Assembly (NCBI GenBank): GCA_965243025.1
Contig: CBDETY010000003.1
Span: 3,072,001 to 3,136,000, forward strand
Source of the DNA: Candidatus Latescibacterota bacterium
Lineage (GTDB): Bacteria; Latescibacterota; UBA2968; UBA8231
Length of the DNA: 64,000 nt
Reading direction: 5' to 3'
Below are positions 1 through 64,000 of the stretch, piece after piece. Position numbers and translations under genes: made by a program. The notes below the pieces were generated by a model that saw only the letters and a program-made list of their open reading frames with translations, ran no database searches and was not told where the DNA came from. Every line of letters starts with the position of its first letter. Position 1 is the stretch's first letter.

Positions 1-57
1 GGTCGGGGTTGTCGGGACGGGAGCCGCGCAGCCTGGCTTGTTATACGCCGGGCGTGA
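1..57 (-). mobile_element. attC-like site downstream of the GNAT cassette (truncated by window edge)
   Basis: Minus-strand GTATAAC (40-46) is complementary to GTTATAC at the cassette start (641-647); complementarity extends to 17/18 nt. Confidence 0.65.
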
Positions 58-95
58 CGGGGTGGAAGGGTGTCGGGGGGATTTGCCCACGAGAG

Positions 96-611
96 CTACT
101 CGCTTAGGTCGACCCAGTATCTCTTGTACTTAGTTCTTGTGTCTACATCCCGAAGTTCGTCTTCCAGGATTCCCCCGTTTGCTTCGATCACCCTGATAGA
201 TGCACCGTTAACTGAGTCCGTCGTTACAAGTACCCTTGTGACTCGCATGTCCTTTGCTTCGCGCAGAGCTGCCGCCAGCATGGCCTTCCCGTATCCTTTA
301 CCTCTCGCAGATGGCTTGACGTAGTAGCCGATGTGTCCGCCTTTATGCTTGAGCTCGGGTGTCAAGGAGTGCCGCAGTCGACACATCCCGACGGGACTGC
401 CGTCGTCGTCCAAGAACCAGTAAGTGGACTGCGCCACCAATCCTGGCCTCAGTCCTTTCCCTTCAGCGGAATCAACGAGACGCTGCAGGTACTCGCCCAG
501 TTCCCCTTTGACATAGTCCGTTCCTCCGAACCCGCTTTCTCCGTTGCCAACCTCCTCGAGGAACGCATCAAGGCCTTTGGGTGGGTTCGGGGAGGCTTTG
601 ACTAGCTTCAT
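96..611 (-). CDS. GNAT family N-acetyltransferase (putative gene cassette)
   Basis: Acetyl-CoA motif 'GHIGYYVKPSARGKGYG' and 'N.ASIRVIEANGG'; bounded by the 17/18 inverted repeat at 40-57 and 630-647. Confidence 0.9.
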   Translation of the reverse strand: MKLVKASPNPPKGLDAFLEEVGNGESGFGGTDYVKGELGEYLQRLVDSAEGKGLRPGLVAQSTYWFLDDDGSPVGMCRLRHSLTPELKHKGGHIGYYVKPSARGKGYGKAMLAAALREAKDMRVTRVLVTTDSVNGASIRVIEANGGILEDELRDVDTRTKYKRYWVDLSE

Positions 612-640
612 CAGACTCTTTCCTCATCCTCACGCCTGGC

Positions 641-729
641 GTATAACATTATGCCGGTTTGCGAACCCGCGAAGCGGGTTCCGGAGGCCAAGGCGCGAAT
701 GCGCCGCAGCGCAAAACGTGCTGATATAT
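641..729 (-). mobile_element. attC-like recombination site with branched internal hairpins
   Basis: Minus strand ATATATC-agcacgttttgcg...cgcaaaccggcataat-GTTATAC; internal hairpins aacccgc/gcgggtt and ggcgc/gcgcc; homologous copy at 14702-14793. Confidence 0.7.
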
Positions 730-765
730 GACGTTGGATCCAATGATTCAAACGGAAAACAATGT

Positions 766-1362
766 TTAAGGAACGCAAAACCACCATTGAGGGGACGAAG
801 CAACAATTTCTGCCATCTTGGAATAGCCAATACTTCTCGGATGAGACCCGTCATTTTCGGAGACCTCCCGCGTATAAGCCTCATCCCAACAGAGGGCAGA
901 AAAGAGATCGATGTACGGAACATTGAGCGATTGAGCCTCTATGGTGAAGGCACGCGAGAGTTCCTCAACTCTGTCATTTTGTTCGTCATCGAGTACGGGC
1001 GGAGGCCCCACCACCAACACATTATACCTTTTGGCTTCTTTCAGCATTGATCTGACGTTTGTGCAGGAATCCTCTGGCTCTACACGCACCCTTCCATTCT
1101 CTATTGCCGTATCGTTTACGCCACATGAGATAACCACCCTACCATCGCAGAAATCAGGCAGCCGTAAGACGCATTCGCTCTCCCAACGAAGTAGGATGTC
1201 GCTGCTCGTGTCTCGACGAATTCCAAGGTTGTAGTAGGTGACGGGCGTACCACTGGTGCTTGCTCTGGCACACAATCGCCCTGCCCAGCCAAGGGCATCC
1301 TCATCACCGGTACCATTGACGAACGAGTCACCAATAAAGCAAATCCTGATATCCTGGGTCAC
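766..1362 (-). CDS. SGNH/GDSL-family lipase/acylhydrolase (putative gene cassette)
   Basis: GDS block 'FIGDSF', 'NLGIRR', 'GVND', catalytic 'DGSHP'; lower GC; bounded by 15/16 inverted repeats at 723-738 and 1383-1398. Confidence 0.9.
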   Translation of the reverse strand: MTQDIRICFIGDSFVNGTGDEDALGWAGRLCARASTSGTPVTYYNLGIRRDTSSDILLRWESECVLRLPDFCDGRVVISCGVNDTAIENGRVRVEPEDSCTNVRSMLKEAKRYNVLVVGPPPVLDDEQNDRVEELSRAFTIEAQSLNVPYIDLFSALCWDEAYTREVSENDGSHPRSIGYSKMAEIVASSPQWWFCVP

Positions 1363-1400
1363 GCGTGTTCAATCCCCTAAAGTCCAATGTCATATATCTG

Positions 1401-1429
1401 ATTACACCCGAACATTTGGTTAGGGTAAT
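1401..1429 (-). mobile_element. attI-like simple site
   Basis: Minus strand CCCTAAC-CAAAT-GTTCGGG has the same L-5bp-R layout as attI1 (CCCTAAA-ACAAA-GTTAGGC); it lies at the head of the cassette array. Confidence 0.5.
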
Positions 1430-1664
1430 GCACCACAGGGTGTTATTTATCTGAAACGATAGTACGTTCCGGGGTGAACCCTCGCAACTTTTCCCCGCTC
1501 GGGGATTTTCCCTAACCCGTTGCGATTGAGACACATAGCCCGTTCTCCGATCCCTGATGGGGACTGACACGGTTTCTCTTACGGCAGGGGCTAACCCGTG
1601 CCTTTGAAGCCGTCATGGGTGTTCGGAGCATCATCTTGACCAGCCCGACGACGAGGGCGCAAGC

Positions 1665-1890
1665 TTGGACCGGGTCGAATCCGAGTTTTCCTTGGGGAGG
1701 GGGACGCCAAGAAAGCGCCGAAGTCCTACATGGGCTACTGCCAGAGATTCCTTCTGTGGAAACGGCTCCTCGACCGGGGAGTGAACGGCTCCGCCTTCAA
1801 CAGCGCAGCGTTCTAAGCTTCTCTACGGAGAGTCTGAAAACAGCCCGTCCCCTTGGAGGGACTGCGCATGCATTCGCTTCCAGTTCTTGC
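1665..1890 (+). pseudogene. Decayed tyrosine recombinase (integron-integrase-like N-terminal SAM domain)
   Basis: Frame-hopping translation gives LDRVESEFSL / AKKAPKSYMGYCQRFLLW..LLDRGVNGSAFN / KLLYGE / KQPVPLEGLRMHSLPVL, resembling 'LRGYSxKTxKxYxxxxxRF...LLxxGxSxSxxNQxxSALKFLY...LPxVL'; divergent from the cassettes. Confidence 0.5.
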
Positions 1891-2209
1891 CGTCCCTGAT
1901 CTTAGAGGGGAGTCTCCGAGGAGGATTACCCGGCATTTGAGCAGGCGGTGGTCGAAGAGTGCCTCGCGGGATTCCGGCGCGGAGGAGGAGTTTCTCGGCG
2001 ATTTCACCGAAACCTGAGAACCTACCGAATCGATGGGAACACCCTGCCGGTCACCACCCTGGCAAACGGCGAGGTCGGCACCAATAAACTGATTGCCCCA
2101 TCATTCGTCCACGGCCATCGCCCGAACCACTTGGAGTATCCTGAAGGCGGCGCATTTTATGCCGGAATAAAACAGGCATCAAGAAGGCAAGGCCATCAGA
2201 TGATGAAGT

Positions 2210-2234
2210 GAAATGTCCCAATTTGGGACATTTC
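2210..2234. promoter_or_regulatory. Perfect 12-bp-arm palindrome (operator/UAS-like)
   Basis: GAAATGTCCCAA-T-TTGGGACATTTC; a related weaker palindrome GTCCAA-TT-TTGGAC is at 2628-2641. Confidence 0.4.
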
Positions 2235-3260
2235 CTGATTACAGCCCTGGGGGATCAGGATAGTCCCGATGGGCGCATTCCGTTCTCGATCCGAGGGGTT
2301 TTCTGATCCACGGGGCAGGTTCCCAAGGAGAGTTTGACCTGCTTCCGTTTCCGGAAAACCTGTGCAGCTTCACCTGAGATCCGGCAAAACGCCCGATCCA
2401 AAAGGAACCCTCAGATCGCTCGTTTCAATGACCCCCCTGCCCAAAACCCAGCTAGAAGAAATCCTCCTCGCGATGCTCTTGCCGTCGAGAAGCCCTCACT
2501 CCGTCGTATCTTTGAAGGTAGCATTTCAGGAATTCGGCTTGGTTGCGGGATTACCTCCGCGTCCTCGTAGTTCCGCTTGGGGAGCCTGCCGTGGGGGATC
2601 CTGAATGCTCGGCGGCGGGGATTGGATGTCCAATTTTGGACGTATCATGTAGCGGCTTCACTACCTCATCAGATCCCGCACCTTCCTCGGGAGGACCGAC
2701 CAGAGCGCCTTTCCCGTAAAGGCGCCGCACCGAGATAAACGGGAAAAGACTGAAGGCGTGCGGGATTACCTCCGCCGGGAACCGTTGCAGAAGCGAATGT
2801 CTTTCTGGCAAGCAGCCGGCACCTCCACGCGTAGTTCCGGAATCATTGTCACCGAGCCGGCATCCCGGATTTCCCGGCTAAACAGGAAGGACCTGGATGT
2901 CCTTCCCTCGGTTTTCTCTTCTCTATTTATATGGTTATACCAGATTTCCATTTCCGCAAAATCGCGCTTCGGATCAGGCATCTACCGTCGCAATGTGCAG
3001 GGGACTTGAGCCGACCTTCAATACCGTCCGTTTCCCACGTGGGAAAAACCCTTCTGCTGTGAGACCCTGCATCATCCATCGATAGGCGGTGCTCCTGGTG
3101 ATGCCGAGAACGGATTTCCAATGAACTCTCCTCCCCCGGGCGCTTCCCGACACCGCGACGGTCGCATTGTTGTCGCCCGCGACAGTTCCGACGCGGTCCG
3201 CACGATCAACCGACAGATAGGACCATTGGCAATCTTGCCCGGGCAACTAACCCCGATGCA

Positions 3261-4082
3261 ATGCCGGCGACCAAGGTGACCGACACGGTAGCCGTCTACG
3301 ACCTCGACGCCCGCTCCTTCCACTCTATCCTCGTGCACCGTCTCGACTACCGGCCACAACCCGCACCGGCCGTCGGCAACGTGGTCGTCTTCTCGGAACC
3401 GGCCTACGCCCCTTGTCGAGCTGAGAAGCTCCAGCTCGCCACCCCCGCCTACTACCGCGATCACGAAGGTCTTGAGCCCGGAATCCGCGACCATCACGAC
3501 GGCACCCTCACCCGGGACGGTACGCGGTGGGCAAGCTCGATCATGGGTGGGACCGTGAGCGCCCGCCTTTCGTTTGCCTCCTCAAGCGAACCCTGGGTCT
3601 ACTGCGCCTCCCATTACCGCACCGACAGGGAGCTTCGCCGTCTGCGGAGCGAATTCGGTGGCAAGTACGGCTATTCGTCGGCTACCTGGATAGAGGATGC
3701 CGATGCCTTCGCCGCATGGCTCGGCGTCGACTTCGCTCTGGGCCTCGACAAGACCGCCGATGTCTCGCTCGGTCCCATTGACGAGATCGGCTACGCACGC
3801 AGCAGCTACACGACGGATTTGTGGGATGGATCCCGTCCCGTCGACACCTTCGTTCACGTCTACCACGGTCAGGTCAACTACCAGGACGTGTCTGGCCGCC
3901 TCGACAGGCAGGAACAATGGTTCCACCCGAACGCCGGTCCCATGGCATGGTTTACCAAGAAGAATTCGTTCAGGAACCAGAGCGAGTACCGCTTCGCGGT
4001 CACGACGCCTGGCACTCCGGTGCAGCCGAAACACTACGTCGCCGTGTCGCCGGAATTGAGCGCCCTGACCTCCGCCCTGTGA
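3261..4082 (+). CDS. Hypothetical protein
   Basis: 273-aa ORF with coding-like composition; 'WVYCAS' and 'WFTKKNSFRNQSEYRF' motifs. Confidence 0.75.
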   Translation: MPATKVTDTVAVYDLDARSFHSILVHRLDYRPQPAPAVGNVVVFSEPAYAPCRAEKLQLATPAYYRDHEGLEPGIRDHHDGTLTRDGTRWASSIMGGTVSARLSFASSSEPWVYCASHYRTDRELRRLRSEFGGKYGYSSATWIEDADAFAAWLGVDFALGLDKTADVSLGPIDEIGYARSSYTTDLWDGSRPVDTFVHVYHGQVNYQDVSGRLDRQEQWFHPNAGPMAWFTKKNSFRNQSEYRFAVTTPGTPVQPKHYVAVSPELSALTSAL

Positions 4083-4479
4083 TTTTCCCCTGGAAGCAGT
4101 GCCCCCCTCGGGGGATCAGGCACCGGAGGTCTCGACCCGCGTCCCGTTGCTCCCGACCCCCAGTGCCAATCTGGCACGCCTCCGGTCTCAGAACAGTCTG
4201 TTGTCGTCATGCCAAGTGCATTGATAAACAAGGAGTTAGAGCCCCGATGTTGAGGTCATATTCACCGAGATCGGGGTAGACGCCCTCTCCAGATTGCCTG
4301 GTCTTCTGCGCCAGATCCTGTGAACTTGCCAGCCAGCCGACATCCCGATTTGCGACAAAACTGTAGGGAAACCACACTCTATTCATCTTGCTGACTTTTC
4401 ATAACATTCGATGTAATTCCCTTTGCAATCGGGGTGCAGGGTTTCGACTCTGGAAGTACGGCCATGGGGGGAGGAGGGG

Positions 4480-4679
4480 GGGAGCTGGACTTGGCGGAGT
4501 GGATCCCGGAAGCCATGAAATACTCTGACTATGGAGTTTTCTTCGACATCAGGGAATTTCGGGCGGACTACTTTCTCGACGGGATGCTGCTGCCCGCCAA
4601 CGCGGTCGAAACGGGGGAAAGCAGCGCTGTCGAGTCGGTTTCCTGGGGGCGGATCAAGGCCTCCCTGGAGATGGAGTAG
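4480..4679 (+). pseudogene. Orphan C-terminal fragment of the secreted 'SWGRIK' paralog family
   Basis: ADYFLDGMLLPAN...SAVESVSWGRIKASLEME is nearly identical to the C-termini of 60336-61307 and 61444-62454; the N-terminal ~250 aa are absent. Confidence 0.75.
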
Positions 4680-4706
4680 CCGGCGTACTGGGCGTACCTC
4701 ACCATT

Positions 4707-4735
4707 CCCGTCGAGTCTCGACGGGCTCATCTTTT
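4707..4735 (+). terminator. Possible intrinsic terminator
   Basis: Inverted repeat cccgtcgag-t-ctcgacggg with a T-tract shortly after, downstream of the 4679 stop. Confidence 0.35.
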
Positions 4736-4803
4736 TAGAGCGTGGTTACCGTACCGGCTCCCTCCCCCGGGTCACGACGCACCGCCGCAGATCGTGGACA
4801 CGC

Positions 4804-6110
4804 ATGAAACCGAAACCGTATGTCAGCGTCACCCTCGAAGGCCCGGACGACGGCGGCGACTTCGGCCGCAACACCCCGGGCACGAGAACGGGCGGCATCC
4901 AGGAAGCCCTCGACTACGCCCACGCCCACTCGCGGGACGTCTGGATCTGGGGCGGCCGCGGCGGCGTCCACGACGGCGTGGGATCGTCCCACAACATCTA
5001 CACCCTCGAGGAGACCCTGCGCGTCCCCTGGAGCCAGGACTTCCGCCTCGACGGGGGAAACTACCTGCTGTCCTACACCGGGGAGAGCGGGCACGCCATC
5101 CATTTCGACAGCCAGATGAACTGCCGCTACAAGTTCGGCCTCGTCAGCTCCGGCTCCCCCGACGCGGTGGTGGCGATCCGGCCGGAGAACCCCGGCCCCG
5201 ACGACTTCACCTGCGTCACCGCGTCGGTCTTCGACTTCGCCTGCGCCGTCTCCAGCCACCCCGAGGGGACCGGCATCCTCCTCGACTCGTCGCACGGCCC
5301 CGTCGTCAACAGCAAGCTCTTCGCCGAGGAGACGAACACGCGCGGCACCGGCCTGCACCTCAGCGACGGCAACGGCAGGGGCCACAACCTCGGCAACAAC
5401 ACCATCGAGATCCTCTACGGAAACCAGTACCACGCGACCGGGGACTGCGCCGGCCTGCGCTTCGGCGACCCGGAGTCGGACAAGATCCGGCACAACAGGC
5501 TCGCCCTCTCCTTCCACGCGCCGCGGGCGGCGCACTTCGACGAGGAGACGCGGCGCTACGTCACCGTGGAGGACTTCGTCGCGGACAATGCTTTCGGAGC
5601 GGTGATCAGCGCCCAGCGAAACCTGTTGACCCTGTCCTGCTTCGGCCCCCGCCGGCCCGGGTGCGACGTCGTCTTCGAGAAGGGGGCGCGGGACAACACC
5701 GTCGTGGCCCTCAGCCTGCCCAACGGGGTCACCAACAGGGCGGAGGTGCCATCGAACCGGATCCTCTGCAACTGGCCGGCCGGGTTCTCGGTGGAGACGC
5801 CGGAGGTTCCGCCCTCGGGAGTTCCGGTTGTCAACAGGAGTTCGCTATCGGTGCAGGTCCTCATCGTCGATCCGGGAGAGGTGCGCTCCTGGACGATCGC
5901 CGACTGCGGCAGCACGGCCCCGCTGGCTCCCTTCAACCTGAGCCTGGCGGACAGCCACGGGCCGCGGCCGGCGGAGCCGGGGCCGGAGCGGGAGGCGGGG
6001 TCACAGACGATTAGGGGTCGGCTGTACGCGGGCAGGTGATTCTGCTGGAGCCTGGGGACGCGGTCTCGTTCGTTTACGACGCGCCCCCGGTGTGGAGGTG
6101 GAAGGGGTGA
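4804..6110 (+). CDS. Hypothetical protein, possibly beta-helix/pectin-lyase-like, with a frameshift near the 3' end
   Basis: 'TGGIQEALDYA' N-terminus; the ORF stops at 6039 but a shifted frame continues QVILLEPGDAVSFVYDAPPVWRWKG* to 6110. Confidence 0.65.
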
Positions 6111-6239
6111 GCAGGGCGGTTTTCCAGTCCGGCCTGCTTGGGGGGCGCGGTTTCTTACCTGTTGATCTTTCTCAGCCGTCAGGTATTCAAGGGGGCCGCG
6201 ACATGCCCTCCGGTCATGCCAAGTGCCGTAGGAATACCG

Positions 6240-7166
6240 ATGGCGGAATTCGACACCGTTTCCAAATACCTGGTTCAGACCTATCCCGGCGACATCGCCC
6301 GCTTCACCCTCGAACGGGAGGACGTCGAAGTTCTCGAGCTGCTCGAAACCGAACAGACCACCCTCGACGCGCGCCGTCCCGACAGCCTGCTGCGCGTGCG
6401 CCTGGGCGGCGAGGAAGTTGTGGTCCATACGGAATTTCAAACCACCGGCAGCACCCGCCCGCCCATGCCTCAGCGCATGGCCGGCTATATCTGGCGCATC
6501 ATCGAGCAGTACGGCCTTCCGGTCCGCTCCAGCGTCGTCTACCTGCGCCCGCAGGCCGGCCGCAACGATCCGGGATACTATCTGCGGGCGCGTCCCGGCC
6601 ACCGGGTCTTCTTCGAGTACAGGGTGATCCGGCTGAGCCAGATGGAGGGGCAACCGATTCTGGAGGCCGGTCCTGCGGGGCTGATTCCGTTCGCGCCTCT
6701 GATGGCACACCCGGCGGAGGTGGCCGCGGATGCGTGGCTGCATCAGTGCGTGCAGGCGGTCCATGCGCTGCCGATGGACCGGTCCGCCCGAAGCGACCTG
6801 CTCTCCGGCCTGTCCATTATCAGCGGCCTGGTTTACGGGTCCGAGACCATTTCTGACATTATCTCCAGTGAGGGCATCATGGACATCATGCGCGAATCAT
6901 CCTTCGGCCGACTCCTCGCCCGGGAATGGAAAAAGGAAGGCCTCGAGGAAGGCAGGGAGGAAGGCAGGGAGCAAGGCCTCGAGCAAGGGCTTCGGGAAAG
7001 CATCCGCGACGTGCTGGAAATCCGCTTTGCCTTGGGCGCGCCCCACCCTCTGGCCGACCGCCTCGAGGCCATCGGCGACCGGCACCGCCTCAAGCAATTG
7101 CTCCGGGCCGCGATCCAGGTGGACAGCCTGGAGGAATTCCGGCACCTCGCAGAGGCCGGGCAATAG
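6240..7166 (+). CDS. Rpn/YhgA-like PD-(D/E)XK nuclease (recombination-promoting nuclease/putative transposase)
   Basis: 'RRPDSLL...VHTEFQT...MPQRMAGY', 'PVRSSVVYL', C-terminal EGLEEGREEGREQGLEQG repeats. Confidence 0.88.
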   Translation: MAEFDTVSKYLVQTYPGDIARFTLEREDVEVLELLETEQTTLDARRPDSLLRVRLGGEEVVVHTEFQTTGSTRPPMPQRMAGYIWRIIEQYGLPVRSSVVYLRPQAGRNDPGYYLRARPGHRVFFEYRVIRLSQMEGQPILEAGPAGLIPFAPLMAHPAEVAADAWLHQCVQAVHALPMDRSARSDLLSGLSIISGLVYGSETISDIISSEGIMDIMRESSFGRLLAREWKKEGLEEGREEGREQGLEQGLRESIRDVLEIRFALGAPHPLADRLEAIGDRHRLKQLLRAAIQVDSLEEFRHLAEAGQ

Positions 7167-7426
7167 AAAACTCCCTTCCCCAGTCTCGAAGTTTACCGAC
7201 TTGGGGAGGAATACTGCCTGAAGCAGAGTTGGGCTGGCCCGTCTGCTCCTGCCTGGTCGGTAGCCGGCACTCGCCGACGCAGGGCCGCGCTAATACACAA
7301 GGCCGCCGGGTGTCATTGCCAGGCGGCAAACCCTGCCAACTCTTCCTCGGCATTGGGGGCCAACCTCGGTTCGGCAATGCTTTTTCAAATCGATGTTCCC
7401 CGCACATCGATGATTGAAGAAGGGCT

Positions 7427-7768
7427 TCACGCGACCTGTTGCGGCGTCGCAGTCAAGGAAACATCCAGGCTCACCCGTCCGTAAGGAACCCTCGGGATCA
7501 CCGTTCCGACATCGTCTTGAGCGTCCGCGAGAGATTCGACTTGTTGCGCCCTGCGAGCTCCGCAAGCTCGGTAAGCGAATCCGGTTTCTCACGGGCGATC
7601 AGACCAAGCAGCTCGCGATTGGGCAGAGAGCACCTTCGCGAAGCTCTCGATGGACGTAAACCAGACCGTCGGCTCGCCCCTGGCGGGCTTGTGTTCCCCG
7701 CGGGCGATCGCCATCGTGCGCGCCTTCATCCGGTCGTAGCCGACAATGCCGATTCTCAGCGTCGTCAT
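7427..7768 (-). pseudogene. HTH antitoxin-like regulator (DUF6516 partner type), frameshifted and internally deleted
   Basis: MTTLRIGIVGYDRMKARTMAIARGE...VWFTSIESFAKVLS, frameshift, NRELLGLIAREKPDSLTELAELAGRNKSNLSRTLKTM, then a tail PRVPYGRVSLDV in another frame. Confidence 0.7.
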
Positions 7769-8090
7769 GGGATCGATCCCCTTTCTTTCAGCACCGCGTC
7801 CACTGCGTTCCAGAATCTTCCAACAATGTCGCGGCATCCTTGTAGTGGTATGGTCCGACTGTATGCAGCCGGTGCCGATGGTCCCCCCCGCGACGCCTGC
7901 GCGTTCCCGGACCCCGTCGCCCCGCACCGGGTGCGCGTTGTCGAAACCGACCAGTCCCGCGCCATCCGGGCGTGCAGCTTCAGCGAGTAGCTGAGCCCAT
8001 GCGGCCGTTCCGGAGTGACTTCGACTCGCACCACCACGAACTTCACCCAGTGTCTGCTTTGTCCACGAACAGCGTCTGACCGTGAGACCT
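7765..8090 (-). pseudogene. DUF6516-type putative toxin, frameshifted
   Basis: 'VKFVVVRVEVTPERPHGLSYSL.LH', 'RLVGFDNAH', 'FWNAVDAVLKERG' split across frames; ATGA overlap with the antitoxin. Confidence 0.65.
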
Positions 8091-8149
8091 AATCAGACCC
8101 ATTTTGTGTTCGTGGAGACTACCCCCGGATCAGGGAAAAGGGAGGCGCA

Positions 8150-8337
8150 ATGAATTACCGAGTCTTGGTGGAAGTAGATGAAGACGGCGTTTTCGTCGCC
8201 GAGGTTCCCTCCCTGCCGGTTGCGTTTCTCAGGGCGCTTCACGAGACGAAGCACTTACCAACGTCCGAGAGGCCATTTCCCTATACATTGAAAGTCTCGA
8301 GGAGCGAAGCGAGCAGGTGCCGCCGCCAATCAGTTAA
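8150..8337 (+). pseudogene. hicB: HicB-family antitoxin, frameshifted
   Basis: GGAGG RBS; MNYRVLVEVDEDGVFVAEVPSLP, then shifted GCVSQGASRDEALTNVREAISLYIESL. Confidence 0.75.
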
Positions 8338-8545
8338 TTTTGCCCGGTCCTTTTCCGGCCTCCAAAAACGATCGAAGAGCATTGTTTACAGCCTCGTCCG
8401 TGGGAAATGCTTTCGCAACGTCTGGGTGGAGTAGAACCAAATTGGTCCCTGACCGAAAAGATTCCAAATACTTACCCCGGACACCAGAACCGAGGTCTCC
8501 ACGGCGATATTCTGGACGCAGCTCGTCTGGATCAGCCTTCTTCAT
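8330..8545 (-). CDS. BrnA-like antitoxin
   Basis: 'DELRPEY...VRGKY...LVLLHPDVAKAFPTDEAVNNALR'; directly follows a BrnT remnant. Confidence 0.7.
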   Translation of the reverse strand: MKKADPDELRPEYRRGDLGSGVRGKYLESFRSGTNLVLLHPDVAKAFPTDEAVNNALRSFLEAGKGPGKIN

Positions 8546-8811
8546 AAATTCTCCTTTCCTGACGCGTCATTAAACGCGCACTGATTATCCTCGTTATTCC
8601 GGCTCGTTGGGTATGCGATATGACTGATTCAATCTCGACAGGCCAAAAGTAAGGTAACGTTCTTCATCCAATGAAAACGTCCCGCCCTGGCTGCAGCGGG
8701 AACTGCGCGAGCTGACCCAGCAGCTCGGGTTGCTCGAGGGGGTTTGAAGGAGAGGGGGCCACTGTTTTTGGGGACCCGCTGGCAATAACCTTCTCCGATC
8801 CCGACCACTCA
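8532..8811 (-). pseudogene. BrnT-family toxin remnant split by an inversion
   Basis: Minus strand: SLDEERYLTFGLS...RIISARLMTRQERRIYEEG*; plus strand 8758-8811: ATVFGDPLAITFSDPDHS. Confidence 0.7.
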
Positions 8812-9648
8812 GTGGACCACCGGTGAATCGAACAGGCCCTTCCAGTGCAGGATGTGCTTGCACACGGAGAAGGCGTAGGGATCCGGGGTGCAGTAGGCGA
8901 TCATGGGCAGCATGCGGTGGTAGAACAGGTGCCGGGCTTCGTCCCACGCGCCGGCCTGCACCAGCCGGTGCAGTTCCACCTCGCGATCAGGCATGACGGC
9001 GGCGCTGCCGGCAACCACGCCGTCGGCGCCGGAGACGTAGGCGGGCAGCGAGAAGGCGTCCCAGCCGCAGATGCAGGTCGCTTGCGGGGCGGCGTCCTTG
9101 AGGCGGTCGAAGGAGTACACGTTGCCGCTCACCTTGACGGTCGTGATCCGCTCGATGGCGTCTACCAGGGGCAGCACTTCGCGGTCCACGTCGAGGGTGC
9201 CCTCGTTGGTCTGGTCGTAGAGCATCACGGGGATCCGTTCGGCGATCTGGCTGAAGAAGCCGTGCAGGTCCGTCCTGGTCAGCTTCCTAGTCATGGCGAA
9301 GTCGGCGCCGCACCGGGCCGCGAGCTCCGCGGCGGGCAGGCCGCGGTCTTCCTCGACGCTGATGATGCCCATACCCACGGGAACGCGGCCGTTCACGTGC
9401 TCCAGCACCGTGGTCAGGACCTCCTCGATCTCCTCGAGACTCTGCCCCTCGAACTCCCCCGCCTTGCCGCAGGCGACCACCGCCGACACCCCCGGCTCCA
9501 GAACGAAGTCGATCTGGCGGCGCATGCTGGCGGGGTCGAAGCGGGTTCCGTCGTCGCTGAACGGGGTGAACAGAAGTGCCACCACCCCCTTGATCACCTC
9601 GCCGCTGTCGACGGTGCGTAGCTCTGTAATATCCGTGTTCGCTGTCAT
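8809..9648 (-). CDS. Dihydrodipicolinate synthase/N-acetylneuraminate lyase family aldolase; 3' end displaced by an inversion
   Basis: 'ALLFTPF', 'GKAGE', 'MLYDQ', Schiff-base Lys in 'TVKVS'; probable C-terminal helix on the opposite strand at 8673-8747. Confidence 0.8.
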   Translation of the reverse strand: MTANTDITELRTVDSGEVIKGVVALLFTPFSDDGTRFDPASMRRQIDFVLEPGVSAVVACGKAGEFEGQSLEEIEEVLTTVLEHVNGRVPVGMGIISVEEDRGLPAAELAARCGADFAMTRKLTRTDLHGFFSQIAERIPVMLYDQTNEGTLDVDREVLPLVDAIERITTVKVSGNVYSFDRLKDAAPQATCICGWDAFSLPAYVSGADGVVAGSAAVMPDREVELHRLVQAGAWDEARHLFYHRMLPMIAYCTPDPYAFSVCKHILHWKGLFDSPVVH

Positions 9649-9707
9649 TCCTTCGATCTCTTCCCGGCCATCGCCGCGAATCCGGAACGGTGTCCCAAAG
9701 CGCCCCG

Positions 9708-10163
9708 TTACTGCCCCACCCCTGCGCCCGCGGCAGGCTGCTGCCGCGCAGCACACCGGAACAACAAGGCGGAGCCGACGGCTGAAACCGCGCTCAGCGA
9801 GGTCGTGGAACCGATTATCGCCAGAACCAGAAACCACAGCGGATGTTCGGATGTCATTGTCCCGAAAACAAACGGAAGCACTCCCAGCACCAGACCAGCC
9901 ACCGCCCCCCAGGCGGCGAGTCGGCGAAGCGGCAACTCGCTGAATCGGCGGCCGGTCTCTGCAAGCCGGAGCACTGCGAAAAAGATCACGCCGCCGACGA
10001 AGCCGGGCGTCGCCAGCGCAATCCAGGGATCGAGGACGGATTCCTCCGGAATGCCCAGGAAGCCGCTGATTATCCCTATCAGCGCACCCAGAAGCCCCCA
10101 TCCGGCTGCCCAGGCCAGCCCCATCCCGACAGCGCCGCCGATGCGTCCAAGCCACTCTTTCAT
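9708..10163 (-). CDS. Hypothetical membrane protein (about 4 TM helices)
   Basis: Four hydrophobic Gly/Ala-rich segments; ATG at 10163. Confidence 0.75.
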   Translation of the reverse strand: MKEWLGRIGGAVGMGLAWAAGWGLLGALIGIISGFLGIPEESVLDPWIALATPGFVGGVIFFAVLRLAETGRRFSELPLRRLAAWGAVAGLVLGVLPFVFGTMTSEHPLWFLVLAIIGSTTSLSAVSAVGSALLFRCAARQQPAAGAGVGQ

Positions 10164-10294
10164 TTCTACCTGCTTTATAGGGATAGGGTTCCCCGGCAGT
10201 GAGGCGAAAGCCCGGGGGGATCTTCCTGAATCATGATTGGGCCAAACGCCCCGGGGCCCGAACAACAAGCAACGTCCGCTACAGACGCCTCATT

Positions 10295-11110
10295 TCACCC
10301 GACGCGAATTCGCTGCTCTTCGCCAAGGCGGTCGAGAATGTCATCGATCCCGCAGTAGCAGACGCCGCACTCATACGGGTGCCGGCCGCTTGCTCGCAGG
10401 GCCGCGGCATTCTCCGCGTGAAATGAGCCCCTGTGGTCCATGTACTGCCCCCAGTGTCCTGCTGTGCCGCTGGAGAATTCCCAGGCCCGGAACGAAGCCG
10501 CCCAAGCACCCGGAAACAGATCCAGGAACGGTGGAAATCGATTCAACCAGCTCCCGCAAACAGCTGTCTTTGCTGTCGGATGGGCGTTCTTGGCCTCGAC
10601 CAGCATATCCTGAAGACTGGCGGCCAACCGCTCCCTGAATGCGTGCGCGAATGGGGAGTCGGGCTGGTAGGCATTGGCAAAATGGATATCAAGACAATCC
10701 GTCAGGTCCGGTAAAAAGTGATGTTTTGGAAGGAAATAGAATCGCCAGCACTGAAATGGACCATCCGTATAACTCTGGGAACGTTTGTACCTGGTTCCAA
10801 TGATTGGTGCAACCAGCGGCTCGAGCAGCTCCCAGCACTCAGTTTCAAGCTCATCTGGGTCGGCAATGCTGAGGATCCTCTCGCCTAACTGACTCTTGAG
10901 ATTCTCCCATTCCGCATTGGGCGGGTCCAGAACCGATTCCGGATGGCGGCCATCGTACAACGCCGTGTGCCGAAGGATATCGACTCGCATGTCGAATGCT
11001 TCCGACAGCGAGATCCGATGTTCCTCCCGGGATACCATGTGCTTCACGTACCACACCATCAACTTCAACGAATTGACAACAAAGTCACGGTAGGCTTCAA
11101 ACCCGCTCAT
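10295..11110 (-). CDS. Hypothetical protein
   Basis: 271-aa ORF overlapping the upstream PhyH gene; 'CGSWLN', 'HWGQY' motifs. Confidence 0.75.
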   Translation of the reverse strand: MSGFEAYRDFVVNSLKLMVWYVKHMVSREEHRISLSEAFDMRVDILRHTALYDGRHPESVLDPPNAEWENLKSQLGERILSIADPDELETECWELLEPLVAPIIGTRYKRSQSYTDGPFQCWRFYFLPKHHFLPDLTDCLDIHFANAYQPDSPFAHAFRERLAASLQDMLVEAKNAHPTAKTAVCGSWLNRFPPFLDLFPGAWAASFRAWEFSSGTAGHWGQYMDHRGSFHAENAAALRASGRHPYECGVCYCGIDDILDRLGEEQRIRVG

Positions 11111-12014
11111 CGCCGGCTTCTACACTCTCGTTCCAGTCGCGGGCCGACCGCGCGACGCGGTCTGGATGATGGCTGCTGCGGGCGACAAAGCCAGGCACCT
11201 CGGCTCGACCGGTCGGCAGTCCCAGAGCGCTGTACCGGGTGTCGACGCTCCAGCGGACGGTTTCGGACAGGTTCGGCAGCGACCGATGCAGGACACGTTT
11301 GGTCGTCAGCAGAACATCCCCCACATTCAACTCACCGGTCACGACCTCGCGGTCGGGGAGGTCCCGGTCGGCGATGCCCACGCAGTGTTTGCCGTTGGGC
11401 AGGGGTACCCGCAGGTCGTGGGGCAACAGCGGCAGTCCGTGCGTGCCGCGCATCATCTGCATGCAGCCGTTCTCCGCCCGGGCATCGACAAGTGGGATCC
11501 AGCAGTTCAGCAGCAAGGTATCCCCGACCTTTTCCGAGTCCACAAAGGCCAGGTCCTGATGCCAGGGAAGGACGGTCTCCGCCTGATCCGGAAGCTTCGT
11601 GCGGATGTTGAACTGCGGGTGGGCCAGTATCTCGGGACCGATTATGGATTCGACGACATCCAGGAGCGATGGCCAGGTTCGCAGTATGAACATGCCGGCG
11701 GTGCGTGGTTTCTGAACCTGGTCATGGATGTTTTTCTCGGCGAAACAGTGCTCCCACGCCCAGTTGCGCTCCGAGCAGGCCTTGCAGACCGAGGCCAGAC
11801 GGGTCTCGAACGGTGCGTCGGCGAACGTCTGCGCCGGGTCCAGCACCCCTTGTTCGACTGCCGCGTGCGCTGCCTCGTCGACTTTCTTCTTCAGTTCATC
11901 GATGAGCGGCTGAATCGCCGCGCGGGGCAACAGGTCCCGAACGATGAAAAAGCCACCTTCCAGGAACCGCCCAACCCGATCCCCGGTCAGCCCCGTTGCC
12001 TTCATGCCGCTCAT
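11097..12014 (-). CDS. Phytanoyl-CoA dioxygenase (PhyH) family Fe(II)/2OG dioxygenase
   Basis: 'PWHQD', 'NCWIPLVDARAENGC', 'LHRSLPN...RWSVDTRY'; ATGA overlap with the ankyrin gene. Confidence 0.9.
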   Translation of the reverse strand: MSGMKATGLTGDRVGRFLEGGFFIVRDLLPRAAIQPLIDELKKKVDEAAHAAVEQGVLDPAQTFADAPFETRLASVCKACSERNWAWEHCFAEKNIHDQVQKPRTAGMFILRTWPSLLDVVESIIGPEILAHPQFNIRTKLPDQAETVLPWHQDLAFVDSEKVGDTLLLNCWIPLVDARAENGCMQMMRGTHGLPLLPHDLRVPLPNGKHCVGIADRDLPDREVVTGELNVGDVLLTTKRVLHRSLPNLSETVRWSVDTRYSALGLPTGRAEVPGFVARSSHHPDRVARSARDWNESVEAGDERV

Positions 12015-12979
12015 GCGTCCAACACCGCGACCAAATCGTCCCTCGATTGGTTCCTGGCCACATCCACCGGCCTTTTGCCCTCCGAGTCCGTCAACCGGAT
12101 GTCGGCACCGTTTCTCAGCAGGGCGCCAATCACCTTGGGCGTAGTTCCTGCCTCGTAGCACGCAGCATGGAGGACGGCGGTTCCGGCAGGCCGCCCCCAT
12201 CTGGGGTTGGGCGATACATAGTTGACATCGGCTCCAAGCTCCACAAGAGCCAGAACCACCTCACCGCACCCTCCGAAAGCGGCGCTGAACAAAGGGGTCC
12301 AGCCAGGCTGTTGCATGAACTGGTCGGGGGTATCCAGATCTGCCCCCCGGGCCGCCAACGCCTTGACGACCTCGACCCGATCGGCCCCTGCCGCATGGTA
12401 CAGCGGGGTCGCCTGCCGGTACGAGTCCTTCGCCTCCAGCCAGGCGGAAGATTGGGCCAGGATCCGATCGACCTCCTGAAGATCGCCCAGGGCGGCGGCT
12501 GCGTGGATCGTCATCTCCGCGCCTGCGGCCAACAGGGCTTCCACCATCGCGATCCGACCGTGCCCGGCCGCGGTCATCAGGGCGGTCGAGCCGGCGCTTC
12601 CCTTGACGTTGGGATTGGCTCCGTGCCGAAGAAGGCTGAAGAGGGCTTCTTCCTTGTTCTGGAAGGCGGCCTGGACCAAGGGTGTACACCAGCCCATATC
12701 CGCCCCGAAACTCACCGACTCGACGGGCGCACCCGCGGCGAGCAACGAGTCCACACAATCAGAGGCGCCCAGCGCACTCGCACAGGCCAGTGGGTCCAGT
12801 CCGCGTGGAGCCTCGAATCCGCGAGAATCCCACGCTTCTCCGGAGAACTCGTTCGGCCAGGAATCACCTGTCAGCCAGGCATCAACCAGGTCGGGGCGAA
12901 CATTCAGTATCGTCCGAACCAAATCGGCTTCACGTCTCCAGATCGCCTCGAACAACTCATGGGCCGTGGGATCGGGCAT
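12011..12979 (-). CDS. Ankyrin repeat protein
   Basis: Multiple TPL/TALxxAA...LLxxGA repeats. Confidence 0.9.
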   Translation of the reverse strand: MPDPTAHELFEAIWRREADLVRTILNVRPDLVDAWLTGDSWPNEFSGEAWDSRGFEAPRGLDPLACASALGASDCVDSLLAAGAPVESVSFGADMGWCTPLVQAAFQNKEEALFSLLRHGANPNVKGSAGSTALMTAAGHGRIAMVEALLAAGAEMTIHAAAALGDLQEVDRILAQSSAWLEAKDSYRQATPLYHAAGADRVEVVKALAARGADLDTPDQFMQQPGWTPLFSAAFGGCGEVVLALVELGADVNYVSPNPRWGRPAGTAVLHAACYEAGTTPKVIGALLRNGADIRLTDSEGKRPVDVARNQSRDDLVAVLDA

Positions 12980-13033
12980 GGGTAGACTCCTTCGCTTTTG
13001 CGCAGCTCCACGATTCCTGTGTCGACAACGATG

Positions 13034-14077
13034 TCAGGATTCCACAAGGCTCCTCAAGCCGCCTTCCAGGTCGTCCAGCCATTGCGGCGTTCTCGGGTGA
13101 AAAACTCCCAGCACTTCCCAGAACCAGCATAAACCGGCCCCCCTGGTGGCTTGCCTGACCTTGAGGTACGTGTCATCCGGTTCTATCCGCACTCCACCAG
13201 CCTCCACATACCCCGACCAGAACTCCTTCGGATAATGGGGCCGGCCGTAAATTTCCTGAGGCTTTCGGTTGAACTCTGCTGCGACATGCAGTTGTTCGTG
13301 CAGGAGGTCGCCGGTCGCTGCATTCTCAAAATCGTGAATACCGACAATATGCCCGTCATCATCAACCAGAAGATTGTGTATGGCTGCATCTCCCCATAAA
13401 AGCCCCTGTGGGCTCGGACCGGGCACAATATCGATCTTGCCCAGAAGATCCTCGATAACGGGCAACCTGCCTCGACAATCTTCTGGCAAGTCTGCTGCCA
13501 ACTCCTGGTTGTCAAGGAGTTTTCTCCGTATGTCATCCCGCCATCCGGTCATATCCTGCACCGGAAAAAGACCGTCGGTGACCTTTTGTTCATTGATGAC
13601 AGCAATCACAGAGCCGAATTCCTCGAGCAGGCGGCACCTCCGATCATCGCTGGTACCGGGCATCTCGAAAAAGTCCCGTCCTTGAGTACCTGGAAGCAGG
13701 TTTGAAATCAGGTAAGGATATCCGAACGCATCGGTGTCCTCGCACAGTACGCAGATCTCAGGAACGGGCAGAATGGTTGTATCGCGCAACAATGCGGTCA
13801 TATTGTGCTCGACCGTCAGCGAGAAAGCTTTCCGATATTTGATTTTGACGATGTAGCTGCCGTCGCGACAAACTGCTTTGTAAACACAGTTGGTCGGATT
13901 TGCTTCAAGTTCAGTCCAATCGATAACCGAGCCCAGTCCTTGACTGTAAATAGCCACTGCTCCCTGCTCGGCTGTAAAGGTCGGCTTTGCCGTGTTGGCT
14001 TCTCTGAATGCTTGTTTGCTGATCGCCAAATCCACGCTCTGATGGAATGTAGTTTTCTTGATGTCCTGGTTGATCAA
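13034..14077 (-). CDS. Aminoglycoside phosphotransferase (APH)/kinase-like protein
   Basis: 'PVPEI', 'LLWGDAAIHNLLV', 'IHDFE'; TTG start overlapping the upstream stop (start uncertain). Confidence 0.8.
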   Translation of the reverse strand: MINQDIKKTTFHQSVDLAISKQAFREANTAKPTFTAEQGAVAIYSQGLGSVIDWTELEANPTNCVYKAVCRDGSYIVKIKYRKAFSLTVEHNMTALLRDTTILPVPEICVLCEDTDAFGYPYLISNLLPGTQGRDFFEMPGTSDDRRCRLLEEFGSVIAVINEQKVTDGLFPVQDMTGWRDDIRRKLLDNQELAADLPEDCRGRLPVIEDLLGKIDIVPGPSPQGLLWGDAAIHNLLVDDDGHIVGIHDFENAATGDLLHEQLHVAAEFNRKPQEIYGRPHYPKEFWSGYVEAGGVRIEPDDTYLKVRQATRGAGLCWFWEVLGVFHPRTPQWLDDLEGGLRSLVES

Positions 14078-14628
14078 TCTATCCGGGCCAGAACCTCGGC
14101 CTTCAGATCGTCGAGGCTGCGCCATCCGTCCAGAATGAGATCGCTTACGTCCCTGGCTTTGCAGGCATCCAGAAACGGGTACCGAGCCTTTACCAGATAG
14201 TGGGTCAATTCACCTCGCAGATCCTCAAATGCTTCTTCTGAGGGCTTCTGGCTATCGCCGGAATAGTCTCTCAAGATTCGACGCGCCATGGCTACGTCGA
14301 GGGGAGTATCGATGAATACGTCGAGATCGATGATGTCGGCGAACCGGGGGTGGCGGCGTCCAAACGGAAAATCGAGAATTATCTGTTTCGCCCTACCCCT
14401 TTGAATCTCTTCGTCGACCGCGTTTCTCATCCCGGGACAGTCGAATTCCGTTATTTCCGCCCCTCGGCGGCTCCACTCATAGAAGTCCTCTGGATAAACG
14501 TTGGAGTCATCAAAATCGTCGAAGCAAAACAAAGCTGATTCCGGTAGTGACCGATGCAAGGCGGTCGCCAGGGCGGTTTTCCCTCCTCCGGAGACAGAAT
14601 TTATCGAGACGACAAAGTGCGGATTCAT
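14074..14628 (-). CDS. P-loop nucleoside kinase (uridine kinase-like)
   Basis: Walker A 'SVSGGGKT', 'FIDTPLDVAMARRILRD'; GTTAACC directly precedes the ATG. Confidence 0.85.
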   Translation of the reverse strand: MNPHFVVSINSVSGGGKTALATALHRSLPESALFCFDDFDDSNVYPEDFYEWSRRGAEITEFDCPGMRNAVDEEIQRGRAKQIILDFPFGRRHPRFADIIDLDVFIDTPLDVAMARRILRDYSGDSQKPSEEAFEDLRGELTHYLVKARYPFLDACKARDVSDLILDGWRSLDDLKAEVLARID

Positions 14629-14701
14629 GGTTAACGGAAGGCGGTGACGCACCGCCCCTTGCGAGTGGGCGGTTGGTCGAAGGCCCAAGGGCCCGGGGCG
14701 G

Positions 14702-14793
14702 GGTAAGGTTATGCCGGTTTGCGAACCTGGGGCAGCCAGGTTGCCGAAGGCCAGGGCGCGATCAGCGCCGTAGCGCAAAACGTGCTGTTAGCC
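14702..14793 (-). mobile_element. Second attC-like site homologous to 641-729
   Basis: Minus strand GGCTAAC-agcacgttttgcgct...gttcgcaaaccggcataac; shares both arms and the hairpin layout with 648-722. Confidence 0.65.
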
Positions 14794-14829
14794 GCTGTCG
14801 CCAGGCAATGATTCGGGATCGAGTTGCTC

Positions 14830-15216
14830 CTACTCAAATAATCGCCGGACCGCAAGGGCATTATGAACGAAAGTCTCTTCGAAAGGCGTACGCCCATTCA
14901 AATTCTTGGACTCCCGTTCAGCTCCCCGATCTAATAACAACTCCGCAACCTGTCGTTGGTTTCCGTGTGCAGCAGCATGGAGAGGTGTTGTGCCCCAGTG
15001 GGGGTTTTCGTTGTGCGCATCGATGCTTGCTCCTTGATCGAGCAAATACGCCACTACCTCGACATGACCCTTCCACGCGGCGCAGTGAAGTGGCATTGAA
15101 CCATCCTTGTCTGTTGCGGCTAGAAGGGCTGCATCCCTGTTTATCAACAACTTGACCGTCTTGAGGTCGCCTCGTTTGGCCGCTTTGATGACTGCTTTCT
15201 CTTCCTCGGTTCCCAT
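14830..15216 (-). CDS. Short ankyrin repeat protein
   Basis: 'PLHCAAWKGH', 'GTTPLHAAAHGN'; lower GC; followed by an attC-like site. Confidence 0.9.
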   Translation of the reverse strand: MGTEEEKAVIKAAKRGDLKTVKLLINRDAALLAATDKDGSMPLHCAAWKGHVEVVAYLLDQGASIDAHNENPHWGTTPLHAAAHGNQRQVAELLLDRGAERESKNLNGRTPFEETFVHNALAVRRLFE

Positions 15217-15412
15217 TTTTTACCTCTAAAAGCAAAAATTGTGAAAAATCCCAGCCCGAATCGTCAAAACTCGCTTTAAGAGCTGGGTGCCCGGAGCGAA
15301 AATCGGGCTGGGCTCGCATGACGATGTGTTTACCCTGGCGAATTATCCGAAATCAAGCCTTTTCCAAGGCCCTTACCGCCCGCAGGTGAATCCAAAGGCG
15401 CTCCCCACCGGC

Positions 15413-16582
15413 CTACCAGAGAACGGCGGATGCCAGCATGGCGCCCTCGACCATGGCTTCGAGCTTGGCCCAGGCGATTCTGGGGTCGACCATTGGGTTC
15501 AGCGTGGCAGCGGTGCCGAACCCGCAGTCGGTTCCCGCCATCACGTTCTCGCGGCCAACCACCTCTGCATAGCGAACGATCCGTTGCTGGACCAGCTCGG
15601 GGTGCTCGACGAAGTTGGTCGTGGTGTCGAGCACCCCGGGTATCAGCACCTTGCCGTCCGGCAGCTTGACCCGCTCGAACACCCGCCACTCATGGGCGTG
15701 GCGCGGGTTGGCTCCTTCGACCAGAAGTCCCACCGGTCGGGCCTTCAGCAGCGGGCTGATGAGGTCGGCCAGCGGCACGTCTCGGACGTGCGGCCCCTCG
15801 TAGTTACCCCAGCAAACATGGAGGCGCATGCGGTCGGAGGGGATATCCCGGACGGCGTGGTTGAGCGCCTCGATGTGGATTTCGGCCGTCATAAGAAACT
15901 CACCGTCGGTCTGGTCGGCGTATTTGGCCGACCGTCCGCCCGCCAGGTCAGGCCCGTCGAGCTGCAGCACCAGCCCGGCCTGATGGATGGTGTCGTACTC
16001 GTATTTGAGCAGGTCCGCCAGCGCAAACACGTACGCCTCTTCACTGCCGTAATACCGGTCCACGATGTATTGAGAGGCCGCTCCTGGAGACGCTGCCGTC
16101 ATGAAAATCTCGCTCGGTTCCGTGGAACCGAGCGCTGCCTTCAGTGTCGCGATGTCGCGATGCACCGCGTCGGTGTCGTTCCAGACGAGGGCTCCCGTGC
16201 AGGCCGGTCGCTCCCAGCGATCAAGGCGCCCTCTAGTAGCGGCATGCTCCGGGAAGTCCCGCTGGTCCAGCGTGATGAACGGACCCGTGTCGCCCATCAG
16301 TTCCAGACCCCCGACGCGGTCTCTGAGGTAGTTCAGGTAGCTGGACTTGCCCTGCTCGCCGTCGTTGACGACGTCGATGCCCGCGTCAACCTGCTTGCCG
16401 ATAACGTCGGCCACGGCCTCGCTCACGCGCGACTCCAAAGCCGCCGGATCGACCGGCTTTCCGGCGTCGCGGTCTATCAGCAATTTCACCAGGTCCGCCG
16501 GACGCGGAAGGCTGCCGGTATGCGTGGTCAGAATCCTGTCGATGCTGCGCTCGATATGACTATCTCCTGGCGCCCCCGTCAC
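15413..16582 (-). CDS. Cobalamin-independent methionine synthase II family protein
   Basis: 'TTHTGSLPRP', 'DGEQGK', Zn ligands 'LHVCWGN' and 'TDCGF'. Confidence 0.92.
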   Translation of the reverse strand: MTGAPGDSHIERSIDRILTTHTGSLPRPADLVKLLIDRDAGKPVDPAALESRVSEAVADVIGKQVDAGIDVVNDGEQGKSSYLNYLRDRVGGLELMGDTGPFITLDQRDFPEHAATRGRLDRWERPACTGALVWNDTDAVHRDIATLKAALGSTEPSEIFMTAASPGAASQYIVDRYYGSEEAYVFALADLLKYEYDTIHQAGLVLQLDGPDLAGGRSAKYADQTDGEFLMTAEIHIEALNHAVRDIPSDRMRLHVCWGNYEGPHVRDVPLADLISPLLKARPVGLLVEGANPRHAHEWRVFERVKLPDGKVLIPGVLDTTTNFVEHPELVQQRIVRYAEVVGRENVMAGTDCGFGTAATLNPMVDPRIAWAKLEAMVEGAMLASAVLW

Positions 16583-16606
16583 AGGGAAGCGCTCGCGAAC
16601 GCACTT

Positions 16607-17641
16607 CTACGCCATTTTGCCCGTGGCCTGACGGCGGCGGCGGTGAGCAAGTTCGCGTAAGTCCACAACCACATCAGTTTCATCCACAATTTCCTGTCCA
16701 ATAAGCTCTTCAAGAACGTCTTCCAAGGTCACCACACCCTCCAATCCACCGAATTCATCAATCACGACAAACAAATGTTGCCGGAGTTCAAGAAACATGC
16801 GCAGAACTCGATCCAACGTCAGCGTCTTCAGCACGAAGTGGGCAGATCGCGCGAGACTCTGCAGGGAGACATTTTCGCGGTCCTCGGCAACTGCTGATAG
16901 AAGATCCTGACGGTGGACGATCCCAACAACATCCTCAGCATCTTCATCATCTACTATCGGAATACGAGCATATGATGGCACACCCATTTCCAGCACCTCA
17001 TCTACTTTCTGTCGTGCTTGAAGGGAATAAATGACCGTGCGCGGTGTCATGATTTGCTGAACTGTTTTCTCTTTCAACGATAGAATGTTGTGAACGGCCC
17101 GACCTCCTTCTGAATCAATGGTTCCCGCACGCCGCCCCATCTGCACCAATTCCATGAGCTCTTCCGAAGAAACAACATGCTCAACCTTGCCACGAGATAT
17201 TATCCGTGTCATAAATTGGCACAGCCAGATAAGCGGTGCTTGTGTCCAGATCAAAAGTTGGATGGGATATGCAATCCAGGGCACAAGGTGACGGGCATAG
17301 ACCACGCCAATCGTCTTTGGAATTACCTCAGAGAACATAAGAATCACGAGGGTAAATACCGCTGAAAAATGCGGCAACCATGGTTCACCCAAAACATCAG
17401 CGGCTGCTGCTCCAGCAAGGGCGGCTCCAACCGTATGCGCAATTGTGTTAAGAGATAGGATACCCGCGATGGGCGCATCCACATTTTCCCTGAACTTTTT
17501 CATTAATCGGCCAGGAGCACTGCCAGATTTCGCCAGCGATTCGACATGACCAACAGGAACCGAGTACAATGCCGCTTCAAAAAGCGAACACAAAAAAGAA
17601 AAGAAAACGGCAAAACTCACAAAAAATAACAATTCAAACAT
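16607..17641 (-). CDS. CNNM/DUF21 + CBS-pair protein (hemolysin-like Mg/Co transport family)
   Basis: 'FLCSLFEAAL', 'SEVIPKTIG', 'IMTPR', 'DEFGG..GVVTLEDVLEEL'; noticeably lower GC. Confidence 0.9.
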   Translation of the reverse strand: MFELLFFVSFAVFFSFLCSLFEAALYSVPVGHVESLAKSGSAPGRLMKKFRENVDAPIAGILSLNTIAHTVGAALAGAAAADVLGEPWLPHFSAVFTLVILMFSEVIPKTIGVVYARHLVPWIAYPIQLLIWTQAPLIWLCQFMTRIISRGKVEHVVSSEELMELVQMGRRAGTIDSEGGRAVHNILSLKEKTVQQIMTPRTVIYSLQARQKVDEVLEMGVPSYARIPIVDDEDAEDVVGIVHRQDLLSAVAEDRENVSLQSLARSAHFVLKTLTLDRVLRMFLELRQHLFVVIDEFGGLEGVVTLEDVLEELIGQEIVDETDVVVDLRELAHRRRRQATGKMA

Positions 17642-17767
17642 CTGATTACTCCTCTCTGCTTAGAAAACGACGCCTTGATGCACGGACTGCTCGCGGCAAC
17701 CATTTGCAATGCCAGCACCAACATTGGAAGCAATATCGTTCTCATTGGTTGACCTCCCCCGTTTCTC

Positions 17768-20380
17768 TCAGAAAGAGACGGTCGCGGTCACCGAAACCGT
17801 GCGCGGAGCCCCCAGCCAGGCGGCATTCTCGGTGATGGCGGACAGGTAAGCCTCGTCGAGCGGATTGTTCGCCACGATCGAGAACTCCGCCGAGCGGAGG
17901 TGATCGCTCAACGCACCGCCCGAGAAACTGACGTAGGCGTCCAGCAGCCAGTAGGCGTCCGTGTCCCAGTCCGCCGCCAGACTGACGCGCCGCGGCGACG
18001 TGTACTTGGCGGACAGCCCGCCGGCGAGCCGTCCGCTGCGGTCGAGGGAGAGGACCCACAGCCGCCCCGGTACGCCGGCGACGTCGGTCCCCGCCACGAT
18101 GCCCTGTTCCTCGTCGACGAGGGGATCCCCGGTGCCGATGTATTTCGAGTCGTTGAACGTGACCGCGGTGTAGAACGAGGTCCGATGGGGCAACGGCACC
18201 GTGGCCGACAGCTCGACACCGCTGGTTTCGATACCGCCGGCGTTGAAGTAGGCTCCGCCACCGGGGATCAGGTAGTTGGGGCCGGCGGTGGTCTGCGGGC
18301 CGAGGTAGAAGATGCGGTTCTGGAAATCGATGGAGTACAAGGCGGCGCTCAGCGCCACCCGTTGGCCGACGTACTGCAGCCCCACGTCGATGTTCGAGGC
18401 GGTCTCGGGTTCGAGGAGGTCCAGGCTCCTGCCGGGGACTTCGAGCAGCGTGCTGCTGATCGCCTTGAAGTTCTCGGCGTAACCGGCGAACAGGTCGAGC
18501 CCCTCCACCGGCGTCTCGTACGTGACGCCCCCTGAGAAGAGCAGATCCGAGTCGGAATCGACTGTCAGCTCCGGGCCGACATCGAACTTGTCCTCGCGCG
18601 ACACGCCGATCCGTAACTGCTTGACGCCGGCGCTCAGGGCCAGCGGGCCGGCGTACAGCGTCTCTTCCAGGTACAACTTGAAGACGTCTTGCGGGAAGTC
18701 CCACTCGTACTGGTGCCAGTAGGCCCGCTCGTCCCACTTGAAGCTGAGCTCCGGATCGAGCATCCGGTGCCAGTCCCGGCCCAAATCGCGCCGCGAGCCC
18801 TCGTACCATATCCCGGCGCGCAAGGCGCTGCCCGCCCCGCCGATGAACGCGGACCACTCCCCGTCGAGGGTTACGCCGAGGCGGTCCTTCCCGTAGTGGC
18901 TGTGGCGGTACGACTGCACGGCCGTGGCCCCCGGGTGGCAGGCCGGGTGGACCTCCGGGCCGCCAGAGCCGTAGTAGTTGTGGATGTAGGAGGACTCGCA
19001 GTCGGGCTCCGGTCCGACTGCAACCCCGTTTCCGTCCACGAAGCGAACCACCCCGAGCTGTTCGCCGCCCCGCACCGGCGGCAGGCCGGCCAACTCCGAC
19101 TCGGGGCCGCCCCCGTCGTCGACCACGTCCACGATGTAAGGGGGCAGCCAGTCGCCGCGGCCCCGGTTGCGGTGGTAGTAGACGCCGGCGCTCAAGTCGA
19201 TGAGCCCGCTCAACGGCCAGTCCGCCTCGAGGTAGGCGAGCGTGTTGGTGCGCCGGGTCTGCCATCCGGGCCGGTAGAACTGGTTCAGGTACGGCACGCC
19301 GGGCCAGTCGCCGACCAGCCGGTCCCAGCGCGGGTTCGCCCGGAAGTTGGCCTCGCTGTAGAGCCGCTGGTAGGTGTCCTCGTGGATATCGTCGAACGAG
19401 AGGTAGCCGGTGAGGCCGATGCCACCGCGCGACGAAACCATCTTGGCGGCGATGTGTTCCCGCTCGTTCCTGGCCGAGCCCTCCACCCAGTCGGTCCCCT
19501 CCTGCCGGACCGCGGCGATCCAGGCGCGCGTCTCACCGCCGAACAGCGGTCCGGTGTCGACCCGCATCGAGAACCGCTGCCCCTCGTTTTCCCCGAGGGT
19601 GGTCGAGGCGGTCCAGGTCCGCTCCGCCGCCGGATCGTCCGTCCGGTAGTCGAAGGTGCCGCCCAGCGCCTCGACCGACCGGGAGGCAATGTCGGCCGTC
19701 CCCTGCGACACCTCGACGCCTCCGAGGTTCATCGGGTCGACGAAGCGGTTCGCCTTGGCGCCGCTGAAGTAGTCGGAGGTGCCGTTGGGAAAGCCGTCGA
19801 CGGTCGTGCCGATCTGCGCCTCGCTGATGGTCACCTGGAAGCCGCGCACGACGACGTTGTTCGACCAGTCGTCGAACCCGTACGCGTCCCCCTCCTGGAC
19901 CGATACCCCGGGAAGGTTGTCCACCACGGCCGCGACGCTGGTGATTTTCGACTGCTGCCGGATCATCGGCGCCGGAACGACGTTGCGCGCGAAGGTCCGG
20001 GGTTCGTCGGCGACCACGCTGAGCGTATCGAGCAGCAGCGGGACCTCCAGAACGAGCGGGACGGTTTGGGTGGCCCCAGCGGTGACCGAGACCCGGCGCT
20101 CGACCGGATCGAATCCCGGCAGGGTCGCCGTCACGAGATAGTCGCCGGGGGCAAGGCCGGTGAACCCGTAGGAGCCGGCGGCGTCCGTCACGCTTTCCCC
20201 GCGCGCGCCGGAACCGGTCGCCGTCACCAGGACGCCGGGCAGGGAGAAGCCGTTCTCGTCGACGACCGTGCCCTCGATTTTTCCGGTTGTCTGGGCGGTT
20301 GCGGGGGCCGCCGCCGACACCAGGGCGGCGAGGATTCCGAGAAGGGCGGGGGTGAGTGCTCGCGGTATTGCGGTCTTCAT
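17768..20380 (-). CDS. TonB-dependent receptor with N-terminal carboxypeptidase-regulatory-like domain
   Basis: Signal peptide, plug 'LPGVSV...VVVRGF', 'LEPETA', C-terminal 'GAPRTVSVTATVSF'. Confidence 0.92.
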   Translation of the reverse strand: MKTAIPRALTPALLGILAALVSAAAPATAQTTGKIEGTVVDENGFSLPGVLVTATGSGARGESVTDAAGSYGFTGLAPGDYLVTATLPGFDPVERRVSVTAGATQTVPLVLEVPLLLDTLSVVADEPRTFARNVVPAPMIRQQSKITSVAAVVDNLPGVSVQEGDAYGFDDWSNNVVVRGFQVTISEAQIGTTVDGFPNGTSDYFSGAKANRFVDPMNLGGVEVSQGTADIASRSVEALGGTFDYRTDDPAAERTWTASTTLGENEGQRFSMRVDTGPLFGGETRAWIAAVRQEGTDWVEGSARNEREHIAAKMVSSRGGIGLTGYLSFDDIHEDTYQRLYSEANFRANPRWDRLVGDWPGVPYLNQFYRPGWQTRRTNTLAYLEADWPLSGLIDLSAGVYYHRNRGRGDWLPPYIVDVVDDGGGPESELAGLPPVRGGEQLGVVRFVDGNGVAVGPEPDCESSYIHNYYGSGGPEVHPACHPGATAVQSYRHSHYGKDRLGVTLDGEWSAFIGGAGSALRAGIWYEGSRRDLGRDWHRMLDPELSFKWDERAYWHQYEWDFPQDVFKLYLEETLYAGPLALSAGVKQLRIGVSREDKFDVGPELTVDSDSDLLFSGGVTYETPVEGLDLFAGYAENFKAISSTLLEVPGRSLDLLEPETASNIDVGLQYVGQRVALSAALYSIDFQNRIFYLGPQTTAGPNYLIPGGGAYFNAGGIETSGVELSATVPLPHRTSFYTAVTFNDSKYIGTGDPLVDEEQGIVAGTDVAGVPGRLWVLSLDRSGRLAGGLSAKYTSPRRVSLAADWDTDAYWLLDAYVSFSGGALSDHLRSAEFSIVANNPLDEAYLSAITENAAWLGAPRTVSVTATVSF

Positions 20381-20386
20381 CTCACT

Positions 20387-20464
20387 GTTTCCTCCCTTGA
20401 TGTTCCGGATTCCGGAACAAGGACAGGGAAACCGTCACGAAGGTCGATACGACCCATTATACCA
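20387..20464 (-). promoter_or_regulatory. Extended -10 promoter and RBS-occluding 5'UTR hairpin of the TonB receptor
   Basis: TGGTATAAT at 20456-20464 (minus); hairpin 20387-20432 pairs over the GGGAGG SD. Confidence 0.45.
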
Positions 20465-20478
20465 CCAAAAATAAAGTT

Positions 20479-22080
20479 TTACTTCCCGACGAACCGCGCC
20501 CGGATCTCCCGGCTTTCCCGGTAACCGATGCGGATGGCGCGCGCCCGCAACTCGTGGTTTCCCGATGACAGACGGATCGGTTCGGTGTAGAGCCGCCACC
20601 GCGGACTGTCCCCCGTGTCGCGGGTATAGGCGATGGAGGCTCCCTGCGTGGCACAGTGAAGCTGAACCAGCATGGGGCCTGCGAAGGTCCCCCCCTCCGG
20701 GGCCGGTTCGATCCCCGGGCTTTCGGGGCTGATCGGCACGCAAACCACCGGGGCGGTTTCGGGCTGCCGGCCGTCCGGATACCAGCTCCGGACCATTTCG
20801 CTCTCCGGTATGCGGCCCATGTCCCCCACCTCCTCCAGCCAGCCGTCGAGCGCGCAACGCATGCGCTGCAACTCGTCCCGCCACCGGGGATCGGCCGCCA
20901 GGTTGTGGATCTCGTGGGGGTCGGCCTCCGTGTCGTACAGCTCTTCGACCGGTCTCGGATACCGGAACAGCGCCGACTGCGCCTCGTCCAGCGCTCCCTC
21001 CAGGTGCAGCCGCCACAGCTCCTGGACGATGGGATGCCGGTTGCGGTAGGGAATCCAGCCAAGGTAAGGAAGGTCCGGCCGGTAGTTCCGGATGTACTTG
21101 AAGCGGCGGTCCCGAACGGCGCGGACCATGTCGTAGGACTCGTCGTGGCGGTCCCTGCTGGCATGGACGAAATCGCGCGGGGGGCAAGCCTGGTCTCCCA
21201 GGAACGCGCGGCCCTGGAGGTGGCGCGGGATCCCGACTCCGGCAAGGGAAAGCACGGTGGGCCCGAGATCTACCGTGCTTACCAGCTCATCCCGTACCTC
21301 CCCCGGTGCCAGACCCGGTCCCCGAACGATCAGTGGGACGTGGATGCCGGCGTCGTAGGGCCAGCGTTTGCCCCGCGGCAGGGGACCGTGATCGCTCCAG
21401 TTGAATACCCAGGTGTTCCCCGCCAGCCCGTCCTCTTCCAGCTGGCGAAGGAGCGCCCCGAACTCCCGGTCGTTGTGAGCGATGTGGGTGTACATGCGCG
21501 CCATGGCCTCCCGCACCGCCGGCGTGTCCGGGAGATAGGGCGGCGGTTGGATGTCGCCGGGATCGAACTCCGGTGAAGGACACCTTTCCGGCCAGGCCCC
21601 GCTCTCGTGGCTGCGCACGAGGTTGAACACCGCGAAGAACGGCTGTTCCGGATCGGGGCGGTGGCGCCAGTGGGCGTGCGGTCCGAGCTCGTCCCAAGCC
21701 GTCACCGGCGGCTCGAACTGGTAGTCGGTCTTTGCGTTGTTAGTGCAGTAGTAGCCGGCGGCGCGCAGATATTCGGTGAAGCACTTGACGTAGTGGGGAA
21801 CCACCGCCGAGTAAGGCGTGGGCATCTCCGGGGCGGCGGGATGGACGTGCGTGGTCCGCATGTGGTGCGTGCCGATGGAGACGGCGTACATCCCGGTGAT
21901 GATCGCCGAGCGCGCCGGCGCGCATACCCCCGCCGTGGAGAAACAGTTGGTCCACCGCCACCCCTGAGCCGCGAAGCGGTCGATGTTCGGCGTACGCGCT
22001 ACCGGATCGCCGTAGCAACCGTAGAACGGACCGGTGTCCTCGAACGAAATCCAGAGAATGTTCGGGGGTTGGGATGGCAC
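20479..22080 (-). CDS. Sulfatase with C-terminal Fn3-associated/chitobiase-like domain
   Basis: 'PNILWISFED', formylglycine motif 'CAPARS', 'SDHG', 'EELYD..ADPHE', tail 'ATQGASIAYT'. Confidence 0.92.
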   Translation of the reverse strand: MPSQPPNILWISFEDTGPFYGCYGDPVARTPNIDRFAAQGWRWTNCFSTAGVCAPARSAIITGMYAVSIGTHHMRTTHVHPAAPEMPTPYSAVVPHYVKCFTEYLRAAGYYCTNNAKTDYQFEPPVTAWDELGPHAHWRHRPDPEQPFFAVFNLVRSHESGAWPERCPSPEFDPGDIQPPPYLPDTPAVREAMARMYTHIAHNDREFGALLRQLEEDGLAGNTWVFNWSDHGPLPRGKRWPYDAGIHVPLIVRGPGLAPGEVRDELVSTVDLGPTVLSLAGVGIPRHLQGRAFLGDQACPPRDFVHASRDRHDESYDMVRAVRDRRFKYIRNYRPDLPYLGWIPYRNRHPIVQELWRLHLEGALDEAQSALFRYPRPVEELYDTEADPHEIHNLAADPRWRDELQRMRCALDGWLEEVGDMGRIPESEMVRSWYPDGRQPETAPVVCVPISPESPGIEPAPEGGTFAGPMLVQLHCATQGASIAYTRDTGDSPRWRLYTEPIRLSSGNHELRARAIRIGYRESREIRARFVGK

Positions 22081-22577
22081 GGTGACCTCGGTTCACAGTG
22101 CAGGTCAGTCCTTGCGGGGGCTGCGCGGACCCTTCATTTCTTCGTGCTGTGCCCCAATATCCCCCGCTGCCATCAGTTTGCCAAATACATCCGTAAGGGC
22201 CTGGACAGACTCTGAAGTGCCCTGGGATTCGAATCACCCATGCGCTGACAGCCTGCGGAAAGGGTGGCGGTGGATATCCCGGATTTCCAACGGCTTGTCA
22301 GCCACTGCGGGGAGGAGCCGTGGAACGCGATTGCCGGGTGCATGCTCCTTTCGCGCAAAGTTGGCTTCGAGTTATAAGATCTCCTGAGGAAAGGGCCTGC
22401 AGCTGGTCCCTCCGCACCGCCTGGTCAGGATCGCGGCACTTCGGGCTTTCCCACCAGACTGCAGGCCCTTTCCTCAACATTTCCCCGTTCCGCGCCACCA
22501 CCCCGGAAACCGGTTTCTCTTCCTTTCCCGGGACGATTCACAAAGGATTTTTTCCGGTTGCCCCGGCCTCTCCCGGA

Positions 22578-24050
22578 TCAGGATAACTCCTCGGCCCCGA
22601 ACCTCTCGGCCATCCCCAGGGTTTCGCGCACGTCGTCCCAGGTGGTGGTGTGGTTGAGAATGCACATCCTGAGGGAGAACGTCCCCCGGAGCAGGGTCGA
22701 CGATATGAAGGCGCGGTCATTCCAGAAGATCTTGGCGAGCACGGTCCGGTTGACCTGTTCCAAGGATTCCTCGCCGACCGGAGTTCCGTCGGGGTTGATG
22801 CGAAAACAGACGATTCCCAGCGAGGCCGGAGTCAGGAGTTCCAGGGTCCGGCTCTCGCGGACGTACTCTTCGGCCCGGATGGCCAGCTCCATCCCCTTGG
22901 AAACCGCCCGCCGGAAGGCCGCCATTCCGAAGGTCTGGACCGACATCCAAACCTTCAGGGCGCGAAAGGAGCGGCTCAGTTGCAGGCCGCGGTCCGAGAC
23001 GTTGGGGTGGTTCGCACCCCACACCGTGTCCTGAAGGATGTCGTGGTGAACGCCGAAAGCCTTTTCGAGGGTACGTGCCTCCTTCACCAGCAGGCAGCCG
23101 GCCTCGTACGGTTGAAAGAACCATTTATGAGCGTCCAGCCCGATCGAATCGGCGCGCTCGATTCCGCCTAACAGCCTGTGGCCTTCCTCGGTCACCGCGG
23201 CGAAACCTCCGTACGCCGCGTCGACGTGCAGCCAGATCCCTTCGGCTTCGCAGAAGTCGGCCATCTCCCCGAGCGGATCGATGGCCCCGGTGCTTGCCGC
23301 CCCGGCGTTGGCGCATATCGCAATGGGCTCGAAACCCGCGGTCCGGTCCTCGGTCACGGCGCGCGCGAGTCGGTCCAGATCCATGCGGAATCGTTCATCG
23401 CAGGGAATCAGGCGCAGGCAATCCTGACGCACCCCGATGATCCGGGCGGCTCGTACATGAGCGCTGTGGCTCTGGTCGCTCATGTACACCGTTGGGCGCC
23501 CCGGATGTCCGGCGGATTCCCGGGCGGCGACGAAAGCGTCGAGGCTGGCCGCCGAGCCCCCGCTCGTGAACAGCCCCCCGGCGCTTTCCGGGTAGCCGAG
23601 CCAGCGTCGCACCCAGTCGATGACGACCAGCTCGAGATGAGTGGGGCCGCTCGCCACCAGCCAGGTGCAGGCGTTGATGTTGTACCCGGCCGCCATGAAG
23701 TCGGCCAGCACCCCGGGCCAGGTCGGCTCCGAGGGAATGAAGCCGAAGCAGCGGGGGTGGTCATTCCGCAACGCCAGCGGGAGAATCTCGCGGGCGGCCT
23801 GCTCGATGACCTCCTTGGGAGGCCGGCCCTCTTCGGGCGGGTCCTGCTCCAGCCGCGCCTCGAGCACCTGCCGGAATTCCCCGTCCCACGCGGTTTCTCC
23901 CGGCAGGCTCTCGATCCGCTCTACCACGAGGGCGGCTGCCTTGCGAGCGAGATCGAGCATGACCTCGGGGGCCATCCGGAGGCCGTCCAGGTTCATCGCC
24001 GGAGGGCGAGGTGGATGACGTTCCCGTTTCTCCCCTGTTGGTCCTGACAT
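22578..24050 (-). CDS. PLP-dependent group II (aromatic amino acid-like) decarboxylase
   Basis: 'FTSGGS', 'WLHVDAAYGG', PLP Lys in 'DAHKW', 'GLQLSRSFRALK'. Confidence 0.92.
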   Translation of the reverse strand: MSGPTGEKRERHPPRPPAMNLDGLRMAPEVMLDLARKAAALVVERIESLPGETAWDGEFRQVLEARLEQDPPEEGRPPKEVIEQAAREILPLALRNDHPRCFGFIPSEPTWPGVLADFMAAGYNINACTWLVASGPTHLELVVIDWVRRWLGYPESAGGLFTSGGSAASLDAFVAARESAGHPGRPTVYMSDQSHSAHVRAARIIGVRQDCLRLIPCDERFRMDLDRLARAVTEDRTAGFEPIAICANAGAASTGAIDPLGEMADFCEAEGIWLHVDAAYGGFAAVTEEGHRLLGGIERADSIGLDAHKWFFQPYEAGCLLVKEARTLEKAFGVHHDILQDTVWGANHPNVSDRGLQLSRSFRALKVWMSVQTFGMAAFRRAVSKGMELAIRAEEYVRESRTLELLTPASLGIVCFRINPDGTPVGEESLEQVNRTVLAKIFWNDRAFISSTLLRGTFSLRMCILNHTTTWDDVRETLGMAERFGAEELS

Positions 24051-24068
24051 GCTTATGCCCGGTTTTTG

Positions 24069-24100
24069 GTCATCGTTTTTCGTTAGTCATCGTTTTTCGT
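24069..24100. repeat. 15-bp direct repeat upstream of the decarboxylase
   Basis: gtcatcgtttttcgt at 24069-24083 and 24086-24100. Confidence 0.6.
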
Positions 24101-24123
24101 CCCGGGACGGTTCACGAGGGATT

Positions 24124-24411
24124 TTACCGTCTGGTTAATTGCGTTCCTATGGCAAACACCCCCAATCCTGTGAAGGAAAGCCCAACCAGTTTTTTAGCGC
24201 CCCCGTGCAGTTCTTCCAACCCCAGAAAACAGGCAACCAGAACGAAACCACACCAGATCCAACAAGTGATTCCGCATGCCAGAAAACCAACACGCCAATA
24301 CGTAAATCCTTTAAATCGAGGTCTGGTTTTCAGGTAGATCGTCAGTCCGGTCAAAATTATGATTGCCCCAACGAACTGCGAGAAGACTGCTAAAACCAGA
24401 ACAATCGCCAA
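24124..24411 (-). CDS. Small hypothetical membrane protein
   Basis: Three hydrophobic segments; low GC. Confidence 0.5.
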   Translation of the reverse strand: MAIVLVLAVFSQFVGAIIILTGLTIYLKTRPRFKGFTYWRVGFLACGITCWIWCGFVLVACFLGLEELHGGAKKLVGLSFTGLGVFAIGTQLTRR

Positions 24412-25077
24412 ACTTGTCTCTGCTTCCGCGGGAAAAAGACGGTGATGGCAGGCTACCGGGGGGAAGGATCCCCCCCCGAGGGAACCAGGGGGATCAGATT
24501 GAAATACCTGGTTACCCTCGATACTTCATCCTCTCGCCCCCGGTAGCGCCAGGTTCGGGCTGCCGGGAGGTTCCTGGCCTGCAGGCCGGCCGCCGACACA
24601 CAAGACAGAACCGGCCTGCAGGACCATGACCCCGTTACCCCCCGGCAGCCATCTGGGGGATCCTGTACAGCCACGGGTCTCCCCATACCGTTCGTGGCCA
24701 CCACTCTCCGGGACGGACGGTCGGGCCTGCTTGCGGCTGCCTGGCCTCTTCCTGGGCGGCCGGAGCCGCTCGGGAGATTTCCCTGTCGTGATCCTCCATC
24801 CGGGGATCGGCGCCCTCGCCGTTCAGGCGTATCGTGGATGTCATTACAGTTGCGTCCTTTTTCGAGCGACCCCACCTGCTGAGAATATTGTATTTACTTT
24901 ACTGAAAATTGCATGACTTTAGTGTGAATTAGTCACCGACTAAGGCGATCATTACGTGAATTTTCAGAATAGGCAGGCGAAGTCTGTTACAGGCCCGCCT
25001 TCCGGATCCTCAAGCGGCCGGTCCGGCTGTCTCCCCGGAAGGAAAGGCGCGCTCGCCTGAAGGAAGGAGGACGTACG

Positions 25078-27444
25078 ATGAACAGTGCCCGGGACCCGAA
25101 GTCAGAGAAGAATCCGCGGGAGCTGATGTCCCGCCTGAGCACGGCCATGCTTCGCATCAGCGCCAGCCTCGACCTCGATACCGTCCTGCGCGAAATCATG
25201 GAGACCGCCCGCGACCTGACCGGCGCCGGCTACGGGGGCATCACAACCATCGACGAGGCGGGGGCTCCCCAGGACTTCGTCACCTCCGGTCTCACGGAGG
25301 AGGAGCACCGTCAGTTGGCGGAGTGGCCCGACGGCCCGCGGCTCTTCGAGCACTTCCGCGACTTGCCCGGAGTGCTGAGGTTGTCGGACGTGAGCGCGTT
25401 TGTGCGCTCCCTTGGCTTTTCCATGGACTCCCTGCCGATCAGGAACTCCAAGACCTTTCAGGGCACGCCGATGCGCCATCAGGGTGTGCACGTCGGCAAC
25501 TTCTATCTCGTCGACAAGCAGGGCGGCCGGGAATTCACCAGCGAGGACGAAGAAGTCCTGGTTCTGTTCGCTTCACAGGCCGGGACGGCGATCGCCAACG
25601 CGCGCACCTACCGGGCCGAGCAGCAGGCCCGCGCCAACCTCGAGGCCCTGGTCGAAACCTCCCCGGTGGGCGTGGTGGTCTTTGATGCGCGAACCGGCCA
25701 TGCCGGGTCGTTCAATCGCGAGATGAAGCGGATCCTGGAAAGCCTGCGCACACCCGGCCGGCCACTGGAGGATTTGCTCGGGCTGATCACCTGCCGCCGC
25801 GCTGACGGAAGCGAGATCGCCCTCGACCGATTCCCGCTCTCCGGGGTGTTGAGCACCGCCGAGGCGGCGCGCGCCGAGGAAATCGTGCTCTCCATCCCCG
25901 ACGGCCGGTGTGTCTCGACGCTGATGAACGCCACCCCGATCCACGCCGGGGACGGCACGGTCGCCTCGGTGGTCGTCACCCTGCAGGACCTGGCGCCGCT
26001 GGAGGAGCAGGAGCGCATGCGGGCCGAGTTCCTTGGCCTGGTCAGCCATGAGCTGCGCACACCGCTGACCTCCATCAAGGGTTCGACCGCCGCGGTGCTC
26101 GGCGCCTCGCGGCCCTTCGACCCGGCCGAGATCCAGCAGTTCTTCCGCATCATCGACCAGCAGGCCGATCACATGAGCGGTCTGATCAGCGACCTGCTGG
26201 ATGTGGGGCGCATCGACACGGGCACGCTTTCGGTCGCCCCGGAGCCTTCCGAGGTGGGCCCGGTGGTGGATCAAGCGAGAAACACGTTCCTCAGCGGCGG
26301 CGGCCGACACACCGTCTTCATCGACCTGCCGCCCGACCTGCCCCGGGTCATGGCCGACCGGGGGCGCATCGGCCAGGTGCTGAACAATCTCTTCTCCAAC
26401 GCCGCCCGGTACGCCCCGGAGTCCTCGCCCATCCGGGTCGCCGCCGAGCGCGACGGGGTGCATGTGGCGGTCTCGGTGTCCGACGAAGGCGCCGGCCTTC
26501 CGCCGGAGCGGCTGGCGCAGCTGTTTCGGAAGTATTCCAGGGCCGCGGATGGGGACCGGGAGACCGGGACAGGAGGTTCCGGCCTCGGCCTGGCCATCTG
26601 CAAGGGACTGGTGGAGGCGCACGGAGGCCGCATCCGGGCAACCAGCGGGGGGGTCGGCCAGGGCTCGAGGTTCACCTTCACCCTTCCGGTCACCGAGGAG
26701 GCCGGGGGCGACTCCGCCACCGATTCTGCTCTCCGGGGGCCAGGGCCGCTTCGGCAGGGGCGGGACAAGGCGCGCATCCTCGTGGTGGACGACGATCCGC
26801 AGACCTTGCGCTACGTTCGAGACACCCTCTCAGATGCAGGCTTCGACCCCCTGGTCACCGGGGATCCTGAAAACCTGTCGAGCATCCTTCGCATCGAAAA
26901 ACCCGAGTTGGTCCTGCTCGACCTGATGTTGCCCGAGACGGACGGCATCGAGCTGATGGACCGCGTACCCGAACTGGCCGATCGGCCGGTCATCTTCATC
27001 TCGGCTTATGGAAGGGACGAAACCATTGCCAGGGCGCTGGAAACCGGGGCCGCCGACTACCTTGTCAAGCCCTTCTCGCCGACGGAGCTGACGGCGAGGA
27101 TCCGGGCCGTGCTGCGCAGGCAGGCGGAACCGGAACCCTTCCTGCTGGGGGAGTTGGCAATCGACTACGACCGGCGACGGGTGACCATGGCCGGCATCCC
27201 GGTGGACCTGACGGCCACCGAGTACGAGTTGCTGCGGGTCCTCTCGCTCAACGCGGGACGGGTTTCCTCCTACGAGGACCTGCTCCGCCGCGTCTGGAGC
27301 GGGAAGGGCTACCGGGACCCGAAACTCGTGCGGGCTTTCATAAAAAAACTCCGACGAAAACTGGGGGACGACGCAGCCAGGCCGGCTTACATCCGGACCG
27401 AGCGCGGGGTCGGGTACCGCATGGGCACACCGGGAGTTTCCTGA
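25078..27444 (+). CDS. Hybrid sensor kinase fused to an OmpR-type regulator (GAF-PAS-HisKA-HATPase-REC-wHTH)
   Basis: GGAGG RBS; 'SHELRTPL', 'NLFSNA', 'GSGLGLAI', 'ILVVDDD', 'LLDLMLP', 'YIRTERGVGY'. Confidence 0.92.
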   Translation: MNSARDPKSEKNPRELMSRLSTAMLRISASLDLDTVLREIMETARDLTGAGYGGITTIDEAGAPQDFVTSGLTEEEHRQLAEWPDGPRLFEHFRDLPGVLRLSDVSAFVRSLGFSMDSLPIRNSKTFQGTPMRHQGVHVGNFYLVDKQGGREFTSEDEEVLVLFASQAGTAIANARTYRAEQQARANLEALVETSPVGVVVFDARTGHAGSFNREMKRILESLRTPGRPLEDLLGLITCRRADGSEIALDRFPLSGVLSTAEAARAEEIVLSIPDGRCVSTLMNATPIHAGDGTVASVVVTLQDLAPLEEQERMRAEFLGLVSHELRTPLTSIKGSTAAVLGASRPFDPAEIQQFFRIIDQQADHMSGLISDLLDVGRIDTGTLSVAPEPSEVGPVVDQARNTFLSGGGRHTVFIDLPPDLPRVMADRGRIGQVLNNLFSNAARYAPESSPIRVAAERDGVHVAVSVSDEGAGLPPERLAQLFRKYSRAADGDRETGTGGSGLGLAICKGLVEAHGGRIRATSGGVGQGSRFTFTLPVTEEAGGDSATDSALRGPGPLRQGRDKARILVVDDDPQTLRYVRDTLSDAGFDPLVTGDPENLSSILRIEKPELVLLDLMLPETDGIELMDRVPELADRPVIFISAYGRDETIARALETGAADYLVKPFSPTELTARIRAVLRRQAEPEPFLLGELAIDYDRRRVTMAGIPVDLTATEYELLRVLSLNAGRVSSYEDLLRRVWSGKGYRDPKLVRAFIKKLRRKLGDDAARPAYIRTERGVGYRMGTPGVS

Positions 27445-27560
27445 AGGCGTCCATTCCGTTGCTGCCGCTGCTTCGGACTTTTCATTCCTACGTGCTGTGC
27501 ACCAGTATCCCCGACATCCTCCCTGGAGCTCGCCTGACATAGGGCCTTGGTTATAACCGC

Positions 27561-28390
27561 CAGGCCGGAGCTCACCTCTGCTTGTATCCGAGGTCGCCAC
27601 CCTCCAACAGGGCCTGTGGCTGTAAATGTTTCAAAATTCCGTGTATTCATCTTCTTCTGAAACAAATCCCCCCTCGCCCGCTCTTATTGTTCCAAAAGCC
27701 ACACAATTTTCCATTCCTGGTTTGTCCGTCGGATACAGTCGGACGAAGGAGCCAAACCATGAAAAGCTTGCCATTTCACCGTGCTGAGTTTCCTCCTGTT
27801 GACGGCGTCGAATGCCATGGCGGAGAACGAGGTAGAAATCCTGGCGGTTTCAGTACCCATCCTAGCTTTAGCCGGTCTGTTCGTCTTTCTCACTCTGAGG
27901 TATTACTTCCAGAGCAAGGTCCAGAGAGCCGCGATCGAGAAGGGCCAGCCGGTTCCTCTTCGTCAGCCGGCTGATGCCCGCAAGCCAGGGTTGATCCTTA
28001 TCGCGCTGGGCCTTGGCTACGTGGTTGTTGCTTCTTCCGGGGTCGGCGGTCCTCTTCCAAGCGGTCCCCTTCCAAGCGGTCTCCTTCCAAATGGTGCATG
28101 CGGCTTCATCCCTCTGTTCATCGGCATCAGCTTGCTGGTATTCCACTATCTGAAGGTCAAAGACGACAGGTCGTACGAGGAGAAACCCGAGGTTTCCGGA
28201 GGAAATGCCGCCGCCAGCCCCCCAGCGACCCGTTCCGCATCGGATTCCCAGGACGCTTAGGAATGCAGATCCCAGGGGTTCTGACAGGAATCGCTGCTGA
28301 GCCGGATCGCCGGGCAGAATCGGCGTCCTGATGGCGACATATTTCTGCGACCGGACGTCAGTTTTGAAAAACAGGAGGGACTATCTCACA
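27561..28390. repeat. Diverged duplicate of 30136-32048 lacking ~1.1 kb (sigma and anti-sigma genes)
   Basis: 27561-27611 matches 30136-30186 and is joined directly to a match of 31309-32048. Confidence 0.85.
27759..28260 (+). pseudogene. Paralog of the 31453 membrane protein, frameshifted after codon ~5, with GPLPS triplication
   Basis: 'ccatttcacc' vs 'ccattcatc' (+1 nt); 15-bp unit x3 at ~28048-28092. Confidence 0.7.
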
Positions 28391-28411
28391 GTCATCGGTC
28401 CGAGGGACAGA

Positions 28412-28993
28412 TCACCCTTGCTTGGTGACCCGGTCTCCGACACGGATCGTTCCGCTCTCGACGACCCGCGTGTTGATGCCGCGCAGGCACATCTTCCTGC
28501 CTTCGTCGGAGTTGACCAGGAGCATCGCATCCAGGCCGAATCGCTCGACGAATTTCTTGCAGCCGGTGTGCGGAACGGGCGTGACCTCCAGAACTGCCGA
28601 GCCGATTGCGAGCCGCGTCCCCGCCGGCAGGTTGTCGAGACTGAGGTCGAGGTCGATGAACAGCTGATCGCCCGCCAGCGGCCAGCGCTCCCGGCTGCCG
28701 GCGACCAGATCGGCGACCCGGGCGTTCATGACGGTCACCTGCGCATCCGGGTTGGCGTCCCGCGGAGGTGTCGCGAGTTCGCCCCGGGTCCGCCAGTTGT
28801 CCCCTGCCAAACCCTCGTCAACGTCGAGTTTCCCTTCCCGCAGAAGTTCCCGCTCTCCGATCTGCGGCCGCCGCGAAATCAACAGCAGCGTTCCCTCGTC
28901 GGCAGGGGATTGGCGAATGTGCGCGAGCTCGTTCAGCTCCCGTGACGAGAGGTGTTTCGTTTCCATTGCCATCGTCCTTTTGTGAGGCGCCAT
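28412..28993 (-). CDS. MOSC domain protein
   Basis: 'GLAGDNW', 'LAGDQLFID', 'PHTGCKKF', 'RGINTRV...GDRV'. Confidence 0.88.
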   Translation of the reverse strand: MAPHKRTMAMETKHLSSRELNELAHIRQSPADEGTLLLISRRPQIGERELLREGKLDVDEGLAGDNWRTRGELATPPRDANPDAQVTVMNARVADLVAGSRERWPLAGDQLFIDLDLSLDNLPAGTRLAIGSAVLEVTPVPHTGCKKFVERFGLDAMLLVNSDEGRKMCLRGINTRVVESGTIRVGDRVTKQG

Positions 28994-29758
28994 CTACCCA
29001 CTACGCACCAATATCCCTCTCTCCATATCCTCTCTCAAGCTCGCCAGACAAAGAGCCTTAATCATCCCCGCCAGAAACAATCCGAAATCCTCTTCCAACC
29101 GATAGCCGTCCCTGTCCTGTACCAACAGCCCCGCTTCCATCAGTTTGCCAAGTGCATCCGTCAGTGCCTGCTCGGACCCGGCCAGTTCTGCCGCCAACAG
29201 TGGAGCGAAATTTTGTGGGCCTTTCAGAAGGAAGAAAGCGACGGGCCAGCACTCGGGCTCCACGAGGGTGCGGAGAATTTCCATCATGTTTGACGATGGC
29301 AGGTCTTCTTCCAGTGCCTCGCCCCCGGCAAAGCACACCAGGCCGCTGCGGCTCCAAAAACTCAGGCCCTCAAGTCCCTTGTCCGGATGCGACAGTTGAT
29401 AGGAGATGTTTCTGTCCTGATTCGTCATATCGCAAGTGGGGATCAGGAGCCCCAGTGCCGTCATCAGAGCGGCATGTCGTTCCTTCTTGTCTCTCAGGCC
29501 GCTGATACGCTGTGCCAACTTTGCGCCGACCGTTTCAATCCCGAGCTCACTGTCGATCCCCAACATTGCATCCGCCGAAGTGCCCAGCGTTTTGCACAAG
29601 GCTGGCAACGTGCCCACATCGGGCAGGGACTCGCCGTTCTCCCACTTGGAAACGGCCTGCGGACTGACGAACAGGTCGTTCCCCAGCTGTTCCTGAGTGA
29701 ACCCCTGATGCTTCCGCCGCTCCTGTATCCTTCGTCCAAGCGCTACCGGGTCAATCAT
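28994..29758 (-). CDS. XRE-family HTH transcriptional regulator
   Basis: 'TQEQLG...VSPQAVSKWENGESLPD'; CAAnnnnTGGTTG palindromes upstream at 29799-29811 and 29878-29890. Confidence 0.9.
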   Translation of the reverse strand: MIDPVALGRRIQERRKHQGFTQEQLGNDLFVSPQAVSKWENGESLPDVGTLPALCKTLGTSADAMLGIDSELGIETVGAKLAQRISGLRDKKERHAALMTALGLLIPTCDMTNQDRNISYQLSHPDKGLEGLSFWSRSGLVCFAGGEALEEDLPSSNMMEILRTLVEPECWPVAFFLLKGPQNFAPLLAAELAGSEQALTDALGKLMEAGLLVQDRDGYRLEEDFGLFLAGMIKALCLASLREDMERGILVRSG

Positions 29759-30146
29759 CGCGCGCTATCTCCTTGCCCTGACCTGCAACATCCTCCATCA
29801 AGCGATGGTTGTAGTTACCGCACAACCAGAATAGCGCATTTACCAGGTTGTCGGCATTGAGCAACGCGGAAGGAGGTCAACTGTTGGTTGAGCTGTGCCC
29901 CAGGTCAGGACGCTGGCTGCTCGAAGGCGCGAACGGCGCGCACACGGGGTGAAGTTCGGACGCCGGCTGCCGATGATGTGCTTGCCCACGGGCGGGCCGT
30001 CGATGCAAGGCGGCTTCCGCGGGTTGGTCTACCGATGGCCGGATCGAGGCCGGATATGTTACCACCGCGGAGATAAATCAGGTGACCGCCACAAGCGGCG
30101 CATGGGCCGAACTCGGCGGAAGACACCCATGGAACCAGGCCGGAAC

Positions 30147-30689
30147 TCACCTCTGCTTGTATCCGAGGCCGCCTTCCTCCACCAGGGTATACAGTCCCCA
30201 TATCATGATGGAGGCGCCGACGGCCGCGCTCACCGGAAGAGCGCCGACCTGACCGAACGCGCCCGCCCATAGCACGGCTTGCCCTTCCAGCCAGGCACTC
30301 TGTACGAGAAGCACCTCCCTGGTTGCATCCACTGATGCTGTTACCGTTGAGTGCAGGACATCCGTGCCGCCGAGGTGTTTCGTGAATCCGTAGAGCAGGG
30401 CAGCCGCCGAGGCCGCGTATCCGATACTCTCCAGCACCCGCAATGGTGAGAGGGCCACGTACACTCTCTCTTGCCGGAAGTTCCTCAGAAGCCGCTCGGT
30501 GAAAGCGGCCGACAGTCCTTCGTGCCTTTGTTTCGACAAGATGTCATCGAGCAGGCGGTCGGCGGAAAACTCGCGGCTGCACGGGCTGCACTCGCGCAGA
30601 TGTCGTTCGACGGCTCCTCTGTCGGCAGGCCTCAATGCGCCAACAGAAAAATCCTCAAAGAGCTCCTTGGCCCGGTGGCAATCCATCAT
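30147..30689 (-). CDS. Zinc-finger (ZAS) anti-sigma factor, membrane anchored
   Basis: 'HLRECSPC' HxxxCxxC; two hydrophobic segments; 4-nt overlap with the sigma gene. Confidence 0.88.
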   Translation of the reverse strand: MMDCHRAKELFEDFSVGALRPADRGAVERHLRECSPCSREFSADRLLDDILSKQRHEGLSAAFTERLLRNFRQERVYVALSPLRVLESIGYAASAAALLYGFTKHLGGTDVLHSTVTASVDATREVLLVQSAWLEGQAVLWAGAFGQVGALPVSAAVGASIMIWGLYTLVEEGGLGYKQR

Positions 30690-31255
30690 GTCACATATCC
30701 TCCGTCGATGGCGCGCGCTCTCAGGAACTGCTTCGCCCGATGCAGGCAGGTCTTCACTGTACCCATCGGGATGCCCATGATGTCCGCAATCTCCCTGTAC
30801 TTCCTGTCCTCCACATAGTAGAGAGATACGGCCATCCTGTATTGAGGCGGCAGCTCATCCATCCAGCGCCCTACTGCTTCCTCGATTTCAGCCTTTTCGC
30901 CGTTGTCTTCCCTGACCCTGTCGCCCGTGCTGTTCTCCCGGTGATGCCAACTTCCCGTTTCGTCATCCCACTGGACCTGGTTGCGGCGGTGTCGGCGCCG
31001 CTGCAGCTCCCGGAGGCAGACCCGGTGGGTAATCCGGTAGATCCAGGTGGAAAGCCTCGCTTCGCCGCGAAACCGGGGCAGACCCCGAAATACTCTCAGG
31101 AATACTTCCTGGGTCAGATCTTCCGTCGCATCGCTGTCCCCCGTCATTCGGTACACGATATTCGAGACCCTGCTCTTGTGTTGATCCACGAGTTCAGCCA
31201 ACGCCTTTTCATCTCCTCTTCGACAGCGACTGATGAGGGTTCTTTCATCCTGCAC
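30686..31255 (-). CDS. ECF RNA polymerase sigma factor
   Basis: 'EDLTQEVFL', 'STWIYRI', 'YREIADIMGIPMGTVKT.LHRA'. Confidence 0.95.
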   Translation of the reverse strand: MQDERTLISRCRRGDEKALAELVDQHKSRVSNIVYRMTGDSDATEDLTQEVFLRVFRGLPRFRGEARLSTWIYRITHRVCLRELQRRRHRRNQVQWDDETGSWHHRENSTGDRVREDNGEKAEIEEAVGRWMDELPPQYRMAVSLYYVEDRKYREIADIMGIPMGTVKTCLHRAKQFLRARAIDGGYVT

Positions 31256-31301
31256 GGAGAGTTTCCCTGTGTGCGTTTTGTGCCGCCATTACCCTACTAT
31301 A

Positions 31302-31381
31302 TAGAGCTCCTGTGGCTGGAAATGTTTCAAAATGTCCTGCATTCATCTTCTTCTGAAACAAATCCGCCCTGTCCCGCTCTA
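31302..31381. promoter_or_regulatory. Back-to-back ECF promoters TGAAACA-N15-GCTCTA
   Basis: Minus-strand copy at 31302-31329 and plus-strand copy at 31354-31381, with identical boxes and spacing. Confidence 0.75.
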
Positions 31382-31452
31382 ATTGTTGCGAATCCCACAC
31401 CATTTTCCATTCTGGTTGTCCGTCTGATACGGTCGGACGAAGGAGCAAAACC

Positions 31453-31920
31453 ATGAAAAGCTTGCCATTCATCGTGCTGAGTTTCCTCCTGCTGACGGCG
31501 TCGAATGCCATGGCGGGGAACGAGGTAGAAATCCTGGCGGTTTCGATACCCATCGTGGCTGTTGCCGGTCTGTTCGTCTTTCTCACTCTGAGGTATTACT
31601 TCCAGAGCAAGGTCCAGAGAGCCGCGATCGAGAAGGGCCAGCCGGTTCCTCTCAGTCAGCCGACTGATGCCCGCAAGCCAGGGTTGATCCTGATCGCGGT
31701 GGGCCTTGGCTACGTGATTGCTGCTTCCGGGTTCGGCGGTCCCCTTCCTCCAGGTGCATGGGGCATCATCCCTCTGCTCATCGGCATCAGCTTGCTGGTA
31801 TTCCACTATCTGAAGGTCAAAGAGGACAGGTCGTACGAGGAGAAACACGAGGCCTCCGGAGGGAATGCCGCCGCCAGCCCGCCAGCGACCCGTACCGCAT
31901 CGGATACTCAGGACGCTTAG
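31453..31920 (+). CDS. Membrane protein, DUF6249-like
   Basis: AGGAG RBS; signal-like N-terminus, TM, 'RAAIEKG', 'GLILIAVGLG', 'GIIPLLIGISLL'. Confidence 0.75.
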   Translation: MKSLPFIVLSFLLLTASNAMAGNEVEILAVSIPIVAVAGLFVFLTLRYYFQSKVQRAAIEKGQPVPLSQPTDARKPGLILIAVGLGYVIAASGFGGPLPPGAWGIIPLLIGISLLVFHYLKVKEDRSYEEKHEASGGNAAASPPATRTASDTQDA

Positions 31921-32047
31921 GACTGCAGCTCCCAGGGGTTCTGGCAGGACTCGCTGCAGCCGGATCGCCGGGCACAATCGGCGTCCCGATGGCGACATAT
32001 TTCTGCGACCGGACATCAGCTTCGGTAAAACAGGAGGACTTTCTCAC

Positions 32048-33169
32048 ATGGCTCAGGTTCTGTCTCAACGCACCGTCGTCCGCGACGGATGGCACAACAT
32101 GTGTACCGACCTCTGCTTCTGGCGGGACACGTTCTGGCTGGTCTACGACCGCACTTCTGCGCACTCGGCGCCCGACGGGGTCGTCGTCCTGCTGCGGTCG
32201 GCGGACCTGGGGCGGTGGGACGAAGTCGCCGTCTTCAGGACGCCCAACGACGCCAGGGACGCGAAGCTGGCGGCCACCGACGACGAGCTCTTCGTGTACT
32301 GCGCGGACAGCAGGCATGAACCGGTCGCCGGACAGAAGCGGGAGGTAATCCACTCCTACGTCTTCGTTTCAGACGACGGGTACAGGTGGTCGGCGCGGAC
32401 GGGGATATCCGGCAGAAACTACTGGATGTGGCGCGTGCGGCTGCACGAAGGGGTATTCTACTGCGCCGAGAAAGGGGGCGAGCTGCTGTCGAGCCGGGAC
32501 GGCCGCAGCTGGACCTTGGTCTCGAGGATTCCCTCCGACCCCGAGGGCGCGAGCCCGGAGGAACTGCGGGAAACCCGGGCGCTCGACCACCGCTCGACGC
32601 CGAGGTTCAACGAAGCCGACGTCATCTTCCGCCCCGACGGCGAGCTGTGGTGCGTCTCCCGGACGAAGCGGGAGTCCGGCCAGCATTCGCTTCTCTACAC
32701 GTCCCCTCCCCCCTACCAGGAGTGGTCCTGCGTGGACCTCGAGACGATGATCCACTGCCCGGCGCTGTGCGAATCCGGAGGGAAGGTGTACGTCGCCGGG
32801 CGCCGCGATCCCACCGCGCCGTGGATTCCGCAGCACTCGCCGGCGGGCAACACCGGGATTTTCCAGCTGGACCGGGACGGCCTGACGCCGGTGTTCGCGC
32901 TGCCGAGCGACGGCGACGCCGCCTATCCGGGTCTGCTGTCGCTCGAGGCCGGCAGGCTGATCATCAGCTACTACTCGCAGCACGCCTATCTGAGCGGCGC
33001 CCTCGAGGGGGAGAAGAAGCGCCTGCACTACATCGAGCGCTGGGGTGCTCTCCGCCGGGAGGCGCCTCCGCCCGGCTACGGCGAGCTGTCGTACTCGATG
33101 TCCGGGCCCGCCGATATCTTCGTGGCCGAAATCGACCTGGAGGCCGAGAACAGGGCCGCGTCGTTCTGA
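32048..33169 (+). CDS. BNR/sialidase-like beta-propeller protein
   Basis: GGAGG RBS; 'HNMCTDL', Asp-boxes 'SDDGYRW' and 'SRDGRSW', 'GDAAYPG'. Confidence 0.8.
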   Translation: MAQVLSQRTVVRDGWHNMCTDLCFWRDTFWLVYDRTSAHSAPDGVVVLLRSADLGRWDEVAVFRTPNDARDAKLAATDDELFVYCADSRHEPVAGQKREVIHSYVFVSDDGYRWSARTGISGRNYWMWRVRLHEGVFYCAEKGGELLSSRDGRSWTLVSRIPSDPEGASPEELRETRALDHRSTPRFNEADVIFRPDGELWCVSRTKRESGQHSLLYTSPPPYQEWSCVDLETMIHCPALCESGGKVYVAGRRDPTAPWIPQHSPAGNTGIFQLDRDGLTPVFALPSDGDAAYPGLLSLEAGRLIISYYSQHAYLSGALEGEKKRLHYIERWGALRREAPPPGYGELSYSMSGPADIFVAEIDLEAENRAASF

Positions 33170-33253
33170 CAATCTGAATGTCGAGTGCGGGTCTCCCGGC
33201 GCTGATCGTCTGGTGTCCGATGCACCGCGTGTCGTCTTTCAACGACCACCATC

Positions 33254-34384
33254 ATGAAAATCCAGACAATCCAGGCCTTCCCCCTGGCCTATCCCGAGCC
33301 CCACTACAAGGGGACCGAGCGCTACATCACCCTCGTCCGCATCGAGGGCGAGGACGGCCTGGTCGGCTGGGGCGAATGCATATCGCAGTTCCGCGAGGCG
33401 TCCCTGGCGGCCCGGCTCATCGTCGAGCAGGGCCTGGCCCCTCTCCTGGTCGGCGGGAACGCCCTCGATGTCGAACGCCACTGGCATGCGATGCGCGGCC
33501 ACGTCTGGTGGTACGGTCCCGAGGGCATCGCCGCCTTCGCCATCAGCGCCGTCGACATGGCCCTGTGGGACCTCGCCGGCAAAGCGCTCGGACAGCCCGT
33601 CTGCCGGTTGCTCGGCGGCCAGCTCCACGACAAGGTCGTCGCCATGGCCTCGTTCGTCTTCGACATGGAAGACGTCGACTGGACCCTCGACGAGTTCCGC
33701 TGGCTCAGATCGCAGGGCTACCGTGTAGTCAAGGCAGGTTGGGGCATGCGGCCGGAAGCCGTCTTCGGGCTGGACCGCAAGAAGGACATCGACATGGTCC
33801 GCCGGGTGCGCGAAGTCATCGGCGACGACCTCGAGCTCGTCGTCGACACCCCGGGCGCGCGCAATCTCTGGGACCTCAATACCGCGATCCAGCGCTTCGG
33901 CGACCTCGAACCCTACCGCCTGCGCTGGATCGAGCAGCCCCTGCTGCCCTCCGACCTCGACGCCCACGCCCGGCTGCGCGACGCAACCTCGACCCCGATC
34001 GGCACCGGCGAGGACGAATGGGACCTCGAAAGCTACCGCCGCCTGATCCATTCGGGCGGCGTCGACGTCGTCCAGATGGATCCGGGCCGCTGCCACGGCA
34101 TCACCGGCTGCCGCCAGTACATCAGGCTGATCGAGGCGGAGAACCTGCAGTGGAGCGCCCATACCTGGAGCAGCGCCATCAACACCGCCGCCAGCCTGCA
34201 CCTGATGGCCAACTCGACCCGCGGGGTCGCCCTCGACTTCAAACCGCACGAGTCCCCGATGCAGCACGAGCTCGTCGCCGACCCCTGGGTGCAGGAAGCG
34301 GGCTGCCTCGCCGTCCGCGACAGACCCGGTCTCGGCGTCGAGGTCATCGAAGAGATCGTGGAGAAGTATCGCTTTGGAACCTAG
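33254..34384 (+). CDS. Mandelate racemase/muconate lactonizing enzyme family protein
   Basis: 'GWGE', 'SAVDMALWDLAGK', 'WIEQP', 'PIGTGE', 'PGLGVE'. Confidence 0.93.
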   Translation: MKIQTIQAFPLAYPEPHYKGTERYITLVRIEGEDGLVGWGECISQFREASLAARLIVEQGLAPLLVGGNALDVERHWHAMRGHVWWYGPEGIAAFAISAVDMALWDLAGKALGQPVCRLLGGQLHDKVVAMASFVFDMEDVDWTLDEFRWLRSQGYRVVKAGWGMRPEAVFGLDRKKDIDMVRRVREVIGDDLELVVDTPGARNLWDLNTAIQRFGDLEPYRLRWIEQPLLPSDLDAHARLRDATSTPIGTGEDEWDLESYRRLIHSGGVDVVQMDPGRCHGITGCRQYIRLIEAENLQWSAHTWSSAINTAASLHLMANSTRGVALDFKPHESPMQHELVADPWVQEAGCLAVRDRPGLGVEVIEEIVEKYRFGT

Positions 34385-35174
34385 ACGCGCGCTGATCACC
34401 GGCGGGGCCGGGGGCTTCGGCCTGGGCACCGCCAGGGCCCTGCTCGCCCGGGGCGCCCAAGTCGCCATCGCCGATATCGACGGCGAGAAACTGCGGGCGG
34501 CGGCCAGCGAGCTGCACAGCGATCGCGTACTGCCCCTGGTGCTCGACGTCACCTCACGGGAATCGGTTCAACAGGCCGTGGACGCCTGCCGGACGCGCTT
34601 CGGGGGCCTGGACACCCTGGTCAATTCCGCCGGCGTCATCCACTTCGGCTCCCTCGAAGAAACCACCGAGGCGGACTGGGACCGGGTCATCGACATCGAC
34701 CTCAAGGGGGTGTTCCTATGCTGCCGGGCCGCGGCCCCGCTCCTGCGCCAGAGCGGCCGCCGGGGCCGCATCGTAAACATCGGCTCGGACGTGTCCAGGA
34801 TCGGCTTCCCGCTGATCGCCTCCTACTGCGCCGCCAAGTCCGGCGTCGTCGGCCTGAGCAGGGCGCTGGCCGGCGAGCTGGCCCCCGACGGCGTCACCGT
34901 CAACTGCGTCTGTCCGGTCGGGGTGTCGACCACGGGCATGGGCCGGGAGGTGCTCGCCTACAAGCAACGGACCACCGGCGCGGCGCCCGGGGAGATCCTT
35001 GCGGCGACGGCAGCGGACATCCCGCTTGGCCGCAACCCCACCGAGGAGGACGTCGTCAACGCCATTGTGTTCTTCCTCGCCGAGGAGTCCTCCTTTCTGA
35101 CGGGAGTCGCCCTCGATGTCGACGGCGGTCTGCTCAGCACCTCGACCCTGCCCGGCGTCGACGACGGTCCGTAA
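34374..35174 (+). CDS. Short-chain dehydrogenase/reductase
   Basis: 'TGGAGGFG', 'VNSAG', 'YCAAK'. Confidence 0.93.
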   Translation: MEPRRALITGGAGGFGLGTARALLARGAQVAIADIDGEKLRAAASELHSDRVLPLVLDVTSRESVQQAVDACRTRFGGLDTLVNSAGVIHFGSLEETTEADWDRVIDIDLKGVFLCCRAAAPLLRQSGRRGRIVNIGSDVSRIGFPLIASYCAAKSGVVGLSRALAGELAPDGVTVNCVCPVGVSTTGMGREVLAYKQRTTGAAPGEILAATAADIPLGRNPTEEDVVNAIVFFLAEESSFLTGVALDVDGGLLSTSTLPGVDDGP

Positions 35175-35298
35175 AAGGATTACCTGTTCCGAGCCTGACT
35201 GATCGACTCGACTCCATCGACCCGGAGCACTTGGGAGACCGGCTCGTGAACGTCGATCGTCATGACCTCCATCCTGCGCCGCCGGCGCGGACCGTCGA

Positions 35299-36918
35299 TC
35301 AGCGGATCTCGTCGCGATTGACCGGCGTCAGCTCGCCGTCGGCGGCGCGGATGTACTGAGCGCGCATCCTCGACTCGAAGCTGTCGTAGTACACGTAGAG
35401 CACCAGGCCGGGGCGCACCTCGAGCATCGAGCCCATGACCCAGATCGAGCTGTCGATGATCGAACCCTGCCAGCTCGCGCCGCCGTCGAAGCTGGCGTGC
35501 ACCGTCATCAGGGGCAGGCGGTGGGCGACCAGCAGCGCTCCGGTGCTGGTCTTGAGCATGTTCGGGGTCGCGTAGCCCGGAAACGGCCCGCGCATGCACG
35601 GGCTCCAGGTGAGGCCGCCGTCCCGCGACCACGTTTCCCACATCCACGGCGAGTAGATCGGCCGGATGAGCGCCACCATGCTCCCGGGGGACGCCTCCGC
35701 GCCGCACACCTCGGTGAGGTCGAGGGAGCCGTCCACCGGCTCCCCCCTGCCGTTGACGGCGTGGTCGATGTTGACGAGCGGCGACCAGGTGGCGCCGCTG
35801 TCGGTCGAGCGGCAGGTGAAGGCGCGGCAGTGGTTGGACCCCCAGGTGTGGATCAGCTCGGGGCCGGCCCCGGACTCGTGGCTGCCGTACAGGAACATTA
35901 CCACGGCGCCGTCGCCGAGGTTGGCGAAAACCTGGGGTCCCATGTGCAGGGCGTTCATTCCCTCCGGCACGGGTCCGATGTCGAGGGCGCGCGGCGGACC
36001 GATGGAGCCGATGTCGTCCGACACATCGGCCAGGGCGTACCTGCCGTCCTCGTCTATGGAGAGCCGCCGCACCCGCCCGTCGGGAAACCGGTGCATGGTG
36101 CCGCGGACGGTCCAGGGATCGGCCTCAACCGTGCCGGTGACCTCCGGTGCGCTCCAGGTCCTGCCGTCGTCGGCCGAGCGGGTCATCAGGTGGCTGGTGG
36201 GTCCCGCCGAACCCCGCCGGCTCCCGCTGAAGGTGAGCACCAGCTCGCCGCTGCCGGCGCGCAGCAAGGTCTGCGGCTTCTGCCAGGTGCCGTGGGTGTC
36301 GTCCTCGACGGGATGGAACCAGTTGGTGGGCTGCTCGACCGAGTCGACCCAGCCGGCGCCGGGTGCCGGCTCGCCGTCGATACGGACGGCGCGAACGCTG
36401 GCGCGGCCGAAGATGAACAGCCCGACGCAGCCGGCCCCTTCCGGCAGGCCCCGGTGCTCGAAGACGCCGCGGCCGTCGATCAGGGCGCGCACCTCGCCGC
36501 CGCGCACCTCCACCTCGACGTCGTGCCAGATGCCGGTGCTCGAGGCGACCCGGTTGACCATGGCGAGCCGGTCGACGCGCAGGAAGCCGCTCGCGTCCAT
36601 GCGCGACAGAACCGTCCAGAAGTGCTGCGCCCGGTAAGCCTGGCCGCAGCAGGGGAAGTGCAGCAGGGTGAAGTCGCACCGGTTGCGCGCCCGGAAGATC
36701 AGGCCGACGTCGCTGTGCGCCATGTCGTGGCGCGCCTGGAAGGTGGCGCGGAAGTCCCGGTACGAGGTGTCGGCGGCGAACGCGAACCGGCACCCCTGCA
36801 TGCCGCGCCCGCTGTCGGCGTCGATGGCGTCGACCGGCTCCATTCCCCCGTCTCCGCCCGCCCGCCATTCGCCGCCGGCAAAAGACCACGCCCGGGCCTC
36901 GCTGAGGTCAAAGTTCAT
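35299..36918 (-). CDS. Sialidase-like BNR protein with N-terminal lectin/DUF1080-like domain
   Basis: Asp-boxes 'SADDGRTW', 'STDSGATW', 'SRDGGLTW', 'SFDGGASW'; GGAG RBS. Confidence 0.8.
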
Positions 36919-37061
36919 CGTGCTCCTCCGAGGTCAATAAGTTGAAATGAGACAGTGCAGACCGCATCCCGCGCAGAATGCCGGCCTTCGGTGCGTTCCG
37001 CCGGGGCCGCGGAAATCGCGGTCCGTTCAGCGCACCGCGCACAGGCGGAGCAAGCCGCCGT

Positions 37062-39326
37062 TCAGTCGCTAAACCGCCTGAGCACACCATCCCAGGTTAC
37101 CACGGCGATTCCGTCCTCGAGCGGGACCGGCGCGGCCGTTATCGGCGACCCGAACTCCACCGTCCCTTCGCATTCGCCGGAATCGGCGTTCAGGTGGCAG
37201 ATCACCCCGTCGGCCCCGCAGGCGACCACCTGCCCGCCGTGGATGACGGGCCGCGCAAGAACCGTGCTTCCCCCACGGCGCTGGGGAGCCATGTCGAGCA
37301 GGGCTTCCCCTGTCTGGAACTCCCACCTCACCTTGCCGGTGCCGAGATCGCATGCCATCACCTTGCCGTCTCCGGTTCCCGCATACAAGAGCGGTCCCTC
37401 GGCGGCGAGCCCGGTGACGTAGTTGTCCGCTACGGCGCTTCCATCCAGCACCTTCTCGTCGAACAGGACCCCGCCGTCCCGGGCCCGAACCGCGAGGAGA
37501 CGGTTCGGCTCGCCGCCGCTCACCACCGCGTCTCCCGCCAGGATCGGCGAAGCCCACCAGTCCTGGCTGGCGGTGAGCACGTGCTCCCAGACGGTCCGCC
37601 CGCTTTCCCGGTCGAGGGCGGTCAGGGCCCGCCGCGGAACCAGGCAGATCAGCAGCCCGCCGCAGACGATCGGGGTGAACCACGCCCCCCACTTGTCGCC
37701 GGCCGGGTCGGCAATGAGATCGAGGGTGCCGCTGAAGCGCCTGAACCACAGCGGCTCTCCGGTGCGGGCATCGCAGGCGCCGTACCCGGACTTGGCCCCG
37801 GCGTACACGACGCCGCCGGCGACCGCGGGAGAGCCGGCCATCCAGCGTTCGGGAAAGCCGGGGGTGTCCGCGTGCCAGAGGACTTCTCCCGTCTCCTCGT
37901 CGAGGGACCACAGCCGGCCGCAGTCCGACATGGCGAACAGCGCCCCGTCCGCGGCGGCTACGCTGTTGCGAACCGCCGAATCGGTGCGGCAGTGCCAGAG
38001 GATCGAGCCGTCGTCGAGGTCGACGCGGCAGACGCCGCTCTGACTGCCGTCGTCGTCGTCCTGCAGGCTCAGGATGAGGCCGCCTTCGCAAAGGACCGGC
38101 GCGGCCCGGTGAACGCGCCCCGGCAGACGGGTTTCCCAGACCGGGCGCGGGGCGCTTCCTGACTCTGCGGCTGCCGGGACGCCGGCGGGGGGCGCCTCCT
38201 GCGAGCGCCCTTCCAAGCCGCCCTTCGAGCCGCGCTTCGAGCGGTCCTTTGAGCGCCCCTTTGAGAGGTCCTTTGAGCGGTCCTTTGAGCGCCCTCCGGC
38301 AGCGCGCAGCTCCATGTCGAACCTGTCGCCGTCGAAATGCAGGGCCCGGAAACCGCGCGGATCGGTGCTGCTGCCCCCCCAGCACAGGGGCGGTGTCGAG
38401 GCGATCACCATCTCGCCCTGACGGAATGCCCGGCTCGTGTGGGTGTGGCCGTGGAGGACCAGCCGGACGTCGTACTTCGCCAGCCGCTCCAGCAGGTCGG
38501 TCCGCGGCGGCATGTGCACTCCCACGGCGATCGGTCTGCCGGCCGGCTGCAGCGCCAGGTCCGCCTCGAGCCAGCGCTCCTTGCGCAGCTGGTCGTAGGC
38601 GGAGAACTCGTGCTCCTCGTTGGGGTAGAGGACGAAATGCCAGCTGCCGTAGTCGAAGCTGTAGTGGGTGGGGCCGAGTACCCTCTCGAAATACCCCGTC
38701 AGGGTCACGCCCGCGTTGGAATCGTCGAGCCAGTCGCGGACCTCGCTGCCTTCCTCCACCCGCCTTCCCGGCGTCCGCGCCTGCAGGACGTTGGAGTCGT
38801 GGCCGCCGAAGCCGAGGTGCAGCGGCGTGGCCGCGGCCTCGGCGACCGCGCGGAATGCCTCGAGCTCCTGGATCGAGCCTGAGTTGGTCAGGTCGCCGGT
38901 GAGAAGCATGAAAGCCGGGGACAACATCTGCTCAACCTCTGCGATCTCCCCGGCGAGGATTTCCGGAGACGCCAGGTTGAAACCGGGCCCCTGACGGTGC
39001 CAGTCCTCCCCGGTGATCAGATGGAGATCGGTGATGTGGGCTGCAGCGAAGCGGCTGGAGGCCTCGCCGAGCCGGGTGAGCTCGAAATGGAACCGCCCGT
39101 CCTCCTCCCCGCGGATCCGCCGGAAATGGGAATCCGCCGGCCGGAATCCCTCCGGGCAGGTGACCGTCAGAAAGCGGTGGATTCCCGGCTGGGCCTCGAT
39201 CTCGTACGCCCCGCCGGCACCGGTACGCTCGATGAGCTCGCCGTTGGATACCGCAACTCCCTCGATCCCCTTCCCCGCCGGATCGGCGACGGTCCCGCTC
39301 AGGTAGATGATTCTCTGGGATATCAA
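37062..39326 (-). CDS. Calcineurin-like metallophosphoesterase fused to a PQQ-like beta-propeller
   Basis: 'GVAVSNG', 'TDLH', 'TGDL', 'GGHD', 'HGHTH'; repeated 'D..TG...W' blades; TTG start inferred. Confidence 0.85.
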   Translation of the reverse strand: MISQRIIYLSGTVADPAGKGIEGVAVSNGELIERTGAGGAYEIEAQPGIHRFLTVTCPEGFRPADSHFRRIRGEEDGRFHFELTRLGEASSRFAAAHITDLHLITGEDWHRQGPGFNLASPEILAGEIAEVEQMLSPAFMLLTGDLTNSGSIQELEAFRAVAEAAATPLHLGFGGHDSNVLQARTPGRRVEEGSEVRDWLDDSNAGVTLTGYFERVLGPTHYSFDYGSWHFVLYPNEEHEFSAYDQLRKERWLEADLALQPAGRPIAVGVHMPPRTDLLERLAKYDVRLVLHGHTHTSRAFRQGEMVIASTPPLCWGGSSTDPRGFRALHFDGDRFDMELRAAGGRSKDRSKDLSKGRSKDRSKRGSKGGLEGRSQEAPPAGVPAAAESGSAPRPVWETRLPGRVHRAAPVLCEGGLILSLQDDDDGSQSGVCRVDLDDGSILWHCRTDSAVRNSVAAADGALFAMSDCGRLWSLDEETGEVLWHADTPGFPERWMAGSPAVAGGVVYAGAKSGYGACDARTGEPLWFRRFSGTLDLIADPAGDKWGAWFTPIVCGGLLICLVPRRALTALDRESGRTVWEHVLTASQDWWASPILAGDAVVSGGEPNRLLAVRARDGGVLFDEKVLDGSAVADNYVTGLAAEGPLLYAGTGDGKVMACDLGTGKVRWEFQTGEALLDMAPQRRGGSTVLARPVIHGGQVVACGADGVICHLNADSGECEGTVEFGSPITAAPVPLEDGIAVVTWDGVLRRFSD
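38203..38298. repeat. 12-bp tandem repeat x8 encoding the interdomain linker (GRSK/DRSK)
   Basis: gagcggtccttt-like units in tandem. Confidence 0.85.
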
Positions 39327-39364
39327 GGGCTCAGTCCTGCGCGCGCGGCTTCCCGGACGCGACA

Positions 39365-40261
39365 CTAATAGAAGAAGGGGTTGGTCCAGGCCCGGCGCCC
39401 GTGCTCGTCGCGCACGGTCACACGCATCCACGGGCTCGGCCAGTTCCGCGTCAGCCGGGCCTCGGTGATGCCGTCCCCCTCCTCGCTCTTCGCCTCGCCG
39501 TCCTTGCCGGTCATCATGATGCGGGAAACCGGTGAGCAGCGCACCTCCACCGTGTCGGGCGGGTGGATCGCGACGTCGTCGATGGTGGGACCGCAGCTGG
39601 CGTAGTAGCGCCCCGCCTTCAGCGCCTCCATCAGCGATCCGGGCGACAGCTCCTCGCTTTTTACCCACACCCACCCCAGGCCGAAGTCGTTGCGGAACGG
39701 CTCGAAGTGGGCGTCGTCGGCCGCGGTGGCCAGGTAATGCTCGTCCTGTTGCAGGAGCAGGTCGGCCGCGTACCAGCTGTGCCCCTTGTCGGTGCAGTCG
39801 GCGACGCCGTTGAAGATCTCGATCGCGTGGATCGGACCCAGGCTGAGGATCTGCTCCGGCGTCAGGAAGGAGTGGTGGGGATGAACGGCGACGACGAAGG
39901 CGCCCGCCTCGAGGGCCCTGGCCGCGATCCCGGGTCCCGACTCCCCTTCCCTCCACGGCTCGAAGTCCAGCGGCAGATCGATGGCGCCGATGTCCCACTT
40001 GAGCGCCGAGCCGGGAATCGGGGCGTGGAGCTCGGCGCCGATGAGGGTCGTGAACCCGTCCGCGCGGAAGGGTCTCGTGTCGACGATGGGGTAGCCGTAC
40101 TGCTCGAGGAAGTGATCGGTTATGGACAGGAAGTGATAGCCGGCCTCCCGGTAGCGGCGGCAGACCTCGCCGGGGGGCAGGGCGCCGTCCGAGCGGGTGG
40201 AATGGGTGTGGATGTTACCCTTCCAGAACTTTCCCGGCTTGTCGAACGGAAGTCGATCCAT
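39365..40261 (-). CDS. PHP-like metallohydrolase (CehA/McbA-like)
   Basis: 'KGNIHTHSTRSDG', 'ITDH', 'VHP', 'DDAH', 'AWTNP'. Confidence 0.88.
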   Translation of the reverse strand: MDRLPFDKPGKFWKGNIHTHSTRSDGALPPGEVCRRYREAGYHFLSITDHFLEQYGYPIVDTRPFRADGFTTLIGAELHAPIPGSALKWDIGAIDLPLDFEPWREGESGPGIAARALEAGAFVVAVHPHHSFLTPEQILSLGPIHAIEIFNGVADCTDKGHSWYAADLLLQQDEHYLATAADDAHFEPFRNDFGLGWVWVKSEELSPGSLMEALKAGRYYASCGPTIDDVAIHPPDTVEVRCSPVSRIMMTGKDGEAKSEEGDGITEARLTRNWPSPWMRVTVRDEHGRRAWTNPFFY

Positions 40262-40380
40262 CCCCTTTCGCCTACGGCCGCCGGGGCCGGGAAACGCCGG
40301 GCATCAGCGCGGGCGCCACTCGGTCTGCGGCGGGAGCCGCGCCGGTGCGGTGACGGTCAGTCCGGGGGGAGTCCGACCCG

Positions 40381-40782
40381 TCACTCATCAACGTGGCTCA
40401 GGACAAGATCCCGCAAGGTCACCATGCCGAGAGGGTGGCGCTCGTAGTCGACGACCACGGCGCGGGACAGCTCGAAGCGCACGAGCAGGCGCACCGCGTA
40501 GCGGGCGAGCATGGCCGACGGCAGGGTCAGCACCGGTTTCGACATGATTTCGTACACGTTGACGCGCTCGGGTGCGCGGTTCTTTGCGATCACCTCGCGC
40601 GCGATGTCAGCCACCACGAGCACGCCGTACTCGTCGTCGTCGTCCCGCCGGTCGACGGCCAGCGAACTGACCTCGTGCTGCTTCATGAGGGCCATGGCTT
40701 CGGCCACGGTCGCCAGCCTGCCGATGGTGTATAGTTCGGAGCCCATGACGTCTCCGACCCGGATGATGCGTTTCTCGCTCAT
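40381..40782 (-). CDS. CBS-domain pair protein
   Basis: 'VGDVM', 'IMSKPV', 'GMVTLRDL'. Confidence 0.9.
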   Translation of the reverse strand: MSEKRIIRVGDVMGSELYTIGRLATVAEAMALMKQHEVSSLAVDRRDDDDEYGVLVVADIAREVIAKNRAPERVNVYEIMSKPVLTLPSAMLARYAVRLLVRFELSRAVVVDYERHPLGMVTLRDLVLSHVDE

Positions 40783-41129
40783 AGCTCTTCATCCACTTCT
40801 TCGAGGATGGTGGGGAGTTGGGTGGTCAGACCGACGGCGTCCTCGATCGGCACCTGGAAGGCGATGCCGGCGCCGGGTTCCTGCTCGAAACGCCCGGCGT
40901 CGCGGATGCGCTCCAGGATGTCCCGCGCCCGCGTCTCGACCACCAGGAACAGGACGACGTCGCGCCGGGCCGCCAGGTCGAGACCGAAAAAGGTCTTCTG
41001 CGGCTTCAGGCCTTCGCCGCGCACGCCGGTAATAATCGTCGCGCCGGTCGCGCCGCCGGCGCGCGCCGCGTCGACCACGGTATCGGTCTTGTCGTCGTTG
41101 ACCAGGGCGACGATCAGTTTCAGTTGCAT
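40779..41129 (-). CDS. P-II family signal transduction protein
   Basis: 'KLIVALV', 'GATGATI...RGEG', 'PGAGIAFQVPIEDAVG'. Confidence 0.9.
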   Translation of the reverse strand: MQLKLIVALVNDDKTDTVVDAARAGGATGATIITGVRGEGLKPQKTFFGLDLAARRDVVLFLVVETRARDILERIRDAGRFEQEPGAGIAFQVPIEDAVGLTTQLPTILEEVDEEL

Positions 41130-41132
41130 GGC

Positions 41133-41918
41133 TCAAGTCTCCTGGGATTGTCTGGCGTTCCGCCGGCGTCCCACCCAGGACACTGCCATAGCATAGCCCA
41201 GCACGGACATGATGGGAAAGACGCTGGCGAAGGCGATGAGGCCGAACCCGTCGATCAGCGGGCTGCGCCCGGGAACGGTTGCGGCGAGCCCGAGGCCCAG
41301 CGCCGCGACCACGGGCACGGTGACGGTCGACGTGGTGACGCCGCCGCTGTCGTAGGCGAGGGGCACGATGGTCCGGCTCGAACGGAAGGTCTGGGCGATC
41401 ACCACGACATAGGCGGCGATGATGTACCAGGGCAGGGGGGTGCCGGTGACGATGCGGAAGCAGCCCAGCGCCACCCCCGCGGCGACCCCGACCGCCACGG
41501 CGATTCTGAGGCCCCAGGCGTGGATCGCGCCGCCCGAGATCTCCTCGGCCTTGAGGGCGACCGCGATGAGCGAGGGCTCGGCCACCGTGGTCGCAAACCC
41601 GATGGCGGCGGCAAAGAGGTAGACCAGCAGGTAGTCGTACCAGTCGACGCCGTCGGCCAGACTCGCCTTGCCGATGGTTTCCGGAGCGGTGAGCTGGCGC
41701 GCCATGGTCTCGCCGATGGGAAAGAGGGCCTCCTCCAGGCCGATGAGGAAGAGGGTGAGGCCCATAAGGACCAGGACAAACCCGGCCGCGATCCGGCCCA
41801 GGTGCGGAAGGTTGCGGCGCAGCACCGCTACCTGGAACAGAACGAGGATGCCGATAATCGGCGCCACGTCGAGCGCGGTGGAAAGCGCGGTGTCGGCAAT
41901 GGTGCGCAGGAACTCCAA
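41133..41918 (-). CDS. DUF1538 family membrane protein
   Basis: 'GFATTVAEP', '[15 protein letters not shown]', '[10 protein letters not shown]'. Confidence 0.88.
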   Translation of the reverse strand: MEFLRTIADTALSTALDVAPIIGILVLFQVAVLRRNLPHLGRIAAGFVLVLMGLTLFLIGLEEALFPIGETMARQLTAPETIGKASLADGVDWYDYLLVYLFAAAIGFATTVAEPSLIAVALKAEEISGGAIHAWGLRIAVAVGVAAGVALGCFRIVTGTPLPWYIIAAYVVVIAQTFRSSRTIVPLAYDSGGVTTSTVTVPVVAALGLGLAATVPGRSPLIDGFGLIAFASVFPIMSVLGYAMAVSWVGRRRNARQSQET

Positions 41919-41919
41919 C

Positions 41920-42654
41920 TCAGACCACCATGCCGTAGGCGAGGACGAAGATCATGGGCGTCAGGCTGGCGAAGGCGATGAGCCCGAAGCCGTCGACCAT
42001 CGGGTTGCGCCCCCGGATCGACGTCGCCAGCCCGACACCCAACGCGGTGACGAGCGGCACCGTGATCGTGCTGGTGGTGACGCCGCCGGAATCGTAGGCC
42101 ACGCCGATGATCTCCGGGGGCGCGAACGCGGTCATTGCGGTCACCACCACGTAGCCCCCGATGATCAGCCGGTGGAGGGGCCAGCCCTTGAGGATGCGCA
42201 GCACCCCGAGCAGGATCGCCGCGCCGACCGAGAACGCCACCACCATGCGCAGCTCGAAGGCGTACGTGGAGCGCGCCTCGTCATCGGCGGCGATGGCCCC
42301 GGCTTCGGCTGCGACTTCGGCCGCTTCGGCGGCAACGGCGATCAGGGCCGGCTCCGCGACCGTGGTGCCGAAACCCAGGCAGAAGGCGAACGCCAGCAGC
42401 GCTGCCGCGCTCCCCTTGCGCGCAAACGCCTGCGCGATGGCCTCGCCGAGGGGAAACAGACCGCTTTCGAGCCCCTGGATGAAGAGCGTCAGGCCGGCGA
42501 TAACGCAGAACAGGCCGACGGCGACGCGCCCGAGATTCGGAAAGGGCTGCTGCAGCACCACGATCTGAAAGAACGCGATGACGATGATGATGGGCGCCAG
42601 GTCGCGCAGCGAGCCGACGATCCGCCGCAACACCGCGGCCAGGGCTCTGGTCAC
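41920..42654 (-). CDS. DUF1538 family membrane protein (paralog)
   Basis: 'GFGTTVAEP', '[15 protein letters not shown]', '[10 protein letters not shown]'; GTG start with GGAG RBS. Confidence 0.88.
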
Positions 42655-42898
42655 GGCCGCTCCCCGGATTCCTTTGGGGGCCTTCCGACAATCCCGGGAG
42701 TGCCCCGGGCGGCGAAGATGCCTGGAGTTTCCCGGCCCTGCCATAAGGGCATCCCGCAGATCGGTTCAGCAGATCGCGCCTTGGGCGGTACTGGAAAAAG
42801 CGGGTTGCCGGTTGTCTGGCGGGTGCAGGACATGGGCAGGATTAACGGGATTGAGGCTGATTCTGAAAAGGTTCCATGCAATCGGGTAGGTCGCCCCG

Positions 42899-45802
42899 TC
42901 AGCCCCTATGGCCGGGGGAAATTTCGAGCGGACCAGGTTGCTGCACGTTTCGGGTATAGCCGCATTCAGGCCAGGTCGAGCAGCCGAGGAAGCGGCCGTG
43001 TCTGCCGATCCGGGTCTGCAGCCAACCGCCGCAGTGGGGGCAGGCCTCGATCTGCTGCCGGCAATCCCGGCAGCGGAACCCTCCGTTCGCCGCGACCGGC
43101 AATCCCTCGCCGCAGGCAGGACAGGCCGGCTGCCTGTGCTTGCAGTACGGCCAGTTCGAGCAGCCGTAGAAGACGCTCCTGTTGCGGGCGTTCTCGCGGC
43201 GGACCAGGCGTCCTTCGACGCATCTGGGACAGGGCGCATCCTGCTCCGGCGAACGCCCGAAGACGGCGACGCCGCGGTTCCCATCGATCAGCTCCTGGAC
43301 GAAGGCGGAAGGGGGGCCCCCGTCGGCGAGAAGGAAAACCTGGCGTCTTGCCCGGGTCATGGCGACGTAGAGAAGACGCCGCTCCTCGGCATTCGGATGT
43401 TCGTCCGGGGCGGCAAGAACGAGATCGAGAAGCGGGTCGTCGGCGATCTCCGCCGGAAAGCCATGCCTCCCCGAGCACAGGCCGAGGACCACCGCATAGT
43501 CGGCTTCGAGTCCCTTGGAGCCATGTACGGTCTTGAAGGACAACCGCAGACGCGGGTACTGGCTTGCCAGGCCGGGCAGGTCGGGGGGCCGCAAGTGCCG
43601 GTAGCGTCCCAGCAACAGCACGCTGGATGCCTCCCGGCGCGCCGCGGCGTCCGCGGCGATCCTGTCGAGGGCTTCCCTCAACAGGGGAAGACCCTGCGCC
43701 CCGGCAAGCCCTGCGTGCACGCACGGTCCGTCCGCCTGGCGCGTCGAACGCACCTTCTTGCGTATCTGGGCGGGGTTGGCGAGAACGAACCGGGTCGCGG
43801 CCTCGGCGATCGCCTCCGGACACCGAAAGGTCGTCTCCAGGTCGATCCGCTCGCTGGCCCCGAAGCGCTTCCCGAAGTCGCGCATGACGGCGATGTCGGA
43901 TCCGGCGAAGCGGAAAATCGCCTGCCAGTCGTCGCCGACGGCGAACAACCGGGCCGCGGGGGACTGGTCGAGCAATGCCTTCAGCAGCCTCGCCCTTGCC
44001 GGAGAGATGTCCTGGAACTCATCGACCAGGATATAGCCGAACGGGCTTCGGTAGCGTCCCGCCTCCACGTGTTCCGTCGCCTTGTCGATCATGTCGTGAA
44101 AGTCGATCTCTCCCAGACCGGAGAGGGTCTCCTGGTAGCGCTCGAAGACCGGTCTGAACAGGGCCAGGAACGCCTCGGCCCGCAGCGGGTCGCCGGCTCC
44201 GGCGGCCCGGCGGGAGAGTTCCTCGAAGGAGAGCTGGGCCCCCTTGAAATGATGAAGGAAGGTTGCCAGCAGACGCAGGAACGGATCGATGCGGCCCTGC
44301 CGCTGGAGGACGGCGAAGACCTCGGCCGGGGGAAGCGGAGACAGGGTGACGCCGTGCGCGGCCAGCTTCTCCCTCAGTCTGACGGTCAACACGCCTGCCG
44401 CCCGTTCCCGGCTGTAGGTCTCGATGAGGACGGTGCCCTTCTCCTCGTGCAGCCGGCGCTTCCACTCCATGTCCCGGAGGTTCTTCTTCCCGTCGACGAA
44501 CGACGCGGTCCGGCCTTCGGCGTCGACCCCGAAATGCTCGATGTAGATCCCCGCCTCCGGGAGATGAAAGTCGGGCAGGTACTGGCGCTTCTCCGGGGTC
44601 GCCGTGTCGTGTTCGTAGGGCGCTTCGTACTCGTAGGGAACCCCGTTCAGGTAGAGGAAGTTGGCGATCTCCCATTCCTCCATGCTCTTGACCCTCTCTC
44701 CCTGGAGAGATCGGATGTCGAAGCGGCGGAGGTAGTCCCAGTATTCCCCCCAGTTCCGGAACTCGTGGTGGCTGCGGTAGGGAGCGGACTGACCCATGAA
44801 CCACCTCAGCAGGGCATCCGATACCTTCCCGGCGGCGAGCAGGCCGGCGAGGATCTCCTTCAGCAGGTCGATCAGCGCCCTTTCGTCCTCTGCCGCCCTG
44901 GCGAGTGAGGGACGCTTGCCCTCGGCCCTGCCGATGATCGACATCCCGAGGCTGTGAAACGTCCGCACCGTCGCGCCGCTGGCCACCTCGTCCCCCAAAC
45001 GGCCCCGGATGCGTTCGTCGAGCTCGTCCCGGGCGTCCCTTGCGAAGGCGAGCAGGAGCAGTTCCGACGGGCGCCGGAAGCCTCTCAGCACGAGCCAGCC
45101 GGCCTTGGCGACGATCACCGAGGTCTTGCCGCTGCCGGCCGCGGCGACCACGAGGTTGCGGTCTTCGTCGACGACGACGGCTCTGCGCTGCTCGTCCGTG
45201 AGGGGCCGCGCCTCCACCCGGTCGAAGAACGCCCCGGACCGCTCCAACTCCCTGGCGAGGTAGGTTTCGTTGGCCCTCGCCCTGAACGCATCGGGGCTTT
45301 TCAGGAACCCCCGCACCACCGCCAGCATCCCGGCTTCGGGAGCGTTCGCCAGAGTGTCCGGCCATTTGCCCGGAAAGTGGGCGTCCACTTCCCGCGCGCG
45401 CTTCTCGAGATCGCGGCAGAGGTTGCGGCCCATGTATCGCGGCGGGTCTTCGAACTGCCCCAGGCGCTCGTGGACCGAGCGGAGCCCCTCGCTCGGGGCC
45501 GCGAGCTCCCGGCGCCACCAACCGACTCGGGCAGCTTCCAGCGCCGCCGCAAGCGCCTCCGCGTCAGCCCGCCTCAGCCCGGAAACGGCCTCGGTCCCGG
45601 AGGCATGACGGACCCTCACCCGGCCCCAGCGCCGCCCCGCCTTCAGTTCCGCGGAATCGATGGCGCCGAGAGGGATCTCTCCGGACCGGGACGCATACGT
45701 CAGTCTCAAGGCCGCGGCCCCGACGGCGGCGGCCCTGGCGTCCCGGCTGCGGAAGATCCGGAACAGGACCGACGCGAGCCCGGGCGCCCGGGAGAAGGTC
45801 AC
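42899..45802 (-). CDS. UvrD-like (helicase IV-type) helicase with inserted nuclease-like domain and C-terminal C4 zinc ribbons
   Basis: 'AAAGSGKT', 'VDEFQD', 'VGDDWQAI', 'TVHGSKGLE', 'YVAMTRAR'; insert 'KSMEE..IANFL...PDF...YIEHFG'; CxxC repeats. Confidence 0.9.
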   Translation of the reverse strand: MTFSRAPGLASVLFRIFRSRDARAAAVGAAALRLTYASRSGEIPLGAIDSAELKAGRRWGRVRVRHASGTEAVSGLRRADAEALAAALEAARVGWWRRELAAPSEGLRSVHERLGQFEDPPRYMGRNLCRDLEKRAREVDAHFPGKWPDTLANAPEAGMLAVVRGFLKSPDAFRARANETYLARELERSGAFFDRVEARPLTDEQRRAVVVDEDRNLVVAAAGSGKTSVIVAKAGWLVLRGFRRPSELLLLAFARDARDELDERIRGRLGDEVASGATVRTFHSLGMSIIGRAEGKRPSLARAAEDERALIDLLKEILAGLLAAGKVSDALLRWFMGQSAPYRSHHEFRNWGEYWDYLRRFDIRSLQGERVKSMEEWEIANFLYLNGVPYEYEAPYEHDTATPEKRQYLPDFHLPEAGIYIEHFGVDAEGRTASFVDGKKNLRDMEWKRRLHEEKGTVLIETYSRERAAGVLTVRLREKLAAHGVTLSPLPPAEVFAVLQRQGRIDPFLRLLATFLHHFKGAQLSFEELSRRAAGAGDPLRAEAFLALFRPVFERYQETLSGLGEIDFHDMIDKATEHVEAGRYRSPFGYILVDEFQDISPARARLLKALLDQSPAARLFAVGDDWQAIFRFAGSDIAVMRDFGKRFGASERIDLETTFRCPEAIAEAATRFVLANPAQIRKKVRSTRQADGPCVHAGLAGAQGLPLLREALDRIAADAAARREASSVLLLGRYRHLRPPDLPGLASQYPRLRLSFKTVHGSKGLEADYAVVLGLCSGRHGFPAEIADDPLLDLVLAAPDEHPNAEERRLLYVAMTRARRQVFLLADGGPPSAFVQELIDGNRGVAVFGRSPEQDAPCPRCVEGRLVRRENARNRSVFYGCSNWPYCKHRQPACPACGEGLPVAANGGFRCRDCRQQIEACPHCGGWLQTRIGRHGRFLGCSTWPECGYTRNVQQPGPLEISPGHRG

Positions 45803-45806
45803 GGGT

Positions 45807-46697
45807 TCAAGCTGAACTGGAATGCTGGGCTTCCCACTCTTCCCACGTCGGCTTGCGGCCTTCGGTGAGCACGACGAGCGGCACCCTTCCCCCCGCCAGG
45901 ATTTTGTTTTTCGCGTACTCGGCGGCTTGGCGTTCCCCGGCAGTCAGATCCGCCCGGTCGGGCGTTGGGAAGTAGCGGAAATCGATGCTCCAGCGGCATT
46001 CCCTCGTCCTGTTCACCTTGCTGGTGTGCACGCAGAGGTTCGACAGGAACAACGCGCCGCCAGGTTCGAGAGGAACGGGAACCGGAGTGCCGCGCGCCTC
46101 GACATCCTCCTCCATGCGCACGTTCAGGTCCGCGCCTCGCGCGCCGTCCAGCAACCCCCAGCGGTGACTGCCCGGAAGGACCCAGCAGCACCCGTTCTCG
46201 ACGGTCGCCTCGACGAGCGGCACCCACACTGTAACCATGCGCAGGCTGCCGGTGTGCTTCTCCTTCCTGCCGATGGTCAGCTGGTCGAAATACTGGCTGT
46301 CCTGATGCCACGGAAACGAAGTGACGACGCTGCCGGGGAGCTTCGTCCGCAACGCCGGGGTGCCGACGTTCAGGACCTCGGGTCCGAGGAGAAGGCCGAC
46401 CACATCGAGAACGCCGGGAAGGTTGTAGAGATCGTAGAACTCGGGCCCGAACATCCCGAAATCCCAGCTGCGCGGCGATATGCCCAGTTCTTCGCAGACT
46501 GCGGCGTACCGCCGCCCGAAGGACTCGTCCTCATGGCACGACGACAGCTTCCCTTCACGGTGCAACTCCCGGCTGTAGGCATCGACCTTTTCCCTGATGA
46601 AGTCGCACATCGGCTCCAGATCCCCGACATCGACAAGGTCCTTGACCACTGCGTAACCGTCCCGCTCGAAAGCAGCCCTTATTTCCTGGTCTTTCAT
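45807..46697 (-). CDS. PhyH family dioxygenase
   Basis: 'PWHQD', 'WVPLVEATVENGC', 'PGSH', 'HTS..N...RWSIDFRY'. Confidence 0.9.
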   Translation of the reverse strand: MKDQEIRAAFERDGYAVVKDLVDVGDLEPMCDFIREKVDAYSRELHREGKLSSCHEDESFGRRYAAVCEELGISPRSWDFGMFGPEFYDLYNLPGVLDVVGLLLGPEVLNVGTPALRTKLPGSVVTSFPWHQDSQYFDQLTIGRKEKHTGSLRMVTVWVPLVEATVENGCCWVLPGSHRWGLLDGARGADLNVRMEEDVEARGTPVPVPLEPGGALFLSNLCVHTSKVNRTRECRWSIDFRYFPTPDRADLTAGERQAAEYAKNKILAGGRVPLVVLTEGRKPTWEEWEAQHSSSA

Positions 46698-46770
46698 CCG
46701 CCGATCTCCTCCAGTCGCTGTTTCGCCATCAAAGTTCCCGGGCCCGTCCTCCCGCCATGCCCTCCCGGTC

Positions 46771-48378
46771 TCACGCGTAGCTGATCGCCACCTCCACGTC
46801 CATCAGGAGGATGGGCGCCGACCTCTGCACGGCGCCGCGCAGCAGCCGCACCTCCAGCTCGTTCTCCCCCTTCCTCAGCGGCGGGCAGGCCAGGTCGAAC
46901 TCGATGGCCGCTCCCGAATAGCTGGCGTGGGTGAGCCTGGCGGGGAACCCGCTCCACTCGACCCGCCCCCAGTCCCCGAAATTCGTCCTCGACAGCTCCG
47001 AGCCGAGCTGCTCGCCGTTGAGCCACACCTCCATCTCGTCCTCGCCGCTGCAGCCGGTGAGCTTCAGGCTCAGCACGCAACTCTTCAGCACCCCCTCCGC
47101 CGAAGCCGCGGCCAGGTCGTCGGCTATCCCGAAGCGGAGCGCCGGCCCCCTCGGGGTCAGCGTCTCGGCCAGGGCGACCGGCAGCTGCGAGGCCGGCACC
47201 GCGTTCTGGAAGGCGTAGTCGTGCAGGTCCCGGTCGGCCAGGTCGCGGCCGTAATCCCAGCGGAACCGGGTGTTCTCCATCTGGTAGCGCTTGTCGAGCC
47301 TGGCGAGGGCCGCCGGGTCGGCAAGCTCGGCGAACATCCGGCGCTTCCACTCGGGAGGCTTGCTGAAGTAGTTGAACAGGTAGATTCCGGAGGCGCCGGC
47401 CTCATAGTGGCGCGCGGCGATGGCGCGGATCACCTCGTCGTCCAGGGCGGGCCTGAGCCGCTCGATGCAACCGTACACGAGGCAGCCGGTTCCCTCGGCC
47501 GCCTCCACGAACTCCCCGACAGGGGTCTCGAAAGGGATGAAGCCGCCCCCCGCGATCGCGATGTCCACCAGTCCCTCGGCCATCCACGCGGCGACGTCGA
47601 GGCCGATCCTGGCCGCGTCGGACAGCGTCGGGGGCACCCTGACGGCGAGGTCGATGCGGCGCCCCCGGTCCGCCGCCACCTCGGCCATCCGGCCCTTTAC
47701 GCGGCGCACCAGGTCCGTCATCAGGTGGCGGTTGGCGAAGCCGCTCCCGAGGGGGAAGAAGGTGGGATGGCGCATGAAGTCGAGCTCGACGCCGTCGACG
47801 TCGAAGCGCTCGAACAGCTCGCAAATGACCGCTGCCATGTGCCTGCGAACTTCCGGGTGGGTGTAGTCGACTCCGGTGCGGACCCCCCACTCGAGGCTGC
47901 CCCGGGGCAAGGTCTCGCCCGGCTTGCCGATCAGGGCCTCCGGGTGGTCGCGCCGGAAGCGGCTCTCTCCCGACCCGTCGAGGCCGGCGTCGTAGTGGCT
48001 GTTCATCCGCACCGACGGGAAGATGTCGAGACCCGCCTCCCTGCAGAGCTCCACCAACGCGGTCAGGGGGCCGCCCCGTTCCTCGATCAGGCTGCGAATG
48101 TTGGCGGCGCGGGCCGCCAGGCGCGGGTCGTCGAACGGCGTGTCCTCCTCGCCCGGAGGGGACTCCTGCCCGGCACCGAACATCTCCCCCACGCGGGTCT
48201 CGTGCTGGTACACCTCCCTGTTGCCGATGCACCACAGCAGCGCCCCCAAAGGCGCGCCGCGGTAGGTGTCGACCATCTTCTCCTTCAGGTCGCGGGCGGT
48301 CAGAGGGGGTTGGGCCTCGCTCATGATCCAGCCGTCGTCGTTGACCAGGAGCGGGCGGTGGGTCGCCGGTGCGGACAT
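46771..48378 (-). CDS. GHL10/DUF187-like TIM-barrel glycoside hydrolase-like protein
   Basis: 'VNDDG', 'SVRMN', 'DYTHPEVR', 'DGVELDFMR', 'GIYLFNY'. Confidence 0.75.
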   Translation of the reverse strand: MSAPATHRPLLVNDDGWIMSEAQPPLTARDLKEKMVDTYRGAPLGALLWCIGNREVYQHETRVGEMFGAGQESPPGEEDTPFDDPRLAARAANIRSLIEERGGPLTALVELCREAGLDIFPSVRMNSHYDAGLDGSGESRFRRDHPEALIGKPGETLPRGSLEWGVRTGVDYTHPEVRRHMAAVICELFERFDVDGVELDFMRHPTFFPLGSGFANRHLMTDLVRRVKGRMAEVAADRGRRIDLAVRVPPTLSDAARIGLDVAAWMAEGLVDIAIAGGGFIPFETPVGEFVEAAEGTGCLVYGCIERLRPALDDEVIRAIAARHYEAGASGIYLFNYFSKPPEWKRRMFAELADPAALARLDKRYQMENTRFRWDYGRDLADRDLHDYAFQNAVPASQLPVALAETLTPRGPALRFGIADDLAAASAEGVLKSCVLSLKLTGCSGEDEMEVWLNGEQLGSELSRTNFGDWGRVEWSGFPARLTHASYSGAAIEFDLACPPLRKGENELEVRLLRGAVQRSAPILLMDVEVAISYA

Positions 48379-48568
48379 TGCGGTCTCCCTGTTCGGTCAT
48401 CCAGTCATGGATGCGTCAGTGTATCGTATAATAACGGAAGAAGGGAAGCGATCCATGCGGTCGCCGCGGCGGCAACGGACCAGCCGGGAGGCAGTCCGGC
48501 GCCTGTGAAACCACCGCGGATGGAGGCGCAGTCTCCGGGACCGCTTCAACAACGACAGGGGGACAACC

Positions 48569-50104
48569 ATGAAGGACAGGCCCAATCTGGTCTTCATAAC
48601 GAGCGATTCGCAGCGTTTCGACACGCTGGCCTGCTATGGCAATCACCAGATCCAGGTCCCCAACCTCAACGCCCTGGCGGAGACGGGCCACGTCTTCGAG
48701 AACGCCTGCATCACCATGCCGCCCTGCGCGCCGGCGCGGTCAACGATCATGACCGGGCTGTATCCCCACGCCAACGGGTGCGATTTCGACCTGGCGGCGC
48801 TGAGCCCGGAGGTGCCGACCATCGCCGAGCTGCTCCCCCAGGATTACCACTGCGCGTTCTGCGGCCACTGGTCCCTTGGCGACGAACTCGTCCCGCAGCA
48901 CGGATTTGCGGAATGGGTCGGAATCAGGGACGAGTGGACGAGGCATGCCTCCAGGCCGGAATACCGGGAGCTGTTCAGCGCCTACCATCAGTACCTGGTG
49001 GCCAACGGCTTCCAGCCGGATGTGCAGAGGCGCGCGGATGCGCCGGCGGCCCCGGCCGACTGGCGCAACGCCATGGTATTCGACATGGTGACGTCGGCCG
49101 AACTGGAAGAGCCTTTCACCAAGGCGGGCTTCGTCGGCCGCGAAGCATCCCGCTTCATCCGCGAGAACCGGGGCCGGCCCTTCGCGCTGTATGTCAGCCT
49201 CCTCGAGCCCCACACTCCCTGTTCCGGGCCATTCAACGACCTTTACCCCCCGGAGTCGGTGCCCGTCGGGCCCCACTTCATGAAGGCGCCGCCGGCGAAT
49301 GCCGCGCTGGTCAACCGGCTGGCCGCCGAGACCTATTTCGAGTGGCGCCGGCAGGATGATCCGGACCCGCGGAGCGACTGGATAGCCCGTACCGGCGGGT
49401 CCCGCATGACGCCGGCAGATCTGCGCACCGGGGCATTCTGGCGCAAGTTCCGCGCTCAGTACTGGGGGCAGATAACCCTGATGGACCGCGCCGTGGGCGG
49501 CATTCTGCGCACCCTGGAGGAGTGCGACCTGGCGGATCGCACGATCGTCGTCTTCACGAGCGACCACGGCGCGATGATGGGCGACCATGCCCTTCTGACC
49601 ACACCCTACCTGTACGAGGAAAACGTCAGGGTGCCGCTTCTGGTGCGGGTGCCCTGGCTGGCCGACAGGCGGAGAACGGTCCCGGGACGGGCCAGCCACG
49701 TCGACCTCGTGCCGACCTTGCTCGAACTCATGGGAGCGCCGATTCCAGCGAATCTGCAGGGGAGGAGTCTGGTCCCGGTTCTCGAGAACGAGGCCACCCT
49801 CGAGGAGAACGATGTTTTCATCCAGCTGCACAGTCCCGCCAACCGGGAGCTGTGGCGGCCCTGCACCGGGGAGGAGATGCGTATCGTCTCCGGTCCCTGG
49901 CGGGGGATCGTCTCCGCCGAGGGGTGGAAGCTCAACCTGAGCCCGGTGGATCAGTGTGAGCTCTACGATCTGAACACCGACCCCCACGAGCAGCGCAACC
50001 TCTTCGACGATCCGGCTCAAAGGGATCGGGTCCGGACCCTTGCCGACCGCATCCGTGCCTGGCAGGAGCGAACCGAAGACTCGATGCCCCTTCCGGCGGT
50101 GTAG
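48569..50104 (+). CDS. Sulfatase
   Basis: 'PNLVFITSD', 'CAPARS', 'SDHG', 'ELYDLNTDPHE'. Confidence 0.92.
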   Translation: MKDRPNLVFITSDSQRFDTLACYGNHQIQVPNLNALAETGHVFENACITMPPCAPARSTIMTGLYPHANGCDFDLAALSPEVPTIAELLPQDYHCAFCGHWSLGDELVPQHGFAEWVGIRDEWTRHASRPEYRELFSAYHQYLVANGFQPDVQRRADAPAAPADWRNAMVFDMVTSAELEEPFTKAGFVGREASRFIRENRGRPFALYVSLLEPHTPCSGPFNDLYPPESVPVGPHFMKAPPANAALVNRLAAETYFEWRRQDDPDPRSDWIARTGGSRMTPADLRTGAFWRKFRAQYWGQITLMDRAVGGILRTLEECDLADRTIVVFTSDHGAMMGDHALLTTPYLYEENVRVPLLVRVPWLADRRRTVPGRASHVDLVPTLLELMGAPIPANLQGRSLVPVLENEATLEENDVFIQLHSPANRELWRPCTGEEMRIVSGPWRGIVSAEGWKLNLSPVDQCELYDLNTDPHEQRNLFDDPAQRDRVRTLADRIRAWQERTEDSMPLPAV

Positions 50105-50271
50105 CCGGGCCCTCCCGCTGTGAAGGACCGGGCTGTAATCACATGCGGATCGCCGCGGCGCTGAGGGATCGAGTTCTGGTTTTATTTCATCGCGGAACAA
50201 ACGACCTGGAGGGTATCCAGCGCGGGAAGGCAACCCCGACCCGGCGAGACCGACAGAAACCGGAGGAGACA

Positions 50272-51720
50272 ATGGAGTCCCAGCTGCTGCACGATTTCGG
50301 CACGAAGAAGCAGATCCTTTTCGACGACGCCCTGGTGGCGGACAACCGCGGGTTCCACCTGACCATGAACCCCGCGGTGCGGGCCGAGCAGCCGGCGGTG
50401 GTCGCCGACAGGCCGTGGGAAGCCGGGGGCGCCAGCCAGCCGAGCGTCGCCGCCTGCGCCGACGGCCGGCACCGGATGTGGTACTACAGCACCGAGGGCC
50501 GCGGGGGCAGCCAGTTGCTGTGCTACGCCGAATCCGCCGACGGCATCGAGTGGGAAAAGCCCGATCTCGGGGTCTGCGAGTTCGAGGGGAGCACGAAGAA
50601 CAACATCGCCGCCCGCGGCATCCACGCCGGCGTCTTCGAGGACCCGCACGACGTCCCGGAACGGCGTTACAAGCTGATCGGCTCGGACGGGACCAAGTGG
50701 GGGGTGACGAGCGTCAACTGCGGCGGCGCCCGCTTCCGGTATTTCAAGGGGGAGCTGGAAACCTGGGAGTACCAGGGCGTCATCGGCGCGCACTCGCCCG
50801 ACGGCATCCACTGGACGAAGTACGACGAGCCGATCATGCCGTGGTACACCGACACCCACAACGTCGCCTTCTGGGACGACGGCATCGGGCGCTACGTCGC
50901 CTACGTCCGATGGAACGACCACCTGCACGTAAACGAGGAGGGCCGCCAGGTCGGCTCCTTCGACTACCGCTCCATCGCCCGCTCCGAGAGCGACGACTTC
51001 GCCAGCTTCCCCGAGCCGGTGAAGGTCCACGAGCCGGACTTCAGCCTCCCGGAGGACGACGACCTGGCCGGCGGCGGGCTCTACAACACCGGGGCGGTCA
51101 AGTACCCCCTCGCCGCCGACGCCTACCTGATCTTTCCCTCGGCCTACCACCACACCAGCGACACCCTCGACATCCAGCTGGCGACGAGCCGCGACGGCAT
51201 CGACTTCGACCGCTGGCTCGATCCGTTCGTGCGGCTGGGGCCGACGGGCCGCTTCGACTCGCGGTCCCTCTACATGGGGCCCGGCCTGGTTCCCGCAGGG
51301 GACGAGCTGTTCCTCTACTACGGCGGGCACCCGAACCGGCACGACCTCGACATCGAAGACAGGGAACCCGGGGCGATCGGCCGTCTCCGCGTCCGCCTCG
51401 ACGGCTTCGTCTCCCACGACGCCGAAGCCGAGGAAGCGTCGCTGACCACGGTCCCGTTCGCGCTCGCCGGAGACCGGCTGCAGGTCAACATGGATGCCAG
51501 CTCGCGCGGCTGGCTCGAGGTGGAGGTTCTCGACGCCAGCGGGCACGCCCTGTGGGGGTACGGGAAGACAGAGGCCGACCGCCTCCATTTCAACGACGTC
51601 GCCCAGGCCGTCACCTGGAACGGGTCGGGCGACCTGTCGACCCTGCGGGGACGAAACGTGCGGCTCCGCTTCAGCGGCCGCTGGGTGAAGCTGTACGCCT
51701 TTCAGTTCCTGGGTTCGTAG
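50272..51720 (+). CDS. Five-bladed beta-propeller glycoside hydrolase-like protein (GH32/43/130 superfamily)
   Basis: GGAGG RBS; 'QILFDD', 'YAESADGIEWEKP', 'SPDGIHW', 'RLDGFVS', 'KLYAFQF'. Confidence 0.75.
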   Translation: MESQLLHDFGTKKQILFDDALVADNRGFHLTMNPAVRAEQPAVVADRPWEAGGASQPSVAACADGRHRMWYYSTEGRGGSQLLCYAESADGIEWEKPDLGVCEFEGSTKNNIAARGIHAGVFEDPHDVPERRYKLIGSDGTKWGVTSVNCGGARFRYFKGELETWEYQGVIGAHSPDGIHWTKYDEPIMPWYTDTHNVAFWDDGIGRYVAYVRWNDHLHVNEEGRQVGSFDYRSIARSESDDFASFPEPVKVHEPDFSLPEDDDLAGGGLYNTGAVKYPLAADAYLIFPSAYHHTSDTLDIQLATSRDGIDFDRWLDPFVRLGPTGRFDSRSLYMGPGLVPAGDELFLYYGGHPNRHDLDIEDREPGAIGRLRVRLDGFVSHDAEAEEASLTTVPFALAGDRLQVNMDASSRGWLEVEVLDASGHALWGYGKTEADRLHFNDVAQAVTWNGSGDLSTLRGRNVRLRFSGRWVKLYAFQFLGS

Positions 51721-51879
51721 CCTGAACGGGGAATTCGGGCTCCACTGCATCACGTTGCCTGCGGGCGGACCCGACCATCGATTTTTGGACGGAACCCGGG
51801 AAGCAGGACTTCAATCGCCGACCCTGCAGCTGCAATCGAGGATGAGATCGTCAGGTACTGGCCCAGTTGCTCCGCCAAG

Positions 51880-52206
51880 ACCATGGCGGCGGCCGAGCGC
51901 GTGCTGGTGGTGCCCTCGGTGGTCCAGTCGCCGTCGCCTTCGCCGCTGGAGGCGCGCTCGCGCACGCCGTACCACGCCGTACAGGGTATTGTGCTGGCCC
52001 GGTCAGAAAATGGCTGGTGACGGTTCGGGCCCACCGAGGTGTCGGTGCAGACGCCGCCGGAGCGGGTTTCGCGGTTCCCGGTGGTATCGGCGTCCGCGTC
52101 GGGCCCGATCCTTGGGCACCGCCTCCGCCATCGTCGCGGAAGGCGTAGCAGCAGTATTAAATCCCGTATCCGGTGATCGGGGCGCCGCTGGCCGGCGCCG
52201 TCCAAG
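51880..52206 (-). pseudogene. Fibronectin type III domain remnant
   Basis: 'WTAPASGAPITGY' followed by a stop; 'YGVRERASSGEGDGDW' in another frame. Confidence 0.5.
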
Positions 52207-52226
52207 AGACGACGAGGGCCCCGGTG

Positions 52227-53144
52227 CTAGCGGAAAGGGGGTTTGCGCCACCATTCCGACGCGATCGTTGCACCCACAATAGGGCCAAAAAAGGCGCTGG
52301 AAAACAGTAATATGGCACTGCCTTCCCCCTTTTCAAAAAGGGTACCTATTGTATAAGGCACTCCTACTCCACCCAACAAACTGCCCGCAAATGTAATTAA
52401 AAAATTATCATGCGGATCAACTGCACTCACCCCAATCGGGGTTCCAACCACGTTGCCACCCCAAAAACCGAAAGTAGCAGGAACCACCCAGCCGAAATTA
52501 CTATCGTCTGTATTCAACATGATTTGTGCTCCTAATAGCCCCCCTACGGCACCCGCCAGCACTCCGGATCCCAACTTTTTTCCGAGGCGAAAATCGTCGC
52601 TTTTTTCTCTATTTTTTGCCTCTTCCCCTGGCATACTGAGCCGTTCTGTATTCTCTCCGCCTTCTCGTTTTTTTTGAAAGGCAGGGCGCGGGGGGATTCT
52701 ACCTGAAGGGCCGGGGACATGATCAGCCATTTCGGCATGCACCCCGTCCGAATTCATTTTATCAAAGAGGCCTCCCATCGGGAAAGGAGTTTTTTTCTCC
52801 GGCAAAATCCCGGTCCAGTAGACATTTTTTTGATAGTGCCATAAGGGTGGTTTCATCTTCATCCAGTTGTACAACTTGACCTTCGAATTCCCGCTTTCAG
52901 GTCTGGAACAAGATATCCCGCTTTGATTGAAGCTGACCCTCGCAAGAGCCCGGCCGATGTACGCGGAATGGATGGCGTTGCGCCCGGTCCCCACCCTCCA
53001 ATCCGCCCAAGCATTCCAGTTTACCTGCTGGCGGTTATACACCCCCGGAAACCACCTCCCTATCGAAAACTCCTCCTGAGCTTCCACCGGCTCACCAAGA
53101 GCCAGAAGCACCGGAACCAAGGGATACGATCGTTGAAACCTCAT
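52227..53144 (-). CDS. Low-GC secreted/membrane hypothetical protein, possibly chimeric
   Basis: GGAGG RBS, signal peptide ending 'VEA', Gly-zipper-rich hydrophobic C-terminal half. Confidence 0.55.
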   Translation of the reverse strand: MRFQRSYPLVPVLLALGEPVEAQEEFSIGRWFPGVYNRQQVNWNAWADWRVGTGRNAIHSAYIGRALARVSFNQSGISCSRPESGNSKVKLYNWMKMKPPLWHYQKNVYWTGILPEKKTPFPMGGLFDKMNSDGVHAEMADHVPGPSGRIPPRPAFQKKREGGENTERLSMPGEEAKNREKSDDFRLGKKLGSGVLAGAVGGLLGAQIMLNTDDSNFGWVVPATFGFWGGNVVGTPIGVSAVDPHDNFLITFAGSLLGGVGVPYTIGTLFEKGEGSAILLFSSAFFGPIVGATIASEWWRKPPFR

Positions 53145-53194
53145 TGGGATTAATCCTCCCCAAAAAAGACGGACCGCACAGCTTGTACCTCATT

Positions 53195-53760
53195 TTATTG
53201 CAGGAGGGTCATTTCCTGAGTGAGTGCTTTCTCTCCGGCGGTGATTCGTTAGAGATAGACGGCGGCGGCGGCGGGCAGTCCCTGGTCGTCTCGTCCCTCC
53301 CCCCGTTCTGTTGGTGCAACCACCTCTCAATGGAAAATCTTCCTGTTCGCTCCACTCAAGGATGCCGGAGTTGTCGCCCGACTCCACGGTGAAGTTCGCT
53401 GGGGCCTCGGGTAGAGTAGGGGCATTGGCAGAGAGCTTCTCAAGGAAACCTGGTTCATTCGGAATGCCTTTTCGCATTACCCCAAGTACGGGGAAAAAAT
53501 GGAGGTTTGCACAGGTGTCCTCTCCCCGTCAGAATGGCTCACCTGATTACCCTGGAGCACCGCATTGACTGCCCATATTTCGTTTATGAAAACCGGAACA
53601 TCGATGGACCAGAGGATCCGGCCACTTAATTCCAAGCCGTACCCAGGGAGAAATACATTTGATACTCCAATGCTTGGATAATCGAATTCATACTTGGGAG
53701 CAGGGGCAGTCCATTGCGCATCACCCTTGGATGCTGATTATGCTTGGTGTCGAATTCGGG
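53195..53760 (-). pseudogene. Collapsed surface-protein gene (FN3 start plus FlgD/T9SS-like C-terminal tail)
   Basis: 'PEAPANFTVESGDNSGILEWS'; tail EGRDDQGLPAAAAVYL*RITAGEKALTQEMTLLQ* with an in-frame TAA at 53249-53251. Confidence 0.6.
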
Positions 53761-53769
53761 CAACGGGGC

Positions 53770-55329
53770 TCAGTCGCCGAAGCGGTAGCTGTAGAGGACT
53801 GCGTGGCTGTAGCGGATGCACACCACGACCTCCTCGCCGACCAGCCCGGCGGCGTTGTCGCGGTGCTTCCAGCGCACCGGGGCGGCGACCGAGTTCTCCA
53901 TGACCGACACGCAGTCCTCGTACCGGTAGCCGTCGATCGGCGTCCAGTCCGGCCGCCGCAGCTCGACGACGCACTCCCGCTCCGCCCACTCCTCGACGAC
54001 CTCTAGATTGACCGTCAGCTCGGGGCCTTCGACGCGCACCGGCCGGGTGATGATCCAGGCGGATGCATCCGTCCCGTCCGGCCCGCGCCCCCTGAGATTG
54101 CGGCTCGCCATGCCGACGAAGCCGTCGAGCCGCAGGTGGGCCCCGGCGATGCAGCGCACCCCGTCGGGGTGCCGCTCCTCGGTGCGGGAGCAGTCGTAGT
54201 AGATGTACATGCGGTCGCCGACGACGATGGGCTCGTTGTGCAGCGGCACGACGCTGCAGCGGTCGTGGGCGCCCGGGGCGCCGACCGGAATGAACGGCTG
54301 GTCGCGGAAGACCCGCTTCCAGGGGCCGCCGTCGCGGTGGGACAGCAGGTAGGTGCTCGACAGGCCGCCGGTGCGCAGGCTGCTGGCGAACAGGAAGGCG
54401 AGGTCCTGGTTGCCGTAGTTGAAGGGGATGAAGCTCTCGAACTGCATCAGCTCGCCGTGGCCGTCCAGCTCGTCCGGGGTCAGCACCACCTCGTTCGGGC
54501 TGGTGAACTCGACGAGGTCCTCGCTGTAGCTCAGCCCGAGGAAGCGGGTGTACCCGGTCCCGGGGATCGGCTCGCTCAGCGGCCGGTCGAACAGCATCCA
54601 GCGCCGGTTGCGGTGGTCGCGCATCAGGATCATGCGGTCCCCCCCCTCGCACCCCTTGAAGCGCTCCAGCGGCTGGTTCCAGTGGATGCCGTCCGGGCTG
54701 CAGGTGATGTACTTGGCCCGGTGCGCCCAGAACCGCTCCATGTCCTCCTCGGGGCGTTCGAGCAGGTGCACGCGGTTGTCCCAGACGTGGGAGGTCTCCC
54801 AGTGGGCGATCATCTTGTAGCGGCGCTCCGGGTCCTCCTCGGCCTCGTCGCGGATGATGGTGTGGCCGTCCCAGTTGGTGACGCAGCCGGCGAACTGCCG
54901 CGACGCCGCCTCCCCGGTGAGGAAGATGTTGTTTTCCCGGGAGCCGCGGTGCTCGTAGAGGCCGAGGTTGGGCTTCTCCCAGGTGAGGCCGTCGGTCGAC
55001 TCTGCGTACATGCCGAGGGAGTGGTGGGTGATCGGGCACTCCCCCGGCATTCCCTGCGGGAAGAAGCCGTACTCCGTGCCGCGGCCCCAGACGCCGGCGC
55101 GGCCCATGTCGTGCCCCTTGGTCAGGTACGACAGGTACCAAAGGCGCAGGCGGCCGTCCTCCTCGCGGATGGCGTTGCCCCAGGCGGCGACGCCGCGGCC
55201 TGGCTCGCCGCTGGTGATCAGGGGACCGGGCAGCTTGGTCGGCTGGTTGAGGACGCGCCAGGTGCCGAAGGTCTGGTGGATTTCCTCGTCGTCGACGAAC
55301 AGGTGCTTCCCCATGTCGTGCGTGGTCAC
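53770..55329 (-). CDS. Five-bladed beta-propeller glycoside hydrolase-like protein
   Basis: 'KHLFVDD', 'YAESTDGLTWEKP', 'SPDGIHW', 'RLDGFV', 'LYSYRF'. Confidence 0.75.
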   Translation of the reverse strand: MTTHDMGKHLFVDDEEIHQTFGTWRVLNQPTKLPGPLITSGEPGRGVAAWGNAIREEDGRLRLWYLSYLTKGHDMGRAGVWGRGTEYGFFPQGMPGECPITHHSLGMYAESTDGLTWEKPNLGLYEHRGSRENNIFLTGEAASRQFAGCVTNWDGHTIIRDEAEEDPERRYKMIAHWETSHVWDNRVHLLERPEEDMERFWAHRAKYITCSPDGIHWNQPLERFKGCEGGDRMILMRDHRNRRWMLFDRPLSEPIPGTGYTRFLGLSYSEDLVEFTSPNEVVLTPDELDGHGELMQFESFIPFNYGNQDLAFLFASSLRTGGLSSTYLLSHRDGGPWKRVFRDQPFIPVGAPGAHDRCSVVPLHNEPIVVGDRMYIYYDCSRTEERHPDGVRCIAGAHLRLDGFVGMASRNLRGRGPDGTDASAWIITRPVRVEGPELTVNLEVVEEWAERECVVELRRPDWTPIDGYRYEDCVSVMENSVAAPVRWKHRDNAAGLVGEEVVVCIRYSHAVLYSYRFGD

Positions 55330-55447
55330 GTCACACCTTTCGCCCAGCGCTTCTTCCCGGCCTCGTCGCGGCTGTCCTCGCGGATGCGGTCGAGGATGGC
55401 GCGGGCGCGCGCCCTTCCCGGGAGATCGAGGTTCATCTGTGCTTCCA

Positions 55448-55834
55448 CTACGCCGCCTGGATGTCCGTGCGTGCGAAGTCCTCACCCTTGAACAGGAGCG
55501 GCTCCCCGGTCGTGCGCGCCAGGGCGTAGGCGAAACAGTCGCCGAGGTTGAGGCCCGCCGGATGGTTGCCCTTACCGAAGCGCCGCCAGGCGCGTCTCGC
55601 CTCCTGGGCATGCTCGGGCATGACCGGTTCCGGGTCGATCCCCGCCTTGTCCAGGAAGGCGTCGCACTCCTGCCCGGCCGCGGTGCCGCCGCGGCTCTCC
55701 ACGACGATGAACACCTCCAGCAGATTGACCACCGACATGCGGCAGTTCGGCGCCCCTGCGATCACCTTCTCGCAGCGCTCCGCATCCTCCTCGCGGAACA
55801 GAACGGCCAGCAGGGCCGAGCTGTCGACGATCAC
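55448..55834 (-). CDS. vapC: VapC PIN-domain toxin
   Basis: 'IVDSSAL', 'LNLGDCFAYALA', 'LLFKGEDF'. Confidence 0.93.
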   Translation of the reverse strand: MIVDSSALLAVLFREEDAERCEKVIAGAPNCRMSVVNLLEVFIVVESRGGTAAGQECDAFLDKAGIDPEPVMPEHAQEARRAWRRFGKGNHPAGLNLGDCFAYALARTTGEPLLFKGEDFARTDIQAA

Positions 55835-56088
55835 TTGGGCAGTCCGCGTTCGTCGTAGAGCAGATCGCCGTGCTCAACCGCGGAGGGGCCCGGGCCCAGC
55901 AGCCGGGCACAGCGCTCGGCGATTTCCCGCAACTCCCTGGCGCGGGTCTCGACGCTGCGTTCGCGCCTCTCCCGTTCGAGACGTTCCCGCAACGCCACGG
56001 TGATCGCCCGGGTCTTGGTCTCGCCGGTCAGTCGGGCGAGCTCCCCGGCCAGCCGGCAGGTCTCGTCGTTCTTGATGTTCAGGCTCAT
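55831..56088 (-). CDS. vapB: VapB antitoxin (Rv0623-like)
   Basis: 'MSLNIKN', 'LYDERGLPK'; 4-nt overlap with vapC. Confidence 0.9.
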   Translation of the reverse strand: MSLNIKNDETCRLAGELARLTGETKTRAITVALRERLERERRERSVETRARELREIAERCARLLGPGPSAVEHGDLLYDERGLPK

Positions 56089-56097
56089 TTCCGCTTC

Positions 56098-56130
56098 CAG
56101 GGTAGAATAGAGGTGTCGAGTTCTACCCTG
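56098..56130. promoter_or_regulatory. Inverted repeat upstream of vapB (probable autoregulatory operator)
   Basis: cagggtagaa-N13-ttctaccctg, perfect 10-bp arms. Confidence 0.6.
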
Positions 56131-56149
56131 ATTCTAAGCGGCGCCGCCA

Positions 56150-57349
56150 TCAGGCGCCACATCCGTTTTCCTTGGCCTCCTGCCGCCTGCCCGCCAGGGG
56201 ATGCATGACCCCGGCGCCGGCAGGCCACACCCCCGGCTCGGCCTTCAGGCGGCGGCAGATGCGCTGACCGTGGGGGGACAGAGTCTCCCAGATTTCATGG
56301 GGCATCGTCTTGCGGAACTCCCTGAGCCCGCCGATCCACGCCGGGGCGTATTCGACGTTGGGCATGGCGCGGACTTCGCGGCTGAGGTTGGGGGTGCCGC
56401 CGTGCCAGGCCCGGTGGTCGCGGAACACGCCGGCCCCGGCAGGAGCCCCGACCAGCGTCGAGAGGCGCATCCACTCCGGTTCCTCTTCCGGAGGAGGCGG
56501 ATCGAAAGCGGACGACTGGGTCGCCGGAATATGCCTGACGGGACCGTTCTCCCAAGTCATGTCCGTCATCAGGAAGTTGATTATCACCAGCTGCGGAGTC
56601 AGCTCGATTACCCTGCGCCGGGTCTGTTCGTCGAGGCCGCCCGAGGCGCCGTCGCGGGACAGCTCGACGCCGAGCGACTCCGCCTGCCTGAGGCGGGAAG
56701 CCGGCATCTCGTGCGACTCCCTGCCGTCGGCGTGGAGGTGCTGGTACTCGATGGCTCCCGGAAGGCACAGGTCCCCTCCTGAGCCCACGCAGATATATCC
56801 CGGCGATCCGAAGATTTCGCTCAGTATGGGGGTCGTCGCCGGCAGGTCGACCATCGAGGCCCACACCGGATCGTGCAGCAGTTGCCGGGAAGCGGAAGAG
56901 GAGCCGTAGCTGTAGCGGTGGGGCAGGCGGCCGGTCTCGTTGACGTACTTGCGGCCCCCGCTGCCGGGGATATCGAGGATATGGCGGAGAACGCGGGCGC
57001 AGCCGGCGCGCCAGCGGCTCAGCGCCTCCGCGTCGAGGAGGTCGCCAACGACGACGAACCCGTCGCGCCGGAAGATGCGGGCGGCGCGTTCGACTTCGGA
57101 GGGCTCGCAGATCTCGAGACCGCGCATGCCGTTGTGCTGTCGAAGGTGGTCCCGCAGCGCCGCCACCTCCGGGTCGTCATGGATTCGGCGTGCGGGAGAG
57201 CGCGGGTCGGAATGTCCGGGGCGCCGCTCCTCCGGAGCCAGGAAGCGGCCCTCCTCGTCGACGAACTCGTTCGGAAGCGTCCGGCCGCACCAGCCCACCG
57301 GGCTGTCTCCGTGTACGGTCAGGGCGTCGAGGTCCGCAGTCCGCCTCAT
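56150..57349 (-). CDS. PhyH family dioxygenase
   Basis: 'FRRDGFVVV', 'QHLHAD', 'ENGP', 'WHGGTPN...R'. Confidence 0.85.
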   Translation of the reverse strand: MRRTADLDALTVHGDSPVGWCGRTLPNEFVDEEGRFLAPEERRPGHSDPRSPARRIHDDPEVAALRDHLRQHNGMRGLEICEPSEVERAARIFRRDGFVVVGDLLDAEALSRWRAGCARVLRHILDIPGSGGRKYVNETGRLPHRYSYGSSSASRQLLHDPVWASMVDLPATTPILSEIFGSPGYICVGSGGDLCLPGAIEYQHLHADGRESHEMPASRLRQAESLGVELSRDGASGGLDEQTRRRVIELTPQLVIINFLMTDMTWENGPVRHIPATQSSAFDPPPPEEEPEWMRLSTLVGAPAGAGVFRDHRAWHGGTPNLSREVRAMPNVEYAPAWIGGLREFRKTMPHEIWETLSPHGQRICRRLKAEPGVWPAGAGVMHPLAGRRQEAKENGCGA

Positions 57350-57525
57350 GGCGTTACCGCCCCAGGTTCATTTGGCGAAAAACCTGGTGCCCGAGCGCGT
57401 AGTTCGCGTGAATCCGGCCGCGGGCTCACCACGGCACGCGGGGTTGCCTTCCCTCGCCGTGCACCTCCGGTACGACTCGCGCAGGCACTTGCGAATTCCA
57501 CCGGCTCCATGCTCGAAGCGGCCGC

Positions 57526-58683
57526 CTACGCCCGGTCCAGCGTCCACCGGGTAGCCGCCACGTGAGTCACGCTGTCGCCGAGGGTCATGTAGTACACGGT
57601 GAACAGCGACCCGTCCGATAGCTCCACTGTCCGCGGATAACCCAGGTCGGCGGACGTCCCCTTCCCCGCCTCCCTCCCGCCGGTGGTGAGACCGTCGCCG
57701 CGCAGCACGATCCCGTCCGCCGGTTCCCATGTTTCGCAGCCGTCGCGGGACAGGCAGGCCCGCACCCCGTAGGGAGCCCTCCGGTACCCGTAGCTGCAGA
57801 GGACGTCGCCGCTGCTCAGCAGCAGCAGGTGCGGGGGATACCCCCACAATCCGGTATTTCTGATCTCGCTCCAGGTTCTGCCTCCGTCGTCCGAGTGCGT
57901 CTGGAACAGGTACTTCGCTTCATGGGGAATGCGTTTGCTGCCGCTTGCCGTGCGCACCATCGCCACGATGCGTCCGTTGGGCAGCGCCAGGAGGCTGCTC
58001 TCGTTGAACGGATGCTCGCCGCCGTCGTACGCCATCGTCACCATCTCCCAGGTGTCGCCGCCGTCTTCGGAGCGCAGCACCCAGGCCCGGAACGGATCCC
58101 CTGCCGCGAGGCTGCCGTACACCTGGTTCAGGATGGTATCGTCGGCGAGAACGCAGCCCTTCAGGTCGGTCCCGTTGCGGACCAGGGCGAAGAACGGCAG
58201 CTCTTCCCCGCTCCTGAGCAGGCGGTGTTCCCAGTCGCTATCTCCCGGCCGCTTCCGCGACATCCGCAGGCTGTGCTCCACGTGGATTCGTCCGGGGTAC
58301 TCCTCCACCGCGAACCCGCGCCGCGCGAACTCCTCCCTGCGCCCGGGCGGGTACGTGTTGACGGGCCTGGAGATCCTGACCTGGGTGCCGTCGCTCAGCA
58401 CCGCACTTCTCAGCGCCTCCGGGCATTCGCTGTAGCCGTCGTCCTTCCCCTCCTCGAACCAGCTGCCCCCGCCGTCCGGAGAGAACAGCTCCACGTGACC
58501 GGTCGCGCCCCCGGCCAGTCCGCCGGCATGGGAGTGCGCCGCCCCTTCGACGCCGCGCGCCAGCGGCGTGTGGGAGTTCCAGTTGAAACCGACCCAGAGC
58601 TCGTCGCCGTCTCCCTTTGCCACGGTCGGGAAGCTGGAATACCGGGCCTCGTTCCAATACAACACGGAATGGTTCATAGTCAT
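57526..58683 (-). CDS. Sialidase-like BNR protein
   Basis: Asp-boxes 'SPDGGGSW', 'SEDGGDTW', 'SDDGGRTW', 'SRDGCETW'; 'DLGYP'. Confidence 0.85.
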   Translation of the reverse strand: MTMNHSVLYWNEARYSSFPTVAKGDGDELWVGFNWNSHTPLARGVEGAAHSHAGGLAGGATGHVELFSPDGGGSWFEEGKDDGYSECPEALRSAVLSDGTQVRISRPVNTYPPGRREEFARRGFAVEEYPGRIHVEHSLRMSRKRPGDSDWEHRLLRSGEELPFFALVRNGTDLKGCVLADDTILNQVYGSLAAGDPFRAWVLRSEDGGDTWEMVTMAYDGGEHPFNESSLLALPNGRIVAMVRTASGSKRIPHEAKYLFQTHSDDGGRTWSEIRNTGLWGYPPHLLLLSSGDVLCSYGYRRAPYGVRACLSRDGCETWEPADGIVLRGDGLTTGGREAGKGTSADLGYPRTVELSDGSLFTVYYMTLGDSVTHVAATRWTLDRA

Positions 58684-58780
58684 ACGGATTCACCTGTCAT
58701 AGATTCGACCCGATTCAAAACCGTGCAATGATAGAAAAACCGCGGGCGCGCGCGAAACGCCGGCCCGCAGCGAGGGAACC

Positions 58781-60361
58781 ATGCAGCCGACAGATATCGG
58801 ATCGAGCAAGCAGCTGTTCATCGACGACCGCTTCATCGCCACCAGCAACGGAGTGGAGCTGGCGATGAATCCACCCTACCAGGCCCCGGAGCCGGTGGTA
58901 ACCGTCGACGCCCCCTGGGAAGACCCGACCGACACGAGTTTCGGCATCTACAGCAGCGTGCTGGGGGAAGCCGACGGCCGCGTCCGGATGTGGTATCACG
59001 TGCGCAGGGCAAAGGAGGATTCCGAGCTCAGCCTCGACCAGGCCTACGTCGGCTATGCCGAATCGACGGACGGCATCCACTTCGACAAGCCGGAGCTGAA
59101 CCTCATCGAGGAGGGCGGCTCGACCGCCAACAACATCGTCATCCCGAGCAAGCTCGGCGGCAGCTCGGTCTGGATAGACCCCAATGCCCCGGCCGAAGAG
59201 CGCTACAAGAACCAGTGTAAGGTCTACAATCCGGAAGTGGCGATGCAGTTCCACATGCACGGCTCGCCGGACGGCATTCACTGGAAGTTCCTTCGCCGCC
59301 TGCAGCTCCCGCACCGGGGCGGCTGGGACACGCAGAGCGTCATTTTCTGGGATCCGGCCATCGGGCGCTACGTCCTCTACACCCGACGCTGGGTCGCCAG
59401 ACGCCACACCACCGCCCAGGGAAACGAGAACTACCGGACGGTCAGACGGCTCGAGTCCGACAATCTCGTCGACTGGGACAACCAGAGGATCGTCATGTGG
59501 CCGGACGAGGAAGACCTGGCGACCTACGATACCGGCGCCCCGCTGGACCCCGCGGCGCCGGAAAAACCGTACGGCAGGACGCCGATGGACTACTACGGCG
59601 CGGGCGTGTTCAAGTACCCCGACCCCGACGGCGTGTACGTCATGTTCGCCAGCGCCAACTGGTACTGGTTCAACCGCGAGCCGGTGGTGACCACGGTCCG
59701 CGACGACATGGACGTCCTGCGCACCGAGACGCAGCAGATCTACGGGCCCAGCCGCTTCGACGTGCGCCTGTCGGTGAGCCGCGACGGGGTGAACTTCCAG
59801 CGCTGCGGCGGACGCCGGCCCTTCCTGAGCCCGGGGCCGGAAGGCAGCTTCTCCTCGCGCATGGTCTGGGGCATGCCGCATCCGGTGCGGATGGGGGACG
59901 AACTCTGGATCTACTACAGCGGCACCAACCGCGACCACGACGGCCTCATCGACCCGGCGGGCGACCGCCTCCTTTCCGGCATCGGCCGCGCCGTTATTCG
60001 CCTGGACGGGTTCGTGTCGGCGGATGCCGGCTACGGCGGCGGCGAAATCGTCACGCCGGTTGTCCGCTTCGAGGGGAAGCGCCTGGAGCTCAACCTCGAC
60101 ACCGGGGGCGGCGGCGCCGTGCGCGTGGAGCTTCAGGACGCGGAGGGCCGGCCTCTCGGCGGCTACACCGAGGCGGATGCCTCCTGGATCTGCGGCAACT
60201 CGGTGCGCCTGCCGGTGCATTGGGGGAAGAGCGGGGATGTCGGCGCGTTGGCCGGCAAACCGGTCCGGATCCGCTTCGTCATGCGCGACTGCAAGCTGTA
60301 CGCCTTCCAGTTCGTCGACTCGCCTGGCGGTACGGCTATTCGAACTCCAGCGAAGCCTTGA
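58781..60361 (+). CDS. Five-bladed beta-propeller glycoside hydrolase-like protein
   Basis: 'KQLFIDD', 'YAESTDGIHFDKP', 'SPDGIHW', 'RLDGFVS', 'KLYAFQF'. Confidence 0.78.
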   Translation: MQPTDIGSSKQLFIDDRFIATSNGVELAMNPPYQAPEPVVTVDAPWEDPTDTSFGIYSSVLGEADGRVRMWYHVRRAKEDSELSLDQAYVGYAESTDGIHFDKPELNLIEEGGSTANNIVIPSKLGGSSVWIDPNAPAEERYKNQCKVYNPEVAMQFHMHGSPDGIHWKFLRRLQLPHRGGWDTQSVIFWDPAIGRYVLYTRRWVARRHTTAQGNENYRTVRRLESDNLVDWDNQRIVMWPDEEDLATYDTGAPLDPAAPEKPYGRTPMDYYGAGVFKYPDPDGVYVMFASANWYWFNREPVVTTVRDDMDVLRTETQQIYGPSRFDVRLSVSRDGVNFQRCGGRRPFLSPGPEGSFSSRMVWGMPHPVRMGDELWIYYSGTNRDHDGLIDPAGDRLLSGIGRAVIRLDGFVSADAGYGGGEIVTPVVRFEGKRLELNLDTGGGGAVRVELQDAEGRPLGGYTEADASWICGNSVRLPVHWGKSGDVGALAGKPVRIRFVMRDCKLYAFQFVDSPGGTAIRTPAKP

Positions 60362-61307
60362 TCCGCCCCCAGGATACCGACTCGACCGCGCTGTCTTCCA
60401 CCGGTCCGGCCGCGGTGGCCGGCAGCAGCAGCCCGTCCAGGTAGACATCCGCCCGGTAATGGGACAGTATGTCCAGTTCCGGGTCTTCAGTCTGGACTGC
60501 TTCAGGCGTCAAGGTGCCCCAGCTGTATTCGTCATCTTTTTCGACCACGAGGATCGCAAAGCCGATGACCTCTCCTGCGGTCAGATCGCTGACCACGACG
60601 TCTTCAGGCCGACTGTCGATTCCCTGCCAACCGTCGTATGGAGTGACGTACAGCTCGATTACCCTGATGATCGGGTTTCCCCAGACGACGTCACCGCCTG
60701 CGTCTCCGTAGGGAGGAAAGAACATCCAGGAATCATACCTGTTGGTTACCGTGTACCCGCCACTCAAGCCGGACCAGACATGGCCGTACAACGCAGTGCG
60801 GCCGTCGGCCGTACGGGCAATTGCCGCGTATTGCTGCGCGTTCCCCCAAAAATCCCCTGCTTCCCAGGATTCCAAACCACTCCCCCCGCCGCTGTGATCT
60901 CCGTCGATAGCCAGGACAAGTTCGGGGGGGCCCAAATAGTATTCAGTAGCTTCATCATATATAATGTGTGCGTCGTCGCTGGCCGTGAACGCGACATAGA
61001 GCCGGGCCGGCTCATCGTGCCAGGCCAGCCAGATGCGGAAGTCCAGGTCAGAAGGGTCGGGTATATGGCCGTACCATCTGAAATCCACCAGTGACATGGT
61101 GGGTTCGTCCACGAGATCGAACCACTCGGCCACCGAACCGTCGTCGAGCTGGATCTGTTCCAGCATCTCGTCGGTCAGCTCGGCGATCGGGAAGACTCGA
61201 TAGCCGCCGTGGGCGCCTGCCCGGGCAGACAGGCCGGCCGCCAGGGCCGACCCGACGACCAGGCCGAGGGCCATGCGCCACTGATTCCTCGTGCCGAAAA
61301 AGATCAT
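60336..61307 (-). CDS. Secreted protein, possibly CBM9/DOMON-like, with AVESVSWGRIKASLE tail
   Basis: GGAGG RBS; signal peptide; 'DDGSVAEW', 'WLAWHDEPARLYVAF', 'IDGDHSGG'. Confidence 0.8.
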   Translation of the reverse strand: MIFFGTRNQWRMALGLVVGSALAAGLSARAGAHGGYRVFPIAELTDEMLEQIQLDDGSVAEWFDLVDEPTMSLVDFRWYGHIPDPSDLDFRIWLAWHDEPARLYVAFTASDDAHIIYDEATEYYLGPPELVLAIDGDHSGGGSGLESWEAGDFWGNAQQYAAIARTADGRTALYGHVWSGLSGGYTVTNRYDSWMFFPPYGDAGGDVVWGNPIIRVIELYVTPYDGWQGIDSRPEDVVVSDLTAGEVIGFAILVVEKDDEYSWGTLTPEAVQTEDPELDILSHYRADVYLDGLLLPATAAGPVEDSAVESVSWGRIKASLEFE

Positions 61308-61443
61308 CCGCCCTCCTCCTGGTTACCGCGTTACCGCCCGTCATGGGCGGGCTCGACAGGAGACCGCCTATCCCTGTCGGTTTATGGAAGGGGGTGGGCA
61401 CAGGTTACCCCTCGAGGGTTTGACGGGGGGGATGTCAGTACGG

Positions 61444-62454
61444 CTACTCCATCTCCAGGGAAGCCTTGATCCGCCCCCAGGAAACCGACTCGACCGCGCC
61501 GTTTTCCCCCGGTCCGGCCGGGTTGGCCGGCAGCAGCAGCCCATCGAGAAAGTAATCGGAGGCAAAACGACTTATGTCCTCGAAAACTTCACGATCAAGA
61601 TCTACATGGGCTTCCGGTGCAAACGTCTTGACATATTCAATATTCCCCAAGTCCGCATCATACACGCCGATCGCGAACCCGATGGTCTGTCCTGCGCTCA
61701 GATCGCTTGCCACGGACCCCTCGGGACTGGTCAGGCCTTCCCTGTGGTCAAACGGCGTGACGTACAGCTCGATTGTCCAGATGACGGGCCTTTCTCCGGC
61801 TACGCTGCCGCCGGCCTCCGCGTAGGGGGGCAGGGTCATCCAGGAGAAGACCTTACTCCAGTGCCTGGATCTCCGATTATCCAGAATCGGTCCAACAGGA
61901 GTACGGGAAACGGCCTCATACTGCTGAGTCTCCCCACTGGCCTTCACGAGTCGTTCGGTTGTGAATACTCCTTCAAGCGCGGGACCGCCGCTGTGGTCTC
62001 CGTCGACTCCGAGAGCAATACCGTCGTTACCACCGTCCCAACCGGACAGCATATCGTCTTCTGAAGACTCACTCCAATTGTCCACGTCGTAGGTGTGGTC
62101 ATTCCAGTAATTGTCATCGGCGGCCGCGAAGGCTACATAGAGGCGAGCCGGCTCATCGTGCCAGGCCAGCCAGATGCGGAAGTCGATATCCGACGGATCG
62201 AGTGAGCCTTCCTGGCGTTGGAATGCGAAATCCAGCAGGGTCATGGCAGGTTCGCCGAGGAGATCGAACCACTCCTCCACCGAGCCGTCGTCGAGTTGAA
62301 TCTGTTCCAGCATCTCGTCGGTCAACTCGGGGACAGGGAAGACTCGACCGCCGACGTGGGCTTCTGCCCGGGCAGGCAGGCCGGCCCACAGGGCCGACCC
62401 GACGAGCAGGCCGAGGGCCAGGCTCCACTGATTCCGGATGCCGGAGATAAGCAT
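61444..62454 (-). CDS. Tandem paralog of 60336-61307
   Basis: Same conserved blocks and tail; GGAG RBS before ATG 62454. Confidence 0.8.
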   Translation of the reverse strand: MLISGIRNQWSLALGLLVGSALWAGLPARAEAHVGGRVFPVPELTDEMLEQIQLDDGSVEEWFDLLGEPAMTLLDFAFQRQEGSLDPSDIDFRIWLAWHDEPARLYVAFAAADDNYWNDHTYDVDNWSESSEDDMLSGWDGGNDGIALGVDGDHSGGPALEGVFTTERLVKASGETQQYEAVSRTPVGPILDNRRSRHWSKVFSWMTLPPYAEAGGSVAGERPVIWTIELYVTPFDHREGLTSPEGSVASDLSAGQTIGFAIGVYDADLGNIEYVKTFAPEAHVDLDREVFEDISRFASDYFLDGLLLPANPAGPGENGAVESVSWGRIKASLEME

Positions 62455-62642
62455 CTGTTCTCCTCGGTTTGTTCTGTCCGAGATGGGCTCGGAAGGGGTT
62501 CCCCTTTCCCTGTCGGGTTCCTGAACGGTACGGGTGGCCATTCCTCCTCTTCAGGAATTATAAGGACGAGGGCCCACCCCCTGAGGGGACGGAACCCCTC
62601 GTCCGCGAATGCCGCGTCAGCGGGAAAGCCGCCGGAGGATGC

Positions 62643-62894
62643 TCAGTCAGAGCACTCGCATTTCCAAGTCCCTGGGTCGACGAGGTCAACCTGGTACTCG
62701 TCGTGCCCAAGACGGGAGCAGTTGTAGGCGCACTTTCCGTCCGCCTCGCTGCTCGTGAAAGCGTACACCGTGTGGCAGTGGTGCCAACTGGTGCTCGAGG
62801 AGGCTTCCACCCACGACACGCCTCCGGTGGTCAGCAGGGCGCCCGCAAGAACGGCGAGGACGGCCTTCATGCTCTGCTTCAACGGATGTCTCAT
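62643..62894 (-). CDS. Small secreted cysteine-rich peptide (defensin-like CxxxC...CxC)
   Basis: AAGGAGG RBS; signal peptide ending VEA; mature part C-x14-CAYNC-x19-CEC. Confidence 0.7.
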   Translation of the reverse strand: MRHPLKQSMKAVLAVLAGALLTTGGVSWVEASSSTSWHHCHTVYAFTSSEADGKCAYNCSRLGHDEYQVDLVDPGTWKCECSD

Positions 62895-63100
62895 TGCAGC
62901 CTCCTTTGGATTTCGGGGTAGCGCCTGTTCGCCACCCCGGTTCACCCAAATACCATGCAATAGGCGTGCCCGTACATGACCCGCTGAGCCCATAAATGCG
63001 TTGGTTGTTACGTAACCTGTTGTTTTACTGTTCTTTATATAACACTTCTTTTTCTTTTTCGGCGTGATCAGCTCGTCCTTGGCGCCACCGGTTTTTCCGT

Positions 63101-63140
63101 TCCGTCGTATTTAATACGATTCCGTCGTATTTAATACGAT
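63101..63140. repeat. Exact 20-bp tandem repeat with a near-palindromic core
   Basis: tccgtcgtatttaatacgat x2; core tcgtatt-t-aatacga. Confidence 0.85.
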
Positions 63141-64000
63141 TTCATCGATGGCCGCGTCAGGCGCCCGGACACGCCCGGTCTAATGTAGAACGCCGCGCTC
63201 CCGAAGAAGTTGAACAGGTACATGCCGTCGGCGCCGTTGCGCCAGTGGCGGGCCGCCACGGCGTTGATCATCTCCAGGTCCAGCGGCAGGATGGCCGGCG
63301 GATGGTAGTGGTTCCGCGTCACGCCCCCGGTGTGGCCGGCCCGGTACCCGGCCTCTATGGTCGGGACGATCTGCACCCCGGTTCCCCGGGCCAGCTCCAC
63401 CCACTCGCTGATGTCCTCCTCGAGGTCGGCGGCGTACAGCGTCGCGGGTATCAGGATGTCGACCAGCCCCTCGCCCACCCATGTGCGCACGTCCAGCCCC
63501 AGGCGTTCGGCGCCGTCGACGGTGTTGGGGACGCGGGCGGCGAAACCGATCGCCCTGCCCTTCGCCCCGGCCATCCCGTCGATGGCGCGGCGGGACTCGC
63601 GCATGAAGCCGGTCATGATCGGCCAGCCCGCCTTCTCCTCTCCGTGCCGGAAGTAGCCGGGACAGCGCATGAAATCGTACTGGAACCCGTCGAGGTCGTA
63701 GCGGCTGCAGGCCTCCTTCATCACCTCCAGCCTGAACCGCCTCACCTCGTCGTGCCGGTAGTCCTGGAACCATCTCATGGCGACCCTCAGGGCTTCGGGA
63801 AGCCCCGCAGTCCCCTCCTCCCCGATCAACAGGTCTCGCCTCTGTTCGTGGAAGCGGCTGCTGAGGATGTTGCGCTCCCCGTCGAGGACCTCGAGGTGAT
63901 GCCAGTCGTTCATGTGTAGATGCGCCCAGTAGTCGATCCCGAGCCTGCGCGCCTCGTCAATGCGGATCCGGATCGGATCGCATCCCGCCTCCCAGATACG
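63131..64000 (-). CDS. GHL10-like protein (5' end beyond window; 3' end apparently truncated)
   Basis: 'DYRHDEVR', 'DGFQYDFMR', 'GADGMYLFNF'; lacks the C-terminal domain of paralog 46771-48378. Confidence 0.7.
   Translation of the reverse strand, partial: RIWEAGCDPIRIRIDEARRLGIDYWAHLHMNDWHHLEVLDGERNILSSRFHEQRRDLLIGEEGTAGLPEALRVAMRWFQDYRHDEVRRFRLEVMKEACSRYDLDGFQYDFMRCPGYFRHGEEKAGWPIMTGFMRESRRAIDGMAGAKGRAIGFAARVPNTVDGAERLGLDVRTWVGEGLVDILIPATLYAADLEEDISEWVELARGTGVQIVPTIEAGYRAGHTGGVTRNHYHPPAILPLDLEMINAVAARHWRNGADGMYLFNFFGSAAFYIRPGVSGRLTRPSMKSY

Follow-up and report, generated by a model that had tools for sequence, protein, structure and literature searches.

Positions 1–1398 of the window (the whole stretch of 64,000 nt of DNA analysed here, from a Candidatus Latescibacterota bacterium) most probably represent one end of a chromosomal integron-type cassette array, either the attI-proximal end or a broken end, which would be integrase-less (CALIN-like) or served in trans. 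Two gene units are seen in this stretch, one with a GNAT acetyltransferase gene and one with an SGNH hydrolase gene, and their assignment as integron-type gene cassettes is well supported at the sequence level. Read along the minus strand, the SGNH cassette would extend from 1397→647, while the GNAT cassette would start at 646 and run out of the window on the left; each would be made up of a single ORF with an attC site behind it. Excision might yield circles through attC × attC recombination, with the bottom strand in its folded form, and insertion would be carried out by an IntI-type tyrosine recombinase, presumably encoded outside the window.

The SGNH site shows the features by which attC sites are recognised, i.e., terminal boxes, a bulged fold of 89 nt, a layout with one ORF on the same strand, and chimeric ends. 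The feature that defines a complete integron, an intI gene beside the array, was not found in the ORFs and frames scanned. Of the attC sites of this array, the window contains one in full and one truncated by its edge. As had been predicted, the array very likely extends further to the left, since the window stops within the GNAT attC, the R'' box of which is found at 46→40. The original prediction of an atypical integron-like system holds as far as the cassettes are of the integron type, but the word atypical was too strong, as the sites have the sequence and architecture of attC sites. The features referred to below are as follows (window coordinates):

1–57, minus strand: attC of the GNAT cassette itself, truncated by the window edge to its 5' part; R'' GTATAAC at 46→40, with an extension at 57→47 complementary to the cassette start
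96–611, minus strand: GNAT N-acetyltransferase cassette ORF, 171 aa (Pfam Acetyltransf_1, 3.2e-15)
630–646, minus strand: GNAT cassette start, right arm of the GNAT repeat; TTATAC of the chimeric R' box plus extension
641–729, minus strand: attC of the SGNH cassette, 89 nt; R'' ATATATC at 729→723, R' GTTATAC at 647→641, putative crossover at 647/646
723–738, minus strand: R'' box and outer-stem extension of the SGNH attC, forming the left arm of the SGNH repeat
766–1362, minus strand: SGNH/GDSL hydrolase cassette ORF, 198 aa (Pfam Lipase_GDSL_2, 5.8e-20)
1383–1398, minus strand: SGNH cassette start; R' box GATATAT at 1398→1392 plus extension GACATTGGA, putative crossover at 1398|1397
1399–1600, minus strand: region upstream of the first visible cassette; candidate attI or stump of a lost site, judged by position and motifs
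1558–1899, plus strand: frame proposed as a fossil integrase; no protein similarity, not coding-like
14691–14805, minus strand: second full copy of the attC family (model R2, 92.7 bits, E = 2.2e-28), 3' of an ankyrin-repeat ORF at 14830–15216

attC sites and cassettes in the window

Sites of the attC type are imperfect palindromes of roughly 55–140 nt with a variable top, and their R''/R' boxes follow the consensus RYYYAAC/GTTRRRY, in which AAC/GTT is invariant. The SGNH attC folds into a bulged L''/L' stem with two to three internal hairpins and a three-way junction. It is matched over positions 631–741 by model R2, which is based on 17 copies including flanking sequence, with 106.1 bits (E = 6.9e-33). 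The R'' box has TATC instead of the canonical TAAC and is hence one conserved base off.

A search of the window with R2 gave two full sites only, 641–729 and the copy at 14.7 kb. These two copies share ~88% sequence identity over a core of ~80 nt and have compensatory changes in two base pairs of an inner hairpin. The R' box of the 14.7-kb copy is mutated (CTTA; CTT for GTT), and a partial further site follows this copy at about 14700→14632. The ankyrin gene at 14.8 kb was also examined for a bracketing inverted repeat, but none was found; the sole repeat there reaches 75% and has the wrong geometry. The second copy, the fold and the covariation together bear out the original prediction that 641–729 is a structured spacer and a branched attC.

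Each of the minus-strand genes had also been predicted to be bracketed by an inverted repeat of its own, and this is the case for both. The GNAT ORF lies within the repeat 39–57/630–648 with 18/19 matches (17/18 for the coordinates 40–57/630–647 given originally), and the SGNH ORF within 723–738/1383–1398 with 15/16 matches. Inverted-repeat pairs of at least 15/16 at a spacing of 100–1500 nt occur eight times in the window, compared with a mean of 2.7 (range 1–7) in 40 Markov shuffles. A lone 15/16 repeat is unremarkable and not rare in the window; two adjacent repeat pairs, with one intergenic bracket per gene, are beyond chance. The gene-bracketing repeats furthermore obey the same pairing rule as the related arrays described below. 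From this rule we infer the GNAT attC at the left edge, a cut site that was scored neither by the covariance model nor by nhmmer with a 31-copy profile.

The two cassette proteins differ in how widely their relatives are found. Relatives of the GNAT protein are found at 95% and 81% identity, followed by others at 58% or below. For the SGNH protein 2553 homologs were obtained, many of them 65–89% identical, and the names of those with 63–77% identity come from Gemmatimonadota, Nitrospirota, Leptolyngbya, and Guyparkeria. Such identity across several phyla could fit a circulating cassette. The G+C content is 55% in the cassette region as compared to ~67% in the backbone. A blastn search of 1–1450 against plasmids gave no match.

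Related arrays and the pairing of cassette ends

Public genome contigs were scanned with the shared 17-mer core, which gave 91 loci. According to a covariance model of the two window copies, four of these loci are real (L017, L025, L054, and L088) and belong to two Candidatus Latescibacterota MAGs, while the other 87 are chance matches of the 17-mer. With R2 at E ≤ 0.01, 31 sites were identified in the 60.7 kb of the four loci (12 in L025, nine in L017, nine in L054, and one in L088), although these counts lack phylogenetic independence since the copies come from two MAGs. L088 is a second contig of one MAG. A covariance-model search starting from the spacer copies, put forward in the original prediction as a check, thus yielded 31 further sites in related MAGs.

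Within each locus all sites are on one strand, and a single ORF with its site is the usual unit. In L025 the 12 sites are spread over 14.5 kb, and most of these follow immediately on the 3' side of an ORF. This locus belongs to a close relative of the window organism: the kinase, PhyH, and DHDPS genes of the two are 88–92% identical, and their sequences are collinear except for gene-sized blocks. The cargo of the related arrays comprises GNATs, NUDIX, glyoxalase, HigB/HigA, APH, ankyrin, and DUFs. One of these arrays also contains an IS3 element. When the GNAT and SGNH proteins and seven further proteins of the window were compared with all loci by tblastn, only ankyrin matches were obtained, and the window cassettes were therefore not seen in the related arrays examined.

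Among the 33 sites, TAAC stands at the start of 21 (TATC in seven) and GTTA at the end of 18 (GATA in five), and the family pattern can be written as nnnTAAC...GTTAnnn. RNAalifold on a MAFFT alignment returned one hairpin only; the full structure was drawn up manually on the basis of the pairwise fold before it was put to the test. In the 17-copy alignment 78% of the cells are paired, compared with 28–42% when the partners are slid, and compensatory (both-sided) changes are seen in 18 of the 29 base pairs. The observed covariation value was reached by none of 500 shuffles on four of five measures and by 4/500 on the fifth (further pair types).

In integron arrays, the sequence that follows the G of R' is already part of the next cassette. 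A given R'' is thus expected to pair with the first bases of the cassette to which it belongs and not with the R' of the same site. The sites behave in this way. The variable triplet is fully matched in 10/29 adjacent pairs, compared with 1/32 same-site pairs and 20/1028 other pairs. A 16-position own-cassette score is likewise above background (Mann-Whitney p = 1.5e-6; same-site pairs p = 0.31), with some of the 'adjacent' pairs scoring at background, perhaps from missed intervening sites. In 24 of the 26 informative pairs, the second base of R' can pair with the R'' of the next site (Fisher p = 2e-4; p = 1 for the same-site comparison). Where R' has GATA instead of GTTA, the next R'' has TATC or TATT in six out of seven cases.

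The GNAT and SGNH repeats of the window are the two best instances of the own-cassette rule. For the GNAT repeat, 14/16 variable positions can pair with 646→631, which is the top own-cassette score in the data set, and for the SGNH repeat 11/16 positions are complementary to its own R'' side. The single mismatches of both window repeats fall at the conserved mismatch position of the family, where C/A in the top strand corresponds to a G·T wobble in the bottom strand. Because base 2 of R' and the R'' box follow the own-cassette rule, the crossover would be located directly after the G (G|TT), as in integrons. The variable part of the 3' box and ~9 nt beyond it are sequence of the next cassette. 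The earlier proposal that the repeats are the trace of a circular cassette opened within its attC is thereby supported, with the crossover at G|TT in the R' box, its canonical place.

Folding in silico points in the same direction. With the cassette ends joined, the bottom strand has −25.3 kcal/mol, compared with −21.8 kcal/mol in the array form (p = 4e-4), and it folds better than the top strand by a mean of 1.9 kcal/mol over 28 sites (p = 6e-4). For the SGNH site of the window the same in silico comparison gave −35.5, −31.3, and −26.3.

Several of these features might instead belong to a lineage-specific sedentary system with a non-textbook attC, a reading that we regard as unlikely. In such a system the outer stem, which runs ~9 bp past the R boxes and contains the conserved wobble seen in the bottom strand only, would be closed only in the excised circle. 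The three-way junction hardly varies, and the two R-box alleles, GTTA/TAAC and GATA/TATC, would be compatible with each other. The array would start at a site without a recognisable integrase, the cassette traffic would depend on a recombinase that is encoded elsewhere or has diverged strongly, and the repeat-rich stretch 1399–1600 would represent an attI of a novel type.

The head of the array and the integrase question

The region 1399–1600 lies upstream of the first visible cassette. The motif CCCTAAC-N5-GTTCGGG, which had been said to head the array, is present as a sequence at 1425→1407 on the minus strand. A second R'-like box, TCAGATAAATAACA, is found 53 nt upstream at 1454→1441, and three TAACCCGTT-like words start at 1513, 1536, and 1592 on the plus strand. 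A consensus scan of 1399–1700 gave no sigma-70-like site on the minus strand. For the attI-like site of the original prediction, the position and the short motifs fit, but the match of the attC model in 1399–1600 has 4.2 bits and is not significant. Taken as sequence, the head of the array is only suggestive of a putative attI-like site.

An integrase remnant had been proposed to follow this region, with 1665–1890 resembling the N-terminal domain of a tyrosine recombinase. No such similarity could be found in any of the collections searched. Pfam at E ≤ 10 gave no recombinase in 30 stop-to-stop frames of 1331–3581, the hits there being chance-level (EmrE and Caskin) or weak (an AlpA-type HTH at 2977–3246), and 13 frames of the same stretch that were compared with NCBIfam at the same threshold showed no recombinase similarity either. 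These profile searches, which cover the surroundings of 1665–1890, thus went against the proposal. For the 113-aa frame at 1558–1896, the best match in PDB was only glucose-6-phosphate isomerase (E = 1.1), and 1.84 billion representative proteins contained no match at E ≤ 0.001. The codon-phase G+C spread is at most 0.13 over 1400–3200, compared to 0.3–0.5 in the strongly phased high-G+C genes at 3.6–7.2 kb, and the 1.85 kb from 1400 to 3260 are non-coding-like.

The search was not restricted to this region. Neither the 45 ORFs of 1–20.5 kb nor the 39 ORFs of 20–64 kb contain Phage_integrase/IntI, and 72 of the 107 frames of at least 50 aa in 3.3–11.5 kb were scanned and showed no integrase. 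A Pfam scan of the ORFs of at least 100 aa in three 20-kb related loci gave no integron integrase either. The decayed integrase suggested to lie next to the array is thus not supported, neither by the window ORFs and frames scanned nor by a coding-type phase signal in the region.

The failure to find recombinase similarity in Pfam, NCBIfam, PDB, or the 1.84 billion representative proteins makes it quite improbable that we are dealing with a complete but decayed integron, with attI at ~1400–1440 and the remains of intI at 1665–1890. This is in spite of the proposed intI position, which is the one expected relative to the first cassette, the R-box-like words at 1407–1425 and 1441–1454, and the non-coding-like character of 1400–3260, as expected of a very old pseudogene. 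In the part of the survey by Cury et al. (2016; PMC4889954) that deals with integrase-less clusters, 95% of these have no recognisable intI pseudogene nearby; this also counts against a decayed integron, and a missing integrase trace is for the same reason ordinary here. The integron-type array at 1–1398 might alternatively have originated as the integrase-distal product of a rearrangement.

Other explanations and comparison with known systems

The conserved covarying fold could also arise under selection on RNA, and the repeat might be a dispersed intergenic RNA element (terminator, mRNA stabiliser, REP-like element, or leader) with the bracketing repeats being incidental. Its position between co-oriented genes and the single copies at 14.7 kb and in L088 would fit this. 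Such an element does not, however, predict that the 5' box pairs with the first bases of the gene unit to which it belongs in preference to the 3' box of the same site, nor that the non-transcribed (bottom) strand folds better. The TAAC/GTTA termini and the arrangement of one site per ORF in long arrays are not predicted either. Rfam, moreover, gave no match in the whole window at gathering scores, nor even at E ≤ 5 around both copies. We therefore consider an RNA element very improbable.

The pdif (XerC/XerD) modules of Acinetobacter plasmids have 28-bp duplex sites in alternating orientation that bracket single genes. Although the inverted repeats around single genes in the window are like those of pdif modules and invertons, it is barely conceivable that the units are modules of another site-specific system, such as Xer-dependent dif modules or invertible segments, since the sites here are folded structures of ~90 nt with TAAC/GTTA ends and not a 28-bp duplex, each array has one orientation without alternation, the repeat arms vary between cassettes and obey the G|TT chimera rule, and the scans of ORFs and frames in the window did not turn up a recombinase of any type.

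An integron-type array thus remains our preferred reading, and it extends such cassette arrays to a poorly known, uncultured phylum. A literature search gave no paper that, judged by its title and the beginning of its abstract, deals with integrons in this phylum. The analysis provides a working covariance model for the attC family of Latescibacterota, and in the long own-cassette repeats both the G|TT crossover and the circular intermediates have sequence evidence of unusual clarity. The family-specific details of the sites, namely the outer stem that runs ~9 bp past the R boxes, the wobble in the bottom strand, the hardly varying three-way junction, and the GTTA/GATA box alleles, should be of moderate interest to integron specialists. 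The cargo (GNAT acetyltransferase and SGNH esterase) is ordinary, and the general understanding of integrons is unchanged.

By the definitions in the portion of Cury et al. (2016; PMC4889954) that concerns such elements, the array would be a cluster of attC sites without integrase. It shares with CALIN as described there the chromosomal attC sites and cassettes, the lack of an integrase (as far as the scanned ORFs of the 62 kb to the right are concerned) or recognisable intI pseudogene nearby, and a cargo that is not classical resistance. In contrast to the definition given there, which asks for at least two detected attC sites, the second site is here cut by the window edge; two attC sites are also required for an integrase-less cluster call in the corresponding part of the IntegronFinder 2.0 description (PMC9024848). 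The visible end of the array, unlike that of a CALIN, resembles an array start and not a random break.

The closest likeness in organisation is with the arrays of the Vibrio superintegron/VCR type. Both have units on the same strand, most of them one ORF plus attC, lineage-similar sites with RYYYAAC/GTTRRRY ends, chimeric sites with a G|TT crossover, and long sites with a branched top, and in both the cargo is diverse and includes toxin-antitoxin pairs. Compared with sedentary chromosomal integrons, neither an intI nor a proven attI is seen here, and the host belongs to the phylum Latescibacterota. The sites themselves differ in that the stem continues ~9 bp past the R boxes, in that the conserved mismatch is a G·T wobble in the bottom strand only, and in that the R boxes occur in two paired forms, GTTA/TAAC and GATA/TATC.

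Gene content between window and related locus

The locus L025, an attC array locus from a Candidatus Latescibacterota MAG close to the window's organism, shares the kinase, PhyH and DHDPS genes with the window at 88–92% identity (window 8800–14630 vs L025:11400–15750), and gene-sized blocks set the two apart. One block that distinguishes the window from L025 is APH together with an ankyrin gene (12011–14125) between the kinase and PhyH. Opposite window 9948–11113, L025 has a DUF6933 gene and two attC sites.

The attC copy at 14.7 kb of the window has its R' mutated to CTTA and is directly followed by a second site:

14632–14700 (-), partial second attC

This partial site aligns with L025:11264–11369, the site preceding the orthologous kinase in that locus. 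The 14.7-kb copy and the partial site appear to be fused or in tandem. Two hairpins and a GTTAACC box were also seen in the partial site, the box adjoining the start codon of the kinase.

Two short frames were found further left:

7501–7725 (-), short frame matching an HVO_A0114/MarR-type HTH
8182–8334 (+), short frame matching a HicB-like antitoxin

Both look like gene fragments, and the former lies within DNA common to the window and L025 (18289–19009).

Cassette starts and the SGNH protein

Across the attC family, a G-(A/C)-(A/C)-A-T(G) word is conserved in the first bases of the cassettes, just 3' of R'. In the window it is found twice:

1391->1387, conserved word just 3' of R'
640->636, conserved word just 3' of R'

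The ATG of this word is the start codon of the ORF in some cassettes, e.g., at L025:3453. The SGNH protein (766–1362, minus strand) has 63–77% identity to proteins whose names point to Gemmatimonadota, Nitrospirota, one cyanobacterium and one gammaproteobacterium, an unusually close match between phyla.

DNA right of the cassette array

Three ORFs with strong coding signal and third-position G+C of up to 0.99 are located after the end of the cassettes and before the DNA that the window has in common with L025. Searches of Pfam and NCBIfam gave no match for them; a smaller ORF precedes them:

2974–3246 (-), 90-aa ORF, weak match to an AlpA/excisionase-type helix-turn-helix (E=0.007, below curated cut-off)
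3261–4082 (+), ORF
4531–6039 (+), ORF
6138–7166 (+), ORF

The AlpA/excisionase-like ORF may represent a remnant of an integrative element beside the array. The non-coding stretch contains a 12-bp palindrome free of mismatches around its 1-nt centre (2210–2234) and a perfect 17-nt direct repeat (2544–2560 and 2759–2775, 215 nt apart).

Contents of related arrays

Within the L025 cassette array, an IS3-family transposase pair (HTH_Tnp_1 and rve; L025:3957–5179) adjoins a truncated APH-like ORF. Pairs of attC sites with no ORF between them were seen in two further Latescibacterota array loci, L017 (2777–2881 and 2892–3002, 10 nt apart) and L054 (12101–12206 and 12348–12450, 141 nt apart), and may represent empty cassettes or tandem sites. 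The L017 array also holds a pair of HigB-like toxin and HTH antitoxin (L017:9306–9986, minus strand), as large chromosomal integrons do.
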